From Desulfuromonas sp. (GTDB taxonomy: Bacteria > Desulfobacterota > Desulfuromonadia > Desulfuromonadales > Desulfuromonadaceae), in assembly GCA_034006225.1 (NCBI GenBank), contig JAVETC010000011.1, forward strand, positions 8,278 through 72,277: DNA of 64,000 bases, written 5' to 3'. The position numbers were made by a program, and so were the translations under genes. Shown one piece after another: positions 1-64,000 of the stretch. The first letter of the stretch is position 1. Every line of letters begins with the position of its first letter. The notes below the pieces were generated by a model. The model was given only the letters and a program-made list of their open reading frames with translations, searched no databases and was not told the origin of the DNA.

Positions 1-1170
1 CCGATCGCAGAATTTCTTCTTGTAGCTATCCGGCTCCTGGTAAGTTGCCAGCACCCCCTCATAGTTGCGTAACACCACCTTATTGGTGGAAAGAGAGATC
101 ATATAGTTGGGAGTCATAGGAATTTTGCCCCCGCCGCCGGGAGCATCGATGACATAAGTCGGCACGGCAAACCCACTGGTGTGACCAATTAGGCTCTCCA
201 TGATCTCTATGCCCTTACCTACCGGAGTACGGAAATGCGACAACCCTTCGGACAGGTCACATTGATAGAGGTAGTAAGGGCGCACGCGGTTAGCCACCAG
301 TTTGTGCACCAGAGATTTGATAATCCGCGGACAGTCGTTAATACCAGCGAGCAAAACCGACTGATTACCCAGCGGAATGCCTGCGTCAGCTAATTTGCGC
401 AGTGCTTTTTTACACGAGCTCGTTATTTCGCGCGGATGGTTGAAGTGGGTGTTCAACCACAACGGCTGATGTTTTTTCAGCATATTCACCAAATCATCAG
501 TGATACGATACGGAAGCACCACCGGCATACGCGAGCCGATACGAATAACCTGAACATGCTCAATCTGGCGCAATTCGGTTAAGATCCAATCTAGGTATGC
601 ATCGTTGAGCATTAGTGGATCACCACCGGATAAGAGGACATCGCGTACCTCGGGGGTGGCACGGATATAGTCGATTCCAAGCTGAATTTGCGCGCGATCG
701 GGAATCGAGTTAACATCTCCGACCTTGCGCTTGCGGGTACAGTGCCGACAGTACATACCGCAGACATTGCTGATATGGAACAATACGCGATCAGGATAAC
801 GATGGGTTATGTTCGGGACAGGACTGTCGCGATCTTCAGCCAGCGGATCGGCCATATCACATTTGTCAATTTTCAACTCTTGCGGATCAGGAAAAGCCTG
901 ACGAAACACCGGATCATTGCGAAAATTACTGCGATCGATAAGAGAGAGATAATATGGGGTAATTGAGAGGGGAAACTTCTTCAGCGTTAACTCTATCTTG
1001 CGCCGTTCCGACTCCTTAAAACTAACCCCGAGCAATTTCTCAAATGTTGCAACTTGGGTAATAGAGTGCTTCAGCTGCCACTGCCAATCAGTCCACTTAG
1101 ACATGGTAACCTGATCTCTATGGCTTAAATGTTCGGCAATTTTCTGTTGTGCACTTGAATAAATACTCAT
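1..1170 (-). CDS. kamA: L-lysine 2,3-aminomutase (KamA/AblA-type radical SAM + PLP enzyme); the C-terminal end runs off the window
   Basis: Absent from the ORF track because there is no stop in the window. My minus-strand translation from the ATG at 1170 reads [16 protein letters not shown]...[28 protein letters not shown]...LLSGGDPL...RPYYLYQCD...[16 protein letters not shown]. It carries the CxxxCxxC cluster motif and the conserved KamA blocks, with about 390 aa visible. Confidence 0.85.
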
Positions 1171-1482
1171 AAGTTTACTACGTTAAATCTCCATTAATCT
1201 TCCACACAAAAACAGGTACCCAACGCACATGCCGGTGCAGAAACATAAATAATAAGAATGTATAAAATCAGATTGTGACGCTAATTTGCAGGTTTGGTGC
1301 TAGGACCACTTGGTGACAAGACCTTAGGGATAGAGCCCAAAGGGTGCTCATGGTGATTCTCCATGCTAGTGCAAAAGAACATTACTGGACGAATTGTTTT
1401 TATCGAAATAGTTTGAACACGAACGATTATGCCAAAAAGGATTGCCACTGTCAAGTAAGGCGCTGGGATTATCTAAAGAGAA

Positions 1483-2073
1483 CTATTTATCTGCTGAGAG
1501 TTCGGGGGATATAGAGCCGGTTGCCAACAATGGAGCCGCATCTATATGCCGAGCCTCCATTAGGTCAACAAGCTTTTCTAAGGCAGAGGTAATCGCCACC
1601 TGTTCAGCTTCGGGCAACTCCATAAGGGCAGTGGACAAAGTATCTTGCAACAGCGACGGGGCGGCGGCAATCAAGCGCTGTCCCTCCGCAGTTATATAGA
1701 TATTAACCTGGCGGCGATCTTTGCTATCGCGTTTGCGCTCAACCATATTTTTATCTTCCAAGCGATCGATAATGCCCACAACGGTGCTCGGGCTTAAATG
1801 AACTTTCTTGGCAAGATTGGCACTGGTCAGTGGGCTGTGATCTTTTATCGTTAACAGACAGGCCAATTGTGGCCCAGTAACTTTATACTGCGTTGACAAA
1901 CGGCGCGAATGGATATCAACCGCACGGATAATCCGCCGCAAAGACTGTAAAATACGCAGATCATAACTCGACTGCTCGACTGCGGGAGAGATATCATTAT
2001 GTTTTTCTGAAGCAAATTCCTGCACAGCGACCTCGTGGTAAAATTTAAAATTGTCACTAGCATTAAAGCACAA
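1483..2073 (-). CDS. MarR-family transcriptional regulator
   Basis: 196 aa. Winged-helix core TGPQLACLLTI...LTSANLAKKVHLSPSTVVGIIDRLEDKNMVERKRDSKDRRQV is typical of MarR. Confidence 0.8.
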   Translation of the reverse strand: MCFNASDNFKFYHEVAVQEFASEKHNDISPAVEQSSYDLRILQSLRRIIRAVDIHSRRLSTQYKVTGPQLACLLTIKDHSPLTSANLAKKVHLSPSTVVGIIDRLEDKNMVERKRDSKDRRQVNIYITAEGQRLIAAAPSLLQDTLSTALMELPEAEQVAITSALEKLVDLMEARHIDAAPLLATGSISPELSADK

Positions 2074-2120
2074 ATTCTACATAACAAACCCCACCTGCTG
2101 GTTCCCAGGCAGGTGAAACT

Positions 2121-3017
2121 TTAATATATTTTGCGCCGCGAAAACGTTGATCCGAGCACAGTAAAGGTATTCTCGACAATAAACAATGCATATTCATCGG
2201 CGGTAAAAACTATCTCTTCCAGCCGCTTAAGTTGAATATTATTTATTACCACCATCAGCACAGTACGTGGCTGTTTTTTATACGCTCCCACTGCTGGCAG
2301 CATAGTAGTGCCGATTTTCAGGCTGGCCATAACACTACCGGCAATCTCCTCCGGCCGCTCCGAAACAATAAAGACCATTTTACGCTGATTAAACATTGAC
2401 ATACAGTAATCTACCGCAACGGAACAGACAAATACCGAAATCATTGAAGCGATCACCAGATCATTATCAAAACTAATAAAACTCAGAGAAAACAACACTA
2501 GGTTAAAAGAGAAATAGACCTTACCAATACCAATATTGTATTTTTGGTTAAGAATTATCGCAACGACATCGAGACCGCCATTAGAGCCGAGAGAACGCAG
2601 TACCATGCCCGCACCAACGCCCAGCAGTACTCCAAAAACCAGCGCTGAATACAGTTGATTGCCAATAGTAAATTGGAAATTTACCAACTGGTAAAATATT
2701 GTCAGCGCCAGCATAGCCAAAGCACTATAGCCCAGAAAACGCCGCGAAATCAGTTTATAACCAAGGGCAAACAGGGGAATATTTAGTAGAAGATATAAAA
2801 TACCTGGGTTGAGCCAGCCAGTCAGATAGAATATCCATGAGGCCACACCAAACAACCCACCGGGAACAAATTCGTGCGGAATAGCTACCGACTTAAGGGC
2901 AATCGCCTGTATCAGGGAACCGATAAGAATTAAACCGCTGTTCCAAAAAAGCGAATAAGCAAAGCTGTTCTTTTCTGCTGTCATAACAGTTTCTCCACCC
3001 GCCGCCATCAGAGTCAA
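2121..3017 (-). CDS. YitT-family integral membrane protein (DUF2179 C-terminal domain)
   Basis: 298 aa. Multiple hydrophobic helices followed by a soluble C-terminal domain; the pattern resembles YitT/YpjC proteins. Confidence 0.7.
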   Translation of the reverse strand: MTLMAAGGETVMTAEKNSFAYSLFWNSGLILIGSLIQAIALKSVAIPHEFVPGGLFGVASWIFYLTGWLNPGILYLLLNIPLFALGYKLISRRFLGYSALAMLALTIFYQLVNFQFTIGNQLYSALVFGVLLGVGAGMVLRSLGSNGGLDVVAIILNQKYNIGIGKVYFSFNLVLFSLSFISFDNDLVIASMISVFVCSVAVDYCMSMFNQRKMVFIVSERPEEIAGSVMASLKIGTTMLPAVGAYKKQPRTVLMVVINNIQLKRLEEIVFTADEYALFIVENTFTVLGSTFSRRKIY

Positions 3018-3079
3018 AGTAGTGCGCTCTGCACCGGCACTGCAAATATGCCGAAGAATGTAGCGGGCAATGCCTGAGG

Positions 3080-3304
3080 TTAACCTGCGGGTGCTTTTAG
3101 GGTAACGCTAATACGCTCGTGACCAAATTCAACGACATCACCGGAATATATTTTTTTCCGTTTTTGCGTTTCAATGTGCCCATTTACTAGAACAAGGCCA
3201 TCGGCAATAACAACTTTTGCCTCTCCACCACTGGACACTAAACCTTCGAATTTTAGAATCTTATATAATTCGACGGGCTCACAAGATATTTCCACAACTT
3301 TCAT
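3080..3304 (-). CDS. Small S4-domain RNA-binding protein (YaaA-like)
   Basis: 74 aa. Sequence LYKILKFEGLVSSGGEAKVVIADGLVLVNGHIETQKRKKIYSGDVV is S4-like. Confidence 0.65.
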   Translation of the reverse strand: MKVVEISCEPVELYKILKFEGLVSSGGEAKVVIADGLVLVNGHIETQKRKKIYSGDVVEFGHERISVTLKAPAG

Positions 3305-3639
3305 CTATTTGATCTCCAACACTGGGCAGCAGAAAAAAGAAGTCGCCACATTAACACAGGTAGCAACAATAACAGGCGTGAATAGTGCGCACAAAAGCAT
3401 AAATTACATCACAGCATCTCAAAGACAGGCGTTGCGCAATGCAATCAGCATCGGGGAAATAGCACAACAGCCTATTAATTATTATTTATTGTGCGAGCCT
3501 TTAATTGATTAACAACAGCAACAAGATTATAATTCGATTTACATACTTGCAACAATCCACCAGTAATGTTTTACTTTTCATAAAGATAAAATAATCTGTA
3601 GACAACAACAGCTTTATATCATCGTGAGTAGCAAAACGG

Positions 3640-4866
3640 ATGACTCTACCCTCCAAAATCATACTGTCTACAGCAATATTGATTAGCTTAGCGCTGAGCA
3701 TACCAGCACACGCATTATACGCCCAGCTAACACAAGAACAACTCACGCTGCTAGCAACATTGTTTACCAGCCTAACGTTAGTTGTCTTAGCAATTTGGTT
3801 AACACTGCATCGTCTGATGAACAGGAATTTAGACGAGCTTCTACAAATATCATTACACCATCGGCATGAAGAAAGTATCAAGCTTGAGCACAACTATCTG
3901 GTCCCCAATAAACTGGCAAACCTAATAAACAGCTTCACGCATATGTCAGAAGAGATAAATAAACGGGAAGCTGAACTGCTGCATAGCAACGAGTTCTCCT
4001 CAACTATACTCAACAACATCAGCGACGCAGTCAGTATTATCGACCCCCAAACCTACTCTATTATAGCTGCCAATCCGGCGTTTCTGCAGCTCTACAATCT
4101 TAGGCTCAGCGAAGTAATCGGCCGAAAATGCCAAAGCGTGTGTAACTGCCAACACTTGAATCCAAAAAACCACGACCTCTGTCCGGGAGAAAAAGCCGTG
4201 GAATCTGGTCTGTTTACCCGCGAGCAGCGCAGCTGTCAGAGCACGGACAAACAGATTATTTGCGAAGTCAACGCCACCCCAATAGTCGACCACAATGGTA
4301 GAGTAACGCAAATTATCAGCGTGGCGCACAACATCACCGAATCAATCCATCAGCAACAACAAATTCATCACATGGCTTATCACGATGGTTTGACTGGACT
4401 GCCCAATCGGGAACTATTCAAAGACCGCTTAGAACAAGCACTGCTACAAAGCACCCGCAATAACGGCAGTGGAGTCATTGCTTTGGTAGATTTAGATAAA
4501 TTCAAAGAGGTCAATGACACCTATGGCCATGCTAGCGGTGACGAACTACTGAAAATAACGGCTGAGCGCTTGACGCAAAGTGTCCGTAGCACCGACACCG
4601 TAGCTCGCATGAGTGGCGACGAATTCCTGGTCATATTCCGAGAAGTTAGCACCGACGAACAGGCCATAGCTCTCGCCCAACAACTCCTAAACGCGTTAAC
4701 CCGCCCAATTCCCCTAACAACTGGCGATGTAACCATTGCCGCGAGTGTTGGCCTGTGCTGTTTTCCCAAGCACGGCACCAGCGTGGATGAATTGCTTAAA
4801 TGTGCCGATAGTGCAATGTATAGCGCCAAAAAATGTGGGCACAACACTGTCCACCTCACCAGCTAA
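3640..4866 (+). CDS. Membrane-anchored PAS-GGDEF diguanylate cyclase (SGDEF variant with RxxD I-site)
   Basis: 408 aa. N-terminal TM segments, a PAS-like region and a GGDEF domain (DGLTGLPNR, RSTDTVARMSGDEFLV). Confidence 0.85.
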   Translation: MTLPSKIILSTAILISLALSIPAHALYAQLTQEQLTLLATLFTSLTLVVLAIWLTLHRLMNRNLDELLQISLHHRHEESIKLEHNYLVPNKLANLINSFTHMSEEINKREAELLHSNEFSSTILNNISDAVSIIDPQTYSIIAANPAFLQLYNLRLSEVIGRKCQSVCNCQHLNPKNHDLCPGEKAVESGLFTREQRSCQSTDKQIICEVNATPIVDHNGRVTQIISVAHNITESIHQQQQIHHMAYHDGLTGLPNRELFKDRLEQALLQSTRNNGSGVIALVDLDKFKEVNDTYGHASGDELLKITAERLTQSVRSTDTVARMSGDEFLVIFREVSTDEQAIALAQQLLNALTRPIPLTTGDVTIAASVGLCCFPKHGTSVDELLKCADSAMYSAKKCGHNTVHLTS

Positions 4867-4965
4867 CACCATTTACCAAATCACTATCAAGGCCACATAT
4901 TACCCACTAAGACCAGAATGCCACTGCGCCAGCTAGCGCTATGCACTATAGCTGAGTGTTTGTTA

Positions 4966-5170
4966 CAGTAGGCACACTAACCATTGCTGCCTGCCTCGGC
5001 TTGGCGCGTTTTGCCTTTGGCATGCTGTACCCTCCATGCGCGAAGCGTTGAGCATCTCTTATGATAAAATAGGGTTGCTGGACACCGCGAACTTTTGTAG
5101 TTATCTAGTAGTGGTAGGACTGCACCAATATCCCCTTGATGGCATTAGTACCCTAGCGGTTCCGTCGTGA
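4966..5170 (+). pseudogene. Possible frameshifted N-terminal relic of a YbfB/YjiJ-like MFS transporter
   Basis: Two adjacent frames read ...VGTLTIAACLGLARFAFGMLYPP and MREALSISYDKIGLLDTANFCSYLVVVGL. Joined by one frameshift they resemble the first two TM helices of that MFS family. No intact ORF follows. Confidence 0.3.
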
Positions 5171-5258
5171 CCGCCGCAGTGGAGGTTTCTCCCTCACCCC
5201 AGCGCTTACACTAATTCTGTCGACACTGCACCCGCAGCAGGAAAGGCGGCGATACGCC

Positions 5259-6029
5259 ATGGTTAACCTAGACAAGTTCAAGCTCTTTGACAGTCATTGT
5301 CACATTATCGACAAACGCTTTCCATTAGTGGAAAACCAGGGTTATCTACCCGACTATTTCTCCATTGCAGATTATCAGCACCGCACCCAGCACTATAACG
5401 TCTGTGGTGGGGCCATTGTCTCTGGGTCATTCCAAGCCTTTGATCAAACATACCTGCTAACCGCGCTTCAGCAGCTGCGCCAAATTACACCGAACTTTGT
5501 CGGCGTGACTCAGCTACCGCCAAAAGTAACTGATCAGCGCCTCGTAGAGCTGAATGCCGCGGGGGTACGTGCGCTCAGATTTAATTTAAAACGTGGTGGC
5601 TATGCAGACATTAGCTCTCTACAGCACTTTGCCGCGCGCGTCTATGATGTGGTGGGCTGGCATGTTGAATTATACATTGATACCAACGACCTTCCGCAGC
5701 TGCACCAGACGCTAGCCTCTCTGCCCGCGGTGAGCATTGACCATCTTGGACTTTCTAAGAGTGGTTTTTCGCACCTGCTGGCGCTGGTTGAACAAGGGGC
5801 AATGGTCAAAGCTACAGGATTTGGTCGGGTAGATTTTGAGGTAACAGCGGCGCTGCAACAGATCTGCGCTGTAAACCCGGCGGCCCTGATGTTTGGCACT
5901 GACCTGCCATCTACCCGAGCAGCACGCGCCTATGCTGATGAAGATTTTTTGCTGGTTATTGCGGCCTTGGGGGATGTACTGGCGCAACAAGTATTTTACG
6001 CCAACGCCATCAATTTTTATAAGCCTTAG
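5259..6029 (+). CDS. Amidohydrolase-family (TIM-barrel metal-dependent hydrolase, amidohydrolase_2-like) protein
   Basis: 256 aa. N-terminal DSHCHII metal-binding motif; distal FGTDLP block. Confidence 0.65.
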   Translation: MVNLDKFKLFDSHCHIIDKRFPLVENQGYLPDYFSIADYQHRTQHYNVCGGAIVSGSFQAFDQTYLLTALQQLRQITPNFVGVTQLPPKVTDQRLVELNAAGVRALRFNLKRGGYADISSLQHFAARVYDVVGWHVELYIDTNDLPQLHQTLASLPAVSIDHLGLSKSGFSHLLALVEQGAMVKATGFGRVDFEVTAALQQICAVNPAALMFGTDLPSTRAARAYADEDFLLVIAALGDVLAQQVFYANAINFYKP

Positions 6030-6059
6030 CAGCAACCCTTGATGCAAACAGGCAGCAAT

Positions 6060-7103
6060 TCAATCTTGCGGATAATCGACCAGAGTTCCATCGGCAGCAC
6101 GCAGCTTAGCCTGCTTCCCTAAACTGCGTATATAGGCTGGAGTAATTGGCACCTTGCCATGTCCACCGGGCAGATCAACAATATAAGTTGGTACCGCTAG
6201 ACCGGACAGTGGTCCGCGCAACTTATCCATAATCTCTATGCCGGTTTCCAAACTGGTACGAAAATGCGCGGTACCGCAGGTCAAATCCATCTGATGCAGA
6301 TAGTAGGGCCGAACGCACAGGCGGTGCAGTTTATGAAACAGCTCATGGAGAATAGTCGCATCATCGTTTATGCCACGCAACAATACTGTCTGGTTGATCA
6401 CAGGCACCCCAGCACGCACCAAACTTGTACATGCTTCAATAGAAGCTGGGCAGAGTTCGGCGGGATGATTGAAATGGGTAAGAAAATATAGTGGCTGATA
6501 GCTGCTCAATAGAGAACATAGTGCTGGAGTAATGCGCGCGGGCAACACCACTGGGGCGCGGCTGCCAATGCGCACCACCTCAACATGAGGTATGCGGCGC
6601 AACCGTTCCAAAATATCGCATAACAAGTTATCCGACATGGTGAGTGGGTCACCACCAGAGAGAATAACTTCATTCACCTGTGGATGCTCGGTAATATATT
6701 CCAGCCCCTTAATTACATCCCCCAAAGATACCGCCATATCCTGACAGCCAACTTTACGCTTACGCGTACAGAACCGACAATAACTGAAACAACTACCGGC
6801 AACCAGCAACAGGACCCGGTGCGGATAGCGATGTACCAGATGTGGCACCGGCGACAACGCCTCCTCATTAAGCGGATCGCTATACATAGCACTATCTGCT
6901 GCTAACTCGCGCAAACTGGGAATGAATTGCTGTGCTATTGGGTCGCCACTATGGGATATCAATTTAAGACTATGCGTGGTGATACGCATGGGGTAGCGCG
7001 TTCCGACCAGAGCTAAATCCGCGCCATTAAGGTCAAACTGAGCCGCCAACTGACGTGGGTCAGTTAGGGCTTGCCTATGCTGTTGCTGCCAATCTTCTAT
7101 CAA
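6060..7103 (-). CDS. KamA-family radical SAM protein (EpmB-sized lysine 2,3-aminomutase paralog)
   Basis: 347 aa. Motifs HRYPHRVLLLVAGSCFSYCRFCTRKRK (CxxxCxxC), ILSGGDPL and RPYYLHQMD. TTG start preceded by GAGGGGGG. Confidence 0.8.
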   Translation of the reverse strand: MIEDWQQQHRQALTDPRQLAAQFDLNGADLALVGTRYPMRITTHSLKLISHSGDPIAQQFIPSLRELAADSAMYSDPLNEEALSPVPHLVHRYPHRVLLLVAGSCFSYCRFCTRKRKVGCQDMAVSLGDVIKGLEYITEHPQVNEVILSGGDPLTMSDNLLCDILERLRRIPHVEVVRIGSRAPVVLPARITPALCSLLSSYQPLYFLTHFNHPAELCPASIEACTSLVRAGVPVINQTVLLRGINDDATILHELFHKLHRLCVRPYYLHQMDLTCGTAHFRTSLETGIEIMDKLRGPLSGLAVPTYIVDLPGGHGKVPITPAYIRSLGKQAKLRAADGTLVDYPQD

Positions 7104-7117
7104 GTTCCCCCCTCATC

Positions 7118-7549
7118 TTAATCTTTTGCAGTAGCAACTGGCACTGCCAGCACAACAAACAGGTAGCTAGACAATCCTAGCAGGGCCAGGCTACGCAGCA
7201 ACGCCACTCCCACCGAAGACCACGCTCCAGCTGCCGCCCCAAAACAACCACAGTCAATGGAGAGACCACGCAGTGCTGCCGTCAGCAACGCGACACAAAA
7301 CATGCTGTACATCAACACTGACAACAGTGCCGCAGAGCGCACCCAGCGTCCACTACAGAGCAGCAACCCTGTGTATATTTCCGCATAGGGTAAAGTGCTA
7401 GCCAGCACCATATTACCCAACTCGGGCAGCATGGCATAACGGCCAATAGCTGTTGCAAATGTGGCAACATCCAGCGCTTTAGTACTCCCAGCATAGAGGA
7501 AAATAGCGCCCAGGACCCAGCGAATTGCTATTACTCCATAACGCTGCAT
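7118..7549 (-). CDS. MauE/DoxX-family membrane protein
   Basis: 143 aa. Four hydrophobic helices and a CGCFG motif typical of MauE-like proteins. Confidence 0.6.
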   Translation of the reverse strand: MQRYGVIAIRWVLGAIFLYAGSTKALDVATFATAIGRYAMLPELGNMVLASTLPYAEIYTGLLLCSGRWVRSAALLSVLMYSMFCVALLTAALRGLSIDCGCFGAAAGAWSSVGVALLRSLALLGLSSYLFVVLAVPVATAKD

Positions 7550-8052
7550 TAGCGTTCTCCCCCCTCTTTCACAGTGTTATCCAGCTGACGCTGTGAGCCT
7601 GTAACCCAAGGTTGTTGCTGCTGCCATTCGGTAAATCCAGCATCATACAGATACACCCGTTTAAATCCGCTAACAAATAGCTGTTCACCCATAGTAAACG
7701 CATCGGAACAGGATATGGAACTACAGTAGACCAGTACTTCGGTGCGCCGCACGCAACAATCAACAAGAGCTTGCAAGCGTTGCTGGTCGCCGATAGGGAC
7801 AGAATAAGCGCCAGCTATATGCCCAGCGCTGTAGTTGTCAAAGGCGCGGGCATCGACAAGCAATTTCCCCTCTTGCTGCCAAGTGCGCACAAAAGGCAAC
7901 TCAACTGGGATAGGCGCGTAATCTTCAGCTGCCTGAACAGGCACCTTATGCAGCAGCGCAAATATTTGCCCACTATTGACAGCTAAACCACTAAACACTG
8001 CCAGTATGACAACAACTAGCGCACGTAAGAGAACTAATCTCATCTTCGACAC
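7549..8052 (-). CDS. Membrane-anchored or exported rhodanese-domain protein
   Basis: 167 aa. N-terminal hydrophobic segment; rhodanese core LVDARAFDNYSAGHIAGAYSVP ... VLVYCSSISCSDAF ... GFTEW. Its stop overlaps the MauE start (TAATG). Confidence 0.7.
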   Translation of the reverse strand: MSKMRLVLLRALVVVILAVFSGLAVNSGQIFALLHKVPVQAAEDYAPIPVELPFVRTWQQEGKLLVDARAFDNYSAGHIAGAYSVPIGDQQRLQALVDCCVRRTEVLVYCSSISCSDAFTMGEQLFVSGFKRVYLYDAGFTEWQQQQPWVTGSQRQLDNTVKEGGER

Positions 8053-8261
8053 CTATTTTTAGATCACTAAGCGGGAAAACTAAACCTTTTGCTGCCGTAT
8101 GGTAACAAAGCCCCGGCACGATTACAATCTGAGTCATCCCACTTGATAGACCAGCGCTAAGGACTCACTACTCTCAGCTTGGACTAACGCGGTATAGCGT
8201 GATATATTGCCCCAACAAACTCTGGTCTCCACGCACACTTACTAAACCTAGGAGGAGCTTC

Positions 8262-8801
8262 ATGCAACACTTTGCCTTAACAATTATTGGTCGTGACCGC
8301 CCCGGCATTGTTTCCAGCACCGCCGAAATCATCTATAAACTGGGATGCAACATTGCCGATTCAAGCAACAATATCCTCGGTGGTCAATTTGCCATGATTC
8401 TCATCTTATCGCATCCGCAAATTACTGATGCTGAGCAGCTGGCCAAGGAGTTCAGTGCCCTTGAGGATCAGGGGCTATCAGTCTTTGTGCGCGCGCTAAA
8501 ACCTGGCGGAGAGCAGCGCCCAGACATGCCTGGCGAAGTCTGCATGATCTCCGTATATGGCTCCGACAAAGCTGGTATTGTCTATCAGGTAGCTAAGGTG
8601 CTCAGCGACAACAATATCAATATTGTCGATCTGAATACTAAATTGATCGGCACTAAGGAACGTCCAGTATATGTGATGATTTGTGAAACAGTTTTACCTG
8701 CAGAGTTACCCGTCGCAGGGCTCAAAAAATTAATGGACACACTTAAACAACAACTTAAAGTTGATATTTCAGTGCGGACTGTGACCCCAGTGGAGCTATA
8801 A
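8262..8801 (+). CDS. Tandem ACT-domain protein (GcvR-like)
   Basis: Start chosen at ATG 8262, which follows AGGAGG. Two ACT-like halves: ALTIIGRDRPGIVSSTAEIIYKLGCNI and MISVYGSDKAGIVYQVAKVLSDNNINI. Confidence 0.65.
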   Translation: MQHFALTIIGRDRPGIVSSTAEIIYKLGCNIADSSNNILGGQFAMILILSHPQITDAEQLAKEFSALEDQGLSVFVRALKPGGEQRPDMPGEVCMISVYGSDKAGIVYQVAKVLSDNNINIVDLNTKLIGTKERPVYVMICETVLPAELPVAGLKKLMDTLKQQLKVDISVRTVTPVEL

Positions 8802-8804
8802 ATC

Positions 8805-9302
8805 ATGGCAGTACAGGAAGTTTTGGTCTATCCGGATCCTCGTCTCAAACAGCTATGCGACTCGGCAGATATCACCAGCGAAATAACCACTAATTTAATA
8901 ACCGATCTCATAGAAACCATGTATGAATCTGGGCACTCAGTCGGCATAGCGGCACCACAGATTGGCGTATGCCTGCGCGTGGCCGTGGTAGATGTTTCCA
9001 ACAATAAATTGGGGAAAAAACACAATCACGGTTTGCTGGTATTGATCAACCCAGAAATCATTGAATCTAGCGGCAGCAAAACCATGCGTGAAGGTTGCAT
9101 GAGTGTGCCCGACTATACCGGCAATGTCGAACGAGCGCGAGAGATCGTGGTGCAGTTTACTGACAAAGAGGGAGTTAATCAGGTGCTGCGCTGCAAAGGC
9201 TTTGAGGCTGTAGCCATTCAGCACGAGCTCGACCACCTACTAGGGCTACTGTTTTTGGATAGGGTTAGCAACCCCGGAACGGATATTTTCAAACGTAAAT
9301 AA
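8805..9302 (+). CDS. def: Peptide deformylase
   Basis: 165 aa. The three deformylase motifs are present: GIAAPQIG, EGCMSVP, HELDHL. Confidence 0.9.
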   Translation: MAVQEVLVYPDPRLKQLCDSADITSEITTNLITDLIETMYESGHSVGIAAPQIGVCLRVAVVDVSNNKLGKKHNHGLLVLINPEIIESSGSKTMREGCMSVPDYTGNVERAREIVVQFTDKEGVNQVLRCKGFEAVAIQHELDHLLGLLFLDRVSNPGTDIFKRK

Positions 9303-9346
9303 CCGCTCCGGTTATTTGTTTACTATTTAGCGCTATAGCCAAGCAA

Positions 9347-9384
9347 CAGGAGTAGGGACGTTGCATGCAACGTCCCTACTCCTG
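9347..9384. terminator. 38-bp perfect palindrome between convergent def and pepA; candidate bidirectional terminator hairpin
   Basis: caggagtagggacgttgca|tgcaacgtccctactcctg gives 19-bp perfect arms. There is no clear U-tract on either side. Confidence 0.45.
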
Positions 9385-9412
9385 TAATCCACCTCGACCC
9401 TGTGCTGAATTA

Positions 9413-10915
9413 TTACCTGCTTTGCAAATATTCCACCAGCAAACGCACACCAAATCCGGTAGCACCACTTGGTTGCCCCGGCTTGCCCTTCTCTTCCCAA
9501 GCGGTGCCAGCGATATCGAGGTGTGCCCAAGGGGTTTGGCCGACGAATTTCTGCAAAAAAGCCGCAGCGGTGATCGTGCCAGCTGGTCGTCCACCGATAT
9601 TTTTCATATCCGCGACCTGACTCTTGATCTGCTCGGCATACTCTGCAAACAGCGGCAATTGCCACAGCCGCTCACCTGTCGCCTCGCCCGCCTGACATAA
9701 TGCTTGAGCCAAGGAGTCATCATTGCCCAGCACTGCGCTAGTATGGTGTCCCAGCGCCAAAATGCAGGCACCAGTCAAGGTGGCTAGATCAATGATCTGC
9801 GCTGGGCTCTTCTTTCCTACCCAAGCCAGAGCATCAGCCAAAATCAAGCGCCCTTCGGCATCAGTATTTAGAATTTCGATGGTTTGCCCAGACAATGAGG
9901 TCACAATGTCACCAGGACGTGTGGCACTTCCTGAAGGCATATTCTCCACTGCCGGCACCACGCCGATAACATTGATCGGCAACTGAAGTTGCGCGATGAT
10001 GGACATTGTGGCCAGCACAGCTGCCCCACCAGCCATATCCATCTTCATCTGGTCCATCCCTTCACCCGGCTTCAAGGAGATACCACCGCTATCGAAGGTG
10101 ACCCCCTTCCCAACCAGGGCGATGGGCGCACTATCATCACCAGCACCCTTATACTCCAGCACTATCAGACGCGGCTCACAGATGCTCCCCTTGGCCACAG
10201 CGAGCAACGCACCGAAACCTTGGCGTTCCAATTCAGCCGGGCCCAGTAGCGTGCAGGTTAGCTGGTAATCTTGCGCAAGCTGCCACGCAGTCTGGGCTAA
10301 ATAAATTGGAGTTTTCACGTTGCTGGGTTCATTAACCAGATCACGTGCCAAGCATACCCCGGTGCTGACAATCTGCCGCTGATTTAGGCGCTGCTGCAGC
10401 ACCGGCAAAACATTGACAGCAATCGCACCAAAAGCACAGCAGAGTTCAATGTCTGCAGCATTGCTGCAAGCCGCGGTAGGATCAGCGCTCTTATAACGTT
10501 CAAAGCGATATAGCTCGAGCAAGGCACCATCAAACAAGCAATCGGCAACATCGACAACAGTATCAGCACAAAACAGATGCAGATCGAACACCCAACTGCT
10601 TAGCTGGCGCTGACGTAGCTGTTGCACGGCTAAGGATGCGGCAGCACGATAGACGCGCTTAGTTATCTTGTCCTCATCACCAAGCCCCACCAGCATCAGC
10701 CGCGGTGGGTTGCCAGCGGCATGTAACATCAGTGTCTGCTCAGACTTGGCACTAAATTCACCATCCGCCATTAGCGCGGACAGCATTCCATCATCGGACC
10801 ATGGTGACAAACTAAGCGCTAAATCAGGCCACTGTTGCGCGCTAACCATTATTACTCTACACGCCACATCCTGCTGCATTGTGGCACTACAGGAATAAGT
10901 TACTTTCATAGCCAT
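9413..10915 (-). CDS. pepA: Leucyl aminopeptidase (M17)
   Basis: 500 aa. M17 signature NTDAEGRLILADAL plus VGKGVTFDSGG. Confidence 0.9.
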   Translation of the reverse strand: MAMKVTYSCSATMQQDVACRVIMVSAQQWPDLALSLSPWSDDGMLSALMADGEFSAKSEQTLMLHAAGNPPRLMLVGLGDEDKITKRVYRAAASLAVQQLRQRQLSSWVFDLHLFCADTVVDVADCLFDGALLELYRFERYKSADPTAACSNAADIELCCAFGAIAVNVLPVLQQRLNQRQIVSTGVCLARDLVNEPSNVKTPIYLAQTAWQLAQDYQLTCTLLGPAELERQGFGALLAVAKGSICEPRLIVLEYKGAGDDSAPIALVGKGVTFDSGGISLKPGEGMDQMKMDMAGGAAVLATMSIIAQLQLPINVIGVVPAVENMPSGSATRPGDIVTSLSGQTIEILNTDAEGRLILADALAWVGKKSPAQIIDLATLTGACILALGHHTSAVLGNDDSLAQALCQAGEATGERLWQLPLFAEYAEQIKSQVADMKNIGGRPAGTITAAAFLQKFVGQTPWAHLDIAGTAWEEKGKPGQPSGATGFGVRLLVEYLQSR

Positions 10916-10930
10916 ATCTACAAGTCCTTA

Positions 10931-12517
10931 TCAACAATGTTCGCGAGTTTTGTTAAAAACAACGTTCGGCCACTGCTCTATAGTGTGCTGCAAACGCCAT
11001 TCACTTGAGGCCAAATAGGCCAAATTTCCTTCAGCATCGTAGGAGAGGTTGGAACGATTTTTCTTTTCAAACTCCTCCAAGTGCTTTTTGTTGGCACAAG
11101 CAATCCAGCGTGCCGTGGCATAGTCTACCGGTTCATACACGGCGTCAACACTGTATTCAGCGCGCAGACGCGACATAATCACATCAAACTGCAATACCCC
11201 GACCGCGCCCAAAATATAGTCGTTACCACTCAAGGGACGAAACAGCTGCACCGCGCCCTCTTCCGCCAACTGCTTCAATCCCTTATCCAGCTGTTTGGTT
11301 TTTAGCGGATTTTTCAGGCGCACGCGGCGGAAATTTTCTGGCGCAAAGCTGGGAATCCCAACAAACTTCAACACCTCTTTAGTAGTAAAAGTATCGCCAA
11401 TTTTTATGGTGCCGTGGTTATGTACTCCGATAATATCCCCAGCATAGGCATCCTCGACATGGCTGCGATCCTGCGCCATAAATATTGTCGCGTTGGATAC
11501 CGTAATCTCTTTACCGATACGGTGATGGTGCAGTTTCATGCCGCGCTCGAAGTGCCCAGAGCAGATGCGCATAAATGCTATACGGTCGCGGTGGGCTGGA
11601 TCCATATTGGCCTGAATCTTAAACACAAAACCACTAAAATCCTCTTCATAGGGGGAGACCGCGCGAGTTGTAGTTTGGCGCACTATCGGCGATGGTGCCA
11701 ACTCGACAAAAGCATCCAACATCTCCTGCACGCCAAAATTGTTCACCGCACTACCAAAGAAAACCGGAGTTTGATTGCCACGCAGGTAATCTTCAAGATT
11801 GAAAGGATTTGCCGCACCATCAAGCAATTCAATATCTTCGCGCAACTCATCGGCCTGAGAACCTAAGAGTTCATCTAAACGCGGATCGCTCAGATCTTCG
11901 ATAACCATACCGGAGCTGACACGTTCACTATTAGAGGCTGAAAACAGGTGTAACTGTTTTTTAAATAGGTTATATGTCCCCTTAAAGCGTTTGCCCATAC
12001 CAATTGGCCAGGTCAACGGAGCGCACTCAATCTGCAAGGTCTCTTCAATATCGGACAGGATATCCAGCGGCGCCAGACCTTCACGGTCTAACTTATTAAC
12101 GAAAGTTATGATCGGAGTATTGCGCATGCGGCACACTTCCATCAACTTCCGCGTCTGTGTTTCTACCCCTTTAGCACTGTCAATCACCATCAATGCACTG
12201 TCAACTGCAGTCAACACACGGTAAGTGTCTTCAGAAAAATCCTGGTGCCCTGGGGTGTCCAACAAGTTAATCTCGTAATTGTGATAGTTAAACTTCATCA
12301 CTGAAGAGGTAACTGAGATACCACGCTCTTGCTCCATCGCCATCCAGTCACTGGTGGCATGGCGCGTGGATTTACGCGCCTTGACCGCCCCAGCCATCTG
12401 AATGGCCCCACCATAAAGCAACAACTTTTCGGTTAACGTAGTTTTCCCAGCATCTGGATGGCTGATAATGCCGAAGGTACGCCTTTTCTCCACTTCGTTT
12501 TGGTAGTATTTTTGCAT
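10931..12517 (-). CDS. prfC: Peptide chain release factor 3
   Basis: 528 aa. Translational GTPase motifs (AHPDAGKTT-type P-loop, DTPGH, NKLD) with RF3-type N- and C-terminal regions. Confidence 0.95.
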
Positions 12518-12669
12518 TTTTTATATAATCCTCAGCCGTTAATCACATATTTATGGTAAAAGAGTTATCTTGTAGAATTAATATTACCATTAAACCACTA
12601 CTTGATGCGGGCAAAATAACGCAACCGCCCGCTACGGTCAACAGTTTCAACCATACATACAGCGCCATG

Positions 12670-12693
12670 TAGTTTATTCACGGCACCGATAAA
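12670..12693 (+). promoter_or_regulatory. Possible sigma28 (FliA)-type promoter upstream of the MCP gene
   Basis: TAGTTT-N10/11-CCGATAA resembles TAAAGTTT-N11-GCCGATAA. It lies about 65 bp upstream of the ATG at 12756. Confidence 0.3.
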
Positions 12694-12755
12694 CTCATTA
12701 AATTAAATCTATTTAGCAGTCAGAACCAATAAAACCTCCTAGAAAGAGAGTCCGC

Positions 12756-14942
12756 ATGTTTAAATCACTGAAAATTGGGAAAAAACTGTTTCTTTCATTT
12801 TTGTGTTTGCTGATATTGACTATTATTGTCGGCACCATTGGCAGATCAGGAATGAGTAGCATTAACAGGAGCATGCAACATCTGGAGATGATTCACGATG
12901 TCTCGTCTAGTTTTACCAGCGCAAGAGTTAACGAAAAGAGTTACAGCCTGACAGAAGAGGCGACAACAGCCGCACAGGTACGTACTGACTTGCAGCACCT
13001 AACCCAAGTTGCCCAGACACTAAACAGCGAATTAAAAGGTTCTACAGCACAGACACTCATTAGTGAAGTAAACCAACAGGCAACTGCCTACGGGAAGGCG
13101 TTTGAGCGTTATGTACAAATTAGTAACGAACGCCAAACCGGCATGGAAGATATGAAAACTGCTTCGAATGCTGCTTTCAAAGCGTTGCTAGAATTACAGA
13201 GTGCCCTTAAACTTTTGGTTGAAGATATACGTGACAACGGCGACAGTTATGCAGACGCAGAAGAGTACCAAGATGCGTTAACCGATGCTATGGACCAACT
13301 TGAATCAATTCGGAGTATCAATTTATTCTTTCTCGTTGCGCGCAAATACGAGAAAGAGCTCATTATCACTAAAGAAGAAAAATTTGCTGCCCTTACCCGC
13401 AACACCATCAGTAACATTTTGGAACAAGCAAGTGAATTAGCCTATAACCTAGATGATGATGAAGCAATAGACCAAGTAAAAACTGCCTCACAAAAAATCA
13501 CTGATTATCTCGGCAGTTTTAACACTTATGCCACCCTGATGACTGAGCAACAACAACTCAGCGCAGCAATGCAGCTAGCGGCAAATAAAGCTAAACAAGT
13601 CTGTGATGCTACGCTATCAGCGATAACTACCAGCAGCGCCCAGAATGTATCCGCAGCCAATAAATCGCTTATAGCTATAATCTTGGTGGCTATAATTTTT
13701 GGTATTTTGTTCGCGTTGCGCATCGCCAGCAGTATTGCCAAACCGCTTAAAGAAACTGTAGCTATGATAGATGCAATCGAGCACGGCCACCTAACGCAGC
13801 GGCTAAAACTCGACCGCCAAGACGAAATAGGTCAACTTGCTGCAAGCATGGATAGGTTTGCCGACAGCCTACAAAACGAAGTTGTGCAGCCTTTGACCTC
13901 CTTAGCGGCGGGCAACCTCACTTTTGAAATAAAACCCCATGATGACCAAGACACTTTACGCCACGCTCTGAAAAAGCTGGGTGACGACCTAAACGACATC
14001 ATGCTAGAGGTGCAAGTAGCTGGAGAGCAGATTGATTCCGGCTCCAATCAGGTATCAGACTCCAGCCAATCTCTGTCACAAGGTGCTATAGAGCAAGCTA
14101 GTTCGTTAGAGGAAATCAGCAGTTCGCTGCACGATGTCGCCGATCAAACTCGGCAAAATGCATCAGACGCCGATGAAGCCAGCAAAATGACCACCCAAAT
14201 GCAAATAGATGCCCAGCAAGGCAATCAACAGATGCAGCAGCTGAGCTCAGCTATGACAGATATTACAGAATCTAGTCATAATATCTCGAAAATAATCAAA
14301 GTTATTGATGAGATAGCCTTTCAAACTAACCTGCTCGCGCTAAATGCCGCCGTAGAGGCTGCACGTGCCGGTCAACACGGAAAAGGCTTTGCTGTCGTTG
14401 CCGAAGAGGTGCGCAACCTTGCAGCCCGTAGCGCCAAAGCGGCACAAGAGACCACCAACCTGATTGAAGGTTCCGTAACCAAGGCCAACGCTGGTTCACA
14501 GATAGCCAAAAGTACCGCATCGTCGTTAGAAAAAATTGTTAGCGGTGTTGCCAAAGCATCGACATTAGTCGCCGAGATTGCCAAGGCCAGCAATGAGCAG
14601 GCTCAGGGAATTGCTCAAATATCCATGGGGGTCACACAAATCGATGACATCACCCAGCAAAATACTACAGTAGCTCAAGAATCTGCGGCAGCGTCTGAAG
14701 AGTTGCGCAGCCAAGCAGACATTCTGCAACATCTGTTACACCGCTTTCAATTACGCCATGGTTCTGTAGCCGGCAACAAAACAATGCAAACCTTCAAGCA
14801 AGACAGTGCCGCGACGACTCATAATCAACCAAAACTTAGCGCAGCACCCAGCAATATTGACAGTGGCGACAACTGGGGCGGACAAAGCACAAACAGCACC
14901 CCTTGCATAAGCTTAGACGACGACGATTTCGGCAAATTTTAG
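12756..14942 (+). CDS. Methyl-accepting chemotaxis protein (large helical sensor domain, HAMP, MA signalling domain)
   Basis: 728 aa. Two TM segments; highly conserved hairpin tip [37 protein letters not shown]; C-terminal ...DDDDFGKF. Confidence 0.9.
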
Positions 14943-14957
14943 CTGCCCTTAAACAAC

Positions 14958-14992
14958 AAACGCCCCACAGTGACAACACTGTGGGGCGTTTG
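14958..14992. terminator. Bidirectional rho-independent terminator between the MCP gene (+) and hemY (-)
   Basis: 12-bp GC-rich stem cgccccacagtg/cactgtggggcg with a 4-nt loop, flanked by an A-run upstream and a T-run downstream. Confidence 0.7.
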
Positions 14993-15010
14993 ATCTAAGC
15001 ATTAAATAGA

Positions 15011-16414
15011 CTATTTAGCTGCGATAAATTCCACGGCCTGTTGCGCTGTTTTATTGGCGTTACTAACGCAGTCATTCAATCCAATACCATCATAGGCATT
15101 CCCCGTTAAAAACAGCCCGGGCAAACTGCTCAATTCACTGCGCACCTGCTTAACCAGACTACCATGCCCACGCACATACTGTGGGATAGCATATTGGTGG
15201 CGATATATACGCACAAATTCTGGAGAAACCTTAATTCCCATAATTCTCTCTAGATCCGCCTGTACCAGAATCTGCACTTGGTCATCAGTAAGATCGGCAA
15301 CCTGCGGACGCGTAGCTCCACCCATCATCGAGCGCAGCATCACCTTGCCTTGCGGTGCCCGCCCAGCAAAGATACTCGAATCCCATAACGTACCTAATAC
15401 TGAGCACCCCTCCTGCCGCGGAATCAAATAACCAAAGCCCTCCAGATCACACTGCAACTGTTCGCGCGCATAGCCCAAGCAGACAACATTCATAGGGGCA
15501 TAGGGTATCTTAGCCAACAACTGACCAGCCTCTGGTCTAAGCTTAGTTATCATCGCAGCCAACGCATTCGCGGGAGCCGCACTGATGACAACATCAGCAT
15601 CGAGAACGCTGCCATCGCTTAAGCCAAGGACATAGTCGTCATAATACTCAATGCTATCCACCCCGAGACCGGAACGAATTTCACCGTTAATTGCTTGAGT
15701 TAAAGAGTCGGTCAACTGCTGAATACCACCAGTAAATGAGGTGAGGACACCACCAGGGCCAGCTGCGCTTGCAACCTGTTTACCTGCTTTGCGTTCAGCC
15801 CGTTTCTGGCGCGCCATCTTAATCATGGCTTTAAGCAAGCCGCCATATTGCTGTTCCAACTCGACAATACGCGGGAAACAACTTTTAACGCTCATGGTTT
15901 CCGGATCGCCGGCAAAAATACCCCCAGCCATAGGCGCGATTAACTTATCCAGAGCCTCGGCACCCAACCGCCGCCGACCAAACTCAGCCAGAGTTTCATC
16001 ACTGCCATCATTTTTTGCCCCGACAAACAATTCACCCACTAAGCGCAATTTACCTGGCCAGCTGAGTAGATTTGAGGCAAAAAATTGCGCCCCATTTTCC
16101 GGTAGCTTATGGAGTTTATTGGCACTAAAGATAAAGCGTTTACGCGCATTATCATCTGAGCGTAGCAGTTCACTACTTATATCCAGCGCTTTACATAACT
16201 CTAAAGTGGCCGGTTTATTATCGAGAAAACCATTAGGCCCCCACTCACACAGGTAACCATCCTCGTGGCGACTCCAGATTTTTCCTCCGCAACGCTGCTG
16301 CTTCTCAAGCACCGTAACCTGAACATCCAAATTTATCGCCCGCGCCTGTTGTTCCACAGCATAAGCGGTAGCTAAACCAGAGACCCCAGCACCAATAACA
16401 ACAATCTTCTTCAT
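15011..16414 (-). CDS. hemY: FAD-dependent protoporphyrinogen/coproporphyrinogen oxidase (HemY family)
   Basis: 467 aa. N-terminal KIVVIGAGVSGLATAY dinucleotide fold; overall HemY-like length and blocks. Confidence 0.8.
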   Translation of the reverse strand: MKKIVVIGAGVSGLATAYAVEQQARAINLDVQVTVLEKQQRCGGKIWSRHEDGYLCEWGPNGFLDNKPATLELCKALDISSELLRSDDNARKRFIFSANKLHKLPENGAQFFASNLLSWPGKLRLVGELFVGAKNDGSDETLAEFGRRRLGAEALDKLIAPMAGGIFAGDPETMSVKSCFPRIVELEQQYGGLLKAMIKMARQKRAERKAGKQVASAAGPGGVLTSFTGGIQQLTDSLTQAINGEIRSGLGVDSIEYYDDYVLGLSDGSVLDADVVISAAPANALAAMITKLRPEAGQLLAKIPYAPMNVVCLGYAREQLQCDLEGFGYLIPRQEGCSVLGTLWDSSIFAGRAPQGKVMLRSMMGGATRPQVADLTDDQVQILVQADLERIMGIKVSPEFVRIYRHQYAIPQYVRGHGSLVKQVRSELSSLPGLFLTGNAYDGIGLNDCVSNANKTAQQAVEFIAAK

Positions 16415-16512
16415 TAAGTAGGCTCCTTACTCACCTTGACCAACTAGCAACATTTGCGCTTAATATAGCATCTTTTTGCCAGAAAATAGGTTAAATTATC
16501 CGCGCCCTACCC

Positions 16513-16541
16513 TTGACCTAGAGCAGTCGCAGACTTATATT
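16513..16541 (+). promoter_or_regulatory. Sigma70-like promoter for the J-domain gene
   Basis: TTGACC, a 17-nt spacer, then TATATT, about 55 bp upstream of ATG 16596. Confidence 0.4.
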
Positions 16542-16595
16542 GATTATCCCTGCTTATGGTTAAGACAGGTGGGTAACACAACAACAGGAGCAATC

Positions 16596-17495
16596 ATGGC
16601 TAAAGACTACTACGCAACTCTAGGTATTGACAAGTCCGCCACCACCGCGGAGATAAAAAAAGCATATCGCAAGCTGGCGATAAAATACCATCCGGACAAA
16701 AATGCAGGTGACAAAGCAGCTGAAGAGCGTTTTAAAGAGATTAGTGAGGCCTACGCAGTTCTCAGCGATACTGAGAAAAAACAGCAGTATGACCAATTTG
16801 GCGACGCCGGATTCCACCAAAAATACTCACAGGAGGATATCTTCCGTGGCGCCGATTTTGGCGATATATTTCGCGAGTTTGGTGGCGGTGAAGACATCTT
16901 TAGCCAACTTTTCGGCGGACGCGGCGGTCGGGCAACTCACAACCAAACCTTCCACCAACGCCGCCCTCGGCCAGCAAAAGGCCAGGATTATATAATGCGC
17001 ATCAACATTCCGCTGCGTCAGGCCGTTGCTGGCGGCGAGCGGATGATTCACTATAAACACAACAGCCATGACGAACAGATCCAAGTCCGCATACCTGCAG
17101 GGATAGAGACTGGGCAAAAATTGCGCATCGCCGGTAAAGGTGGCCCCAGCCAGAGCGGCGGCCCAGCCGGAGATCTACTGCTCGAGGTTAGTGTCGATAA
17201 AGATCCAGTTTTCACCAGAGAGGGCAATAATCTGCAGGTGCAGGTCAACGTACCCTATAGTGGTATGTGCCTCGGCACCAGTGCACCAGTGCCAACGCTG
17301 GAAGGGGAGAAGCGTATCAAGGTGCCAGCAGGAACGGCCAATGGATGCAAAATCCGCCTCAAAGGCCACGGAGTACCAGCACATGGCAAACACTCCGCTG
17401 GAGATCTATACGCTCAGATTATGGTTGTAATACCAAAACAGCTCAGCGCTGAGCAGAAGAAACTAATAGAGCAGTTGCACCAACTAGAACTGTAA
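16596..17495 (+). CDS. cbpA: DnaJ-class co-chaperone without zinc finger (CbpA-like curved-DNA-binding protein)
   Basis: Start moved to ATG 16596 ([11 protein letters not shown]), which follows AGGAG. J domain with HPD (KYHPDKN); DnaJ C-terminal beta domains; no CxxCxGxG repeats. Confidence 0.8.
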
Positions 17496-17521
17496 ACCTG
17501 GATACCGCTGAAGCAGCCAAG

Positions 17522-18577
17522 CTACACATTTTTGCGCGCAAAACGATTTTTATCCTGCGCTTTCATGTAGGCTTCTTCGGCGGATATCAACTCCTGCTGC
17601 AGATAATCGGCCAGTACGTCATCCATCATCTGCATACCTTGGCGCTTACCACCTTGAATTATATTGCGAATATTGCTAATATTGTTTTCGCGAATACTCG
17701 CCGCCAGTCCTGGTGTACCGATTAAAATCTCGTTGGCCGCAATGCGCCCACCACCCTGTTTTTTTAACAACAACTGCGCACAAATACCGCGCAACGAATC
17801 GGCCAGCATAGTACGCGCCATCCCCTGCTGGTCAGCGGGAAAAACATCGATAATCCGATCTATAGTCTTCACCGCCGAGTTGGTATGTAGCGTCCCAAAT
17901 ACCAAGGTGCCCATCGAGGCCGCCGACAACGCCAGTGAGATGGTCTCATAATCGCGCATCTCGCCAACCAAGATAACATCGCAATCCTGCCGACAGGCGG
18001 TGTGCAACCCATCCCCAAAAGAGCACACATCATTGCCCACCTCACGCTGGCAGAACACGCTGTGCTTGTTGGGATGAACAAACTCGATGGGTTCTTCGAT
18101 AGTTAATACATATCTGGAATAGTTATCGTTAATATAATCGATAATAGCCGCCAGCGTGGTTGACTTACCACTACCTGTGGGGCCAGTTACCAATACCAAG
18201 CCAGAGCGTAGCGCAGCAAAAGATTTTAGCACCTCCGGCAAGCCCAGATCAGCTAAAGTAAGAATTTTAGTGGGAATAACGCGAAAAACTGCCGCCATAC
18301 CATGCAGTTGCCCATAATAGTTAGCGCGAAAGCGAGCATGGGCATCTTTTTCATAGGCAAAGTCGAGATCGTGGCGTTCGAGAAACTCGACCCAACGCTC
18401 GGGGACACAGATCTCTTTCAGATAGGCCACCATCTCCTCTTCTTCGACTGCCGCCTCACCAGCAAGGGCGACCATACGCCCATGTTCCCTTATTTTCGGG
18501 GGCTGTCCCTGCAGCAGGTGCATATCAGAAGCACCGTGCTCGAGCATAAGATCAAACAGTCTGTCTATTTTTGCCAT
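17522..18577 (-). CDS. pilT: Type IV pilus retraction ATPase PilT
   Basis: Start at MAKIDRLFD, preceded by GGAGG. Walker A GPTGSGKST; PilT blocks EDPIEF, GEMRD, TGHLVFGTLHT-like and AIRNLIRE-like. Confidence 0.9.
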   Translation of the reverse strand: MAKIDRLFDLMLEHGASDMHLLQGQPPKIREHGRMVALAGEAAVEEEEMVAYLKEICVPERWVEFLERHDLDFAYEKDAHARFRANYYGQLHGMAAVFRVIPTKILTLADLGLPEVLKSFAALRSGLVLVTGPTGSGKSTTLAAIIDYINDNYSRYVLTIEEPIEFVHPNKHSVFCQREVGNDVCSFGDGLHTACRQDCDVILVGEMRDYETISLALSAASMGTLVFGTLHTNSAVKTIDRIIDVFPADQQGMARTMLADSLRGICAQLLLKKQGGGRIAANEILIGTPGLAASIRENNISNIRNIIQGGKRQGMQMMDDVLADYLQQELISAEEAYMKAQDKNRFARKNV

Positions 18578-18650
18578 CAGCAACCTCCACACCAGTGCCA
18601 AATGCTGGCGAATAAGCTATTAAAATCAGCCAGAGTCCAGCGGCTATAAG

Positions 18651-20057
18651 TTACTCCGCAGCGGGAATGAGTTCGGGTTGATATTGCTTAAAGGGCGACT
18701 TGTTCGCCGCTTCAAACCAGGCTTCAACCCCATCTATAACCTGCTCATCAACAAGTTTCTGCAGCGAATCTTCCAATTGACACATCCCCTTATCACGGTT
18801 TATCTGCATCATGGTCGGGAGCTGGAACATACGATTTTCACGGATCAGGTTACCGATCGCAGTATTATTAAACAAAATTTCCAGCGCCAGCGCACGCCCA
18901 GATCCCTCACTGCGCGGAATCAAGCGTTGACAAATAATACCGCGAATTGATTCGCTGATCATGGAGCGAATTTGTCCCTGTTGATCGGCAGGGAAAAAAT
19001 CGAGAATCCGGCTAATAGTTTGAGCGGCACCAGTGGTATGCAACGAGGCAAACACTAGATGCCCGGTTTCAGCTGCAGATATGGCTAGAGTAGCGGTCTC
19101 GCGATCGCGTAATTCGCCAATCATTATCACATCAGGATCTTCACGTAGGGCAGCGCGCAGAGCCGCAGAGAAGCTGGCGGTATGCGTTCCAACTTGGCGC
19201 TGACTGATATGCGATTGCGCCGGTTGAAATACATACTCAATAGGATCTTCCATGGTGATGATATGCTCATCGCGATTTTGATTTATCAACTCAATCATCG
19301 CCGCCATGGTAGTAGTTTTACCGCAGCCACTTGGCCCCGCCACCAGCACCAGACCCTGATTATATTCGGTCAGCTGTTTTAGTTTTTCGGGCAGTTGCAA
19401 CTGATCAAAGCTTGGCACCTGTTGATCCACAATACGAAAGGAGCCATCCCAGCCGCGGCTTTGGCGTGCAAAACAGCTTCGATACCGCCCCAACCCAGCC
19501 ACCTGGCAACAGGTATCCAAAGAGAACTGTTCACACAACTGCTCCTTTTGTGTACCATCCAGCACAGCAAACAGAAGAGTCTCGGCCTCCTGAGCAGTAA
19601 AGGGTTGCCGTTGCAGTTGGCGCAATTGACCATCAATACGCAGCAGTGGTGGCGCACCAGAATTAATATGCAGATCTGAGGCACCAGCTTGACGCGCATA
19701 GGTCAGATATTGTTCTAAAGTGGTAAAAGTGGAAAATTCTGAAGGTGGTACTACCGCAGATGTTGGTGCCGCGACCGGTGGCGTAACTGACTCAGTAGCG
19801 GACGGGTGCTGTGGGTCGGCGCTGCGCAGAGGCTGGTCTACGAAGACGGCTTTACTCTTGTGCGTCTCGTTATACTTCTGGCGTATTTTTTCAGTCTGCC
19901 CCTCTTTTAACGCTCCAGCACGCACCAGCAGATCGCTCAACTCCAATTCGGGATGTCTGAGCAGGTAATCTTTCGCCTGCTGAAGCAATTCGCCAGTGGC
20001 TAACTTGTTGTGCAACACCACCTTTTCCACAAACTTATCGAATTCAGTCACGACCAA
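18651..20057 (-). CDS. PilT-family hexameric ATPase with an extra GspE-N/MshEN-like N-terminal domain and a Pro/Ala/Ser/Thr linker
   Basis: 468 aa. The core (GPSGCGKTT, MEDPIEY, GELRD, TGHLVFASLHT) is PilT-like and lacks the PilB tetracysteine motif. The N-terminal 70 aa are helical, with LxxLLVxxGxL-type repeats. Confidence 0.8.
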   Translation of the reverse strand: MVVTEFDKFVEKVVLHNKLATGELLQQAKDYLLRHPELELSDLLVRAGALKEGQTEKIRQKYNETHKSKAVFVDQPLRSADPQHPSATESVTPPVAAPTSAVVPPSEFSTFTTLEQYLTYARQAGASDLHINSGAPPLLRIDGQLRQLQRQPFTAQEAETLLFAVLDGTQKEQLCEQFSLDTCCQVAGLGRYRSCFARQSRGWDGSFRIVDQQVPSFDQLQLPEKLKQLTEYNQGLVLVAGPSGCGKTTTMAAMIELINQNRDEHIITMEDPIEYVFQPAQSHISQRQVGTHTASFSAALRAALREDPDVIMIGELRDRETATLAISAAETGHLVFASLHTTGAAQTISRILDFFPADQQGQIRSMISESIRGIICQRLIPRSEGSGRALALEILFNNTAIGNLIRENRMFQLPTMMQINRDKGMCQLEDSLQKLVDEQVIDGVEAWFEAANKSPFKQYQPELIPAAE

Positions 20058-20152
20058 CTCCTATGGTTTCCAGTTAGCACCCACCAGCTTCTGCTCCGAA
20101 AAACTGCTCCGTGGCAAGCGGCCCTAGACAACAGCAAACATGGCATAAGCAA

Positions 20153-20515
20153 CTATTCTAGATCTAAATCTAGGCTCATATCGTCATGCTCAGCTGCTAT
20201 TTCCCGCTGTTGCTGTACCAACCAGGTACCCAGGCTACCCATATCACTGACGTCACAATTAACCTCTTCGGCAGGAAGAATAATCTCTATCTCATCGCGG
20301 CTTACATTGATAAATCCGGCTTGCAGCAGGTTATTACCACTTTGCCGCTCCCATACCTGAGCTGCAGCAACTGCGATGAATTGGCGTGCTTCACATACCA
20401 TATCTGTCAGCCGAGTCCCTTTTTTTACATACACCCTACCTACAACCCGATAGTTATGCGTTAGGATGACGACTTTCATCATGGTATTTGGTTCGCGCCC
20501 GACACTCAAACTCAT
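20153..20515 (-). CDS. Hypothetical small protein (beta-rich core plus acidic tail), first gene of the PilT-ATPase cluster
   Basis: 120 aa. A strong GGAGG sits 6 nt upstream of ATG 20515. I recognise no family motif. Confidence 0.5.
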   Translation of the reverse strand: MSLSVGREPNTMMKVVILTHNYRVVGRVYVKKGTRLTDMVCEARQFIAVAAAQVWERQSGNNLLQAGFINVSRDEIEIILPAEEVNCDVSDMGSLGTWLVQQQREIAAEHDDMSLDLDLE

Positions 20516-20609
20516 CTTTACCCTCCTGCTATTTCTATTTACCTGTTACCGTTGAGCGGCCATTAAAGAAACTAGCACTACTCAAAAAAAGTTAAATTGT
20601 GGGTGCTGA

Positions 20610-21569
20610 TTATAGCGCGTGCTGCGCCAGTTCGTATAGTGCTTTAATAAATAAAGGGTTATCATTCAACGCCGGCGCACGCCCGAACCATGGCACATTA
20701 TTGGCCACAGCATAGTCTCGAAACTCAACATCAACCTCTTCTAAGGTTTCAATATGGTCGGAGACAAAGGACACCGGCACCACCAATAGCGACCGCTGCG
20801 CCCTACCTGCAGCCGCGATAAGTTCACGCGTATCTGGTTCCATCCATTTTACTGGGCCACTACGACTCTGGTAGCCGATCTGGTAAGCATAGTCGCCCAC
20901 ACGTGCCATCACTCCGGCAATAGTTTCATCAACATGCTCTTTATACGGATCTCCGCGCTCAATAAATTTTTGCGGCAAGGCGTGGGCAGAGAATAAAATA
21001 GACACCCGTTCACGCTCAGTATCTGGCATAGACACGAGCCCCACACGCACACATTCAGCCATAGCATCGAGATAGGCGGGCCAATCGTGCCATTGCTCAA
21101 TATAGGTACACTCCAATTGCGGATACAGGCGCTGCACCGCTGACTTAAAGTCTTTAATACTGCTGCCGGTTGTTGCCCCGGTATAGTGCGGATAGAGCGA
21201 CACTACTAATGCTTGTGTAGTCCCAGCAGTACGCAACTTAGCCACCACCTCATCAGCGCGCGGCTGCCAATAACGCATCGCGACATAGCCTTGCCACTGC
21301 TCACCTAGCAGTTGCGCAGTCTTTTCCGCCTGCAATTTGCTCCAAGCCAATTGCGGCGATTTTCCCCCGATACGGCGATAATTCTCCCGCACCTTTTTGG
21401 CGCGAAAATGGGAGATCAGCCGCGCAAATGGCTTTTGTAACACCGCCCCCAGTGGCAACTGAATCAAGTCGCGGTCGGAAAACAGATTGTAAAGAAATGG
21501 CTCCACTGCCGCGATAGAATCTGGCCCTCCCATATTGAGCAACACCAGAGCTTTTTTTGCTGATCTCAT
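20610..21569 (-). CDS. hemH: Ferrochelatase
   Basis: 319 aa. Ferrochelatase blocks LLNMGGP, SAHALP, and HIETLEE near the C-terminus. Confidence 0.9.
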   Translation of the reverse strand: MRSAKKALVLLNMGGPDSIAAVEPFLYNLFSDRDLIQLPLGAVLQKPFARLISHFRAKKVRENYRRIGGKSPQLAWSKLQAEKTAQLLGEQWQGYVAMRYWQPRADEVVAKLRTAGTTQALVVSLYPHYTGATTGSSIKDFKSAVQRLYPQLECTYIEQWHDWPAYLDAMAECVRVGLVSMPDTERERVSILFSAHALPQKFIERGDPYKEHVDETIAGVMARVGDYAYQIGYQSRSGPVKWMEPDTRELIAAAGRAQRSLLVVPVSFVSDHIETLEEVDVEFRDYAVANNVPWFGRAPALNDNPLFIKALYELAQHAL

Positions 21570-21585
21570 AGCACTCGCTTTCCTA

Positions 21586-21619
21586 TTAAAAAAGGGCGAT
21601 ACGTTACCGCATCGCCCTT
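21586..21619 (-). terminator. Rho-independent terminator after hemE
   Basis: The minus strand reads AAGGGCGAT-gcggtaacgt-ATCGCCCTT followed by TTTTTT. Confidence 0.6.
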
Positions 21620-21647
21620 ATGTCTGTTCTGTCTAAGCAACCTATTT

Positions 21648-22682
21648 CTATTTCTGACTCAGACGATGCACTGCATCTACCATAAAAATAGCTTTGGCTG
21701 GATCAACTGATGGGGTAATACCGTGGCCAAGGTTGAAAATAAAGCCCGGCCGATCGGCGTTTTCGTCGAGAATGCGCTGCACCTCCTGCTCGATATACTC
21801 GTTCGGAGCATAGAGAACTGATGGATCTAAATTGCCCTGCACTGCTACGTCAGCACCAAGAATATCCCGCGCTTTGCCTAAGTCGACATGCCAATCCAAA
21901 CCGACGACATCACTGCCAGCTTCCTTGACCAACTCCAACATGGTGCCAGCACCCTTAACAAAATAGATGATAGGAATATCTTTGCGGTTAAGTCCGGCAA
22001 TCAACTTTTTGCTATAGGGCAGAACAAATTTCTCAAAATCGTGCGGCGATACCAAACCACCCCAGGTATCGAAGATTTGAATAGTCTGCGCACCAGCCTC
22101 TATCTGCATATTAAGATAACGCCGATCCATCTCGGTGATCTTCTCCATCAACGCATGATATAGGCCAGGATCGCTATACATCATCTGCTTTAATGCAGCA
22201 AAATCTTTGCTCCCTTTGCCCTCAACCATATAGCAGGCAAGAGTAAAAGGGGCACCGCCAAAACCAATCAGAGGCACACGCCCAACAAATGCCTTACGCA
22301 GCAGCTTAATAATTTCCGGAACATAAGAGACTGCGGCAGCCATATCCTCGGGCACGACAAGCGCATCCACATCAGCCTGAGTGCGAATAGGCTGAGCAAA
22401 TAGCGGCCCTGGCACAAAATCCAACTTCATTCCCATCGGCTCTACTGGCGTGAGGATATCGGAAAACATGATAGCCGCATCGGCACCAAGAATATCTATA
22501 GGCTGAATGGAGACCTCAGCTGCACGCTGGGGATCTTTACACAGGTCAAGAAAGGTACCAGCACCGCGAGAGCGCACGGCACGATACTCGGGCAGATAAC
22601 GCCCAGCTTGGCGCATAAGCCATACCGGAACGCAATCAACAGGTTGGCCCCAACAGGCTTTGATAAAGTTGTATTCAGACAT
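21648..22682 (-). CDS. hemE: Uroporphyrinogen decarboxylase
   Basis: Start set to ATG (MSEYNF). Blocks PVWLMRQAGRYLPEY and FDTWGG are diagnostic. Confidence 0.9.
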   Translation of the reverse strand: MSEYNFIKACWGQPVDCVPVWLMRQAGRYLPEYRAVRSRGAGTFLDLCKDPQRAAEVSIQPIDILGADAAIMFSDILTPVEPMGMKLDFVPGPLFAQPIRTQADVDALVVPEDMAAAVSYVPEIIKLLRKAFVGRVPLIGFGGAPFTLACYMVEGKGSKDFAALKQMMYSDPGLYHALMEKITEMDRRYLNMQIEAGAQTIQIFDTWGGLVSPHDFEKFVLPYSKKLIAGLNRKDIPIIYFVKGAGTMLELVKEAGSDVVGLDWHVDLGKARDILGADVAVQGNLDPSVLYAPNEYIEQEVQRILDENADRPGFIFNLGHGITPSVDPAKAIFMVDAVHRLSQK

Positions 22683-22733
22683 ACACAAAGTTCCTTTATT
22701 AATTAAGATAATAGTCCAAAGCTATTACTACAG

Positions 22734-23837
22734 CTATTTAGCGTTCTTCTCTGCCGCCTCTTTATCCAGCCGCAGCTGGGTTTTACGTGGAATATAGTTA
22801 CAAAATGGCTCTTCGGCCATGTAATCACCATAGACCGCATCGGCACGAGCACGGCAACCGCCACAAACACCGATAAATTCGCACTCGCCACATTTGCCTT
22901 TATATTTAGAGAAGTCGCGCAGGTCGTTAAACACCTTGGAGTTAAACCATAACTCTTTAAATGGTATCTGCTTAACATTGCCGACGGATGAGTGGAAATA
23001 GGAGCATGGTTTTAGATTACCAAAGCAGTCGATCAAACAGATACTCTGGGCGGCAATACACCCTTTCCCGCCACCGGTAGAAAAGGTCAGGCTGCGGCGT
23101 TCAAATTCAACGCCCTCCTTCTTAGCCATCTGCGGCACAATACGGTAGTAGTGAGGAGCGCAGGTAGGGCGCATAAGAATTTGGTCCTCATTTTTCTCCT
23201 GCTGATAGTGCCAAGTCAAAATCTCTTCGTAGTCATCTTTAGAGACCAGCTCATTCATAATCTCTTCGCCGCGCCCCGTGGGTACGATCATAAACATGTA
23301 CCATGCCGTAGCGCCAAGAGCCTTGGCCAGATGAAAGGTATTGGCAATATCGTGCTGATTGCGCTTGGTAAATGAGGAGTTGATAAGAAATTTTATCCCA
23401 TTGCGCTTCAGGGTTTCCGCTGCCCGCTTCACCCCTTCAAAGGCACCTGGGCACTGGCGAAAATTGTCGTGGATTTCGGCAGTAGAACCATCAAGAGACA
23501 GTGAGACCATTTTGATATCGGCATCCACCATCTGGGCACAAATTTCATCGGTTACCAGAGTGCCATTGGTGGCAATACACATGCGCAACCCTTTAGAGGT
23601 CCCGTAGCGGGCGATATCGAACAGGTCCGGCCGAAGCAGCGGTTCACCACCAGAGAGCACAAGCACTGGCTTCGACACCTCGCAAATATCATCGATGATT
23701 TTATAGGCTTCAGCGGTGGTAAAATCCCCCGCAGCAGCACCCATATCCGATGAACAGCGACAATGGACACAAGACAAGTTACAGCGACGGGTGGTTTCCC
23801 AAGCTATCCACTTGGGGATATATTTCTCTTCGGCCAT
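22734..23837 (-). CDS. Radical SAM/SPASM-domain enzyme, AhbD/NirJ-like (candidate anaerobic coproheme decarboxylase)
   Basis: 367 aa. N-terminal [15 protein letters not shown] (CxxxCxxC); C-terminal Cys-rich SPASM region ...[17 protein letters not shown]; 45 bp upstream of hemE. Confidence 0.65.
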
Positions 23838-23891
23838 TAGGCTGTTCTCCTGATTTTATACTATAGATTTTAGATTATTAAAGAGCCTCGG

Positions 23892-23920
23892 ATCATAACC
23901 CAGATCTATCCAACTGACAA
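23892..23920 (-). promoter_or_regulatory. Sigma70-like promoter for the radical SAM-hemE unit
   Basis: The minus strand reads TTGTCA, a 17-nt spacer, then TATGAT, about 55 bp upstream of ATG 23837. Confidence 0.45.
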
Positions 23921-23945
23921 GTTTTAGACAAGGGCTGGCACAGGT

Positions 23946-24467
23946 TTACTTGCTATCTTGGCCATCGCGCTGCGCCAATATTGCGACAATAGCTTCAGCT
24001 ACCTCCTCTTGGGAACTCACATCGTCAGTAATAGTGATATCTGCATAACGCCGATACAACTGGAGGCGCTCTTCGAAAAGCTGCGCAAAACTCTGTTCAG
24101 GAGCACAGGCGATACCGCGCGTATCAAAATTGTGAATACGCCGACAGATTTCAGCAAAGCTGGCGTCAAGGAAAACTATGGTCGAAATTTGCTGCAGATG
24201 CGCCATAGCTTTTGCGCTATACACGGCACTGCCACCGGTAGCAATCACCTGATGATCAATATTGAGGCGCAGAATCTCCTCCTCCTCAATCTGGCGCAGA
24301 TTGAGGTATCCGGTTTCATCCAGAATCTGTTGCAACGGTTGCTGGCGGTTGATCTGAATCAGGATATCGGTATCGATAAAGCCTAAGCTCATAGTCTTGG
24401 CCAAAATTATACCGATGGTGCTTTTGCCAGCACCAGGCATACCAATTAAGGTGACGTTAGTTTTCAT
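23946..24467 (-). CDS. aroK: Shikimate kinase
   Basis: 173 aa. Motifs LIGMPGAGKSTIG (P-loop), DTD and ATGGSAV. Confidence 0.85.
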   Translation of the reverse strand: MKTNVTLIGMPGAGKSTIGIILAKTMSLGFIDTDILIQINRQQPLQQILDETGYLNLRQIEEEEILRLNIDHQVIATGGSAVYSAKAMAHLQQISTIVFLDASFAEICRRIHNFDTRGIACAPEQSFAQLFEERLQLYRRYADITITDDVSSQEEVAEAIVAILAQRDGQDSK

Positions 24468-24506
24468 AGTTATCTCTTCTGCAGCATGAAATCGGGAACC
24501 AGCACC

Positions 24507-25148
24507 CTATCTAATCGCACTTACTGCGCCACGAACAAACTGCGTCCGTACCCAACCATAACCACCGTCAGACAGGCGTACATAGTACCACTGCGGTGCC
24601 GTTGCCAGCACCACTAGTTCATCTCCGGCGGCCACATGATCAATTACGGGGTGGAGAACGCCCGGCCCAGAGCGCACATTAAGCACCTCAACCGTAACCG
24701 CCACTGTGCCCAGCGCATTCGCCGGAACAGCCGTTACATCTGGCTGCGGTGCCGGCGGTGCACTCGGTGGCGGATTAACAACAACATAACCACGCGGATT
24801 GGGTTCATAGTACACATCGTTATAACGCGCATACATACGATTACCAAAACGCACATCTATGTAGCCTCGGGGAAGAGTTGAGATAACCAAACCGACCTGC
24901 GGTCTGACCACGCGATAGAAGTTGTCGTAGCGCCGATAAAAAATACCGCTTTTATAGTAGTGGTCACCATGCCGGCTGTGTAGAGTGCGATAACCGCGCG
25001 GCAGTTGTTTAATATTCTGACCATATTCCGGCCGGTGTCGGTCATTACGGCTTTTTGCTAGTGCGGGAACAGCGGGAAGCACAAAGCATAGCGACACCAG
25101 ACAGGCGACTAGCGCCATGCACATTTTTCTTGTGATTAACCTAGACAT
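24507..25148 (-). CDS. Secreted protein with three PRGY motifs and a C-terminal bacterial SH3 domain
   Basis: Start set to MSRLITRK, preceded by GGAG. Signal peptide ending PALA|K. C-terminal VNVRSGPG...WYYVRLSDGGYGWV is SH3b-like. Confidence 0.6.
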   Translation of the reverse strand: MSRLITRKMCMALVACLVSLCFVLPAVPALAKSRNDRHRPEYGQNIKQLPRGYRTLHSRHGDHYYKSGIFYRRYDNFYRVVRPQVGLVISTLPRGYIDVRFGNRMYARYNDVYYEPNPRGYVVVNPPPSAPPAPQPDVTAVPANALGTVAVTVEVLNVRSGPGVLHPVIDHVAAGDELVVLATAPQWYYVRLSDGGYGWVRTQFVRGAVSAIR

Positions 25149-25204
25149 AGTGATCTCCTCTTCTGACGCTACTACCAATAGTAGCGATGGCACTAATTGT
25201 AGCA

Positions 25205-25244
25205 CAAAAAAACCAGCGAACCGGCAATATGCCGACGCGCTGGT
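25205..25244 (-). terminator. Rho-independent terminator after the flavin oxidoreductase gene
   Basis: The minus strand reads ACCAGCG...CGCTGGT followed by TTTTTTT. Confidence 0.6.
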
Positions 25245-25304
25245 GAATAAATCGTTTGTGCTAAATGGGTAGGTAGCCGAGCAGTTGCTAGGGTTATTCA
25301 GCCA

Positions 25305-26357
25305 TCAATCGAAGAGTTCAGCAAAGATATCGGCCACCTTTTCAATCTTGTTGGCCTTCCAGGCATTAGTACCGCAGAAAATAAGCCCAGTTTCACTATC
25401 GCCGCGCTGGGAGCGATCTAGCGCATGCACTATGCAAAAATTTTCTCTATTTTTGCGATAACTACACTTCTTCAGACAGGCTGAAGGACAGCAGACATTG
25501 CCATCGATATCATGAGCACGAATTTTATCGAGATTACCCTTCAAGGCGCGTCCCGGCAATCCGGCTGGACTCATAATCAGACCAATATCCTCAGGAGTAC
25601 AGTCTAGGTAGGCCTGTTTAAATGAATCAGCGGCATCACACTCCTCAGTACACACAAAACGGCTGGCCATCTGGACAGCGTCAGCCCCATTGGCCAGTGC
25701 ATACTCTAAATCGGCACGATCCCACACACCACCAGCGGCGATGATAGGAATATCCAGATTATAGGTCTGGCGGAAGAGCTCTTTGACCCCACGCACGGTT
25801 GCGTACTGGTCATATTCCCCAGTACCGATATTCTCAATCTTTTCGCCCAGATGACCGCCAGCAGTATCAGGATCTTCCACTACCACAGCATCGGGCAGGC
25901 GATTGTAGGACTTGTGCCATTTGCGCGCGATCAACTCAGCAGCGCGCACTGATGACACAATCGGCACCAAGGCGACATCAGGATAATCAACAGTTAACCC
26001 CGGCAATGTCAACGGCAGACCGGCTCCGGTAACTAAAATTTTAGCTCCAGCTTCGCAGCTAGCACGCACCACATCGTCATAGTTGGTAACCGCCACCATA
26101 CAGTTAGTCCCAATAACTCCATCGGGCGCAATTTCGTAGGCCTTGCGTAGCTCCTCTTTTAACGCCAGCACATCAGCTTCGAAATATTTACATTTATCTT
26201 TATAGGGACTATTGAGCACCAGACCGGCTGTAGCAATCAGACCAATACCACCACACTTGGCGACATTGCCGGCTAGGCGAGCCGCCGAAATACGCACCCC
26301 CATACCTCCCTGAATCAGCGGATATGGCACAGTATATTTTCCTATTGTTAAAGGCAC
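25305..26357 (-). CDS. NAD(P)H-dependent flavin oxidoreductase of the nitronate monooxygenase / FabK-like family
   Basis: 350 aa. Motifs YPLIQGGMG and IIAAGGVWD, TIM-barrel FMN family; extra Cys-rich C-terminal segment. Confidence 0.75.
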   Translation of the reverse strand: MPLTIGKYTVPYPLIQGGMGVRISAARLAGNVAKCGGIGLIATAGLVLNSPYKDKCKYFEADVLALKEELRKAYEIAPDGVIGTNCMVAVTNYDDVVRASCEAGAKILVTGAGLPLTLPGLTVDYPDVALVPIVSSVRAAELIARKWHKSYNRLPDAVVVEDPDTAGGHLGEKIENIGTGEYDQYATVRGVKELFRQTYNLDIPIIAAGGVWDRADLEYALANGADAVQMASRFVCTEECDAADSFKQAYLDCTPEDIGLIMSPAGLPGRALKGNLDKIRAHDIDGNVCCPSACLKKCSYRKNRENFCIVHALDRSQRGDSETGLIFCGTNAWKANKIEKVADIFAELFD

Positions 26358-26527
26358 AGAAACAGCCCTCCTTATTTTGCATATTTAATCTACATATATT
26401 ATATTTACGAAAAAGCATGCTAACAGATAACAATCTAATTAATTGTAATAGTTATGTAAAAGTAACCAGGATAAAAGTCCCCTGAATCAGGTTGTTTTTA
26501 TCCTGCCAACAGTGGTAAACAATCTGC

Positions 26528-27487
26528 ATGAAGCTGCAACGCCCCAACATAAGCCCGCTAGTCGCCTTTATTGCCATCCAGTTGACATGGATTGTGGTAG
26601 TTATTTTTTGGATTGACTGGTTCCTCGGCAGCCACCGCAAACTGCGCGCTATCGCCGAAAAATACAGCCCCGAGTTGTTGCAATCCGGCATAGACTGGGT
26701 AATCCTGATCGAAGGGATCTTATTGCTCATCGTTATCTTGGTTGGAGTTTATGTCATCTTCCTCTACTGGCGCCGCCAGCTGGCCTTAAACCGTGAACAA
26801 AAGAATTTCATATCGCAAGTAACTCACGAGCTCAAATCTCCAGTTGCCTCCATTCAGCTGCATTTAGAGACCATTAAACGCCACCACCCCGCCGCTGAGC
26901 AGCTGGATAGCTTTGTTGACACCATGCTCACCGACACCGAACGCCTCAGCGGTTTGATCAATAAGATGCTCACCGCCAACCGTCTGGAGCAGGCGCGCTG
27001 GCGTTTAGCGCTGCGCCCGCACAATTTTTCTCAATTTATCAGCGACTATCTTGAGCAGTGGAGCAACAGCCAACCCGATAACATTGAGTTGACCCAGGCC
27101 ATTGACGCCAATATTTTTGTCAATATAGAGCCGGACTCTTTTGTCATGGTATTACGTAACCTGCTGGAAAATGCCGTGTTGTACTCCGACACTCCCGTGC
27201 ATATCCATGTGATACTTAACGCGGAAAACGGCAAATGCAACCTGCTGGTACGTGATTACGGCAGAGGCATAGCGGCTAGCGAACAACACAAAGTTTTTCG
27301 TCTGTTCTACCGTCTACATCGTGAAGATAGCCATATAAAGGGTTCTGGGCTAGGTCTATTCATCGTGCGCGCTTTAATCAAGCGGCACAAGGGCAAGATC
27401 TCGCTGTTTAGCAAAGGGGCCAACCAAGGAACAACCTTCCACATTGTCTTGCCCTTGGCCACCCCAGCAAGCGAAAGCACACCATGA
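26528..27487 (+). CDS. Sensor histidine kinase (2 TM, HisKA, HATPase_c)
   Basis: 319 aa. H-box FISQVTHELKSP; N, G1 and G2 boxes (LLENAVLYS, DYGRGI, GSGLGL). Confidence 0.85.
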   Translation: MKLQRPNISPLVAFIAIQLTWIVVVIFWIDWFLGSHRKLRAIAEKYSPELLQSGIDWVILIEGILLLIVILVGVYVIFLYWRRQLALNREQKNFISQVTHELKSPVASIQLHLETIKRHHPAAEQLDSFVDTMLTDTERLSGLINKMLTANRLEQARWRLALRPHNFSQFISDYLEQWSNSQPDNIELTQAIDANIFVNIEPDSFVMVLRNLLENAVLYSDTPVHIHVILNAENGKCNLLVRDYGRGIAASEQHKVFRLFYRLHREDSHIKGSGLGLFIVRALIKRHKGKISLFSKGANQGTTFHIVLPLATPASESTP

Positions 27488-28224
27488 ACAACGCAGCTAT
27501 AAATATTCTGCTGGTCGAAGATGAACTCCACATTGCGCAAGGGCTGATATTTAACCTGCAACAGGAGGGCTATCAAGTAATCCATTGCGTCACGGCTGAG
27601 GAGGCCATCGCGCAGTTAAACCAGCACCAATTCTCTTTGGCTATTCTCGATCGCATGCTGCCCGGCAAGGTTGATGGTTTAGCACTATGTAACCACATTC
27701 GCCAAAGCAATCATCAACTGCCAATTTTGATGCTTACCGCCATGAATCGCGACCAAGATCGCATTGACGGACTGCTTGAAGGTGCCGATGACTATGTCGC
27801 AAAACCATTTGTGCTCAATGAGTTACTGCTGCGTATTGCCGGCATGCTGCGCCGCTCTACCTGGTATCGCACGACTATTCCGCCCCAAGACAGCTACAGT
27901 TTTGGTCCATACATAGTCAACTTAGCTAGCGGCACAGTCAGTGGAACCGAGCACGACATTCAACTAACCGAGTTAGAGATTAAAATGTTGCGCGTATTTT
28001 TCAATCACGAAGGTGAGGTGTTATCGCGGGCATTTCTGTTGAAAGCGGTATGGGCTCTAGATCCGGACACCGAAACACGCACTCTGGATAATTTCATTGT
28101 GCGCCTGCGCAAATATTTTGAAGTTGACCCATCCAATCCCCAATATTTCACCACCGTGCGCGGGCGAGGTTATCGCTTTCATCGCCAAGCCACAGAAAAT
28201 AAGACGCATTTACATCTTGCATGA
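27484..28224 (+). CDS. OmpR/PhoB-family response regulator
   Basis: 246 aa. Receiver domain (ILDRMLPG, KPF) plus winged-helix C-terminus (VRGRGYRF). Overlaps the kinase gene by 4 nt. Confidence 0.9.
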   Translation: MNNAAINILLVEDELHIAQGLIFNLQQEGYQVIHCVTAEEAIAQLNQHQFSLAILDRMLPGKVDGLALCNHIRQSNHQLPILMLTAMNRDQDRIDGLLEGADDYVAKPFVLNELLLRIAGMLRRSTWYRTTIPPQDSYSFGPYIVNLASGTVSGTEHDIQLTELEIKMLRVFFNHEGEVLSRAFLLKAVWALDPDTETRTLDNFIVRLRKYFEVDPSNPQYFTTVRGRGYRFHRQATENKTHLHLA

Positions 28225-28335
28225 ACCACGATAATCCCTATAATTCACACAGCGTTTTATTTTAAGGTTAATCCGTTCCACCATATCATGTAGATATAAT
28301 AGCTATTTTCGATTGCATCCAAAGGAGAACAAAAC

Positions 28336-29328
28336 ATGAAAGCAGTAGTATTAGAGGGATTTGGCGGTCTGGAAGTTCTGAAAATTGGCGAGATTGACAA
28401 GCCAGCCCCCAAGGCCAACGAGGTCTTAATCAAAGTTGTCGCCACCAGCATCAACCGCCCCGATTTAGTTCAACGCGCCGGTAAATACCCTGCGCCTCCA
28501 GGTGACTCAGAAATTTTAGGCCTAGAGGTTTCCGGTGTTATTGCCGAACTCGGCAGTGAAGCCAAAGGTTGGAAAGTTGGCGACCGCGTGATCGCCCTTG
28601 TTGGCGGCGGCGGTTATGCTGAATATGCTGTGGCTTATGACAACCACGTCATGGCGCTGCCAGATAGCATGAGCTTTGAAGAGGGTGCTTGCGTCTGCGA
28701 AAGCTATATCACTGCCTTCCTCAACGTATTTATGATCGGCGGCCTAGAGGATGGCCAAACAGCCATTTTTCACGGCGGCGGCGGCGGCGTCAACACCGCT
28801 GCGATTCAACTCTCCAAAGCTCTCACCCCCAATGTCAAGATGGTCATCACCGCCAGCCCGGCCAAGATGGAGCGTGTGAAAGAACTTGGAGCAGATCTAG
28901 TAATTGACTACACTCAAACTCCAGATTTTGCCCCAGCCATCAAAGAGTTTACCAATAAAAAAGGGGTTAACCTGATTCTCGACCACGTGGGCGCTAAATA
29001 CCTCGCTCCCAACATGAACTCACTGGGCTACACAGGCAAATTGGTCATCATCGGCATCATCAGCGGCATCAAAGCCGAGCTCAACCTCGCCCTGATGATG
29101 GTTAAGCGCCAGCAAATTATCGGTTCGGTGTTGCGTTCACGCCCAGTAGCGGAAAAAGGGGATATCATTGCCGAGTTTACTCGGCGCGCCATACCCAAAT
29201 TCGCCGATCGCAGCATTGTGCCCATCATCGAAAAAGTGTTCCCTATTGACGAAGTTGTCGAGGCCCACCGCATGATGGAAGAGGATAAACATTTCGGTAA
29301 AATTGTTCTTAAAGTAAGTGAAGGTTAA
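28336..29328 (+). CDS. NAD(P)H:quinone oxidoreductase (zeta-crystallin / MDR family)
   Basis: 330 aa. Blocks INRPDLVQRAGKYP and the GGGGGV nucleotide motif. Confidence 0.8.
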   Translation: MKAVVLEGFGGLEVLKIGEIDKPAPKANEVLIKVVATSINRPDLVQRAGKYPAPPGDSEILGLEVSGVIAELGSEAKGWKVGDRVIALVGGGGYAEYAVAYDNHVMALPDSMSFEEGACVCESYITAFLNVFMIGGLEDGQTAIFHGGGGGVNTAAIQLSKALTPNVKMVITASPAKMERVKELGADLVIDYTQTPDFAPAIKEFTNKKGVNLILDHVGAKYLAPNMNSLGYTGKLVIIGIISGIKAELNLALMMVKRQQIIGSVLRSRPVAEKGDIIAEFTRRAIPKFADRSIVPIIEKVFPIDEVVEAHRMMEEDKHFGKIVLKVSEG

Positions 29329-29363
29329 GCTCAAGTAAAGCAGCACTGCCAAGCTAAACCAGC

Positions 29364-29409
29364 GCTGCAAACCTGTCTAAGCCACGAAAATCTTGGACAG
29401 GTTTGCAGC
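29364..29409 (+). terminator. Hairpin after the quinone oxidoreductase gene
   Basis: 14-bp stem gctgcaaacctgtc/gacaggtttgcagc; weak T-tract. Confidence 0.45.
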
Positions 29410-29433
29410 TTCATCCCACTAATAGGTAACCCT

Positions 29434-30039
29434 GTGACCACACCTGCCCTAAAATTAAATGTAGAGATCATCGATTCAACAACAGCATATAGCGGTTTTT
29501 TGAGCATTAAAAAGATACGGTTGCGCCACCGTCTGTATAACGGCGAGATGTCGCCGATAATAACCCGCGAGCTGATGGAACGCGGCCAGGCAGTAGCGGT
29601 ACTGCTGTATGATCCACAGCTAGATGCCGTGGTAATGGTGGAGCAGTTTCGCATTGGTGCTATAGATGACGAGAACAGCGCTTGGCTGCTGGAGTTGGTT
29701 GCAGGTGTGATTGAAGATGGCGAACAACCTGAAGAGGTTGCACGCCGTGAGAGTATGGAAGAGGCCAACTGTCCGCTACAGCAGCTTGAACTAATCAGCA
29801 ACTACTATGTATCACCAGGCGGCTGCACGGAGAAGATATATATCTACTTCGCCCAGATAGATAGCCAGGGTCTGCATGGAACAATCGCTGGGCTGGCCAC
29901 TGAGTCTGAAGATATTCGGGTTAAAGTTCTGCCCTGGCACGAGGTTGAGAAGATGTTAGAGGTGGGCACCATCAACAACGCGGCCGCAATTATCGGCCTG
30001 CGCTGGTTGCAAATTCAAAAACTTACTCACGCTATTTAA
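29434..30039 (+). CDS. nudF: ADP-ribose pyrophosphatase (Nudix)
   Basis: 201 aa, GTG start. Nudix box GVIEDGEQPEEVARRESMEEANC. Confidence 0.8.
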   Translation: MTTPALKLNVEIIDSTTAYSGFLSIKKIRLRHRLYNGEMSPIITRELMERGQAVAVLLYDPQLDAVVMVEQFRIGAIDDENSAWLLELVAGVIEDGEQPEEVARRESMEEANCPLQQLELISNYYVSPGGCTEKIYIYFAQIDSQGLHGTIAGLATESEDIRVKVLPWHEVEKMLEVGTINNAAAIIGLRWLQIQKLTHAI

Positions 30040-30064
30040 TCAGCATAGAAGAGATGGCCAGAGC

Positions 30065-31483
30065 TCAATAGTACTCCTGTAACCCCTCCTCCATCTGTTC
30101 CAGCAATAATATTTCATCCCAAGGGGAGCTTCCCGCCTGTTGCGCCGTAAGGCTGTGTGAACGCTGCAAAAAACAGCAGCCAAACAGCTCGGCCTGATCG
30201 CTATCCAACTCAAAAGTGCCACCGACACGACCGCGCTCAACAATTATCTGCTGGCGCGCACTGAGTTTCACCTGAATAAACGGATTGCGATAACTAACAG
30301 CAGACATCTGCCGCGCCATAGCATAACCAATGACCAAGCGTAACCGCGTTAGATCAATCAGCGACCACAATGCCGGATGCACTACTAGCTGCTGATGCGC
30401 GCCATCCAGTAGCCACTGCGCTGTGCAGCAGCCGTGGGCAATAAAGCGCGCAACTAGTTGCTCAAGCTGTAGCCGTTCTCCGTGCAGTGTCAGGGTACGA
30501 ATGTAGCCATTAGCACTCATAGCTTCACTCTCTTTACACATCATAGCGCCATTACGCAGGCGTGCAGCCTGCGCCTGAGTACGGTTTTTGTACACAAACG
30601 AGCAGTAATTTATCGGCAGGGGAATTTTGTGTTCAGCGACATGACAAATCATCTCCAAAGCCGCCAGTTCAGAATTGAGCACCGTAACTTTCTCACCATG
30701 AACATAGCGGTAATCATGGGTTATCAGACGAGGATAGTTGTACGGAGTCAGACGCAACTGATGGAGGTTAAGGTGCTTAACGCCCGCATCCACAAGCTGT
30801 GGCAACAGCCGTTTTAGACGCTCGTTCTCTTCAGGAATAGCTGGAATCTCCACCGTAACCACGGGAATAGCACTCCCAACCCGTTGCAGCGCTTTGAGAT
30901 TAAAGTCCGTGGCACCGATATCAAAGCGAATCTCATCCAGACCAGCATCAGCCAACTGTCCCACCAGCGCATCGGTTAATAGAGTGCCGTTGGTATACAA
31001 CCAGGTGTGCATCTTGGAGTCAAAGTGGCGCTTGATCGCGCGCAGATAGCTCAGCGTGCGCTCGGGAGTTATCAGCGGTTCGCCCCCACTAAAGCTGGCG
31101 CCGCTATACCCAAAGCGGTCAAGATAGGCAACATAATCCTCAGCATGAGCAAAGGTCATGGAGTTGGTAGCAGGCTGTCCAATCTCTTTTTGCGCAGTTG
31201 GACAATAGAAACAGTTACAATTGCAGCGCCCATTTACAAACAGGCACGACCAGCCACCAGCTACGCAAATTTTACAGCCCGGTGAAAGGCCCTGCATGTT
31301 GAGCTTAGTGCCACCACAACCGGTTATTACCGTTTCGGCACAGGAGGCAAGAAGCTCGGCACGATACGCGCTAGCCTGATCAAACTGTTCACGAGATGGA
31401 AAGTTAAGCGCGGGATAACGCTCGAGATATTCCTGCTGGTTAGCCGCAATAAATTGCGACCGCCGCTTCGTTGACAACGCCAT
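30065..31483 (-). CDS. Radical SAM protein of unknown function (activase-like core plus about 200-aa C-terminal extension)
   Basis: Start set to ATG (MALSTKRR), which follows AAGGTG. Cluster motif CNCNCFYC preceded by extra Cys residues (GCGG..PGCKIC..WSC). GGEPL SAM-binding block. Confidence 0.7.
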   Translation of the reverse strand: MALSTKRRSQFIAANQQEYLERYPALNFPSREQFDQASAYRAELLASCAETVITGCGGTKLNMQGLSPGCKICVAGGWSCLFVNGRCNCNCFYCPTAQKEIGQPATNSMTFAHAEDYVAYLDRFGYSGASFSGGEPLITPERTLSYLRAIKRHFDSKMHTWLYTNGTLLTDALVGQLADAGLDEIRFDIGATDFNLKALQRVGSAIPVVTVEIPAIPEENERLKRLLPQLVDAGVKHLNLHQLRLTPYNYPRLITHDYRYVHGEKVTVLNSELAALEMICHVAEHKIPLPINYCSFVYKNRTQAQAARLRNGAMMCKESEAMSANGYIRTLTLHGERLQLEQLVARFIAHGCCTAQWLLDGAHQQLVVHPALWSLIDLTRLRLVIGYAMARQMSAVSYRNPFIQVKLSARQQIIVERGRVGGTFELDSDQAELFGCCFLQRSHSLTAQQAGSSPWDEILLLEQMEEGLQEYY

Positions 31484-31694
31484 AGGACGCACCTTTGCGA
31501 CAACAGACCACCCACATTACGGCACATGCAGCACATAGGGTGTTCTAAAGATGGTGCACTATAGACGCTTTCGCATGCTCAGCGTTAACAAATAAAGATG
31601 GGGGCAATATTTTATTGTCACTAGGCAATCCAAGCTCCGGCGACCAAACCAATTACAGCTAAACTCGCAGTACCTCTTAGCTCTTTCAGCCCTA

Positions 31695-32870
31695 CTAAAG
31701 CTGCGGATCCATATCCTTGGGCAACAGCAACCACATATTACCCGCCTGTTTGGTTTTCAGGGCATAGCTGGCGGCTATATCACCTACGCCCCAGAAAAAA
31801 TCTGCGCGCACCCGCCCCTTAATTGCCGCTCCAGTATCCTGTGCCACCATCAAGCGCTGTAATGCTCTATCACTGCTCGGCCAAGTGGTGGCTAAAAAAA
31901 CCGGCGCCCCTAAAGGGATAAAATTGGTGTCGACAGCTATGCTACGCTGCGCTGTCAATGGTAGGTTCATGGCACCTGGTGGCGTGACTATTCCCTCCGC
32001 TAGAGGGCTAAAAAAGACGTAACGGGGGTTTTCGTTGAGCAACTGCTGCACCTCGCGGGGATGGCTACGCCCCCAAGCGGCTATATTGGGCATGGACATC
32101 TGCTCTGTGGTCATATAACCGCGCTCACGCAACAACTTACCAATAGAGCGAAAGGGATAGCCATTATGCTCGGCATAGCGCACCATCACCTGAGTACCAT
32201 CATCGAGATTGATCCGCCCCGAACCCTGAATCTGTAAAAAGAACAATCTGACCGGATCGTCAACCCAGAACAGCTCATTACCATACAGCGGCTGCGTCGC
32301 ACCATCTATCTGCGCACGATCAAAATAGGGGACAACGCGCTGCCCCGACAGGCGACCACGCAGGTGATAACTGCCCAGTTCGGGATACTGATCAGTCAGA
32401 TCGATGACCAGCAGATCTGCGGGTTTTTTATACAGTGGATAGGGGTAGCGGCTACTTGATTCGCGGCTGCCGTTTAGATCCGGCGCATAGTATCCGGTGA
32501 TTTTTCCCGAGACCGAGCCATCTTCATTAACAAGCTGCCACGGGGTAAAATTGGTACGAAAAAACTCCTGTGCTGCCACAGCGTCATCATCTACAGCTAA
32601 AGCACGAGCGCAAACCTGACGCCAAGCAGGACGATTTTTTAATGATTTACAGCTGGTGCGAAAAACCACCAACGCCTGCAGATGATTATCCTCCTGCCAA
32701 TTGGGCAAATCATCCCAGTGTGCCTGTTGCAGTGCCGGATGAACCACCTGTGGTGGTTCAGGTGGCGTAGGTGGAACCACCGGTACTGATGGCACGCATC
32801 CACCTAGCAGCGCCAAAAGCACAACCAGACGAATCGTCAGAGAAACTCTGTGCTTTACCTTGTTTGCCAT
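31695..32870 (-). CDS. mltA: Membrane-bound lytic murein transglycosylase A (lipoprotein)
   Basis: 391 aa. Lipobox LLGGC; MltA and 3D domain blocks (GxxVVPYxxR, DTGxAIKG...D.F.G). Confidence 0.85.
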   Translation of the reverse strand: MANKVKHRVSLTIRLVVLLALLGGCVPSVPVVPPTPPEPPQVVHPALQQAHWDDLPNWQEDNHLQALVVFRTSCKSLKNRPAWRQVCARALAVDDDAVAAQEFFRTNFTPWQLVNEDGSVSGKITGYYAPDLNGSRESSSRYPYPLYKKPADLLVIDLTDQYPELGSYHLRGRLSGQRVVPYFDRAQIDGATQPLYGNELFWVDDPVRLFFLQIQGSGRINLDDGTQVMVRYAEHNGYPFRSIGKLLRERGYMTTEQMSMPNIAAWGRSHPREVQQLLNENPRYVFFSPLAEGIVTPPGAMNLPLTAQRSIAVDTNFIPLGAPVFLATTWPSSDRALQRLMVAQDTGAAIKGRVRADFFWGVGDIAASYALKTKQAGNMWLLLPKDMDPQL

Positions 32871-33003
32871 TATTCCCCCCTAAGCAGTGTAATTTCCCAA
32901 CAGGTAGCGCAAGGATTATTACACAATCAGCACCACAACTCTATACCAGCAATTGTACAAGCTTTTTTTAGCTTAGGCTCTATGGCTATGGAGTTAAACT
33001 TAG

Positions 33004-35058
33004 TTATTCTGCAACACCTATTGTGCGAGCACGCAGCGCTAGAATTGCTGTTTCGATATAGCCTTGCAAACTTTTTTTCATGCTTTCGGCTCGCGGCTTA
33101 TCTGTTGCATAGAGATCGTCGGAACTCTGTGGCTGCGCCCCAAGTTGATACTTATACAACCGTGGTTTCTCTTTAGGCGCCAACTCCAGCAGGTAATCAT
33201 CCGCGATATATGCCACCCGCTCCTCGCCGCCGGAGGGCTTAATAATAGCGTAACCAGCATCATCTTTATCCACAGCAAACAGGTTGCGCCCCCAGCTCTG
33301 ATGCACAATTCCAGGTCCGAGCAATCCGAGAATTGTTGGCTCAATATCAACCTGACTGGCGATAGTACTGCGTCGCTGTGGATCCAGCAGTTCAGGGGCG
33401 TAAAACAGCAACGGCACGTTAAAGCGCGAAAGATTCATACCGGTAACCATGGGCGCACTGGCAAAGCCATGATCTCCGGTCAGGACAAACAGAGTATTGG
33501 CAAAATAATCTTCCTGCTTGGCCAGGCGGAAAAATTCACCCAGTGACCAGTCGGCAAAACGCATAGCATTGTAGCGCCCCTCCTGCCCTGCTGGTGCCGC
33601 TAAACGTGTGAATGGCAATGGATCAGGAAGATTAAAGGGAGAGTGATTGGACAGGGTCAGGATAGTTGCAAAAAATGGCCCCTGTGTCGCCAACTGCCGG
33701 AATTCTTCATTAGCACGGCGGAAGACATCGAGATCAGAGACGCCCCAGACTGGATCGCGATAATAGGGATTCTGATACTGGTCCAGACCAATAAAACGTT
33801 CCATACCGTGCTGGCGAAAAAAGCCCTCCTTATTATCCCAGGAAAATTCACCGTTATACAGAAAAATGCTCTGATAGTGCCGTTTCTTGAGCAACTCGGG
33901 CAAACTAGACATCTCCTGGTTTGCTTCCATCATCTTCATCAGATACTCATAGCCCGGTACATTAGGGAACGAAGTCAGGCTGGCATAAACGCCCTGATGG
34001 GTATGAGTGCCATTGGAAAAAGCGCGCTCAAACAACACCCCATGCTCGGCAATTTCATCAAATTCAGGCGTGATACCAGCGCTGCTGCCCAAGGCACCCA
34101 CCATTCTGCCGGCAAAACTCTCCAGCAAAATCACCACGACATTGACCGGCTTACCATTAGCCGTAACCTTCAAGTTCAAGCTGTTATCACCTGTAGCCCG
34201 CAATAGTGGATACTGCTGCGGTTGAATTAACGCCTCCGGTTGGTCAACGACAAGATTACGCGTCAACTCCAGCGCCTGCGGTGCTGGCATAGCCTGAGCC
34301 CAAACTTTCTGTTTACTATATATTTTATCCCAACCCGTGCGCCCCAGAGTGAATAGACCATTGAGGGCTAGATGGTTAGCAAAGGGATTCTGCGAAAAAA
34401 AGGCATCACCCCAACGCAGCGGTTCATGATTGAAGCCACCGCGCAGAGCAAACACCATCAGTACCAGCAACACCGTATTCCCAATAGTGCGCCCCAGTTT
34501 GTCGCGTACTGCTATCCACCCCAGAGGTGCTATAAGCAATGGACGCAAAAAACCTCTTAACACGAACATGCACACCGCCATGATAGCGGCCCAATAGAGC
34601 AGGTAGCGGATTACCGGATAACCGTCCCAGAGCATGCCGCCAACCGTGAGAGGATGGCTGATATATTCGAGCACCAACCCATTGTAGCGGCTCTCAAATT
34701 CCCGATAAAATTCAGCCTCAGCTAAACCAGCAAAAATTATTATCCCCAATATCAGCCCCAGCACTGCTGGCAAAAATTGCCGCAGCCTAGGGCACACAAT
34801 TAAAGCTAGCAATAGCGGCACCAGTAGATAGCTGGCAATAGCCAAATCAAAGCGAGCACCAACCCAAAAAGCTTGCAGTATAGTTACCAAGCTTAGGTTT
34901 TCGGCTAAATGAAAATTATGCATGAGCAGAAATAGGCGCTGCGCGGCAAAGAGCACCATCATCAACAGGTACATTTTGCCGACAAAGAGTGCTTCGGGAG
35001 AGACTAATTGCCGCTGTAGCACTGACAATCTGGTTTTTATTGTCGAAAACTTATCCAT
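33004..35058 (-). CDS. LtaS/sulfatase-family membrane enzyme (phosphoglycerol / phosphoethanolamine-transferase type)
   Basis: Start set to MDKFSTIK. About 5 N-terminal TM helices followed by an alkaline-phosphatase-superfamily domain (VVVILLESF, TGDHG). Confidence 0.8.
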   Translation of the reverse strand: MDKFSTIKTRLSVLQRQLVSPEALFVGKMYLLMMVLFAAQRLFLLMHNFHLAENLSLVTILQAFWVGARFDLAIASYLLVPLLLALIVCPRLRQFLPAVLGLILGIIIFAGLAEAEFYREFESRYNGLVLEYISHPLTVGGMLWDGYPVIRYLLYWAAIMAVCMFVLRGFLRPLLIAPLGWIAVRDKLGRTIGNTVLLVLMVFALRGGFNHEPLRWGDAFFSQNPFANHLALNGLFTLGRTGWDKIYSKQKVWAQAMPAPQALELTRNLVVDQPEALIQPQQYPLLRATGDNSLNLKVTANGKPVNVVVILLESFAGRMVGALGSSAGITPEFDEIAEHGVLFERAFSNGTHTHQGVYASLTSFPNVPGYEYLMKMMEANQEMSSLPELLKKRHYQSIFLYNGEFSWDNKEGFFRQHGMERFIGLDQYQNPYYRDPVWGVSDLDVFRRANEEFRQLATQGPFFATILTLSNHSPFNLPDPLPFTRLAAPAGQEGRYNAMRFADWSLGEFFRLAKQEDYFANTLFVLTGDHGFASAPMVTGMNLSRFNVPLLFYAPELLDPQRRSTIASQVDIEPTILGLLGPGIVHQSWGRNLFAVDKDDAGYAIIKPSGGEERVAYIADDYLLELAPKEKPRLYKYQLGAQPQSSDDLYATDKPRAESMKKSLQGYIETAILALRARTIGVAE

Positions 35059-35203
35059 TATTATCCCTTTATCAGTACAGCTGTCAGCCCAGACATTGCC
35101 GCCCACTAGCACACAATAGACAAACATGCAGAGCGCTCACGCCAGTGCATAAAGATCTAGCAATCAGCTAATCACCCTCAAGCACAGATCGAGAAAACCC
35201 AGA

Positions 35204-35908
35204 TCACTGAGCCTTACGCACAAATACCGCCAAATGCAACGAGTGAACAAACGGAGTCTGGGCAAAATCTTTGGCTAAGATAAATCCTTGCGCGGCAAAA
35301 TAGCCCTCAAGTTCCGCCAGCGAATTGCAGTGCTGTACCGACTCTGTTCCGCTGATGAGTTTGCGTATTTTGCGTTTCATACTGGTTGCCGACCAGGGGC
35401 TAAGATAGGAGATAAACAGGTATTGGTGGGTGACTCGGCACAATTCAGCAATGATCTCCTGCCGATGCAGCGGGGTTGGCAGGTGGTGAATAAAGCGAAA
35501 ACATAAAGTTACATCGAAACAGTGATTGGCATACGGCAGGCAAAGAAGATCGGCTTTATCAATAGTTGCGTTAACAGAGTTTAGCTCCACCTGCTCGCGC
35601 GCAACCTTGATAGCGCCAGCTCCCAGATCAACACCAGTGGTTGCGTAACCCTGTTGGGCCAGAAAAATCGTGGCTCGCCCCACACCGCAAGGAGCGTCAA
35701 GAATGGTAAAATCCTCAGTATTTTTCTCAATCCGTCGGATATAGCTCATGGCACGGTCAATTAAAGCCATTTCCGCCCGATGTTTCCCTTGGTTGCGGTG
35801 ACTATATTTTTCCGCCTGTTGTAGGGAGTGTTTTATACGTGAGCGGTGTTCATCTTTGCCAAGATCTTCAGTTGCGCAGAACGGGGTGTTTTCGGCAAGT
35901 GCTTTCAT
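35204..35908 (-). CDS. Class I SAM-dependent methyltransferase
   Basis: Start set to ATG 35908 (MKALAE), which follows GAGGT; the track start at 35926 is a TTG. Motif I ILDAPCGVGR. Confidence 0.75.
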   Translation of the reverse strand: MKALAENTPFCATEDLGKDEHRSRIKHSLQQAEKYSHRNQGKHRAEMALIDRAMSYIRRIEKNTEDFTILDAPCGVGRATIFLAQQGYATTGVDLGAGAIKVAREQVELNSVNATIDKADLLCLPYANHCFDVTLCFRFIHHLPTPLHRQEIIAELCRVTHQYLFISYLSPWSATSMKRKIRKLISGTESVQHCNSLAELEGYFAAQGFILAKDFAQTPFVHSLHLAVFVRKAQ

Positions 35909-35979
35909 TGTATACCTCAGATTCAAAGTGTTATGCCATCCGGCGTAATCAAATGGATGTTATATATGAATCTGTTTGA

Positions 35980-35994
35980 GCAATTAGCTTGCCA
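35980..35994 (-). promoter_or_regulatory. Sigma54 (-24/-12) promoter upstream of the methyltransferase and LtaS-family genes
   Basis: The minus strand reads TTGGCAAGCTAATTGCT against the consensus YTGGCACGrNNNTTGCW, with correct GG-to-GC spacing. It lies about 70 nt upstream of ATG 35908. Confidence 0.6.
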
Positions 35995-36045
35995 AAGTAT
36001 AAATAGATGATTTTATTGATATTATTCACAGGAAGCTACAGATGA

Positions 36046-36107
36046 TGTACAAATTTTTGTACAGGGACAGGAGTTGTCGGCACCAGTATTAGGTTTTTTG
36101 TACAGGG
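36046..36107. promoter_or_regulatory. Candidate enhancer (UAS): three TGTACA palindromes and a 13-bp direct repeat TTTTTGTACAGGG
   Basis: TGTACA occurs at 36046, 36058 and 36099. TTTTTGTACAGGG occurs at 36054-36066 and 36095-36107, 41 bp apart. The element sits 55-115 bp upstream of the -24 element and directly downstream of the NtrC-type regulator gene. Confidence 0.4.
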
Positions 36108-36140
36108 TGAAAATTTAGACGATAAGCTAAAACGTAGTGC

Positions 36141-37508
36141 TTAGGGTTGAGAATATTTATCCAGTTTATACTGTAAGCGACTGCGACTAATACCCAGTTG
36201 CTCTGCGGCTTGAGCCTGCACACCACGCGCCTGCACCAGCGCCTGCTGAATAAGATTTTTCTCTATATCTTCCAACAGCTGCGGCAACGACATGCCACTA
36301 GACAAGGATGGAGCAACAATCGCAGCGGTGCTAATAGGCTGGGCGTGCTGGAGTGCTTCGGGCAGGTGGTTAAGTTGCAAAGTGCTATCGTTACAAAAAA
36401 TCACCCCGCGCTCCATGACATTTTGCAACTCACGCACGTTGCCTGGCCACAGGTGATCCTGCAACGCCTGTTGCGCATCTGAGCTAATCGACTCTATTTT
36501 ACGTCCCAACTCCTGCGAAAAATGCCGCAAAAACAGCCAGGCGAGCAGAGGTACATCCTCCAAACGCTCGCGCAGGGCTGGCACCTGGAGAGTTACCACA
36601 TTCAAGCGATAGTATAGGTCTTCCCTAAACTCTCCCTGTCCAATCATCTGCTCCAGATTGCGGTTAGTTGCAGCGATAATCCGCACATCGCTACCTATTT
36701 CAACGGTTCCGCCAACACGGCGGAACTTTTTCTCTTGGAGCACACGTAGCAGTTTTGCTTGCAGAGCTACGGGCAGTTCACCGATTTCATCTAAAAACAG
36801 GCTGCCACCGTTAGATATCTCCAGCAAGCCGCGTTTGCGCTCTAGCGCCCCAGTAAAAGCACCGCGCTCATGGCCAAAGAGTTCGCTCTCCAAAAGATTT
36901 TCCGCAAAGGCGGCACAATTTACCGTAACTAGAGATTGATCGCTGCGCGGGCTGTGGGCATGTAACGCCTGAGCCACCAGCTCTTTACCCGTGCCGCTTT
37001 CTCCGCAGATAAGCACTGAAGAGCGCGTTGGTGCCACCTGAGCTATTTCACTGAGCAACTTTTTGATTGCAGGGCTTTCACCGACAATCTGCCGATTGCG
37101 ACTCTGCTCCAGTTGATGACGCAACAGTTGGTTTTCGTTTTGCAGCTGAGAAAAGGAGAGCGCTTTTTCCACCACCAGCAAAATTTCGTCGTTATCAAAG
37201 GGTTTCAACAAATAGTCATAGGCACCAATTTTCAGTGCCTCAATGGCGGTAGTAACTGTGGCAAAAGCGGTCACAATGATGAAAGGCACTGGCCCCACTT
37301 CAATATGAACATGACGTAAAAAATCGAGACCTGACATCCGTGGCATTTTTAAATCGGAAATAATTAGCGCAACCTGCTGATTGGAGAGAATTTCCAACGC
37401 AGCAAATGGGTTGGCGGCACAGGATACTTGATGCCCAGCTCCCTCCAGCAACTGCCCCAATACTAAGCAATAATTTTTTTCATCATCAACAACAAGGATA
37501 TGCGCCAT
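36141..37508 (-). CDS. Sigma54-dependent response regulator (NtrC family: REC, AAA+, HTH)
   Basis: 455 aa. Motifs GESGTGKE (Walker A), GAFTGA (sigma54 contact loop) and a C-terminal Fis-type HTH. Confidence 0.9.
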   Translation of the reverse strand: MAHILVVDDEKNYCLVLGQLLEGAGHQVSCAANPFAALEILSNQQVALIISDLKMPRMSGLDFLRHVHIEVGPVPFIIVTAFATVTTAIEALKIGAYDYLLKPFDNDEILLVVEKALSFSQLQNENQLLRHQLEQSRNRQIVGESPAIKKLLSEIAQVAPTRSSVLICGESGTGKELVAQALHAHSPRSDQSLVTVNCAAFAENLLESELFGHERGAFTGALERKRGLLEISNGGSLFLDEIGELPVALQAKLLRVLQEKKFRRVGGTVEIGSDVRIIAATNRNLEQMIGQGEFREDLYYRLNVVTLQVPALRERLEDVPLLAWLFLRHFSQELGRKIESISSDAQQALQDHLWPGNVRELQNVMERGVIFCNDSTLQLNHLPEALQHAQPISTAAIVAPSLSSGMSLPQLLEDIEKNLIQQALVQARGVQAQAAEQLGISRSRLQYKLDKYSQP

Positions 37509-37511
37509 ACG

Positions 37512-38774
37512 TTAATTCTCCTCCAGCGGCAGGGTGACAGTAAAACAGCTACCATAATCAACACGGCTGCGCACACTGATATCCCCACCATGGGCCACAG
37601 CGATACTATGCGCTATGGCCAAACCCAAACCAGTCCCAGACTCTTTTGTAGTCACAAAAGGGTTAAAAATAGTAGCCATCATCTGCGGTTCGATCCCACA
37701 ACCACTATCGCTAATGCTTAAATTCACCTGATGTTCATCAACGCTCAAATTCAAAGTGACTTCACCACCAGCACTGCATGCATCTAGAGCATTTAACAGC
37801 AAATTCAACAGCATTTGTTGCACCATGGCACTATCGACATAGACCGGAATGGCTTCAGCCGGTAGAACACAACTCAGCTGCACCTCAGATTCTTGCGCAA
37901 CGATGGTCAACTGCTGGACTACGCGTTGCAGCAGGCATGCAAGATCCTGCTGTTCACACTTAGGTTCGCTGGGACGACCAAATTGCAAAAAATCGTTTAC
38001 CATGCCGTTTAGACGTCGGCTCTCCTCACGAATAACCTCAAGCAGCTGGTGGTGATTTTGCCCGGCATTGTGCAGCTGCTGGTGCAGCAGTTGTGCAGAT
38101 GAGGAGATCATCCCGAGGGGATTGCGAATTTCATGGGCCAAGCCAGCAGACATTTCGCCCAGCGCCGCTAAGCGATCTTTACGCCGCAGTGTCTCCTCTG
38201 TCGCCTCTAGCTGCAGCAACGATTTGTGCAGAGCATTGCTCTTCTCAACAAGCTGCTCGTTCAGTTGCTGCTCCTGCTCTAACTGAGCACGACTCTGGTG
38301 CGAAAACCCCTGAATAACTACCCCCACAATAAAAAAAGTGGTACAGGTTATCAAAAATTCCGGCAACTCCTCATGGACGGCTAGCGGGTCTAACCAAATA
38401 GATTGCGGTATCAGCAGCAGATAAAAGACCGAAGAGAAAAAACTGGTTACCAATGTCTTCAGCAGATTTAAGTGGGTAGCCGCCACAATTATCGGTAAAA
38501 AATAAATAATCCAATAGTTACTCTCCTCTTCTCCTGTGGTTGCCCAAATCAGCACCGAACACAGCAACAGATAAACACCAAGGTGGATCCCCATCAATCC
38601 GGAAGTTACCATCTGCTCATAGCTAAAGCGGCTATCAGTTAGCAGGTGGTATACGGCGATCACGAAAAAAGCCAAGCTAGCGTAGAGCAGATTAGGCCCC
38701 TTAAAAAAGATCAGCAGCAGCACAAACATAAACAGCAGCAATGTATTTTGCGTAACAAATAGCGACTTATTCAT
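37512..38774 (-). CDS. Polytopic-membrane sensor histidine kinase, partner of the NtrC-type regulator
   Basis: 420 aa. About 5-6 TM helices, a coiled coil, H-box LAHEIRNPL, and HATPase boxes (LLNALDA, DSGCGI, GTGLGL). Confidence 0.85.
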   Translation of the reverse strand: MNKSLFVTQNTLLLFMFVLLLIFFKGPNLLYASLAFFVIAVYHLLTDSRFSYEQMVTSGLMGIHLGVYLLLCSVLIWATTGEEESNYWIIYFLPIIVAATHLNLLKTLVTSFFSSVFYLLLIPQSIWLDPLAVHEELPEFLITCTTFFIVGVVIQGFSHQSRAQLEQEQQLNEQLVEKSNALHKSLLQLEATEETLRRKDRLAALGEMSAGLAHEIRNPLGMISSSAQLLHQQLHNAGQNHHQLLEVIREESRRLNGMVNDFLQFGRPSEPKCEQQDLACLLQRVVQQLTIVAQESEVQLSCVLPAEAIPVYVDSAMVQQMLLNLLLNALDACSAGGEVTLNLSVDEHQVNLSISDSGCGIEPQMMATIFNPFVTTKESGTGLGLAIAHSIAVAHGGDISVRSRVDYGSCFTVTLPLEEN

Positions 38775-39088
38775 CGTCTACCTCAGTTTTATTTATGTAG
38801 AGAACTTCTCTGCGCCAGTATGCATAAATTGAGCACCGAACACAAAAGATATCCCCAGCGTTGCAACAGGCACAACTGAGCACTCGCTGATTACACAATC
38901 AACACTGCAACGCCATTACGAGGCTGATTAGCTGCCTCGGATAAGCAATATATCTTGTCTGGACAAAAAACCGATGTTATAAACAATTGCCCATGCGCCA
39001 AAATTACCTGACACAAAGAGCGCTACCATCGATAATTAACTCACATATTTACACAGTATATACCTACCTAACCAAAGAGGTTTTCATC

Positions 39089-41665
39089 ATGCATTCAAGC
39101 AAGTGGATTAGTACTGGCTTTCCTGATATTGACAATATTCTCGATGGGTTACGTATTGGCGACAACGTGGTATGGAAAGTTGACCGCATTGAAGATTATC
39201 AACATTTTGTCACCCCATTCGTCAACGAAGCGCTTAAAAAAAATAAAAAAGTAGTCTATATGCGTTTTGGGCAGCACCCGGCATTAGTAGCACCCTGCCC
39301 AGAAGTAACTGTTTATGAGCTCGACGCATATTGGGGCTTTGAGGCTTTCGCCACCCGCGTGCATCAGATAATTACCGACGAAGGTGAAGGCACTTTTTAT
39401 GTTTTCGACTGCCTTTCCGATATCCTCTCGGCTTGGGCAACGGACTCCATGTTGGGTAATTTTTTCCGCATTACCTGTCCCTATCTGTTTGAACTAGATA
39501 CCGTCGCCTACTTTGCCTTTAAACGCGATAGCCTATCACTTAAAACCGTTGCAAAAATCTTAAAAACTACGCAGTTACTGCTCAATTTACCCAATGAAGA
39601 TGGGCAACTACAGCTCCAACCCATTAAGGTATGGCATCGCCACTCGCCAACCATGTTTCTGCCCCACATCCGTCATGGTAACCAGTTTGTGCCGGTAACC
39701 AATAGCTGCGAAGCAACCGACATGCTGCGCCAAAGAAGTACCTCGGCACCCCAACGCCAGCTCGACTATTGGCATCATCTATTTATGCGCGCTGCGGATC
39801 TTTTAGAGCATCAAGCCGCCCCCGAAGAGGAGGCCGCCATGGTGCAGGAGTTATGTAAGCACATCATTAGCCGTGATGAGCGGGTGCTGCAACTGGCGCA
39901 GAAGCACTTCTCCCTAGAGGGTTTGCTGAAAATAAAATCGCGTATCATTGGCACTGGTTACATCGGTGGCAAAGCAGTCGGCATGTTGTTAGCGCGTAAA
40001 ATCCTGCAACACGACAGCAGCCACGACTGGAACCCGAGCTTGGAGCACCACGATTCTTTCTATGTCGGCTCTGATGTCTACTTCTCTTACATCATCCACA
40101 ACGGTTGGTGGAAACTGTTTATGCAGCAAAAAACAGAGCAGGGCTACTATGAGTGTGGTGCCGAACTCTGTGAAAAGATGCTCCATGGGCAATTTCCGGA
40201 TGATATTCAGGTCAAATTGAAACGCATGCTCGACTACTTTGGCCAATATCCGATAATTATCCGCTCATCGAGCCTACTGGAAGATGGCTTTGGCAATGCC
40301 TTTGCGGGAAAATACGACAGCTTCTTTTGCGTAAACCAAGGATCACCGGAGCAGCGCTACAAACAGCTGCAGGATGCTATTCGGCGTGTCTTTGCCAGTG
40401 CCATGAGTGTCGACGCCCTCACCTACCGCCAGCAGCGCGGTCTGGACAAAAAAGAGGAGCAGATGGCGCTGCTTATAATGCGCGTATCTGGCTCTTATCA
40501 CGACAAATACTACTTCCCCGAGCTAGCTGGAGTCGGAGTCTCCTATAATACTTTTGTGTGGGACAAGGAGATGGATCCGACAGCGGGGATGTTGCGCCTA
40601 GTTCTCGGTATGGGAACTCGTGCGGTTGACCGTGTTGAGGGTGACTATCCACGCATTGTCGCTCTGGACTATCCCCTCAAAAAGCCCCACGCTGGACTTG
40701 AAGATACTCGGCGCTTTTCACAGCGCGATGTTGATGTGCTCAATATCAATGAAAACAGTTTGCAAACAGTATCTCTGCTGCAGCTCAATCGCGAAAAAAT
40801 AGATATCCCGTTAGAACAATATGCCGTGCGCGACTACGAAACCATGCAGCGCATCGAAGAGCGTGGGCAGCAGCGTCAGGACGTGTGGCTACTCACCTTT
40901 GATAAACTGCTGGCAGAAACGCCATTCAGCAGCATGATGCAGCAAATCCTCAAAACCCTGGAGCGCGCCTACAACTATCCGGTGGACATAGAGTTCACTG
41001 TCAACATGGTAAACAAGCAGCCACGCATAAACATAGTCCAGTGCCGCCCGCTTCAGACCCAAGGTCACGGTCAGAAAGCCCAACTGCCGGAGAACATAGC
41101 CCCCGAACAGCTATTCATCAGCAGCCAGAGTAATTTTATGGGCGGCAATGTGTGTAAAAAACTCAGCTGGCTGATATGGGTCGACCCTGAAACCTACACC
41201 CAATTATCCACCAGTGAAAAATATGATATAGCGCGACTAATTGGACGACTAAATAAACGGATATGTGATCGTGAACAGAATCAAACCCTGTTGATGGGGC
41301 CAGGGCGTTGGGGTACTTCGACACCGGAGTTGGGAGTGCCAATATCTTTCGCTGAGATCAGCAATATCTCCGTTTTGTGTGAAGTTGCCTTTACCACCGG
41401 CGGCCTTATGCCAGAGCTCTCCTTTGGTTCACACTTTTTCCAAGATCTGGTTGAGGCTGACATCTTCTATCTGGCCCTGTTTCCCGAAGGTAAAGGGGTA
41501 CACTTTGATAAAGCCTGGCTGGAGAATCAACGCAACTGCTTGGAGGGATTAATGCCGGCCAGCGGTAAATATAAACAGGCCGTAAAGGTAGTACAACTGG
41601 AGAAGCCACTGCAACTAATGTCCGACATTGTCAGTCAAAAGCTGCTGTGTCTATATAGTGATTGA
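39089..41665 (+). CDS. PEP/pyruvate-binding (PPDK_N ATP-grasp) protein with an N-terminal P-loop-less KaiC/RecA-like domain
   Basis: Start set to MHSSKW, which follows AAAGAGG. The N-terminus GFPDIDNILDGLRIGDNVVW resembles KaiC/RadA but has no GxxxxGK[ST]. The central region has IGGKAVGMLLA and IIIRSSSLLEDGFGNAFAGKYDSF, like the PpsA ATP-grasp. No xxHAA swivel-His motif is visible. Confidence 0.7.
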   Translation: MHSSKWISTGFPDIDNILDGLRIGDNVVWKVDRIEDYQHFVTPFVNEALKKNKKVVYMRFGQHPALVAPCPEVTVYELDAYWGFEAFATRVHQIITDEGEGTFYVFDCLSDILSAWATDSMLGNFFRITCPYLFELDTVAYFAFKRDSLSLKTVAKILKTTQLLLNLPNEDGQLQLQPIKVWHRHSPTMFLPHIRHGNQFVPVTNSCEATDMLRQRSTSAPQRQLDYWHHLFMRAADLLEHQAAPEEEAAMVQELCKHIISRDERVLQLAQKHFSLEGLLKIKSRIIGTGYIGGKAVGMLLARKILQHDSSHDWNPSLEHHDSFYVGSDVYFSYIIHNGWWKLFMQQKTEQGYYECGAELCEKMLHGQFPDDIQVKLKRMLDYFGQYPIIIRSSSLLEDGFGNAFAGKYDSFFCVNQGSPEQRYKQLQDAIRRVFASAMSVDALTYRQQRGLDKKEEQMALLIMRVSGSYHDKYYFPELAGVGVSYNTFVWDKEMDPTAGMLRLVLGMGTRAVDRVEGDYPRIVALDYPLKKPHAGLEDTRRFSQRDVDVLNINENSLQTVSLLQLNREKIDIPLEQYAVRDYETMQRIEERGQQRQDVWLLTFDKLLAETPFSSMMQQILKTLERAYNYPVDIEFTVNMVNKQPRINIVQCRPLQTQGHGQKAQLPENIAPEQLFISSQSNFMGGNVCKKLSWLIWVDPETYTQLSTSEKYDIARLIGRLNKRICDREQNQTLLMGPGRWGTSTPELGVPISFAEISNISVLCEVAFTTGGLMPELSFGSHFFQDLVEADIFYLALFPEGKGVHFDKAWLENQRNCLEGLMPASGKYKQAVKVVQLEKPLQLMSDIVSQKLLCLYSD

Positions 41666-41679
41666 GTAGAGAATAGCCT

Positions 41680-41720
41680 GGCGTTTAGTGGGAAACAGTT
41701 CCTACAACCCACTAAACGCC
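41680..41720 (+). terminator. Hairpin terminator after the PEP-binding gene
   Basis: 13-bp stem ggcgtttagtggg/cccactaaacgcc with a 15-nt loop. Confidence 0.55.
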
Positions 41721-41783
41721 AACTTTATTAGGATAAAACACCTAGAGCATACCACCTTAGTCGATAGCTCTACTTTAACCTGC

Positions 41784-42437
41784 TTATTGCTGCGCCTCTA
41801 ACTCAGATATAAAGCTATCCGCCTCATTTACCGCCTGCTCCAACTCTTTTACCAGACGCGCCACATCGTTCTGTACATCAGATAACTCACTGCGCAGAGC
41901 AGCTACCGCACGCGCATTTAAGTTGTGTTTTAAATACAGCACCTGATCGCGCAGGGGAATGAGCACCGGCTCAATTTTCGCCTCGGCGCGCCGCATACTG
42001 GTGATCAGCTTCTTACTGCGGCGTTGAGTATCTTGCAGCTGCCGCTCGCTGGAGCGCCGCATACTGGCGCTGGTGTACTGATCCAGCTCAGCATTCCACT
42101 CATCGAATAGCGCCTCAGCGACATCTTCCACCGCATCTATACGCTCACCCACCAGTTGCGCCTTCTCTTCACTGCGTTCCAGCACATCTTTCAGATCATT
42201 GTACTTATCCTCTAAATCGCCACCATCGAAGTCAGTTAACGCCGAAAAAGCCTCCAACGCCGACTGAAACTGCTCTTTAGTCTCCTGTTGCGCCTCGCGG
42301 GCGTCCTCAACACGACTGATCAGAATATCCCGTTTATGATAACCGACTTTTTCCATAGCAGCAAAATAGGCACTTTGACAGGCAACACAGCAAAAACAGA
42401 GCATCACCAGAGCGAAACTTTTAACAATGCTATTCAT
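41784..42437 (-). CDS. DUF2959-like periplasmic coiled-coil protein (signal peptide, lipoprotein-like)
   Basis: Start set to MNSIVKS. The sequence ...CQSAYFAAMEKVGYHKRDILISRVEDAREAQQETKEQF matches my memory of DUF2959 proteins. Confidence 0.65.
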   Translation of the reverse strand: MNSIVKSFALVMLCFCCVACQSAYFAAMEKVGYHKRDILISRVEDAREAQQETKEQFQSALEAFSALTDFDGGDLEDKYNDLKDVLERSEEKAQLVGERIDAVEDVAEALFDEWNAELDQYTSASMRRSSERQLQDTQRRSKKLITSMRRAEAKIEPVLIPLRDQVLYLKHNLNARAVAALRSELSDVQNDVARLVKELEQAVNEADSFISELEAQQ

Positions 42438-42564
42438 AACTCCCCCTTCGACAGACAGCAAACAACTGTGAAAAAATTCATATAGTCTGGGCAGAATACG
42501 TTGAAAGCAGGAGCGCAGTCAATATTTGCGCCACTATTCCTCCCCCGCGCATACTCCATAAACG

Positions 42565-42595
42565 CCAAAGAGCCCGGCAATGCCGAGCTCTTTGG
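42565..42595 (-). terminator. Hairpin after gdhA
   Basis: Stem ccaaagagc/gctctttgg located 30 nt past the gdhA stop. Confidence 0.4.
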
Positions 42596-42626
42596 TAAAG
42601 CATAAAAATATTTTTACTCTGCAGAA

Positions 42627-44000
<1,374 letters not shown>

Positions 44001-44258
44001 TCAACAGTTACATCCGCCAATACCACGCAGTGCGACGTCAGTCATAAAACACAGCGGCAACAAATGATTGGCGGAACATGATATTCACCAGAGTCCATAT
44101 ACATTTACAATGCCAACAATAAATAAGTAGCATATAACATACTATTATAATTCGATATTTTTTATTTTAATCTGATTGTTACTGACAAGAGAGGATATTC
44201 ATTCAGAGATTATGAGCAACAGAAGTACTCTATTCTACTCACATATAGGCTTAATTTT

Positions 44259-46478
44259 TTACATCATATCTACAGGATCGACATCAATAGCTAAAGTAAC
44301 TTTTTTGGCCACTATTTTGTACCAATCAGGAGCCGACAACAACATACGCCGCAGAGCAGAGCGCTCCTCTGCCTTAAGCAGAATCTGCATCCGATAGCGG
44401 TTACGCAGACGAAACAAGGGGCATGGTGCCGGGCCTAAGACCTCAACCTGCGCATGGCCAGCCAATTGGTCGGCCAGAGCCTGAGCACTGCGCTCTAGCG
44501 CCTGCCGATCCAAGCTGGACAGAAGCAAATTGACTAGATAACCAAAGGGCGGGTAGTGCAGTAGTTGCCGCAAGGGTAGTTCCTGAGCGGCAAAACGGTG
44601 AAAATCGTGACCAACAGCGCACTCCAGCACCGGATTATCGGCAGCATAAGTTTGCACCAACACCTGTCCGAGCAGCTCCCCGCGTCCAGCACGCCCCGCC
44701 ACCTGAGCCAACAATGAGAAGCTGCGCTCAGCCGCGCGAAAGTCGGGAAAGTTCAAGGCAGCATCGGTGTCAATCACCCCAACTAGGGTTACGGCGGCAA
44801 AGTCGTGCCCTTTGGCAATCATTTGGGTACCCACCAAAATATCTACCTCACGTCTCTCCATCTGCGTAAATATTCTCTGCTGGCTACCCTTGGCGCTAGT
44901 GGTGTCACGATCCATACGGGCAATACGTGCAGCAGGAAACAGCTGTTGCAATTCGTCAACCAAACGCTCAGTCCCCATACCCTCTGGCTCCATAGCGCTC
45001 CCGCCGCACTGCGGGCACAGCTCCTGAGGCGGTTGTTGATAATCGCAATAATGGCAGCGCAATTGCCCAATCTGACGATGCCAGGTCAGGGTTATTTCGC
45101 AATTGGGGCAACGGTAGCTAGCGCCACAATCACCGCACAGTAAATATGGCGCATACCCACGCCGATTGAGTAACAGCAAGCACTGCTCGTGGCGTTCGAG
45201 AGTAGCGCCAATGGCACTGCGCAACTGCTGGGACAATCCCGACTCAACTTCAGCCGCCGCCATATCTATCAATGTTACCTCTGGCAGTGGCCGTGCACCA
45301 ACGCGGTCAGTTAAGGATAGATGGGTCAGCAACCCCTGCTGAGCACGCTGCCAACTGGCTAGAGACGGCGTAGCGCTGCCGAGCACCACCGACACCTTAG
45401 CCATCTGGCCACGCATTAGAGCTAGATCGCGACCATGATAGCGAAAACCTTCACTCTGTTTATAGCTGCCGTCATGTTCTTCATCGACAACAATAATGCC
45501 CAAACTCGGTAACGGCGCAAATACCGCCGAACGGGCCCCAATGACAATGTGCACTTCGCCGCGCATGATCGCCCGCCACATATCATAGCGCTCGGCAGCA
45601 GATAAGCCAGAGTGGAGCACACCGATGCGCAACTGTTGTTGTTCGAAACGGGCGCGAAAGCGCCCCACCAGTTGCGGGGTCAAAGCGATCTCCGGCACCA
45701 GAACCAATGCCTGCTTATCTGTTTTCACAACAGCAGCTATCGCCTGTAGATAGACCTCGGTTTTACCGCTACCAGTAACGCCATGGAGCAGAAAAGGGCT
45801 AAATTTTTGCGTAGCAACGGCAGCAACTATGGCGGCACAGGCCAACTCTTGTTCGGTATTTAAAGTCCAAGCACTATCGGCACTCACACTGATGCCCAGA
45901 AAGGGGTCGCGCTGGGTCTCACACTGCACCGCCTCAATAAGGCCCAGCTCCTGCAGACGGGCTAAGGCAGCGTATGGAGCTGGAAAATTCTGGCGCAGCT
46001 GAGCAATATCCACCGACTCATGTTCTGCGATAAAAGCCAGTATTTTTTTTTGCAACGCTCCGCGCACCTGCTGTTTAGAGGAGCGGCATGTATACAGAGT
46101 AGTATGTTTACACTTCGGCGCCCCCTCAATAGATGCCAGCCCAGCAGGCAAGGCCGTTTTCAAAGCTAAACCCAAGGGGAATATATAGTAGGAGCTGGCG
46201 CGGCGGACAAACTCCAGCAGTGGAACATCTACCACCGGAGCCGTATCCAGCAGGCGCGTAACAGGCTTGAGCTTATAGCTAGGCGGTGTGACATCGGTGC
46301 ACAGTTCCAGTACCACCCCCACCGCACTGCGCCGGCCCAGAGGCACGCACACTCGGTGTCCAATCCTAAGTAGATCGCGCAACTCTTCCGGCACAGCATA
46401 GGTTAGGGGCTGGGGTAAGGGGGCCAACAGGGCAACAACAACACAATCGTGTCTTTTATTTTCCACCAATCCACCCAC
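44259..46478 (-). CDS. priA: Primosomal replication-restart helicase PriA
   Basis: 739 aa, GTG start. Motifs GVTGSGKTEVY and DEEHD, plus the CxxC zinc-binding cluster (CGDCG..CPNC..CHYC..CPQCG). Confidence 0.95.
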   Translation of the reverse strand: MGGLVENKRHDCVVVALLAPLPQPLTYAVPEELRDLLRIGHRVCVPLGRRSAVGVVLELCTDVTPPSYKLKPVTRLLDTAPVVDVPLLEFVRRASSYYIFPLGLALKTALPAGLASIEGAPKCKHTTLYTCRSSKQQVRGALQKKILAFIAEHESVDIAQLRQNFPAPYAALARLQELGLIEAVQCETQRDPFLGISVSADSAWTLNTEQELACAAIVAAVATQKFSPFLLHGVTGSGKTEVYLQAIAAVVKTDKQALVLVPEIALTPQLVGRFRARFEQQQLRIGVLHSGLSAAERYDMWRAIMRGEVHIVIGARSAVFAPLPSLGIIVVDEEHDGSYKQSEGFRYHGRDLALMRGQMAKVSVVLGSATPSLASWQRAQQGLLTHLSLTDRVGARPLPEVTLIDMAAAEVESGLSQQLRSAIGATLERHEQCLLLLNRRGYAPYLLCGDCGASYRCPNCEITLTWHRQIGQLRCHYCDYQQPPQELCPQCGGSAMEPEGMGTERLVDELQQLFPAARIARMDRDTTSAKGSQQRIFTQMERREVDILVGTQMIAKGHDFAAVTLVGVIDTDAALNFPDFRAAERSFSLLAQVAGRAGRGELLGQVLVQTYAADNPVLECAVGHDFHRFAAQELPLRQLLHYPPFGYLVNLLLSSLDRQALERSAQALADQLAGHAQVEVLGPAPCPLFRLRNRYRMQILLKAEERSALRRMLLSAPDWYKIVAKKVTLAIDVDPVDMM

Positions 46479-46610
46479 AGCTAAAGTAGCAACTTCCAGT
46501 TAAACATTCCCAAACCAACATCTGCAGATAAAACATAAAAGAGCAGAACATACAGCAACAAGACAGGAGCAAAGAGCATCCAGTTGGCACAACAATTAAC
46601 GACGGTTAGC

Positions 46611-47630
46611 TTAAGCTTCAGTTGACGCCAAATAGCTCTGCAGACCACTCAATTCGGTCATCAATTTATTGAAAGCTGGGCCATCGAGACTCTGCGCGCC
46701 ATCACAGAGTGCCGTATTAGGATCGTAATGCACTTCGATCATTAAGCCATGCACCCCAGCAACCAGTGCTGACTTAGCCATAACCGGCACCAATGAGCGC
46801 ACCCCGGTAGCATGGCTAGGATCGACAATAATAGGCAGATGGCTAAGCTGACGAATAAGCGGAACCACCGACAGATCTAAGGTGTTGCGCGTAGCCCGCT
46901 CAAAGGTACGAATGCCGCGCTCGCACAGGATCAACCGCTGATTACCTTCAGCGAGAATATACTCTGCCGCAGCAAGAAACTCTTCGATAGTCGCACTCAT
47001 ACCACGCTTAAGGAGCACCGGATAATCGAGTTTTCCTACCTCTTTGAGCAGATCAAAGTTCTGCATATTGCGCGCGCCGATCTGCAGCACATCGGCATAA
47101 CGGCACACATCGTCCAATTGGCCAATGCGCATAACCTCGGTCACCACCGGCATACCCACCTCATCACCAGCCTGGCGCAACAGTTTTAAACCGTCGACAC
47201 CCAACCCCTGAAAAGTGTGCGGGCCGGTACGCGGTTTAAACGCGCCACCGCGCAAGATATCAGCACCAGCCTGTTTTACTATCGCAGCGCTAGCGATCAT
47301 CTGCGCTTCGCTTTCGACCGAACAGGGGCCCGCCATAACCACCGGAGCAGCATCGCCACCAATTACCACGGAACCAACCTGCACCTGTGTTGGCTGCGGA
47401 TGAAAGTCCCGCGATACCAGTTTATATGGCTTACTGACATGGATAACTTCGCGCACCCCCGCCAGGTTGCGAATGGTGGCGTCCTCAACATAGCCCTGAT
47501 TGCCAAGCACCCCAATAGCAGTGCGTTCGCTCCCAGGAATAGGCTCCGCCTGCAAGCCCATAGCATGCACGGCCGTCTTTACCTGTTCTACATCCTGATC
47601 TGTCGCACTATATTCCATAACTATAAGCAT
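46611..47630 (-). CDS. aroF: 3-deoxy-7-phosphoheptulonate (DAHP) synthase, type I-beta with N-terminal ferredoxin-like regulatory domain
   Basis: 339 aa. Core blocks GPCSVES, LRGGAFKPRT, KRG and DPSH. An extra N-terminal segment of about 70 aa is present. Confidence 0.9.
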   Translation of the reverse strand: MLIVMEYSATDQDVEQVKTAVHAMGLQAEPIPGSERTAIGVLGNQGYVEDATIRNLAGVREVIHVSKPYKLVSRDFHPQPTQVQVGSVVIGGDAAPVVMAGPCSVESEAQMIASAAIVKQAGADILRGGAFKPRTGPHTFQGLGVDGLKLLRQAGDEVGMPVVTEVMRIGQLDDVCRYADVLQIGARNMQNFDLLKEVGKLDYPVLLKRGMSATIEEFLAAAEYILAEGNQRLILCERGIRTFERATRNTLDLSVVPLIRQLSHLPIIVDPSHATGVRSLVPVMAKSALVAGVHGLMIEVHYDPNTALCDGAQSLDGPAFNKLMTELSGLQSYLASTEA

Positions 47631-47933
47631 AAATTTCCTCCTAAGAAATATATAGCCTAACTCACCACAAAACTGCCCAGATTATGCCACATCGATAACT
47701 GTTGAGGGTAACTAGTCACTGCATTTATTTCAACATTTTTCATCAAAGGGTTTCATAGCCAAGCTAACGCTGAACAGACAACCTCTATTTGGCGACACCC
47801 AGCCATGTCCCTCCGCATCTTGAACGAATTGTGTTTCCCGCAGCGACGTGCTAGTGTCACTAGCGATCCGACGTAAACAATATAAAAACATCACTTTCAA
47901 GCTCTAGCAGCATAACCAACGGTCTCCAGAAAC

Positions 47934-48632
47934 ATGACGCAGCGTAAAATAGAGATAACTTCACCAACCTTCGTTGATGCCAATCAGTTACCCCCGCAAT
48001 ATGACCTGAATCTGCTATTTCCCAGCGCGCAACCCCTGGCTCTGGAGATAGGCTGCGGTGTAGGTGACTTCATGCTCCAACGCGCCACCCAGCAGCCACA
48101 GACCAATTTTATTGCTATCGATATCTACAATAAGGGCTGCTATAAAACCTGTAACCGCATTGATGACAGCACGCTGACCAATGTACGCGTAATGCGCATG
48201 GAGGCACGCTACCTGCTCAGCCAATTCGGTTGTGCCGACATGCTCGACGCCATCTACATAAACTGCCCAGATCCTTGGCCCAAAAAACGCCATCGCTCGC
48301 GCCGCCTCGTAAATGACACTTTTTTAACACAAATTTTATACTACCTTAAACCTCAGGGTGATCTATACTTCATCACTGATGTCGAAAATTATGCCCAACA
48401 GGTTGCCGAGCTATTAGCAGTAGCTCCAGGCTTTATCAACCAATTGCCGACTGAGTACACCCACCATCTTGATGGTTACCCTCTCTCGAAATATATGCGT
48501 CGCTTTTTAGTGCAGGGGCTGCCTATCTTTTTTCAGCACTACCGGCGCCGGGATGATTTCAGGCTGGAGCAAAGCATGCTGCCAGCAACCCAAATGGGCT
48601 TTCGGAATCGTCACACCTTGGAGAGCAGATGA
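47934..48632 (+). CDS. trmB: tRNA (guanine46-N7)-methyltransferase
   Basis: 232 aa. Blocks LEIGCGVGDF and INCPDPWPKKRH. Confidence 0.85.
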   Translation: MTQRKIEITSPTFVDANQLPPQYDLNLLFPSAQPLALEIGCGVGDFMLQRATQQPQTNFIAIDIYNKGCYKTCNRIDDSTLTNVRVMRMEARYLLSQFGCADMLDAIYINCPDPWPKKRHRSRRLVNDTFLTQILYYLKPQGDLYFITDVENYAQQVAELLAVAPGFINQLPTEYTHHLDGYPLSKYMRRFLVQGLPIFFQHYRRRDDFRLEQSMLPATQMGFRNRHTLESR

Positions 48633-49843
48633 ATAATTACCTAACCACAAACTTTGCCGGAGTTGGCGGCAACATAAAAGATGATCCTGAGGATTTTATT
48701 GTCGAAGAGATTCCTGCCTACCTGCCATGTGGCGAGGGCGAACACCTGTATCTGCGCGTCGAAAAGCGCGGAATGAGCACCTTTGCGATGATCCAACGCA
48801 TCAGCGAAGCTCTGGGAATACGCCAACAGGATGTTGGCTACGCTGGGCTCAAAGATAGTCAGGCCGTCTGTCGCCAAACCATATCCCTGCCGCCGGAAAC
48901 AGATGGGAAAATTACGACACTAGATCTGGAGGGGATAACCATCCTCGACAGCAATTACCACACCAACAAGTTGCGCATAGGCCATCTGCGCGGCAACCAT
49001 TTTCACATCCGCATCAATGATGTTGCAGATGATGCCGAACAAAAAGCCCTGGATATCCTTCATATCCTAGAACACACTGGTCTGCCCAATTTTTTTGGTC
49101 CTCAGCGTTACGGCGTTTTGGGAACGAACCATCTTATTGGCAAAGCAATTCTGCATAACCAGTTTGAGCAGGCCGCCGCACTCATTATTGGTAACCCAGA
49201 CCAGATCAGCAATCAGCGCTGGAAACTTGCAGCCATTGCCTATGCTGCCGGAGATCTCTCAGCAGCCCTTGAATCTCTTCCCGGACGCTTTCGTGATGAG
49301 AGAAAGTTGCTGCACACCTTACTGCGCGGCATGGACTATCAACAGGCAGTCTTAGCTCTGCCACGCAAACTATTGCGCCTGTACTTATCGGCCTATCAAT
49401 CACATCTGTTCGACACTCAGGTCAATATGCGTCTCGACTCAATAGACACATTATGGCCCGGTGATATCGCTTACATCCACGCCAAAGGAGCCTGCTTTCA
49501 TGTCGAGCAACCAGAGGAGGAACAGGCGCGAGCAGATCGTTTAGAGATAAGCCCTACCGGCATGCTTGCTGGACACAAGGTGATGCAAGCGAAAGCGCAG
49601 ACAGGCATAATTGAACAAGCGCTACTCGACAAAGAGTCCCTTAAAGCGGATGCCTTCACCCAATTTCCAGGACTGAAGCTAACCGGCGAACGCCGCCCCC
49701 TAAGAGTGCCACTAGAGCAAGTTAGTTGTCAGCAACAGGACAACACGCTACAACTAAGTTTTGCACTACCGACAGGCAGCTTTGCAACCGCGCTACTGCG
49801 TGAGATTATGAAAGCTCCCGCAACCACCAAGTCGTCTCAGTGA
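48629..49843 (+). CDS. truD: tRNA pseudouridine(13) synthase
   Basis: 404 aa. Blocks DFIVEEI, GYAGLKD (catalytic Asp) and NFFGPQRYG. Overlaps trmB by 4 nt. Confidence 0.9.
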   Translation: MNNYLTTNFAGVGGNIKDDPEDFIVEEIPAYLPCGEGEHLYLRVEKRGMSTFAMIQRISEALGIRQQDVGYAGLKDSQAVCRQTISLPPETDGKITTLDLEGITILDSNYHTNKLRIGHLRGNHFHIRINDVADDAEQKALDILHILEHTGLPNFFGPQRYGVLGTNHLIGKAILHNQFEQAAALIIGNPDQISNQRWKLAAIAYAAGDLSAALESLPGRFRDERKLLHTLLRGMDYQQAVLALPRKLLRLYLSAYQSHLFDTQVNMRLDSIDTLWPGDIAYIHAKGACFHVEQPEEEQARADRLEISPTGMLAGHKVMQAKAQTGIIEQALLDKESLKADAFTQFPGLKLTGERRPLRVPLEQVSCQQQDNTLQLSFALPTGSFATALLREIMKAPATTKSSQ

Positions 49844-49880
49844 GCTAACTCAGCTCGCAAATAAAAAACAAAAGGCGTTC

Positions 49881-49908
49881 CTAATTCTGTCCATCCTCAC
49901 AGAATTAG
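49881..49908 (+). terminator. Hairpin after truD
   Basis: 10-bp stem ctaattctgt/acagaattag with an 8-nt loop; no strong T-tract. Confidence 0.4.
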
Positions 49909-50070
49909 TTGGCATAATCTATAGAGCAAACCATATATAGATATAAGTTAAACAGGTCAAACGACAACTTTTATTTTTAGCGTTATATTTAAATAAACTT
50001 TCTATCTATCTGATAAAACACTTATTTTTCTAAATAATCTCTTTTTGTAAACTTATTTCTGCTTAACAGC

Positions 50071-50099
50071 TTGACAGTTTTAGAACAACATTCTATATT
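50071..50099 (+). promoter_or_regulatory. Near-consensus sigma70 promoter in the AT-rich region upstream of the IclR gene
   Basis: TTGACA, a 17-nt spacer, then TATATT. The -10 box sits inside an 8-bp inverted repeat (ttttagaa/ttctaaaa). Confidence 0.5.
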
Positions 50100-50340
50100 T
50101 CTAAAAACATTGAACACTGTTGTATTTTACACAGAGTGAACAGATTAAGGCCACAGCAATAACCCACTAGCCATAATCTTAATTAAAACAGGACGTTTGG
50201 CACTATTGACTCCATCCGACAATAAATTAGCTCATTAAATATGCCATATAGACTTGACAGATAGGACGCAATTTTGTACACAGGCGAGCACTAGAGATTA
50301 TTTCTAGCTGCGACAACATCATGCCAATTATTAACGATAT

Positions 50341-51138
50341 ATGGGGAACAAACAGATGCCAGTAAAAAAAGATAAATCAGAATACATAATACAAGCTGTT
50401 TCCCATGCACTTGACCTGCTTGAGCAATTTCATGATGAAATTGACGAGCTTGGAGTAACCGAGCTTAGCAAGCGCTTAAAACTCCATAAAAACAATGTTT
50501 TTCGCCTGCTGGCGACCCTTGAATCACGCGGCTATATTGAGCAAAACAAAGCGACTGAGAACTACCGGCTTGGGTTAAAATCACTTGAGCTAGGTCAGAC
50601 ATTCATCAAGCAGATGGGGCTGTTGCGCCAAGCAAAACTTACCCTTGAGCAACTAGTAGAGCAGTGCAACGAAACAGCCTATGTTGCTATCTTCAAAGAG
50701 GACAGCGTTGTCTATCTGGATGTGGTTGAAACCGACATGACGGTACGCGTGGTCTCGCGTGTGGGTTCGCGTCTGCCATCATACTGCACCGCAGCTGGCA
50801 AGGTACACCTATCCCACATGTCTGAAGAAGAGCTAGACTCGCTACTCAGCAAAGAGTTCAAAGGCTACACTCCTACAACGATAACCAGCCGAGAAACTTT
50901 AAAGGTTGAGCTACGCCAAGTTGCAAAAAATGGTTACGCCATCGACAACGAAGAGCTTGATCCTGGAGTACGGTGTATCGCCGCCCCTATCTACGACTAC
51001 ACACGAAGAATTGTTGGTGCCATCAGTCTTTCTGGTCCGTCAATGCGCTTTACCGACACAAGAATCGAAAAAGAGTTGGTGCCGCTAGTCTTAGATGCTG
51101 CGTCCACCCTTTCCACCCGTTTAGGCTATCGTCAATAG
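50341..51138 (+). CDS. IclR-family transcriptional regulator
   Basis: 265 aa. N-terminal wHTH (LGVTELSKRLKLHKNNVFRLLATLESRGYIEQ) and a C-terminal IclR effector domain. An alternative start exists at ATG 50356. Confidence 0.85.
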   Translation: MGNKQMPVKKDKSEYIIQAVSHALDLLEQFHDEIDELGVTELSKRLKLHKNNVFRLLATLESRGYIEQNKATENYRLGLKSLELGQTFIKQMGLLRQAKLTLEQLVEQCNETAYVAIFKEDSVVYLDVVETDMTVRVVSRVGSRLPSYCTAAGKVHLSHMSEEELDSLLSKEFKGYTPTTITSRETLKVELRQVAKNGYAIDNEELDPGVRCIAAPIYDYTRRIVGAISLSGPSMRFTDTRIEKELVPLVLDAASTLSTRLGYRQ

Positions 51139-51184
51139 TCTCCATACCACCAGCCAGCCTCCAAGTTTCCGCTACCTATCTAGA

Positions 51185-51805
51185 TTAATTTCCGGCACCA
51201 CTATTCACTAAAGTTGCATACAACGCAGCCACCCTGTGCTGCAGAGCATCTCGATCAGCAGAATTATCAATAACATAATCAGCTAAGCGCACCTTTTCAC
51301 TTTGTGGTATATGCGCAGCAACCCGCTTTTTAGCATCTGCAATACTGCAACTATCCCGCTTTTGCAAGCGGCGCAACTGTACATCTTCAGCCACAGTAAC
51401 AGTCAACACCCGATCAACCCGATCACGAGCACCAGCCTCAAACAGCAATGGCGCTTCATAGACCACCAAGCCACCAGTTTTCTCCTGGGTGCGGCTAGCC
51501 TGCAGTAGGCGCTTTTTTGACAGTTCTGCTATAGCTGGGTGCATGATCTCTTCCAGCTCCCGTCGCGCCTCTGGCCGAGAGAATACATAATCCCCCAACC
51601 TTTTCCGATCCAAGGTGCCATCAGACTTCAGCATCTGCGCACCAAAACGCTTTTGCACCTGCAGCAATACTGCACTGCCTGGGAGCACCAACTCCCGCGC
51701 CAACTCATCGGCACTTATCACTAGCGCACCCATTTCACCCAGCATTTTAGCTACAGTGCTCTTACCTGAGGCTATGCCTCCAGTTACTCCTAAAATCATA
51801 ACCAC
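51185..51805 (-). CDS. coaE: Dephospho-CoA kinase
   Basis: 206 aa. Motif LGVTGGIASGKST; CoaE length and blocks. Confidence 0.9.
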   Translation of the reverse strand: MVMILGVTGGIASGKSTVAKMLGEMGALVISADELARELVLPGSAVLLQVQKRFGAQMLKSDGTLDRKRLGDYVFSRPEARRELEEIMHPAIAELSKKRLLQASRTQEKTGGLVVYEAPLLFEAGARDRVDRVLTVTVAEDVQLRRLQKRDSCSIADAKKRVAAHIPQSEKVRLADYVIDNSADRDALQHRVAALYATLVNSGAGN

Positions 51806-52025
51806 TCCACAGCTAACTAACTAAAAACATAAGACTATTCTAAAGTACATTTATTGACAACCCTACTAAAGCATGCTAGTTTTCCAGCTCTGTTTATTGC
51901 ACCGATTTTACCTAGCACCATGTAGGAACTAAATACCTACACAATCTAGATCAACAGCGGTGCACTTTAGCAATTTCATTGCCGTTATAGCAATAGTTGC
52001 ATTTAATGCCCACAAGGGGGACACG

Positions 52026-53309
52026 ATGAAACACACTAAGTCCACAGCCTATTTTTCTCAATCCAAACAAGTTATTCCCGGCGGAGTCAATAGCCCCGTG
52101 CGTGCTTTTAAATCAGTCGGTTGCGATCCGCTATTTATTGAGCGTGCCGCTGGTTCCAAAATATATGATGCCGACAACCACAGCTACATTGACTATGTTG
52201 GCTCATGGGGACCGATGATTCTCGGCCACTGTCATCCTAAGGTTGTTGAAGCGATCCAACAGGCGGCCAATAGCGGTGCCTCCTTCGGCGCACCAACCTA
52301 TAAAGAGATTGAGTTAGCCAATATGGTATGTGAGGCATACCCGAATATAGAAAAAGTACGCATGGTCTCTTCTGGCACAGAGGCGACTATGAGTGCCATT
52401 CGTTTGGCTCGTGGCTGCACCAGTCGTGACAAAATTCTCAAATTTGATGGATGCTATCACGGCCACGCCGATTCCCTCTTGGTAAAAGCTGGCAGTGGCG
52501 CGGCAACATTTGGCGTTCCCACCTCGCCAGGCATTCCAGCCGATGTTGCTAAATACACCCTGACAGCCACCTACAATGATCTGGATGAGGTTAAAGCTAT
52601 CGTAGCCGCAAACAAAGGAGAGATTGCCTGCATTATTCTGGAAGCAGTTGCTGGCAATATGGGTTGCGTACCCCCGCTGCCCGGCTTTCTTCAAGGGGTG
52701 CGTGAGCTATGTACAGCCGAAGGGATCATCATGATCGTTGACGAGGTCATGTCCGGCTTCCGCGTCGCCTACGGCGGGGCACAAGAGCGCTTCGACGTCC
52801 ACGGCGACATCGTCTGTCTGGGCAAAATTATTGGCGGCGGGCTGCCAGTCGGAGCATTTGGCGGCAAAAAAGAGTTAATGGATCAACTCTCTCCTGAAGG
52901 TAAAATCTATCAAGCCGGAACTCTGTCGGGCAACCCCTTGGCCATGAGCGCGGGAATTGCCACCCTGAAGCTGTTGCAAGAAGAGGGTTTCTACCAGCAG
53001 GTTGAGGAGAAAAGTGCCTATCTTGAAGCGGGACTTCGTCAAGCAGCTACCGCAGCCGGGGTGACTACCTGCTTGCAACGTGTCGGCGGCATGTTCTGCA
53101 CCTATTTCTGCGCTGGCCCAGTTAACAACTTCAACGATGCCCTCGGCAGCGACACCGAAGCTTTCAGCCGCTACTTCCGCTCCATGTTGGACTCTGGCAT
53201 CAACCTAGCACCATCACAATTTGAGGCTGGTTTTATGAGCATCGCCCACTCCCGCGATGATTTAGATCAGACAATTGCAGCAGCAGCACAGGCCTTTAGT
53301 GCAGTTTAA
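52026..53309 (+). CDS. hemL: Glutamate-1-semialdehyde 2,1-aminomutase
   Basis: Start set to MKHTKS, which follows AAGGGGG. Blocks [19 protein letters not shown] and [15 protein letters not shown]. Confidence 0.95.
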
Positions 53310-53317
53310 TTTAAGCA

Positions 53318-53358
53318 CCTCTCAGCCATAGAGAAGCCAAAAAAATATGGCTGAGAGG
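53318..53358 (+). terminator. Hairpin after hemL
   Basis: 13-bp stem cctctcagccata/tatggctgagagg. Confidence 0.5.
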
Positions 53359-53455
53359 CCTTCGCGCTACAGGGTCAAAGCTGACTTAATTATTTACAAT
53401 ATCCCAATAAATAGTTATGGTTAGAGTGCTGCGTTCGCCCCCACACAGGACTGCC

Positions 53456-55045
53456 ATGGAAACCATACACGACCAACGGATAGAAGATGCGTTAATCGGC
53501 CTCGCCAAACTCCTGAAGAACGTCAGTTACTATCCGGACGGGCATCCATCTCTTAACAACGCTATAGCGCAATCTATAAAATTGTTTGGCACGGTGAACT
53601 TAGCCAGCCAAGAGCCTTTAGTGTTAATCGTTTCGCGGCAGGGATTTTTTCTCGATCACGGCCAGCTAGAAAGCAAAAATCCGCTCATCAACACCCTGGC
53701 TCAACGCCTTTTTTTCCACAAAATCAAGAGATTAACGCTATTTCCTGATTTACTGGATCGCCACCTGCTAGCTTTTGCACGCCTTATCTGTGAAGAACCG
53801 GTAGCCATCATAGATAAAGGTGGTATTGCCGAGCTACTGGATAGGCAACTTGTCTCCACTATCTCCATCAACATGCTCAATCTGAGCGCAGCCGCCAGCC
53901 GCAAGAATAAACTCGAACAGCAACAGGGCAGTACTTCCGTTGATGGCGCGGGCAAGCCCGACCAAAGCTCCAGCAACAAAGCATCTAACGATATCTTTCA
54001 GAGCAACGCTCATGGAGTATCCATACACGAACTGCTGCAGCAACTCGACGGCATTCTGCACCAGCCAACGAAAGAGAAAGAACCTCTATTTCTGCGCACC
54101 GTGGGACAGCTAAGCAAAATTATGCGCCAGATGATCAACGATGCCAGTCGCATGCAAACGCTGCCCGCGCTGCAACAGCTAGACTGTTGGATACAGAACT
54201 CATCGCTAAATCAACGTTTTGTTAACGTTTTAAAACAGGCGGTACGCTCTCTAGGCAGCCAAGAACTTGTAGATCTACTCATTGACAACGCCAGCGACAC
54301 GCCACAGCAAAATCTGGCACGTCACCTAATTGCCGAATTGAACAGTAATACTGGCGTAATACTTATCGATCGCTTGAGCAACGAGACCAATACGCGCTTA
54401 CGCAAATTCATCAGCCAACTCTTGGTGAGCAGAGGCGAGCAGGTGTTTGCGCCACTAATTGCCAGCCTCAACAATGAGCGCTGGTTTGTCGTGCGTAATG
54501 CCGTGGCAATTTTGGGAGAAAGTCGCGACGAACGCCTTGTCCCCACCTTTGCGAGCCAACTCAACCACTCTGACGCTCGCGTAGTTAATGAGGCTATCCG
54601 TGCTTTAGCGCGGATTAAAACTACCAGTTCCAGCCAAGCACTTATCGACCACCTCAGCTCCGGCAACAGCGATTTTCCACAACAGATAATCTTGGCATTA
54701 GGCGCACTGGCTGACCCGATTGCGGTACCGTACTTGACATCAATCGCCACCAGATCTGACCCGTTCCTGCGCAATAAAACCCTAACCAAGGTGGCCATAG
54801 CAGCCTTAGGTGAAATTGGTGCGCCCGAGGCGGTTCCAACCCTGATCAAACTGTTGCAGCGCATCAAGCTGTTAAAACGTGCTGAATACGCCGAGATTCG
54901 CTGCCAAGCTGCGCTCACCCTAGGCAGTTTTAATGACAGCGCCAGCCTAAAAGCGCTACAGCGGGTCAGCAAATCATCCCAGCGCAACTTGGCCGCAGCA
55001 GCACGACAAGCACTACGTCAGCGAGGCGAGGCTGACAATGGCTAA
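53456..55045 (+). CDS. HEAT-repeat (PBS-lyase-type) protein with an N-terminal domain homologous to that of the downstream HD-GYP protein
   Basis: Start set to METIHDQ. C-terminal HEAT-like units (RWFVVRNAVAILGE, ARVVNEAIRALARI, ...). The N-terminus carries a YPDGHP motif. Confidence 0.65.
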   Translation: METIHDQRIEDALIGLAKLLKNVSYYPDGHPSLNNAIAQSIKLFGTVNLASQEPLVLIVSRQGFFLDHGQLESKNPLINTLAQRLFFHKIKRLTLFPDLLDRHLLAFARLICEEPVAIIDKGGIAELLDRQLVSTISINMLNLSAAASRKNKLEQQQGSTSVDGAGKPDQSSSNKASNDIFQSNAHGVSIHELLQQLDGILHQPTKEKEPLFLRTVGQLSKIMRQMINDASRMQTLPALQQLDCWIQNSSLNQRFVNVLKQAVRSLGSQELVDLLIDNASDTPQQNLARHLIAELNSNTGVILIDRLSNETNTRLRKFISQLLVSRGEQVFAPLIASLNNERWFVVRNAVAILGESRDERLVPTFASQLNHSDARVVNEAIRALARIKTTSSSQALIDHLSSGNSDFPQQIILALGALADPIAVPYLTSIATRSDPFLRNKTLTKVAIAALGEIGAPEAVPTLIKLLQRIKLLKRAEYAEIRCQAALTLGSFNDSASLKALQRVSKSSQRNLAAAARQALRQRGEADNG

Positions 55046-56384
55046 TACCCTACACACCAACTTCCTTCATGCACTCAATGGTGTTCTCAATGGTTTAAAT
55101 CTATACCCAAGCCAGCACCCCGCCAATGCCACTTTGCAAAAAGCACTGTGGACAGCTCTGCAGCAGTTAGCCAAACACGAAAAGCTAACAACGATTGGCG
55201 TCGTGGAGCAGGCACTTTTCTTTAACAATCAGCTCTACCCAGAAAATCACTCAGTAGCAGCCACCATGGCGCACAAGTTATCCCATTATAATATTGCCGG
55301 GATAGAGATAAGCGCCGAGACAACAGAGAGAGAGCTAAATACTTTCATTGATCTGTTCAGTCAGGGTAGGTTGAACGGGGACAATTTTGACCAACTACTG
55401 CAGCAGCACAATATCTACCACATTCGTCACATAGATCGCATTGATGATAACAACTACGCCAGTCAGGCGCGCGCCACCTACGCCCAAGCACTCAACACTA
55501 TAGAGGTTATTGGCACCAGTGTAGAGAACGACGAGAAACCATCATCAGAACAGCTCATACCCACAGTAGAAAAAATGGTGCGCCAAACAGTGAAAAGCCC
55601 GTATGCGCTGTTAGCATTAAGCATGATCAAAGATTACGATAACTACACCTACACCCATTCGGTGAATGTACCGGTTATCGCACTGGCCATAGGACGTGTC
55701 TGTAAATTGAGCAGCGACGATCTTAACATCCTCGGCGTTGGAACCCTGTTACACGATCTAGGTAAGCTTAAAATTGACCCAGGCCTGATAAAAAAACCGG
55801 GAAGACTTACACCATCTGAATATCATCAAATCAAGTTGCATCCAGAGTTCGGTGCCAGAATAGCGGAACAGATGGATGATATCGACCCGCGCATCAAGGA
55901 GATTATCCTCGGGCACCACCAGCAGTATGATCATACCGGCTATCCGGACAATCTCAGCAAATTTATCAGTCCCGATCTGGTAGATATCGCTACAGTTGCC
56001 GACACCTATGATGCTATCACCTCGCTACGCGTCTACCATCGGTCGAAAACTCCCCGTGAGGCGATTACAATTATGCACGGACTGTCCGGCACACAGTTTA
56101 ATCCGCACTATGTGCAAGCACTGGAGCAAACCCTGGGATCTTTCCCAGTTGGCAGCCTAGTTAGATTGTTCAATAATGAGATTGGCCTAGTAGTAAACAT
56201 GGATGCCAACAACACTGATAACAGCACCGTTAGAATTGTAAAAGACAGTGGCGGAAACACCATATCCACCCCCTACGATATGGAACTCAGTAACAGCGAT
56301 CAGGAGATTGTCGGTGAAGTAGATCCATTGGTGCATAATGTGGATGTCAGCAAGACGCTGGGAGCACAACCGCAGGAGAGTTGA
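55038..56384 (+). CDS. HD-GYP domain c-di-GMP phosphodiesterase-type protein
   Basis: 448 aa. Motifs HSVNV, LLHDLGK and HHQQYDHTGYP (HD...GYP). Overlaps the upstream gene by 8 nt. Confidence 0.85.
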   Translation: MANTLHTNFLHALNGVLNGLNLYPSQHPANATLQKALWTALQQLAKHEKLTTIGVVEQALFFNNQLYPENHSVAATMAHKLSHYNIAGIEISAETTERELNTFIDLFSQGRLNGDNFDQLLQQHNIYHIRHIDRIDDNNYASQARATYAQALNTIEVIGTSVENDEKPSSEQLIPTVEKMVRQTVKSPYALLALSMIKDYDNYTYTHSVNVPVIALAIGRVCKLSSDDLNILGVGTLLHDLGKLKIDPGLIKKPGRLTPSEYHQIKLHPEFGARIAEQMDDIDPRIKEIILGHHQQYDHTGYPDNLSKFISPDLVDIATVADTYDAITSLRVYHRSKTPREAITIMHGLSGTQFNPHYVQALEQTLGSFPVGSLVRLFNNEIGLVVNMDANNTDNSTVRIVKDSGGNTISTPYDMELSNSDQEIVGEVDPLVHNVDVSKTLGAQPQES

Positions 56385-56409
56385 AGCTTAGTTAAATAGC
56401 ACTCAACGA

Positions 56410-56979
56410 CTAACTAATCTGTAGAGCACCCAAAGCAGTAACTGCGGCCACGCGCACATCAACACGCTGATCCTGAGCATATTCACTTAAAATAGGCGCA
56501 CTCTTGGCGAATCCCAACCGACCCAAAGCGGTTAATGCGGCAGCACTCAGCTCTGTGTTGGCTTGACGGCACACTGTCTCCAAGTAGGGCAACAGACGCT
56601 CATCCTGATAACCGCCCAAAGCCTCAGCGGCATAAACCGCTACCGCCACCACCGGATCCTTCAAACTCTGAACTAGAGCAGCCAACGCCTGCGGCAGACG
56701 CTTCTCCCCTAGCAACTGTACCGCCACTGCACGCACATCAGCATCAGCATCACGCACCAGCTCAAGCAACAGAGCACAGCCAGCATTATCATTTACTGAG
56801 CGCAAAGCATACACAGCCGCGATGCGTTCCTGCCGTGTGCCGACCGCCAACTTTTGTTGCAACGCCACCAGACTATAGCGGCTATCTAACACCTCCAGCG
56901 CCTGAGCTGCAGCACGGCGCACAGCTATCTCTTCATCCTGCAAAGCACGCAACAGTACCTCACGACGGTCTATAGGCAT
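56410..56979 (-). CDS. HEAT-repeat protein
   Basis: 189 aa of tandem units of the type VRRAAAQALEVL, RIAAVYALRSV, VRAVAVQLLG, VRVAAVTALGAL. It lies 29 nt downstream of pyk. Confidence 0.7.
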   Translation of the reverse strand: MPIDRREVLLRALQDEEIAVRRAAAQALEVLDSRYSLVALQQKLAVGTRQERIAAVYALRSVNDNAGCALLLELVRDADADVRAVAVQLLGEKRLPQALAALVQSLKDPVVAVAVYAAEALGGYQDERLLPYLETVCRQANTELSAAALTALGRLGFAKSAPILSEYAQDQRVDVRVAAVTALGALQIS

Positions 56980-57008
56980 ATTTTCACTCCACGCAGCATC
57001 TTTGGTTC

Positions 57009-58421
57009 TTAACTGCCTATCTCAATAACTTTGAGCAAGTTGGTTGAGCCGGGATGCCACAATGGCGTTCCCGCAGTAACAATAATACGCTCCCCAGCCA
57101 CGGCAAGACCAAGCTTCTTCACCTCTTCTGCAGAGCCCAGCAACATCTCATCGGTATCGTTATATGCCTCGGTCAAGACTGGCACTACTCCCCACAACAG
57201 ATTCATCTGACGGTAAATCAAGGCACTAGGAGTCAATGCCACAATAGGGCAACGGGGACGAAACCTGGATACACAGCTGGCGGTAAAACCTGACTGCGTG
57301 TACGCAAGAATAGCCGCTGCCTGCAGATCGTTGGCCAGCCAGCCCGCTGCCCGCCCCACAGCCCAAGCTACAGTCGGTGGAGCGGGATCTTCCTGATTCA
57401 AGTCCAGAGCGTTGCCCACAAATGGCTCAGTTGCTACAGCTATTCTATGCAAAATTTGCGTCGCCTGCACGGGATATTTACCCGCAGCAGTTTCATCGGA
57501 CAGCATCACCGCGTCAGTTCCATCATAGATAGCATTGGCTACATCGGTAGCCTCAGCTCTGGTTGGGCGCGGACTGACCACCATGCTCGACAACATCTGA
57601 GTGGCCGTAATCACGCTGCGCCCAGCTAGACGCGCCTTCTTGATCAACTGTTTCTGCAACACAGGCACCCGCTCCAGCGGCATTTCGACCCCGAGATCTC
57701 CACGGGCAACCATGATACCGTTTACTAGAGCGAGAATCTCATCGATATTGGCCACAGCCTGAGGTTTTTCGATCTTTGCTATCAAATGTGGTCGATACGC
57801 AGCGCTGTCGAGTAGAGCACGGATCTGCTCCAAATCGGCAGCACTGCGCACAAAGGATAGCGCAACTATATCAACTCCCTGCTCGAGACCAAAGAGTAGA
57901 TCCTCCCTATCTTTTTCAGTGAACGCGGAGATACGCAGATTGCTCGTCGGTAGATTGACCCCTTTGCGCGAATAGGCCACGCCACCAGTTATCACCTCAC
58001 AATGCACCAGTTCACCGACAATGGAATCAACGCGCAACTCCATCAAACCATCAGCCAACATAATGGGATCGTCGATTTTAACGTCATGATGCAGACTGGG
58101 GCAATCAACCAGCAGAGCGTCAAGAGCCACATCGGCAACTGCGCACAGGGCAACCATCTCGCCCGGCACTAGACGCACACCCTCCTCGGGCAGAACCCCC
58201 AAACGAATCTTGGGCCCACACAGATCCTGTAAAATAGCAACCGGCTTACCCGCTTGCTGGGATAGATAGCGGATCATCTTTATCAATTTGCCGTGTGATG
58301 CATGGTCGCCATGAGAAAAGTTTAGGCGGGCTACATCCATCCCCGCGCCTATCATCGCGCTCAAAATCTCTTCTGATGCCGAAGCGGGGCCGACCGTACA
58401 GACTATCTTTGTTCGCCGCAT
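57009..58421 (-). CDS. pyk: Pyruvate kinase
   Basis: 470 aa. Blocks MRRTKIVCTVGPAS, NFSHG, MVARGDLGVE and ATQMLSSM. Confidence 0.95.
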   Translation of the reverse strand: MRRTKIVCTVGPASASEEILSAMIGAGMDVARLNFSHGDHASHGKLIKMIRYLSQQAGKPVAILQDLCGPKIRLGVLPEEGVRLVPGEMVALCAVADVALDALLVDCPSLHHDVKIDDPIMLADGLMELRVDSIVGELVHCEVITGGVAYSRKGVNLPTSNLRISAFTEKDREDLLFGLEQGVDIVALSFVRSAADLEQIRALLDSAAYRPHLIAKIEKPQAVANIDEILALVNGIMVARGDLGVEMPLERVPVLQKQLIKKARLAGRSVITATQMLSSMVVSPRPTRAEATDVANAIYDGTDAVMLSDETAAGKYPVQATQILHRIAVATEPFVGNALDLNQEDPAPPTVAWAVGRAAGWLANDLQAAAILAYTQSGFTASCVSRFRPRCPIVALTPSALIYRQMNLLWGVVPVLTEAYNDTDEMLLGSAEEVKKLGLAVAGERIIVTAGTPLWHPGSTNLLKVIEIGS

Positions 58422-58467
58422 GGAGCATATCTCCTCAAGCTAGACAATCACTGCGCCTGAACTTCAA

Positions 58468-59187
58468 CTACTTTACGTGACAGCCACTACAGCTAACTGG
58501 GCCGTTATTCTGTTTATGACAATCTTTACACAATTTGTGGGCGCGAGTCTTACCCAGCTCGAACGCAGCTGGAACACCTTCACCATGACATACCGCACAG
58601 CCATATTTTTCACCATGCTGCGCATGCTTCAAGGTTACATCGCCTTTAGTATTTTTAATCACCAAGATTTCAACTGCAGTATTATCAGTTGCAGCAACTT
58701 CAGTCGCAGCAGCAACCACATTTGAGAGTAAAGCTTGGCCGGCAGGGACAGCTTCTGATGTTGTAGCAGAGGCACTATCGGTAACAGGAGCAGCACTATC
58801 TACGGCTTTATCTACCAAAGTGTTTAACAGATTGCCACCATCTTGCTGCACCGCACTAGCTTGCTGCTGCACTGTCGCCACCGCCTGAGTAACCTTTTCC
58901 TGCGCCACAACAGCTCCAGCTGCTAAATCTTTTGCTGCTGTCTCTTTAACCTCTTGCACTGCCTGTTCAGCTGCCACTCCAGCCTGCTGTAGTTTTTCCT
59001 TACCAGCATCAACAACTGCATCAACCTGCTCAACCGCGTCGTTGACTACAGCCTTAGTCTGCTCCACCACAGATGTTGTGGCTGCAGGCTCAACCTGAAC
59101 AGCCTTTTCTACAACCGGTTCACTCTTCTGTTCACAACCACCAATTAGCACAGCTAACGCCACTACAACCAGAACAATTGATCTCAT
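58468..59187 (-). CDS. Lipoprotein with a long Ala/Val/Gln/Glu-rich linker and a C-terminal triheme cytochrome c7 (PpcA-like) domain
   Basis: Start set to MRSIVLVV, which follows GGAGG. Lipobox LIGGC. The last 70 aa, VTLKHAQHGEKYGCAVCH...CKDCH...CSGCHVK, carry three CxxCH motifs spaced as in c7. Confidence 0.75.
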   Translation of the reverse strand: MRSIVLVVVALAVLIGGCEQKSEPVVEKAVQVEPAATTSVVEQTKAVVNDAVEQVDAVVDAGKEKLQQAGVAAEQAVQEVKETAAKDLAAGAVVAQEKVTQAVATVQQQASAVQQDGGNLLNTLVDKAVDSAAPVTDSASATTSEAVPAGQALLSNVVAAATEVAATDNTAVEILVIKNTKGDVTLKHAQHGEKYGCAVCHGEGVPAAFELGKTRAHKLCKDCHKQNNGPVSCSGCHVK

Positions 59188-59406
59188 AACCCCTCCGTAA
59201 AACACAGTTATTAAAACTACCTCAATAAAATCTACCTAGATTTTATTCCTAAACAGAGATTAATCTATTTCTTCCCCTCTGTCTAGCGGATGGGTATATT
59301 CCGCAGCAATACAGCAATAAAATAGTTAGTGTAGTCAGCCCTTGCAAAACCGGCTGTGTTCCGGCATCTTAGAGCAACATCAGCCGACATAAATAAGGAG
59401 CATTAA

Positions 59407-59679
59407 ATGGATCTCTTTCAACAACTCAATAAAGCGATAGATGAAGAGTATGAGCATGGTGAATTGCCAGAAAATTTGCTCACACCGTTGCGGCAAGTCA
59501 GTCAAAATCCCGAGCGCTTTGCCGCCCACTTAGCTACCGTTGAAACCTTGTTAAAACAGATTAAGGCGTTTGAACCCTATTGCGATTGTGGCTGCTTTGC
59601 TGAAGGTTTTGATGCCAAAGCAGTGAATAGAACGCTTGAACAGCTGGGAATAATTGGTAAACATAGCGCAACAAAATAG
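59407..59679 (+). CDS. Hypothetical 90-aa protein with a CDCGC motif
   Basis: An AAGGAG RBS lies 7 nt upstream of the ATG. I recognise no family. Confidence 0.45.
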   Translation: MDLFQQLNKAIDEEYEHGELPENLLTPLRQVSQNPERFAAHLATVETLLKQIKAFEPYCDCGCFAEGFDAKAVNRTLEQLGIIGKHSATK

Positions 59680-59693
59680 GTCAGGAGAGCAGT

Positions 59694-60836
59694 ATGGAGC
59701 ACATACAGGCATGGCTCAACAGTATTGATTTTTTCAGCACCGACATGCAGCGCTACATTTTAGCGACAGGTATCCTGTTTGTTTTCTTCATCTTTAAACG
59801 CCTATTCAGCAGTATATTAACACGTTTTATTTTACCACTGACCAATCGCACGGCAAACAATTTCGACGACCTGCTCTTAGCCAACGTACGCCGCCCTCTG
59901 GAGACCTTAGTGCTTATCGGCGGGCTATTTATAGCTTTGCAGGTGCTTCAACTGCCGACCGCGCCTACCAATTTTCAACAGGCAGGCCATGCTCTTATAA
60001 AAACCATGATCACATTCAATATTGCTTGGATTCTCTTCAACGCAGTATCCATATTGGAGCGCAGCATCGCGAGCTGGGCCCAGCATACCGGCGCCCCACT
60101 CGATGAGCATCTACTGCCATTTATCCGTAAAATTGTCCGAGCTTTCATAATTATTTTAGCTGTTGTGCTGGTAATTCAAAACTTAGGGTACTCGATTTCC
60201 GGCTTGCTGGCCTCCCTTGGCATTGGCGGTTTAGCTGTCGCTTTGGCCGCAAAAGAGACGCTTTCCAACGTATTCGGCTCTATTATGATTCTGCTCGACC
60301 GGCCGTTTCGGGTTGGCGATTGGATAAAAACCGACAACATCGAAGGAGTCGTGGAAGAGATTGGATTTCGCTCAACCCGCATCCGCACCTTCGCCAAGAC
60401 ATTAATAACCGTACCCAACAATATAATCGCCACAACTTCACTCAATAATTTCAGCTATATGCCTAAACGACGCATAAAAATGACCGTTGGCGTCACCTAT
60501 GCCAGCAGCCCTGAACAGATGCGCGCGGCGGTCAGCAGCATACGCAGCATGCTGGAGCAGCATCCAGCCATCAATCAGGAGTTCATGCTGGTCAACTTTA
60601 CTGACTTTAGCCCGTCTAGCTTAGATATCCTTATCTACTGCTTCACTACCACTACTGACTGGGCCGCGTATTTGCAGGCGCGCGAAGATGTCTGTTTAAA
60701 AATTATGGATATCATCGCAGAACTGGGCATGGAGATGGCCTTTCCCAGCCATAGCGTCTACCTGCACCAGCAAGACGACATACAGCAATCAGCCGCGCAA
60801 CCATTTACCAGCAGCAACGAAAGAATACAGCCATGA
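59694..60836 (+). CDS. Small-conductance mechanosensitive channel (MscS family)
   Basis: 380 aa. TM helices followed by the MscS beta-domain block LLDRPFRVGDWI...GVVEEIGFRSTRIRT. Confidence 0.85.
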   Translation: MEHIQAWLNSIDFFSTDMQRYILATGILFVFFIFKRLFSSILTRFILPLTNRTANNFDDLLLANVRRPLETLVLIGGLFIALQVLQLPTAPTNFQQAGHALIKTMITFNIAWILFNAVSILERSIASWAQHTGAPLDEHLLPFIRKIVRAFIIILAVVLVIQNLGYSISGLLASLGIGGLAVALAAKETLSNVFGSIMILLDRPFRVGDWIKTDNIEGVVEEIGFRSTRIRTFAKTLITVPNNIIATTSLNNFSYMPKRRIKMTVGVTYASSPEQMRAAVSSIRSMLEQHPAINQEFMLVNFTDFSPSSLDILIYCFTTTTDWAAYLQAREDVCLKIMDIIAELGMEMAFPSHSVYLHQQDDIQQSAAQPFTSSNERIQP

Positions 60837-61270
60837 AACACGAGCAACTCAAGGGTCAACTCATAAAAATTTTAGTGGATTTTTTTGGCAACGACTACCG
60901 CCGCATCGCTCACGCCATCGAGGTGTTAAAATATGCCGAGATAACCATGCAGCAGAGCCAGCCAGTCGATGAGGAGATAGTGATTGCCAGCGCTATTTTA
61001 CACGATATCGGCATTAAACAATCTGAAGCAGAGCTAGGCTACAACAACGGCAAAACGCAAGAGCTATATGGCCCTCCTATCGCCAGCGACATACTGCAAA
61101 GCATAGAATTTCCGGCCGATAAAATTACTCAGGTAACGCAAATAATCGGCAACCACCATTCACCCTCACGCTACAACTATCCTGAACTGGCTATTTTGAA
61201 AACTGCTGATCGCATCGTTAATCAACTCGACAAACAACAACCTGATGAGCGCCACAGTGTTGAAGATTAA
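60833..61270 (+). CDS. HD-domain metal-dependent phosphohydrolase
   Basis: 145 aa. H...HD (AILHDIG) and a later NHH. Overlaps the MscS gene by 4 nt. Confidence 0.7.
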   Translation: MKHEQLKGQLIKILVDFFGNDYRRIAHAIEVLKYAEITMQQSQPVDEEIVIASAILHDIGIKQSEAELGYNNGKTQELYGPPIASDILQSIEFPADKITQVTQIIGNHHSPSRYNYPELAILKTADRIVNQLDKQQPDERHSVED

Positions 61271-61394
61271 TCAGCTCCCCCAGATGAGAACACTGTACCT
61301 TATTAACTTTTTATAGTAATAATCTCTCATCTTTAGGTAGTTGTGCCAGTGGCAACAACATTCGCATTGCCCTGAACCTTTTAACGCACCTCCT

Positions 61395-61411
61395 GTTCCT
61401 GATTCAGGAAC
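61395..61411. promoter_or_regulatory. 17-bp perfect palindrome, candidate operator upstream of the repeat-protein gene
   Basis: GTTCCTGA-T-TCAGGAAC lies about 75 bp upstream of ATG 61484 and immediately upstream of a TATACT -10-like hexamer at 61421-61426. Confidence 0.35.
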
Positions 61412-61483
61412 TTAATATGCTATACTTGGTGTCTGAACATTAGATTGTACTTTTAGAATAATTTTTACTTTCGGAGATTTGCC

Positions 61484-64000
61484 ATGAAGAGAACTTTTCT
61501 CGCCCTGATTGTAGTCGCGCTTATTATTCCCACTGCATTAGCAGGTGCCGCATCCAAGGTAAAAGGTGCAGTTCTCAATGTGCCCAACACCATAGACAAG
61601 GATGCCAACATCAGTATTGGCAAAGATTCCACTGCGACCCAGAGCTCTATCGCCTTAAAAAATCTGGACATGTCTGGAGCAGTGATCAATACCAGCGCCG
61701 ACAAACAGAGTGTAAATATTGCCGTTGGCAACAAGGCGGATGCAACACAAAATTCGGTCAAGCTAGGCGGTAAACTCCGCGGCGCCGTTGTCAATACCAA
61801 CCTAGTTGGCACAAATGTAAACTTGGCGGCAGGCAACAACGTAACGGCCAACCAAGCGTCGGTAAATATAGCCAACAGCGATATAAGTGGTGCAGTCGCC
61901 AACACTGCCATGGGGAAAAATGCAGTTAATATTGCGGCAGGAAATCAGGTTAAAGCCGGACAAGCTGCAGTCATGATGGACAATAGCAGCGTGCGCGGTG
62001 CAGTAGTCAATACCACAGCCGCACAAAATATGGTGAATCTAGGCGCAGGCAATAAGGTTGAGGCCAGCCAAGCAGCCACCACAATTTCCGGCAGCTCGAT
62101 TAAGGGTGCTGCAGTCAACACTGCCGCCGCACAAAATTTCTTAAATCTTGCTGCGGGTAACGACACCACCGCACGCCAAGCTGCAACCAACATTAAGGGA
62201 TCGCAGGTTAGTGGCGCGGTGGTCAACACTGTAGTTGGACAAAACTTAGTCAACCTTGGAGCAGGCAATCAGAGTACTGCCAATCAGGGCGCAGTTAATA
62301 TAGAGCATTCTAGTATCAAAGGTGCAGTAGTTAACACCGCAGGCGGGCAAAATTTCGTTAACCTGGCCGCAGGCAACAAGACCGCAGCCAATCAAGCATC
62401 CGCCACCATTAAAGGCTCCAGAGTAAAGGGTGCAGTGGTAAACACCGCCCTAGATCAAAACTTTGTCAACCTCGCAGCGGGCAATAAAGCGACAGCCAAT
62501 CAGGCAGCTACCAATTTAGAAGATTCCACAGTCTCTGGTGCAGTAGTTAACACCGCTATTGGCCAGAGTTTTGTCAACCTTGCGGCGGGTAATCAGGTTG
62601 AAGCCAATCAAGCATCTACTAACGCTAAAGATAGTAACATCAAAGGCGCGGCGGTAAACACCATTGGCGCGGCGGGTGCAGTCAACCTCGCAGCAGGCAA
62701 TAGAGCAACAGCCAATCAGGCGAGCACTAACTTAGAGGGCTCCACTCTAAAGGGTGCCGCAGTTAACACCATCATCGGTGGCACCGTCAACCTGGCGGCA
62801 GGGAATCAGGCAGAGGCTAATCAAGCAGCGCTGAACAGCAAGGGATCAAACCTAAAAGGTACAGCTGTCAATACTGTGGCCGGAGCTGCAGTCAATCTAG
62901 CTGCTGGCAACCGCGCCGTAGCTAATCAGTCAGCGACTAATCTAGAAGAGAGTACAGTGGCAGGCAATGCCGTCAACACGGTAGCCGGAGCAGCGGTAAA
63001 CTTGGCCGCTGGTAACCGCGTTAGCGCCAATCAAGCAGCTACAAAGATTGAGGGCAGTAACGTCAAGGGCAACATGGTCAATACCCTTGGTGGGGCGGGT
63101 GTCAACCTCGCAGCCGGTAACCGCGCTGAAGCAAATCAGGCTTCTACCGCCATCAAGGGCAGTCAGGTTACAGGCAACATGGTTAACACCGTTGGCGGTG
63201 CGGGTGTCAACCTCGCTGCAGGGAATCGCGCAGAGGCAAACCAAGCTGCCACAGAAATTGCCGACAGCCAAGTTAAAGGCAATATGATCAATACGGTAGC
63301 TGGGGCGGGCGTCAACTTAGCGGCAGGTAACCGCGTTAGCGCCAATCAAGCAGCTACAAAGATTGAGAGCAGTAACGTCAAGGGCAATATTGTCAACACC
63401 CTTGGCGGAGCGGGCGTTAACCTCGCTGCCGGAAATCGCGCAGAGGCAAACCAAGCTGCCACAAAGATTGAGGGCAGTAACGTCAATGGCAAAATTGTCA
63501 ATACCGTTGGTGGTGCAGGCGTCAACTTAGCCGCAGGTAATCGCGCAGAAGCTAATCAGGCAGCAACGAGCATCAAAAACTCCAACTACAGCGGCAACGT
63601 TACCAATACCGTTGCTGGCGCAGCAGTCAACCTTGCTGCAGGCAACAGAGTAGAAGCCAATCAAGCCACAACTAACATAGAGAACAGCAGGGTACAGGGC
63701 GACATTAAAAACAAAGTCTATGGCGCAGGCGTCAACTTAGCCGCAGGCAACAGAGCTACGGCCAACATGGCTGCGACCGACATTCAAGACAGTACCGTCA
63801 GAGGAAATATCAGCAATACTGTCGCCGGCGCAGCGGTCAACTTAGCCGTTGGCAATAGGTCTGAGGCCAATATGGCCGCCACCAAAATCAGCAACAGTGA
63901 TGTAAGTGGCAACGTCACCACGCGCGTCTCCGGTGGGGCCCTCAATCTGGCCGCCGGAAATAAGGCTAAAGCCAATATGGGAACAGTAATCGTCGACGAC
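61484..64000 (+). CDS. Secreted tandem-repeat protein (at least 22 units of 35-36 aa, Asn/Gln-ladder, curlin-like GN-x-A-x-A-NQ core); the 3-prime end runs off the window
   Basis: Absent from the ORF track because there is no stop. My translation gives 839 codons with no stop. Signal peptide MKRTFLALIVVALIIPTALA|GAAS, followed by repeats such as GNMVNTLGGAGVNLAAGNRAEANQASTAIKGSQVT. Confidence 0.8.
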   Translation, partial: MKRTFLALIVVALIIPTALAGAASKVKGAVLNVPNTIDKDANISIGKDSTATQSSIALKNLDMSGAVINTSADKQSVNIAVGNKADATQNSVKLGGKLRGAVVNTNLVGTNVNLAAGNNVTANQASVNIANSDISGAVANTAMGKNAVNIAAGNQVKAGQAAVMMDNSSVRGAVVNTTAAQNMVNLGAGNKVEASQAATTISGSSIKGAAVNTAAAQNFLNLAAGNDTTARQAATNIKGSQVSGAVVNTVVGQNLVNLGAGNQSTANQGAVNIEHSSIKGAVVNTAGGQNFVNLAAGNKTAANQASATIKGSRVKGAVVNTALDQNFVNLAAGNKATANQAATNLEDSTVSGAVVNTAIGQSFVNLAAGNQVEANQASTNAKDSNIKGAAVNTIGAAGAVNLAAGNRATANQASTNLEGSTLKGAAVNTIIGGTVNLAAGNQAEANQAALNSKGSNLKGTAVNTVAGAAVNLAAGNRAVANQSATNLEESTVAGNAVNTVAGAAVNLAAGNRVSANQAATKIEGSNVKGNMVNTLGGAGVNLAAGNRAEANQASTAIKGSQVTGNMVNTVGGAGVNLAAGNRAEANQAATEIADSQVKGNMINTVAGAGVNLAAGNRVSANQAATKIESSNVKGNIVNTLGGAGVNLAAGNRAEANQAATKIEGSNVNGKIVNTVGGAGVNLAAGNRAEANQAATSIKNSNYSGNVTNTVAGAAVNLAAGNRVEANQATTNIENSRVQGDIKNKVYGAGVNLAAGNRATANMAATDIQDSTVRGNISNTVAGAAVNLAVGNRSEANMAATKISNSDVSGNVTTRVSGGALNLAAGNKAKANMGTVIVDD
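61565..64000 (+). repeat. In-frame tandem repeat array, unit 108 bp (5-prime half) then 105 bp (3-prime half)
   Basis: 22 complete units plus 1 partial. The 3-prime units share identical 30-62-nt blocks at offsets of 210 and 315 bp. Confidence 0.85.

What the first reader, a model, noticed from the sequence alone, without database searches (positions are those of the whole stretch)
61484..64000. Secreted protein made of at least 22 tandem 35-36-aa Asn/Gln-ladder repeats with a curlin-like core: candidate subunit of an undescribed beta-solenoid / functional-amyloid surface fibre
Seen: the ORF starts at ATG 61484 and stays open for 839 codons to the window edge. It is missing from the supplied track for that reason. 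The N-terminus MKRTFLALIVVALIIPTALA|GAAS is a typical Sec signal peptide. From residue 28 onward there are 22 complete units and 1 partial unit. The consensus is G-x-x-V-N-T-x-x-G-x-G-V-N-L-A-A-G-N-R-x-x-A-N-Q-A-x-T-x-I-x-x-S-x-V-x. Units 1-11 are mostly 36 aa and units 12-22 are 35 aa. The composition is almost only G, A, N, V, S, T and Q, with no Cys, no Trp, one His and no Pro inside the repeats. Established: E. coli CsgA repeats follow S-x5-Q-x-G-x-G-N-x-A-x3-Q, and stacked Asn/Gln ladders with small residues are hallmarks of beta-solenoids and functional amyloids. The G-N-x-A-x-A-N-Q core here matches the second half of that motif. Inference: each unit probably forms one three-strand coil (S-x-V-x-G-x-x-V-N-T / G-x-G-V-N-L-A-A-G-N / x-A-x-A-N-Q-A-x-T-x-I). 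The unit length (35 aa versus about 22) and the unit number are unlike canonical curli. No csgB/E/F/G-like, autotransporter or T1SS gene lies upstream. It may therefore represent a distinct fibre, adhesin or matrix family whose assembly genes would lie downstream of the window.
Basis: partly seen in the sequence, partly recalled or inferred. Interest (0 to 1): 0.75.

Follow-up and report, generated by a model that had tools for sequence, protein, structure and literature searches.

The report
New repeat protein, CsgG-linked fibre family
This gene encodes a real, exported 922-residue protein made of about 25 stacked 35-36-residue repeats; it belongs to an undescribed family that in related sulfate- and metal-reducing bacteria is almost always encoded next to a relative of the curli secretion pore CsgG, so it probably builds a new kind of curli-like surface fibre.

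Summary
An ORF opens at ATG 61484 and runs off the window. An identical contig shows the whole gene: 922 aa, made of a Sec signal peptide plus about 25 tandem 35-36-aa units and nothing else. It is under strong purifying selection (dN/dS about 0.06 against a 82%-identical orthologue). AlphaFold2 predicts an all-beta, regularly repeating rod. No Pfam, NCBIfam or PDB sequence matches it, including Curlin_rpt, CsgA and FapC. The family is rare and confined to Desulfobacterota-type MAGs. Members range from 93-aa proteins (signal peptide plus 2 units) to 1863 aa, and some are fused to S8 proteases or FecR domains. They are not there; orthologous loci have housekeeping genes in that position. In relatives, however, repeat genes sit in an operon with a 450-490-aa lipoprotein. 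Its AlphaFold2 model matches CsgG (Foldseek probability 1.00, E 1.7e-9). The operon also holds a FlgP/LPP20-like protein and two small proteins. Of 29 lipoprotein-anchored metagenome loci of at least 12 kb, 28 carry a repeat gene on the same strand within 3 kb. The window protein shares the N- and C-terminal caps of the long subunit of those operons. Best reading: an unlinked long subunit of an undescribed CsgG-dependent beta-solenoid fibre system. Fibre formation is untested.

The parts
61472..61475 (+). Shine-Dalgarno GGAG, ending 8 nt before the ATG. It lies in a 213-nt intergenic gap after the upstream HD-domain gene.
   Evidence: Sequence read. The promoter-like hit at 61434-61462 is no better than the shuffles.
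61484..64000 (+). Repeat-protein gene, cut by the window edge after codon 839 of 922.
61484..61543 (+). Sec-type signal peptide MKRTFLALIVVALIIPTALA, with predicted cleavage after ALA.
   Evidence: Read from the sequence. It is conserved in the L003 orthologue. No predictor was run.
61559..61663 (+). Unit 0, the N-terminal cap unit VKGAVLNVPNTIDKDANISIGKDSTATQSSIALKN. The long subunits and the S8-protease fusions share it; the short family members do not.
61664..62632 (+). Units 1-9 (one of 35 aa, eight of 36 aa), consensus SxVxGAVVNTAxGQNFVNLAAGNKxxANQAxTNIxG.
62633..63997 (+). Units 10-22, thirteen units of 35 aa, consensus GSxVKGNxVNTVxGAGVNLAAGNRAEANQAATxIE. This is the best-predicted part of the model (pLDDT 70-90).
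62973..63666 (+). Higher-order 315-nt (3-unit) tandem duplication inside the 35-aa array, 76-81% matches. It points to recent expansion in 3-unit blocks.

Best explanation
The gene encodes the long subunit (about 25 units, 922 aa) of an undescribed curli-like surface-fibre system found in Desulfobacterota and Desulfuromonadota. Proposed mechanism, step by step: (1) The Sec system exports the protein to the periplasm (inferred from the signal peptide). (2) The unfolded chain crosses the outer membrane through an oligomeric CsgG-type lipoprotein pore. The operon link in relatives and the CsgG-like fold of that lipoprotein are shown. Pore function is inferred, and so is the presence of the operon elsewhere in this genome. 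(3) Outside the cell, each 35-36-aa unit folds into a set of short beta-strands. Units stack in register into a beta-solenoid rod held by ladders of the near-invariant N9, N18 and N28 and by tight turns at G5 and G22. The all-beta periodic prediction and the conservation are shown; the exact cross-section is not. (4) The rod ends in conserved N- and C-terminal cap units. It probably joins shorter paralogues (2-, 5-, 8- and 11-unit proteins) and a roughly 115-aa accessory protein that carries one degenerate unit, which may act as nucleator or anchor (inferred). (5) The product would be a matrix or adhesion fibre. S8 proteases and FecR-domain proteins carrying the same repeats could dock onto it (inferred). 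In this organism, and in the syntenic L003 and L007 genomes, the gene is not next to the secretion operon.
For: The gene is real, complete and under selection. AF2 on the single sequence gives an all-beta model with strictly periodic short strands: pTM 0.64, mean pLDDT 68.6, and 70-90 in the 35-aa array. The family profile from 495 units has N9 at 95%, N18 at 97%, G22 at 98%, A27 at 96%, G5 at 85% and A20 at 84%. Nothing is known at sequence level. The exhaustive HMMER search found only 130 proteins at E<=1e-3 among 1.84 billion representatives. A conserved operon was found starting from the repeat side in L004, L014, L015 and L008. It was found again starting from the lipoprotein side in 4 of 4 sampled genomes. 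In 29 metagenome loci of at least 12 kb, 28 have a repeat gene, always on the same strand and within 3 kb, with a median gap of 594 nt. The lipoprotein model (70-sequence MSA, pLDDT 74.8) gives CsgG as all of its top 25 Foldseek hits: E 1.7e-9 to 1e-4, probability 1.00, about 250 aligned columns, which is the whole of CsgG including the membrane-inserted form 4uv3. The next gene matches FlgP-like lipoproteins (PDB 9hmf E 3.7e-4; Pfam LPP20 E 1e-4). The long subunits inside operons (L018, L021, L004, L014) share this protein's N-cap (KGAV[LI]N[VI]P...QSS[IV]) and C-cap (SPFSFGQNINV.AG...SNKNSVIMK-COOH). BRH_c16a and DeMMO2_17 each carry both an operon copy and an unlinked long copy (L015 with L005, and L004 with L006). 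An unlinked copy is therefore normal for this family. Family members of 93-97 aa consist of a signal peptide plus exactly two units. That is too little to be a stable solenoid alone, which argues for assembly between molecules.
Against: No CsgG-like, LPP20-like or small accessory gene is in the window, on the rest of its 72.8-kb contig, or in the syntenic L003 and L007 loci. I could not show that this lineage has the operon at all. The CsgG assignment rests on a predicted structure. Sequence tests are sub-threshold: Pfam CsgG E 0.049 and 13.4 bits against a cut-off of 20.8, and hhalign 2%. The repeat model is a single-sequence prediction of moderate confidence. Its Foldseek search found no significant PDB match (best E 0.033, generic beta-helices). 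Polymerisation, amyloid properties and surface location are all untested.
Confidence: 0.6

Rival explanations
1. It is a self-contained monomeric beta-solenoid rod that acts as a surface adhesin or spacer. It is exported as above but does not polymerise. Its 25 units already form a finished rod, and the conserved end caps block end-to-end growth.
For: N- and C-terminal cap units differ from the internal units and are conserved among all long forms. Capping is how natural solenoids avoid edge aggregation (general knowledge). Unit number varies between orthologues from 922 to 1863 aa, as in length-tunable stalks.
Against: The same family includes 2-unit proteins that cannot be stable rods alone. 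Operons usually carry two or three paralogues of different length, as expected for co-assembly.
Confidence: 0.2
2. It is a periplasmic or envelope scaffold. On this reading the CsgG-like and FlgP-like proteins form a peptidoglycan-anchored ring under the outer membrane, as FlgT and FlgP do in flagellar disks. The repeat proteins would then be periplasmic structural elements and would not be secreted.
For: The lipoprotein has a C-terminal helical domain that sources name peptidoglycan-binding or lysozyme-like. FlgT and the LPHT ring appear among the weaker Foldseek hits (E 9e-4 to 3e-3). The neighbouring gene matches FlgP-like lipoproteins.
Against: The CsgG hits are about 10^5-fold better than FlgT and span the whole CsgG chain. 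The best ones are membrane-inserted pore structures (6l7c, 6l7a, 4uv3), which rank above the pre-pore form 4uv2. The model has the long beta-hairpins (187-211, 223-242) expected for the barrel.
Confidence: 0.1
3. It is a divergent true homologue of curli CsgA or of Pseudomonas FapC, that is, a member of a known functional-amyloid family.
For: In the long forms, GN[KR]AxANQ fits one curlin half-motif N-$-Psi-$-Psi-$-Q (PMC10192328). VNLAAG resembles the FapC motif VNVAAGxGNQQ, and this is the one segment hhalign aligns. FapC layers also consist of five short strands (PMC12392863).
Against: Curlin_rpt gives no hit at E<=10. PDB searches with the protein and with a profile find neither CsgA nor FapC, although FapC is present in that library. 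hhalign gives 0.4% and 1.2%. The unit is 35-36 aa against 23 +/- 5 for curlin. The motif positions N23 and Q29 are not conserved in the family. The units are contiguous, with no FapC-type linkers and no CxxC.
Confidence: 0.05
4. It is the passenger of a type V system (autotransporter or two-partner) or a type I secreted repeat adhesin.
For: It is a large beta-helix-like repeat protein. The top, non-significant, Foldseek hits are EtpA, Ag43, SepA and pertactin-type helices.
Against: The full-length protein has no C-terminal barrel and no TPS domain. No TpsB or T1SS genes lie nearby. It has a cleavable Sec signal and no GGxGxD RTX repeats (read from the sequence).
Confidence: 0.02

Closest known systems
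Curli / type VIII secretion (E. coli CsgA, CsgB, CsgG, CsgE, CsgF)
   Same: Both have Sec-exported subunits rich in Asn, Gln, Gly and Ala, built from tandem repeats and predicted to stack into a beta-solenoid. In both, the subunit genes share an operon with a lipoprotein of CsgG fold. Both have several subunit paralogues and small accessory proteins. One accessory here gives a sub-threshold CsgF hit (E 0.098). Unit number varies widely in both (4-62 in curli, PMC10192328; 2 to about 50 here).
   Different: The unit is 35-36 aa with four to five short strands, against 23 +/- 5 aa with two strands. No sequence or profile similarity to Curlin_rpt or CsgA was found. The CsgG-like protein is 450-490 aa, carries an extra C-terminal peptidoglycan-binding-like domain and falls below Pfam's CsgG threshold. 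No CsgE or CsgC was recognised. A FlgP/LPP20-like protein is a core component. The window gene is not linked to the operon.
Fap functional amyloid of Pseudomonas (FapC/FapB with the FapF channel)
   Same: The layer size is similar (a roughly 35-50-aa imperfect repeat forms one layer of five short strands, with conserved Asn/Gln ladders; PMC12392863). There is a local motif resemblance, N-[VI]-A-A-G-x-G-N.
   Different: There is no significant homology. FapC has three repeats separated by linkers and a C-terminal CxxC; this protein has up to about 50 contiguous units and no Cys. The Fap system uses the FapF barrel and the FapD protease, which is my own knowledge and was not searched for here. 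The neighbour found here is a CsgG-type lipoprotein.
Caulobacter holdfast anchor HfaA/HfaB/HfaD (from my own knowledge; not tested here)
   Same: It is a non-curli system in which a CsgG-family lipoprotein (HfaB) exports amyloid-like anchor proteins. It shows that CsgG-type pores serve substrates other than curlin.
   Different: The Hfa substrates are short and are not 35-aa tandem arrays. No holdfast polysaccharide genes lie around these operons. No comparison was possible, because no Hfa sequence or structure was available in the tools.

Membership tests
Curli major subunit CsgA (Pfam Curlin_rpt PF07012) | Significant match to the Curlin_rpt profile | tested here: not met
   hmmscan against Pfam-A at E<=10 returned no family for the 839-aa window product. 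It returned nothing at E<=0.01 for the 992-aa orthologue. No Curlin hit appeared for ten other family members at E<=1.
Curli major subunit CsgA (Pfam Curlin_rpt PF07012) | Repeat of 23 +/- 5 aa holding two N-$-Psi-$-Psi-$-Q motifs joined by X-G-X-X arcs (PMC10192328) | tested here: not met
   Units are 35-36 aa. Only one segment (GNRAEANQ) fits a half-motif. In 495 family units its flanking N23 and Q29 are only 36% and 37% conserved.
Curli major subunit CsgA (Pfam Curlin_rpt PF07012) | Detectable sequence or profile similarity to E. coli CsgA | tested here: not met
   phmmer and profile searches of PDB sequences at E<=10 do not list CsgA.
Curli major subunit CsgA (Pfam Curlin_rpt PF07012) | Encoded with csgB, csgE, csgF and csgG | tested here: inconclusive
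   None of these is in the window, on its contig or in the syntenic loci. In relatives a structural CsgG homologue is operon-linked. CsgE was not recognised and CsgF is sub-threshold (E 0.098).
Fap amyloid subunit (FapC/FapB) | Sequence similarity to FapC repeats | tested here: not met
   FapC is in the PDB sequence library (9nqd, 9u4u). Neither the protein nor the profile finds it at E<=10. hhalign gives probability 1.2% over 16 columns.
Fap amyloid subunit (FapC/FapB) | Three imperfect repeats separated by linkers, and a C-terminal Cys motif | tested here: not met
   There are about 25 contiguous units without linkers, and no Cys in the mature protein.
Substrate of a CsgG-type (type VIII-like) secretion pore | Gene neighbourhood with a CsgG-fold lipoprotein | tested here: inconclusive
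   Not met for the window gene itself. Met for the family: 8 of 8 inspected genome loci that hold the lipoprotein, and 28 of 29 metagenome loci of at least 12 kb. Foldseek gives CsgG at probability 1.00.
Substrate of a CsgG-type (type VIII-like) secretion pore | Sec signal peptide and no secretion domain of its own | tested here: met
   The signal peptide is read from the sequence. The full 922 aa holds only repeat units and no Pfam domain.
Type V secretion passenger (autotransporter or TpsA) | C-terminal beta-barrel, or an N-terminal TPS domain with a TpsB partner | tested here: not met
   The complete C-terminus is a degenerate repeat ending in a conserved cap, with no barrel. There are no Pfam hits and no TpsB gene nearby.
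The new 35-36-aa unit family defined here (alignment A2) | Unit with near-invariant G5, N9, N18, A20, G22, A27 and N28, and a C-terminus ending right after a unit (...S[VI]x[IVLM][KE]-COOH) | tested here: met
hmmsearch with the A2 profile scores the window product at E 1.4e-221 with 12 two-unit domains.

The most novel reading that the evidence does not exclude
This would be a third class of dedicated bacterial functional-amyloid or beta-solenoid fibre machinery, after curli and Fap, restricted to Desulfobacterota-type anaerobes. It has a new 35-36-aa Asn-ladder subunit family of 2 to about 50 units. Export would run through a highly divergent, peptidoglycan-tethered CsgG-type pore working with a FlgP-like ring protein. 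The same repeats are fused to S8 proteases and FecR domains, which the fibre could then display as a modular scaffold.
Probability: 0.4. Interest if true: 0.85.

Novelty: new variant of a known kind. Interest (0 to 1): 0.72.

Why it matters
Only two dedicated secretion-and-assembly systems for bacterial functional amyloids are well characterised: curli with CsgG and Fap with FapF. Both come from aerobic or facultative Proteobacteria. This family would add a system from strictly anaerobic sulfate-, sulfur- and metal-reducing lineages that dominate sediments and the deep subsurface, where the proteins of the biofilm matrix are essentially unknown. It pairs a CsgG-type pore with a subunit that is not curlin. 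That would show the pore is a general export route for solenoid-forming repeats. It would also give curli research a natural, very distant comparison for substrate recognition, nucleation and capping. The extremely regular 35-aa units, the natural length series (2, 5, 8, 11, 25 and about 50 units) and the natural enzyme fusions are also attractive for engineered protein materials. All components currently carry no curated annotation, so a family model would name proteins at hundreds of loci: at least 693 lipoprotein homologues were found.

Tried and rejected
- **Curlin and Fap homology.** I tested it with Pfam at E<=10, with PDB phmmer and profile searches, and with hhalign against CsgA and a verified FapC sequence. 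All were negative. I rejected homology and kept only a local motif resemblance.
- **Foldseek of the whole 819-residue repeat model against PDB.** Nothing scored better than E 0.033, and the hits were generic beta-helices. This is uninformative, partly because a long rod scores poorly on TM-score.
- **hhalign of the lipoprotein alignment against E. coli CsgG.** It gave probability 2% and E 0.022, although it aligned the expected N-terminal region. This was inconclusive, so I used the second AF2 job on the lipoprotein, which settled the fold.
- **Mean-field DCA on 495 units and 300 unit pairs.** The aim was to decide whether a unit forms one layer or two. The i-to-i+36 couplings dominate, but they are confounded by concerted evolution of neighbouring units. 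No i-to-i+17/18 signal was seen. I do not use this as structural evidence.
- **hhalign of the roughly 115-aa accessory protein against the unit profile.** It aligns GDxNMNSVVMGAGSNVKGDII to a unit junction, but at probability 3.8%. This is a hint only.
- **Promoter and terminator scans.** Results were no better than the shuffles.
- **NCBIfam on the repeat protein and on all operon components.** Nothing was found.
- **Literature searches.** I searched functional amyloids in Desulfobulbaceae, CsgG-like systems, cable bacteria with CsgG, and non-curli T8SS. Nothing on this family turned up.
- **Ice-binding, RTX and electron-conduit roles.** I considered and dropped these. Source labels such as DeMMO, BRH and 4572 suggest subsurface or sediment samples rather than cold habitats, though the tools did not document the habitats. 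There are no GGxGxD repeats and no Cys. His and aromatic residues are very few.
- **Full-length protein look-up.** I bypassed this by looking up the upstream HD gene.
Full report
**1. The observation**

Translation from ATG 61484 stays open for 839 codons to the last base of the window. A GGAG Shine-Dalgarno ends 8 nt before the ATG, after a 213-nt intergenic gap. The N-terminus MKRTFLALIVVALIIPTALA|GAAS has the layout of a Sec signal peptide.

Anchoring on the N-[ILV]-[AG]-[AV]-G-[NS] core splits the rest into units:
- a cap-like unit 0 (residues 26-60);
- unit 1 (35 aa);
- units 2-9 (36 aa);
- units 10-22 (35 aa).

Tandem Repeats Finder finds the 105-nt period and a 315-nt, three-unit, higher-order period. 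The mature protein has no Cys or Trp, one His and two Pro.

**2. Completing the gene**

The ORF runs off the window, so I looked up the upstream HD-domain gene (60833-61270) in public assemblies. It lies on a 72.8-kb ENA contig that is base-for-base identical to the window over the 9 kb compared. There the gene is complete at 922 aa. After unit 22 come two or three degenerate units, and the protein ends ...GITVNDIDSPFSFGQNINVAAGSGTSNKNSVIMK*. It has no barrel, no sorting signal and no other domain.

The contig ends 247 nt after the stop codon. Its other end, upstream of the window, holds only housekeeping and signalling genes.

Against the syntenic orthologue in an uncultured Desulfuromonas MAG (L003) the protein is 82% identical with one clean two-unit indel. 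pS is 0.68, pN is 0.106 and dN/dS is about 0.06. It is therefore a real gene under strong purifying selection. The antisense ORFs listed in the region are by-products of the repeat.

**3. Comparison with known families**

- Pfam-A at E<=10 returns no family, so Curlin_rpt is not matched.
- NCBIfam returns only noise.
- phmmer against all PDB sequences returns designer repeat proteins at chance level.
- A two-unit profile (A1) against PDB returns nothing relevant.
- hhalign of the family profile gives 0.4% against CsgA and 1.2% against FapC. The only aligned stretch is NSSGNVGVNVAAGQGN against TAGGQNFVNLAAGNKT.

Two facts argue against homology. Canonical curlin repeats are 23 +/- 5 aa and hold two such motifs. 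And in 495 units collected across the family, the flanking N23 and Q29 are only 36% and 37% conserved, with Met at 29% of position 29. The truly conserved positions are G5, N9, N18, A20, G22, A27 and N28. The curlin-like core is therefore a local resemblance in the long proteins and is not a family signature.

**4. Predicted structure**

AlphaFold2 on the mature window product, without an alignment, gives an all-beta model with no helix. Mean pLDDT is 68.6 and pTM is 0.64, and pLDDT reaches 70-90 across the 35-aa array. DSSP shows a strictly periodic pattern of four to five short strands per unit: MVNTV / GVNL / GNRAEA / AATEIA / (SQV). The breaks fall at the conserved Gly and Asn positions.

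This fits a regular beta-solenoid with Asn ladders at the turns. The tool output does not show whether a unit forms one layer or two. A covariation analysis could not settle this either. Foldseek of the whole rod against PDB finds nothing significant (best E 0.033).

**5. The family**

A word-indexed search of 5.8 billion proteins found one relative, a 680-aa protein with seven units followed by an S8 subtilase. An exhaustive HMMER search of 1.84 billion representatives with the two-unit profile found 130 proteins at E<=1e-3 and 40 at E<=1e-10. A second profile search (A2) found 44, nearly all unnamed or called hypothetical.

Four architectures appear:
- proteins of 93-97 aa, made of a signal peptide plus exactly two units and ending ...ANMGSVxV[EK];
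- arrays of 200-400 aa;
- long arrays of 922-1863 aa;
- fusions, either seven units ahead of a prodomain and S8 protease, or a FecR domain followed by two or three units.

One scan of GTDB species genomes found relatives only in Desulfobacterota-type MAGs: Desulfuromonas, Desulfobulbaceae BRH_c16a, Desulfobacteraceae 4572_35.1, Desulfocicer and 'Deltaproteobacteria' DeMMO2_17.

**6. Genomic context**

Upstream of the window gene lie IclR, CoaE, an aminotransferase, HEAT and HD-GYP genes, pyruvate kinase, a c7-type cytochrome, MscS and an HD protein. L003 and L007 share this order. In both, the next downstream genes are an Orn/DAP decarboxylase, PLP enzymes, a nuclease and NUDIX.

An all-against-all comparison of the other loci revealed a conserved gene set beside repeat genes in L004, L014, L015 and L008. 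Its order is:
- one or more repeat genes;
- a roughly 115-aa secreted protein with an acidic N-half and a C-terminal ...NMNSVVMGAGSNVKGDIIIID;
- a 450-490-aa lipoprotein (lipobox, invariant DVVITGGITEFDR, C-terminal LSxxEW);
- a 243-260-aa LPP20-like protein;
- a 97-aa protein with one hydrophobic N-terminal segment.

**7. The lipoprotein has the CsgG fold**

Sequence tests are only suggestive. Pfam CsgG scores E 0.049 and 13.4 bits, below the 20.8-bit cut-off. The 97-124-aa protein scores E 0.098 against CsgF. hhalign against E. coli CsgG gives 2%.

The lipoprotein has at least 693 homologues, mostly from Desulfobulbaceae, Desulforhopalus and Desulfurivibrionaceae. Sources name some of them 'DUF4384' or 'peptidoglycan-binding'. 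An AlphaFold2 model built with a 70-sequence alignment has pLDDT 74.8, with 164 residues above 90. Its core is an alpha/beta domain with long beta-hairpins, followed by a helical C-terminal domain.

Foldseek against PDB returns CsgG for all of the top 25 hits: 6l7c, 6l7a, 4q79, 4uv3, 6si7, 7brm and 4uv2. E-values run from 1.7e-9 to 1e-4 and probability is 1.00. About 250 columns align, which is the whole CsgG chain. FlgT and HpaA follow only at E of about 1e-3. The neighbouring LPP20-like protein matches FlgP-type lipoproteins (9hmf E 3.7e-4). NCBIfam has no model for any component.

**8. Strength of the link**

Starting from the lipoprotein rather than the repeat, four further genomes all carry repeat genes next to it:
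- L018 has genes of 1069 and 311 aa.
- L021 has genes of 1031 and 311 aa.
- L019 has a gene of 201 aa.
- L020 has a gene of 393 aa plus a repeat-S8 protease with its ECF sigma and anti-sigma pair.

A metagenome scan anchored on the lipoprotein gave 80 loci, of which 57 contain a repeat ORF. Among the 29 loci with at least 12 kb of sequence, 28 do. In all 28 the nearest repeat gene is on the same strand and within 3 kb, with a median gap of 594 nt. That gap is the size of the small accessory gene.

**9. Placing the window protein**

The long proteins inside operons (L018, L021, L004, L014) and the unlinked long proteins (L005, L006, L007, L003) share two features with the window protein:
- the N-terminal cap unit (KGAV[LI]N[VI]P...[AT][TH]QSS[IV]);
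- the C-terminal cap (SPFSFGQNINV.AG...SNKNSVIMK-COOH).

The window protein is therefore the counterpart of the operon's long subunit. Two genomes carry both an operon copy and an unlinked long copy: BRH_c16a (L015 and L005) and DeMMO2_17 (L004 and L006). An unlinked copy is thus normal for the family. I could not check whether the window organism has the operon elsewhere.

**10. Mechanism and verdict**

What is shown:
- a real, Sec-targeted, pure-repeat protein;
- an all-beta periodic prediction;
- a new family, and a tight operon link of that family to a CsgG-fold lipoprotein.

What is inferred:
- export of the unfolded chain through that pore;
- folding outside the cell into an Asn-ladder solenoid;
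- co-assembly with shorter paralogues, with the one-unit accessory protein acting as nucleator or anchor;
- a matrix or adhesion role, with protease and FecR fusions docking on the same scaffold.

The system works like curli. It fails every sequence-level membership test for curlin and for Fap, so I file it as a new variant of the CsgG-dependent fibre kind. Literature searches found no description of it. The main weaknesses are that the operon is absent from the window's own contig and that nothing here has been tested experimentally.

Noticed in passing
window 62973-63666: The 35-aa array has a three-unit (315-nt) higher-order repeat at 76-81% identity. The orthologue in L003 differs by exactly two units. 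The array seems to expand and contract in whole-unit blocks.
   Followed up: partly
L002:1914-3956 and L020:3202-5040 (with L020:5130-6327): Secreted S8 subtilases carry seven family units ahead of their prodomain. They sit beside an ECF sigma factor and a roughly 213-aa putative anti-sigma protein. In L020 this trio lies directly next to the repeat and CsgG-like operon.
   Followed up: partly
proteins P0025, P0036, P0043, P0058, P0076 (no window coordinates): Proteins of 290-360 aa have a signal peptide, a FecR domain (Pfam E 1e-13 to 2e-8) and two or three family units at the extreme C-terminus. The repeat may act as a portable docking module.
   Followed up: partly
L015:8784-10226 and alignments A3/A5: The CsgG-like lipoprotein has an invariant C-terminal ...LSxxEW after a low-complexity Ala/Pro/Gln tail, and a helical domain that sources label peptidoglycan-binding or lysozyme-like. 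Neither feature exists in E. coli CsgG.
   Followed up: no
L015:8392-8730, L018:16085-16417, L021:15492-15854: The roughly 115-aa accessory protein has an invariant acidic motif DDLDDGI...DD.I..YD.LGK..QNIKFI, followed by a single degenerate unit-like segment. Its role is unknown. hhalign to the unit is not significant (3.8%).
   Followed up: partly
L007:10187-12650: In the Desulfobacteraceae 4572_35.1 MAG the orthologue is split into 543-aa and 241-aa ORFs. The first ends in non-repeat sequence. This is probably a frameshift or an assembly collapse within the repeats.
   Followed up: no
window 61465-61911, 61945-62268 and 62942-63271, minus strand: Long antisense ORFs overlap the repeat gene and find BLAST matches in the other loci. 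They mirror the conserved repeat and are not independent genes.
   Followed up: partly
window 51960-61270: The block aminotransferase / HEAT-repeat protein / HD-GYP-type HD_5 protein / HEAT (minus strand) / pyruvate kinase (minus) / c7-like cytochrome (minus) / 90-aa ORF / MscS / HD protein keeps its order in the window and L003, and in L007 except for MscS and the cytochrome. In all three the repeat gene sits at its end.
   Followed up: partly
L009:8001-8288 and L009:16107-16288: A widespread 95-aa two-unit member (listed for 59 contigs) is not next to the divergent lipoprotein operon. It lies beside GGDEF and HD-GYP response regulators and an OEP gene. A canonical Pfam-CsgG lipoprotein gene lies about 7.8 kb away.
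   Followed up: no
L015:11476-12186: A DUF2807 protein ('putative auto-transporter adhesin head GIN domain', E 8e-22) follows the operon in BRH_c16a only.
   Followed up: no
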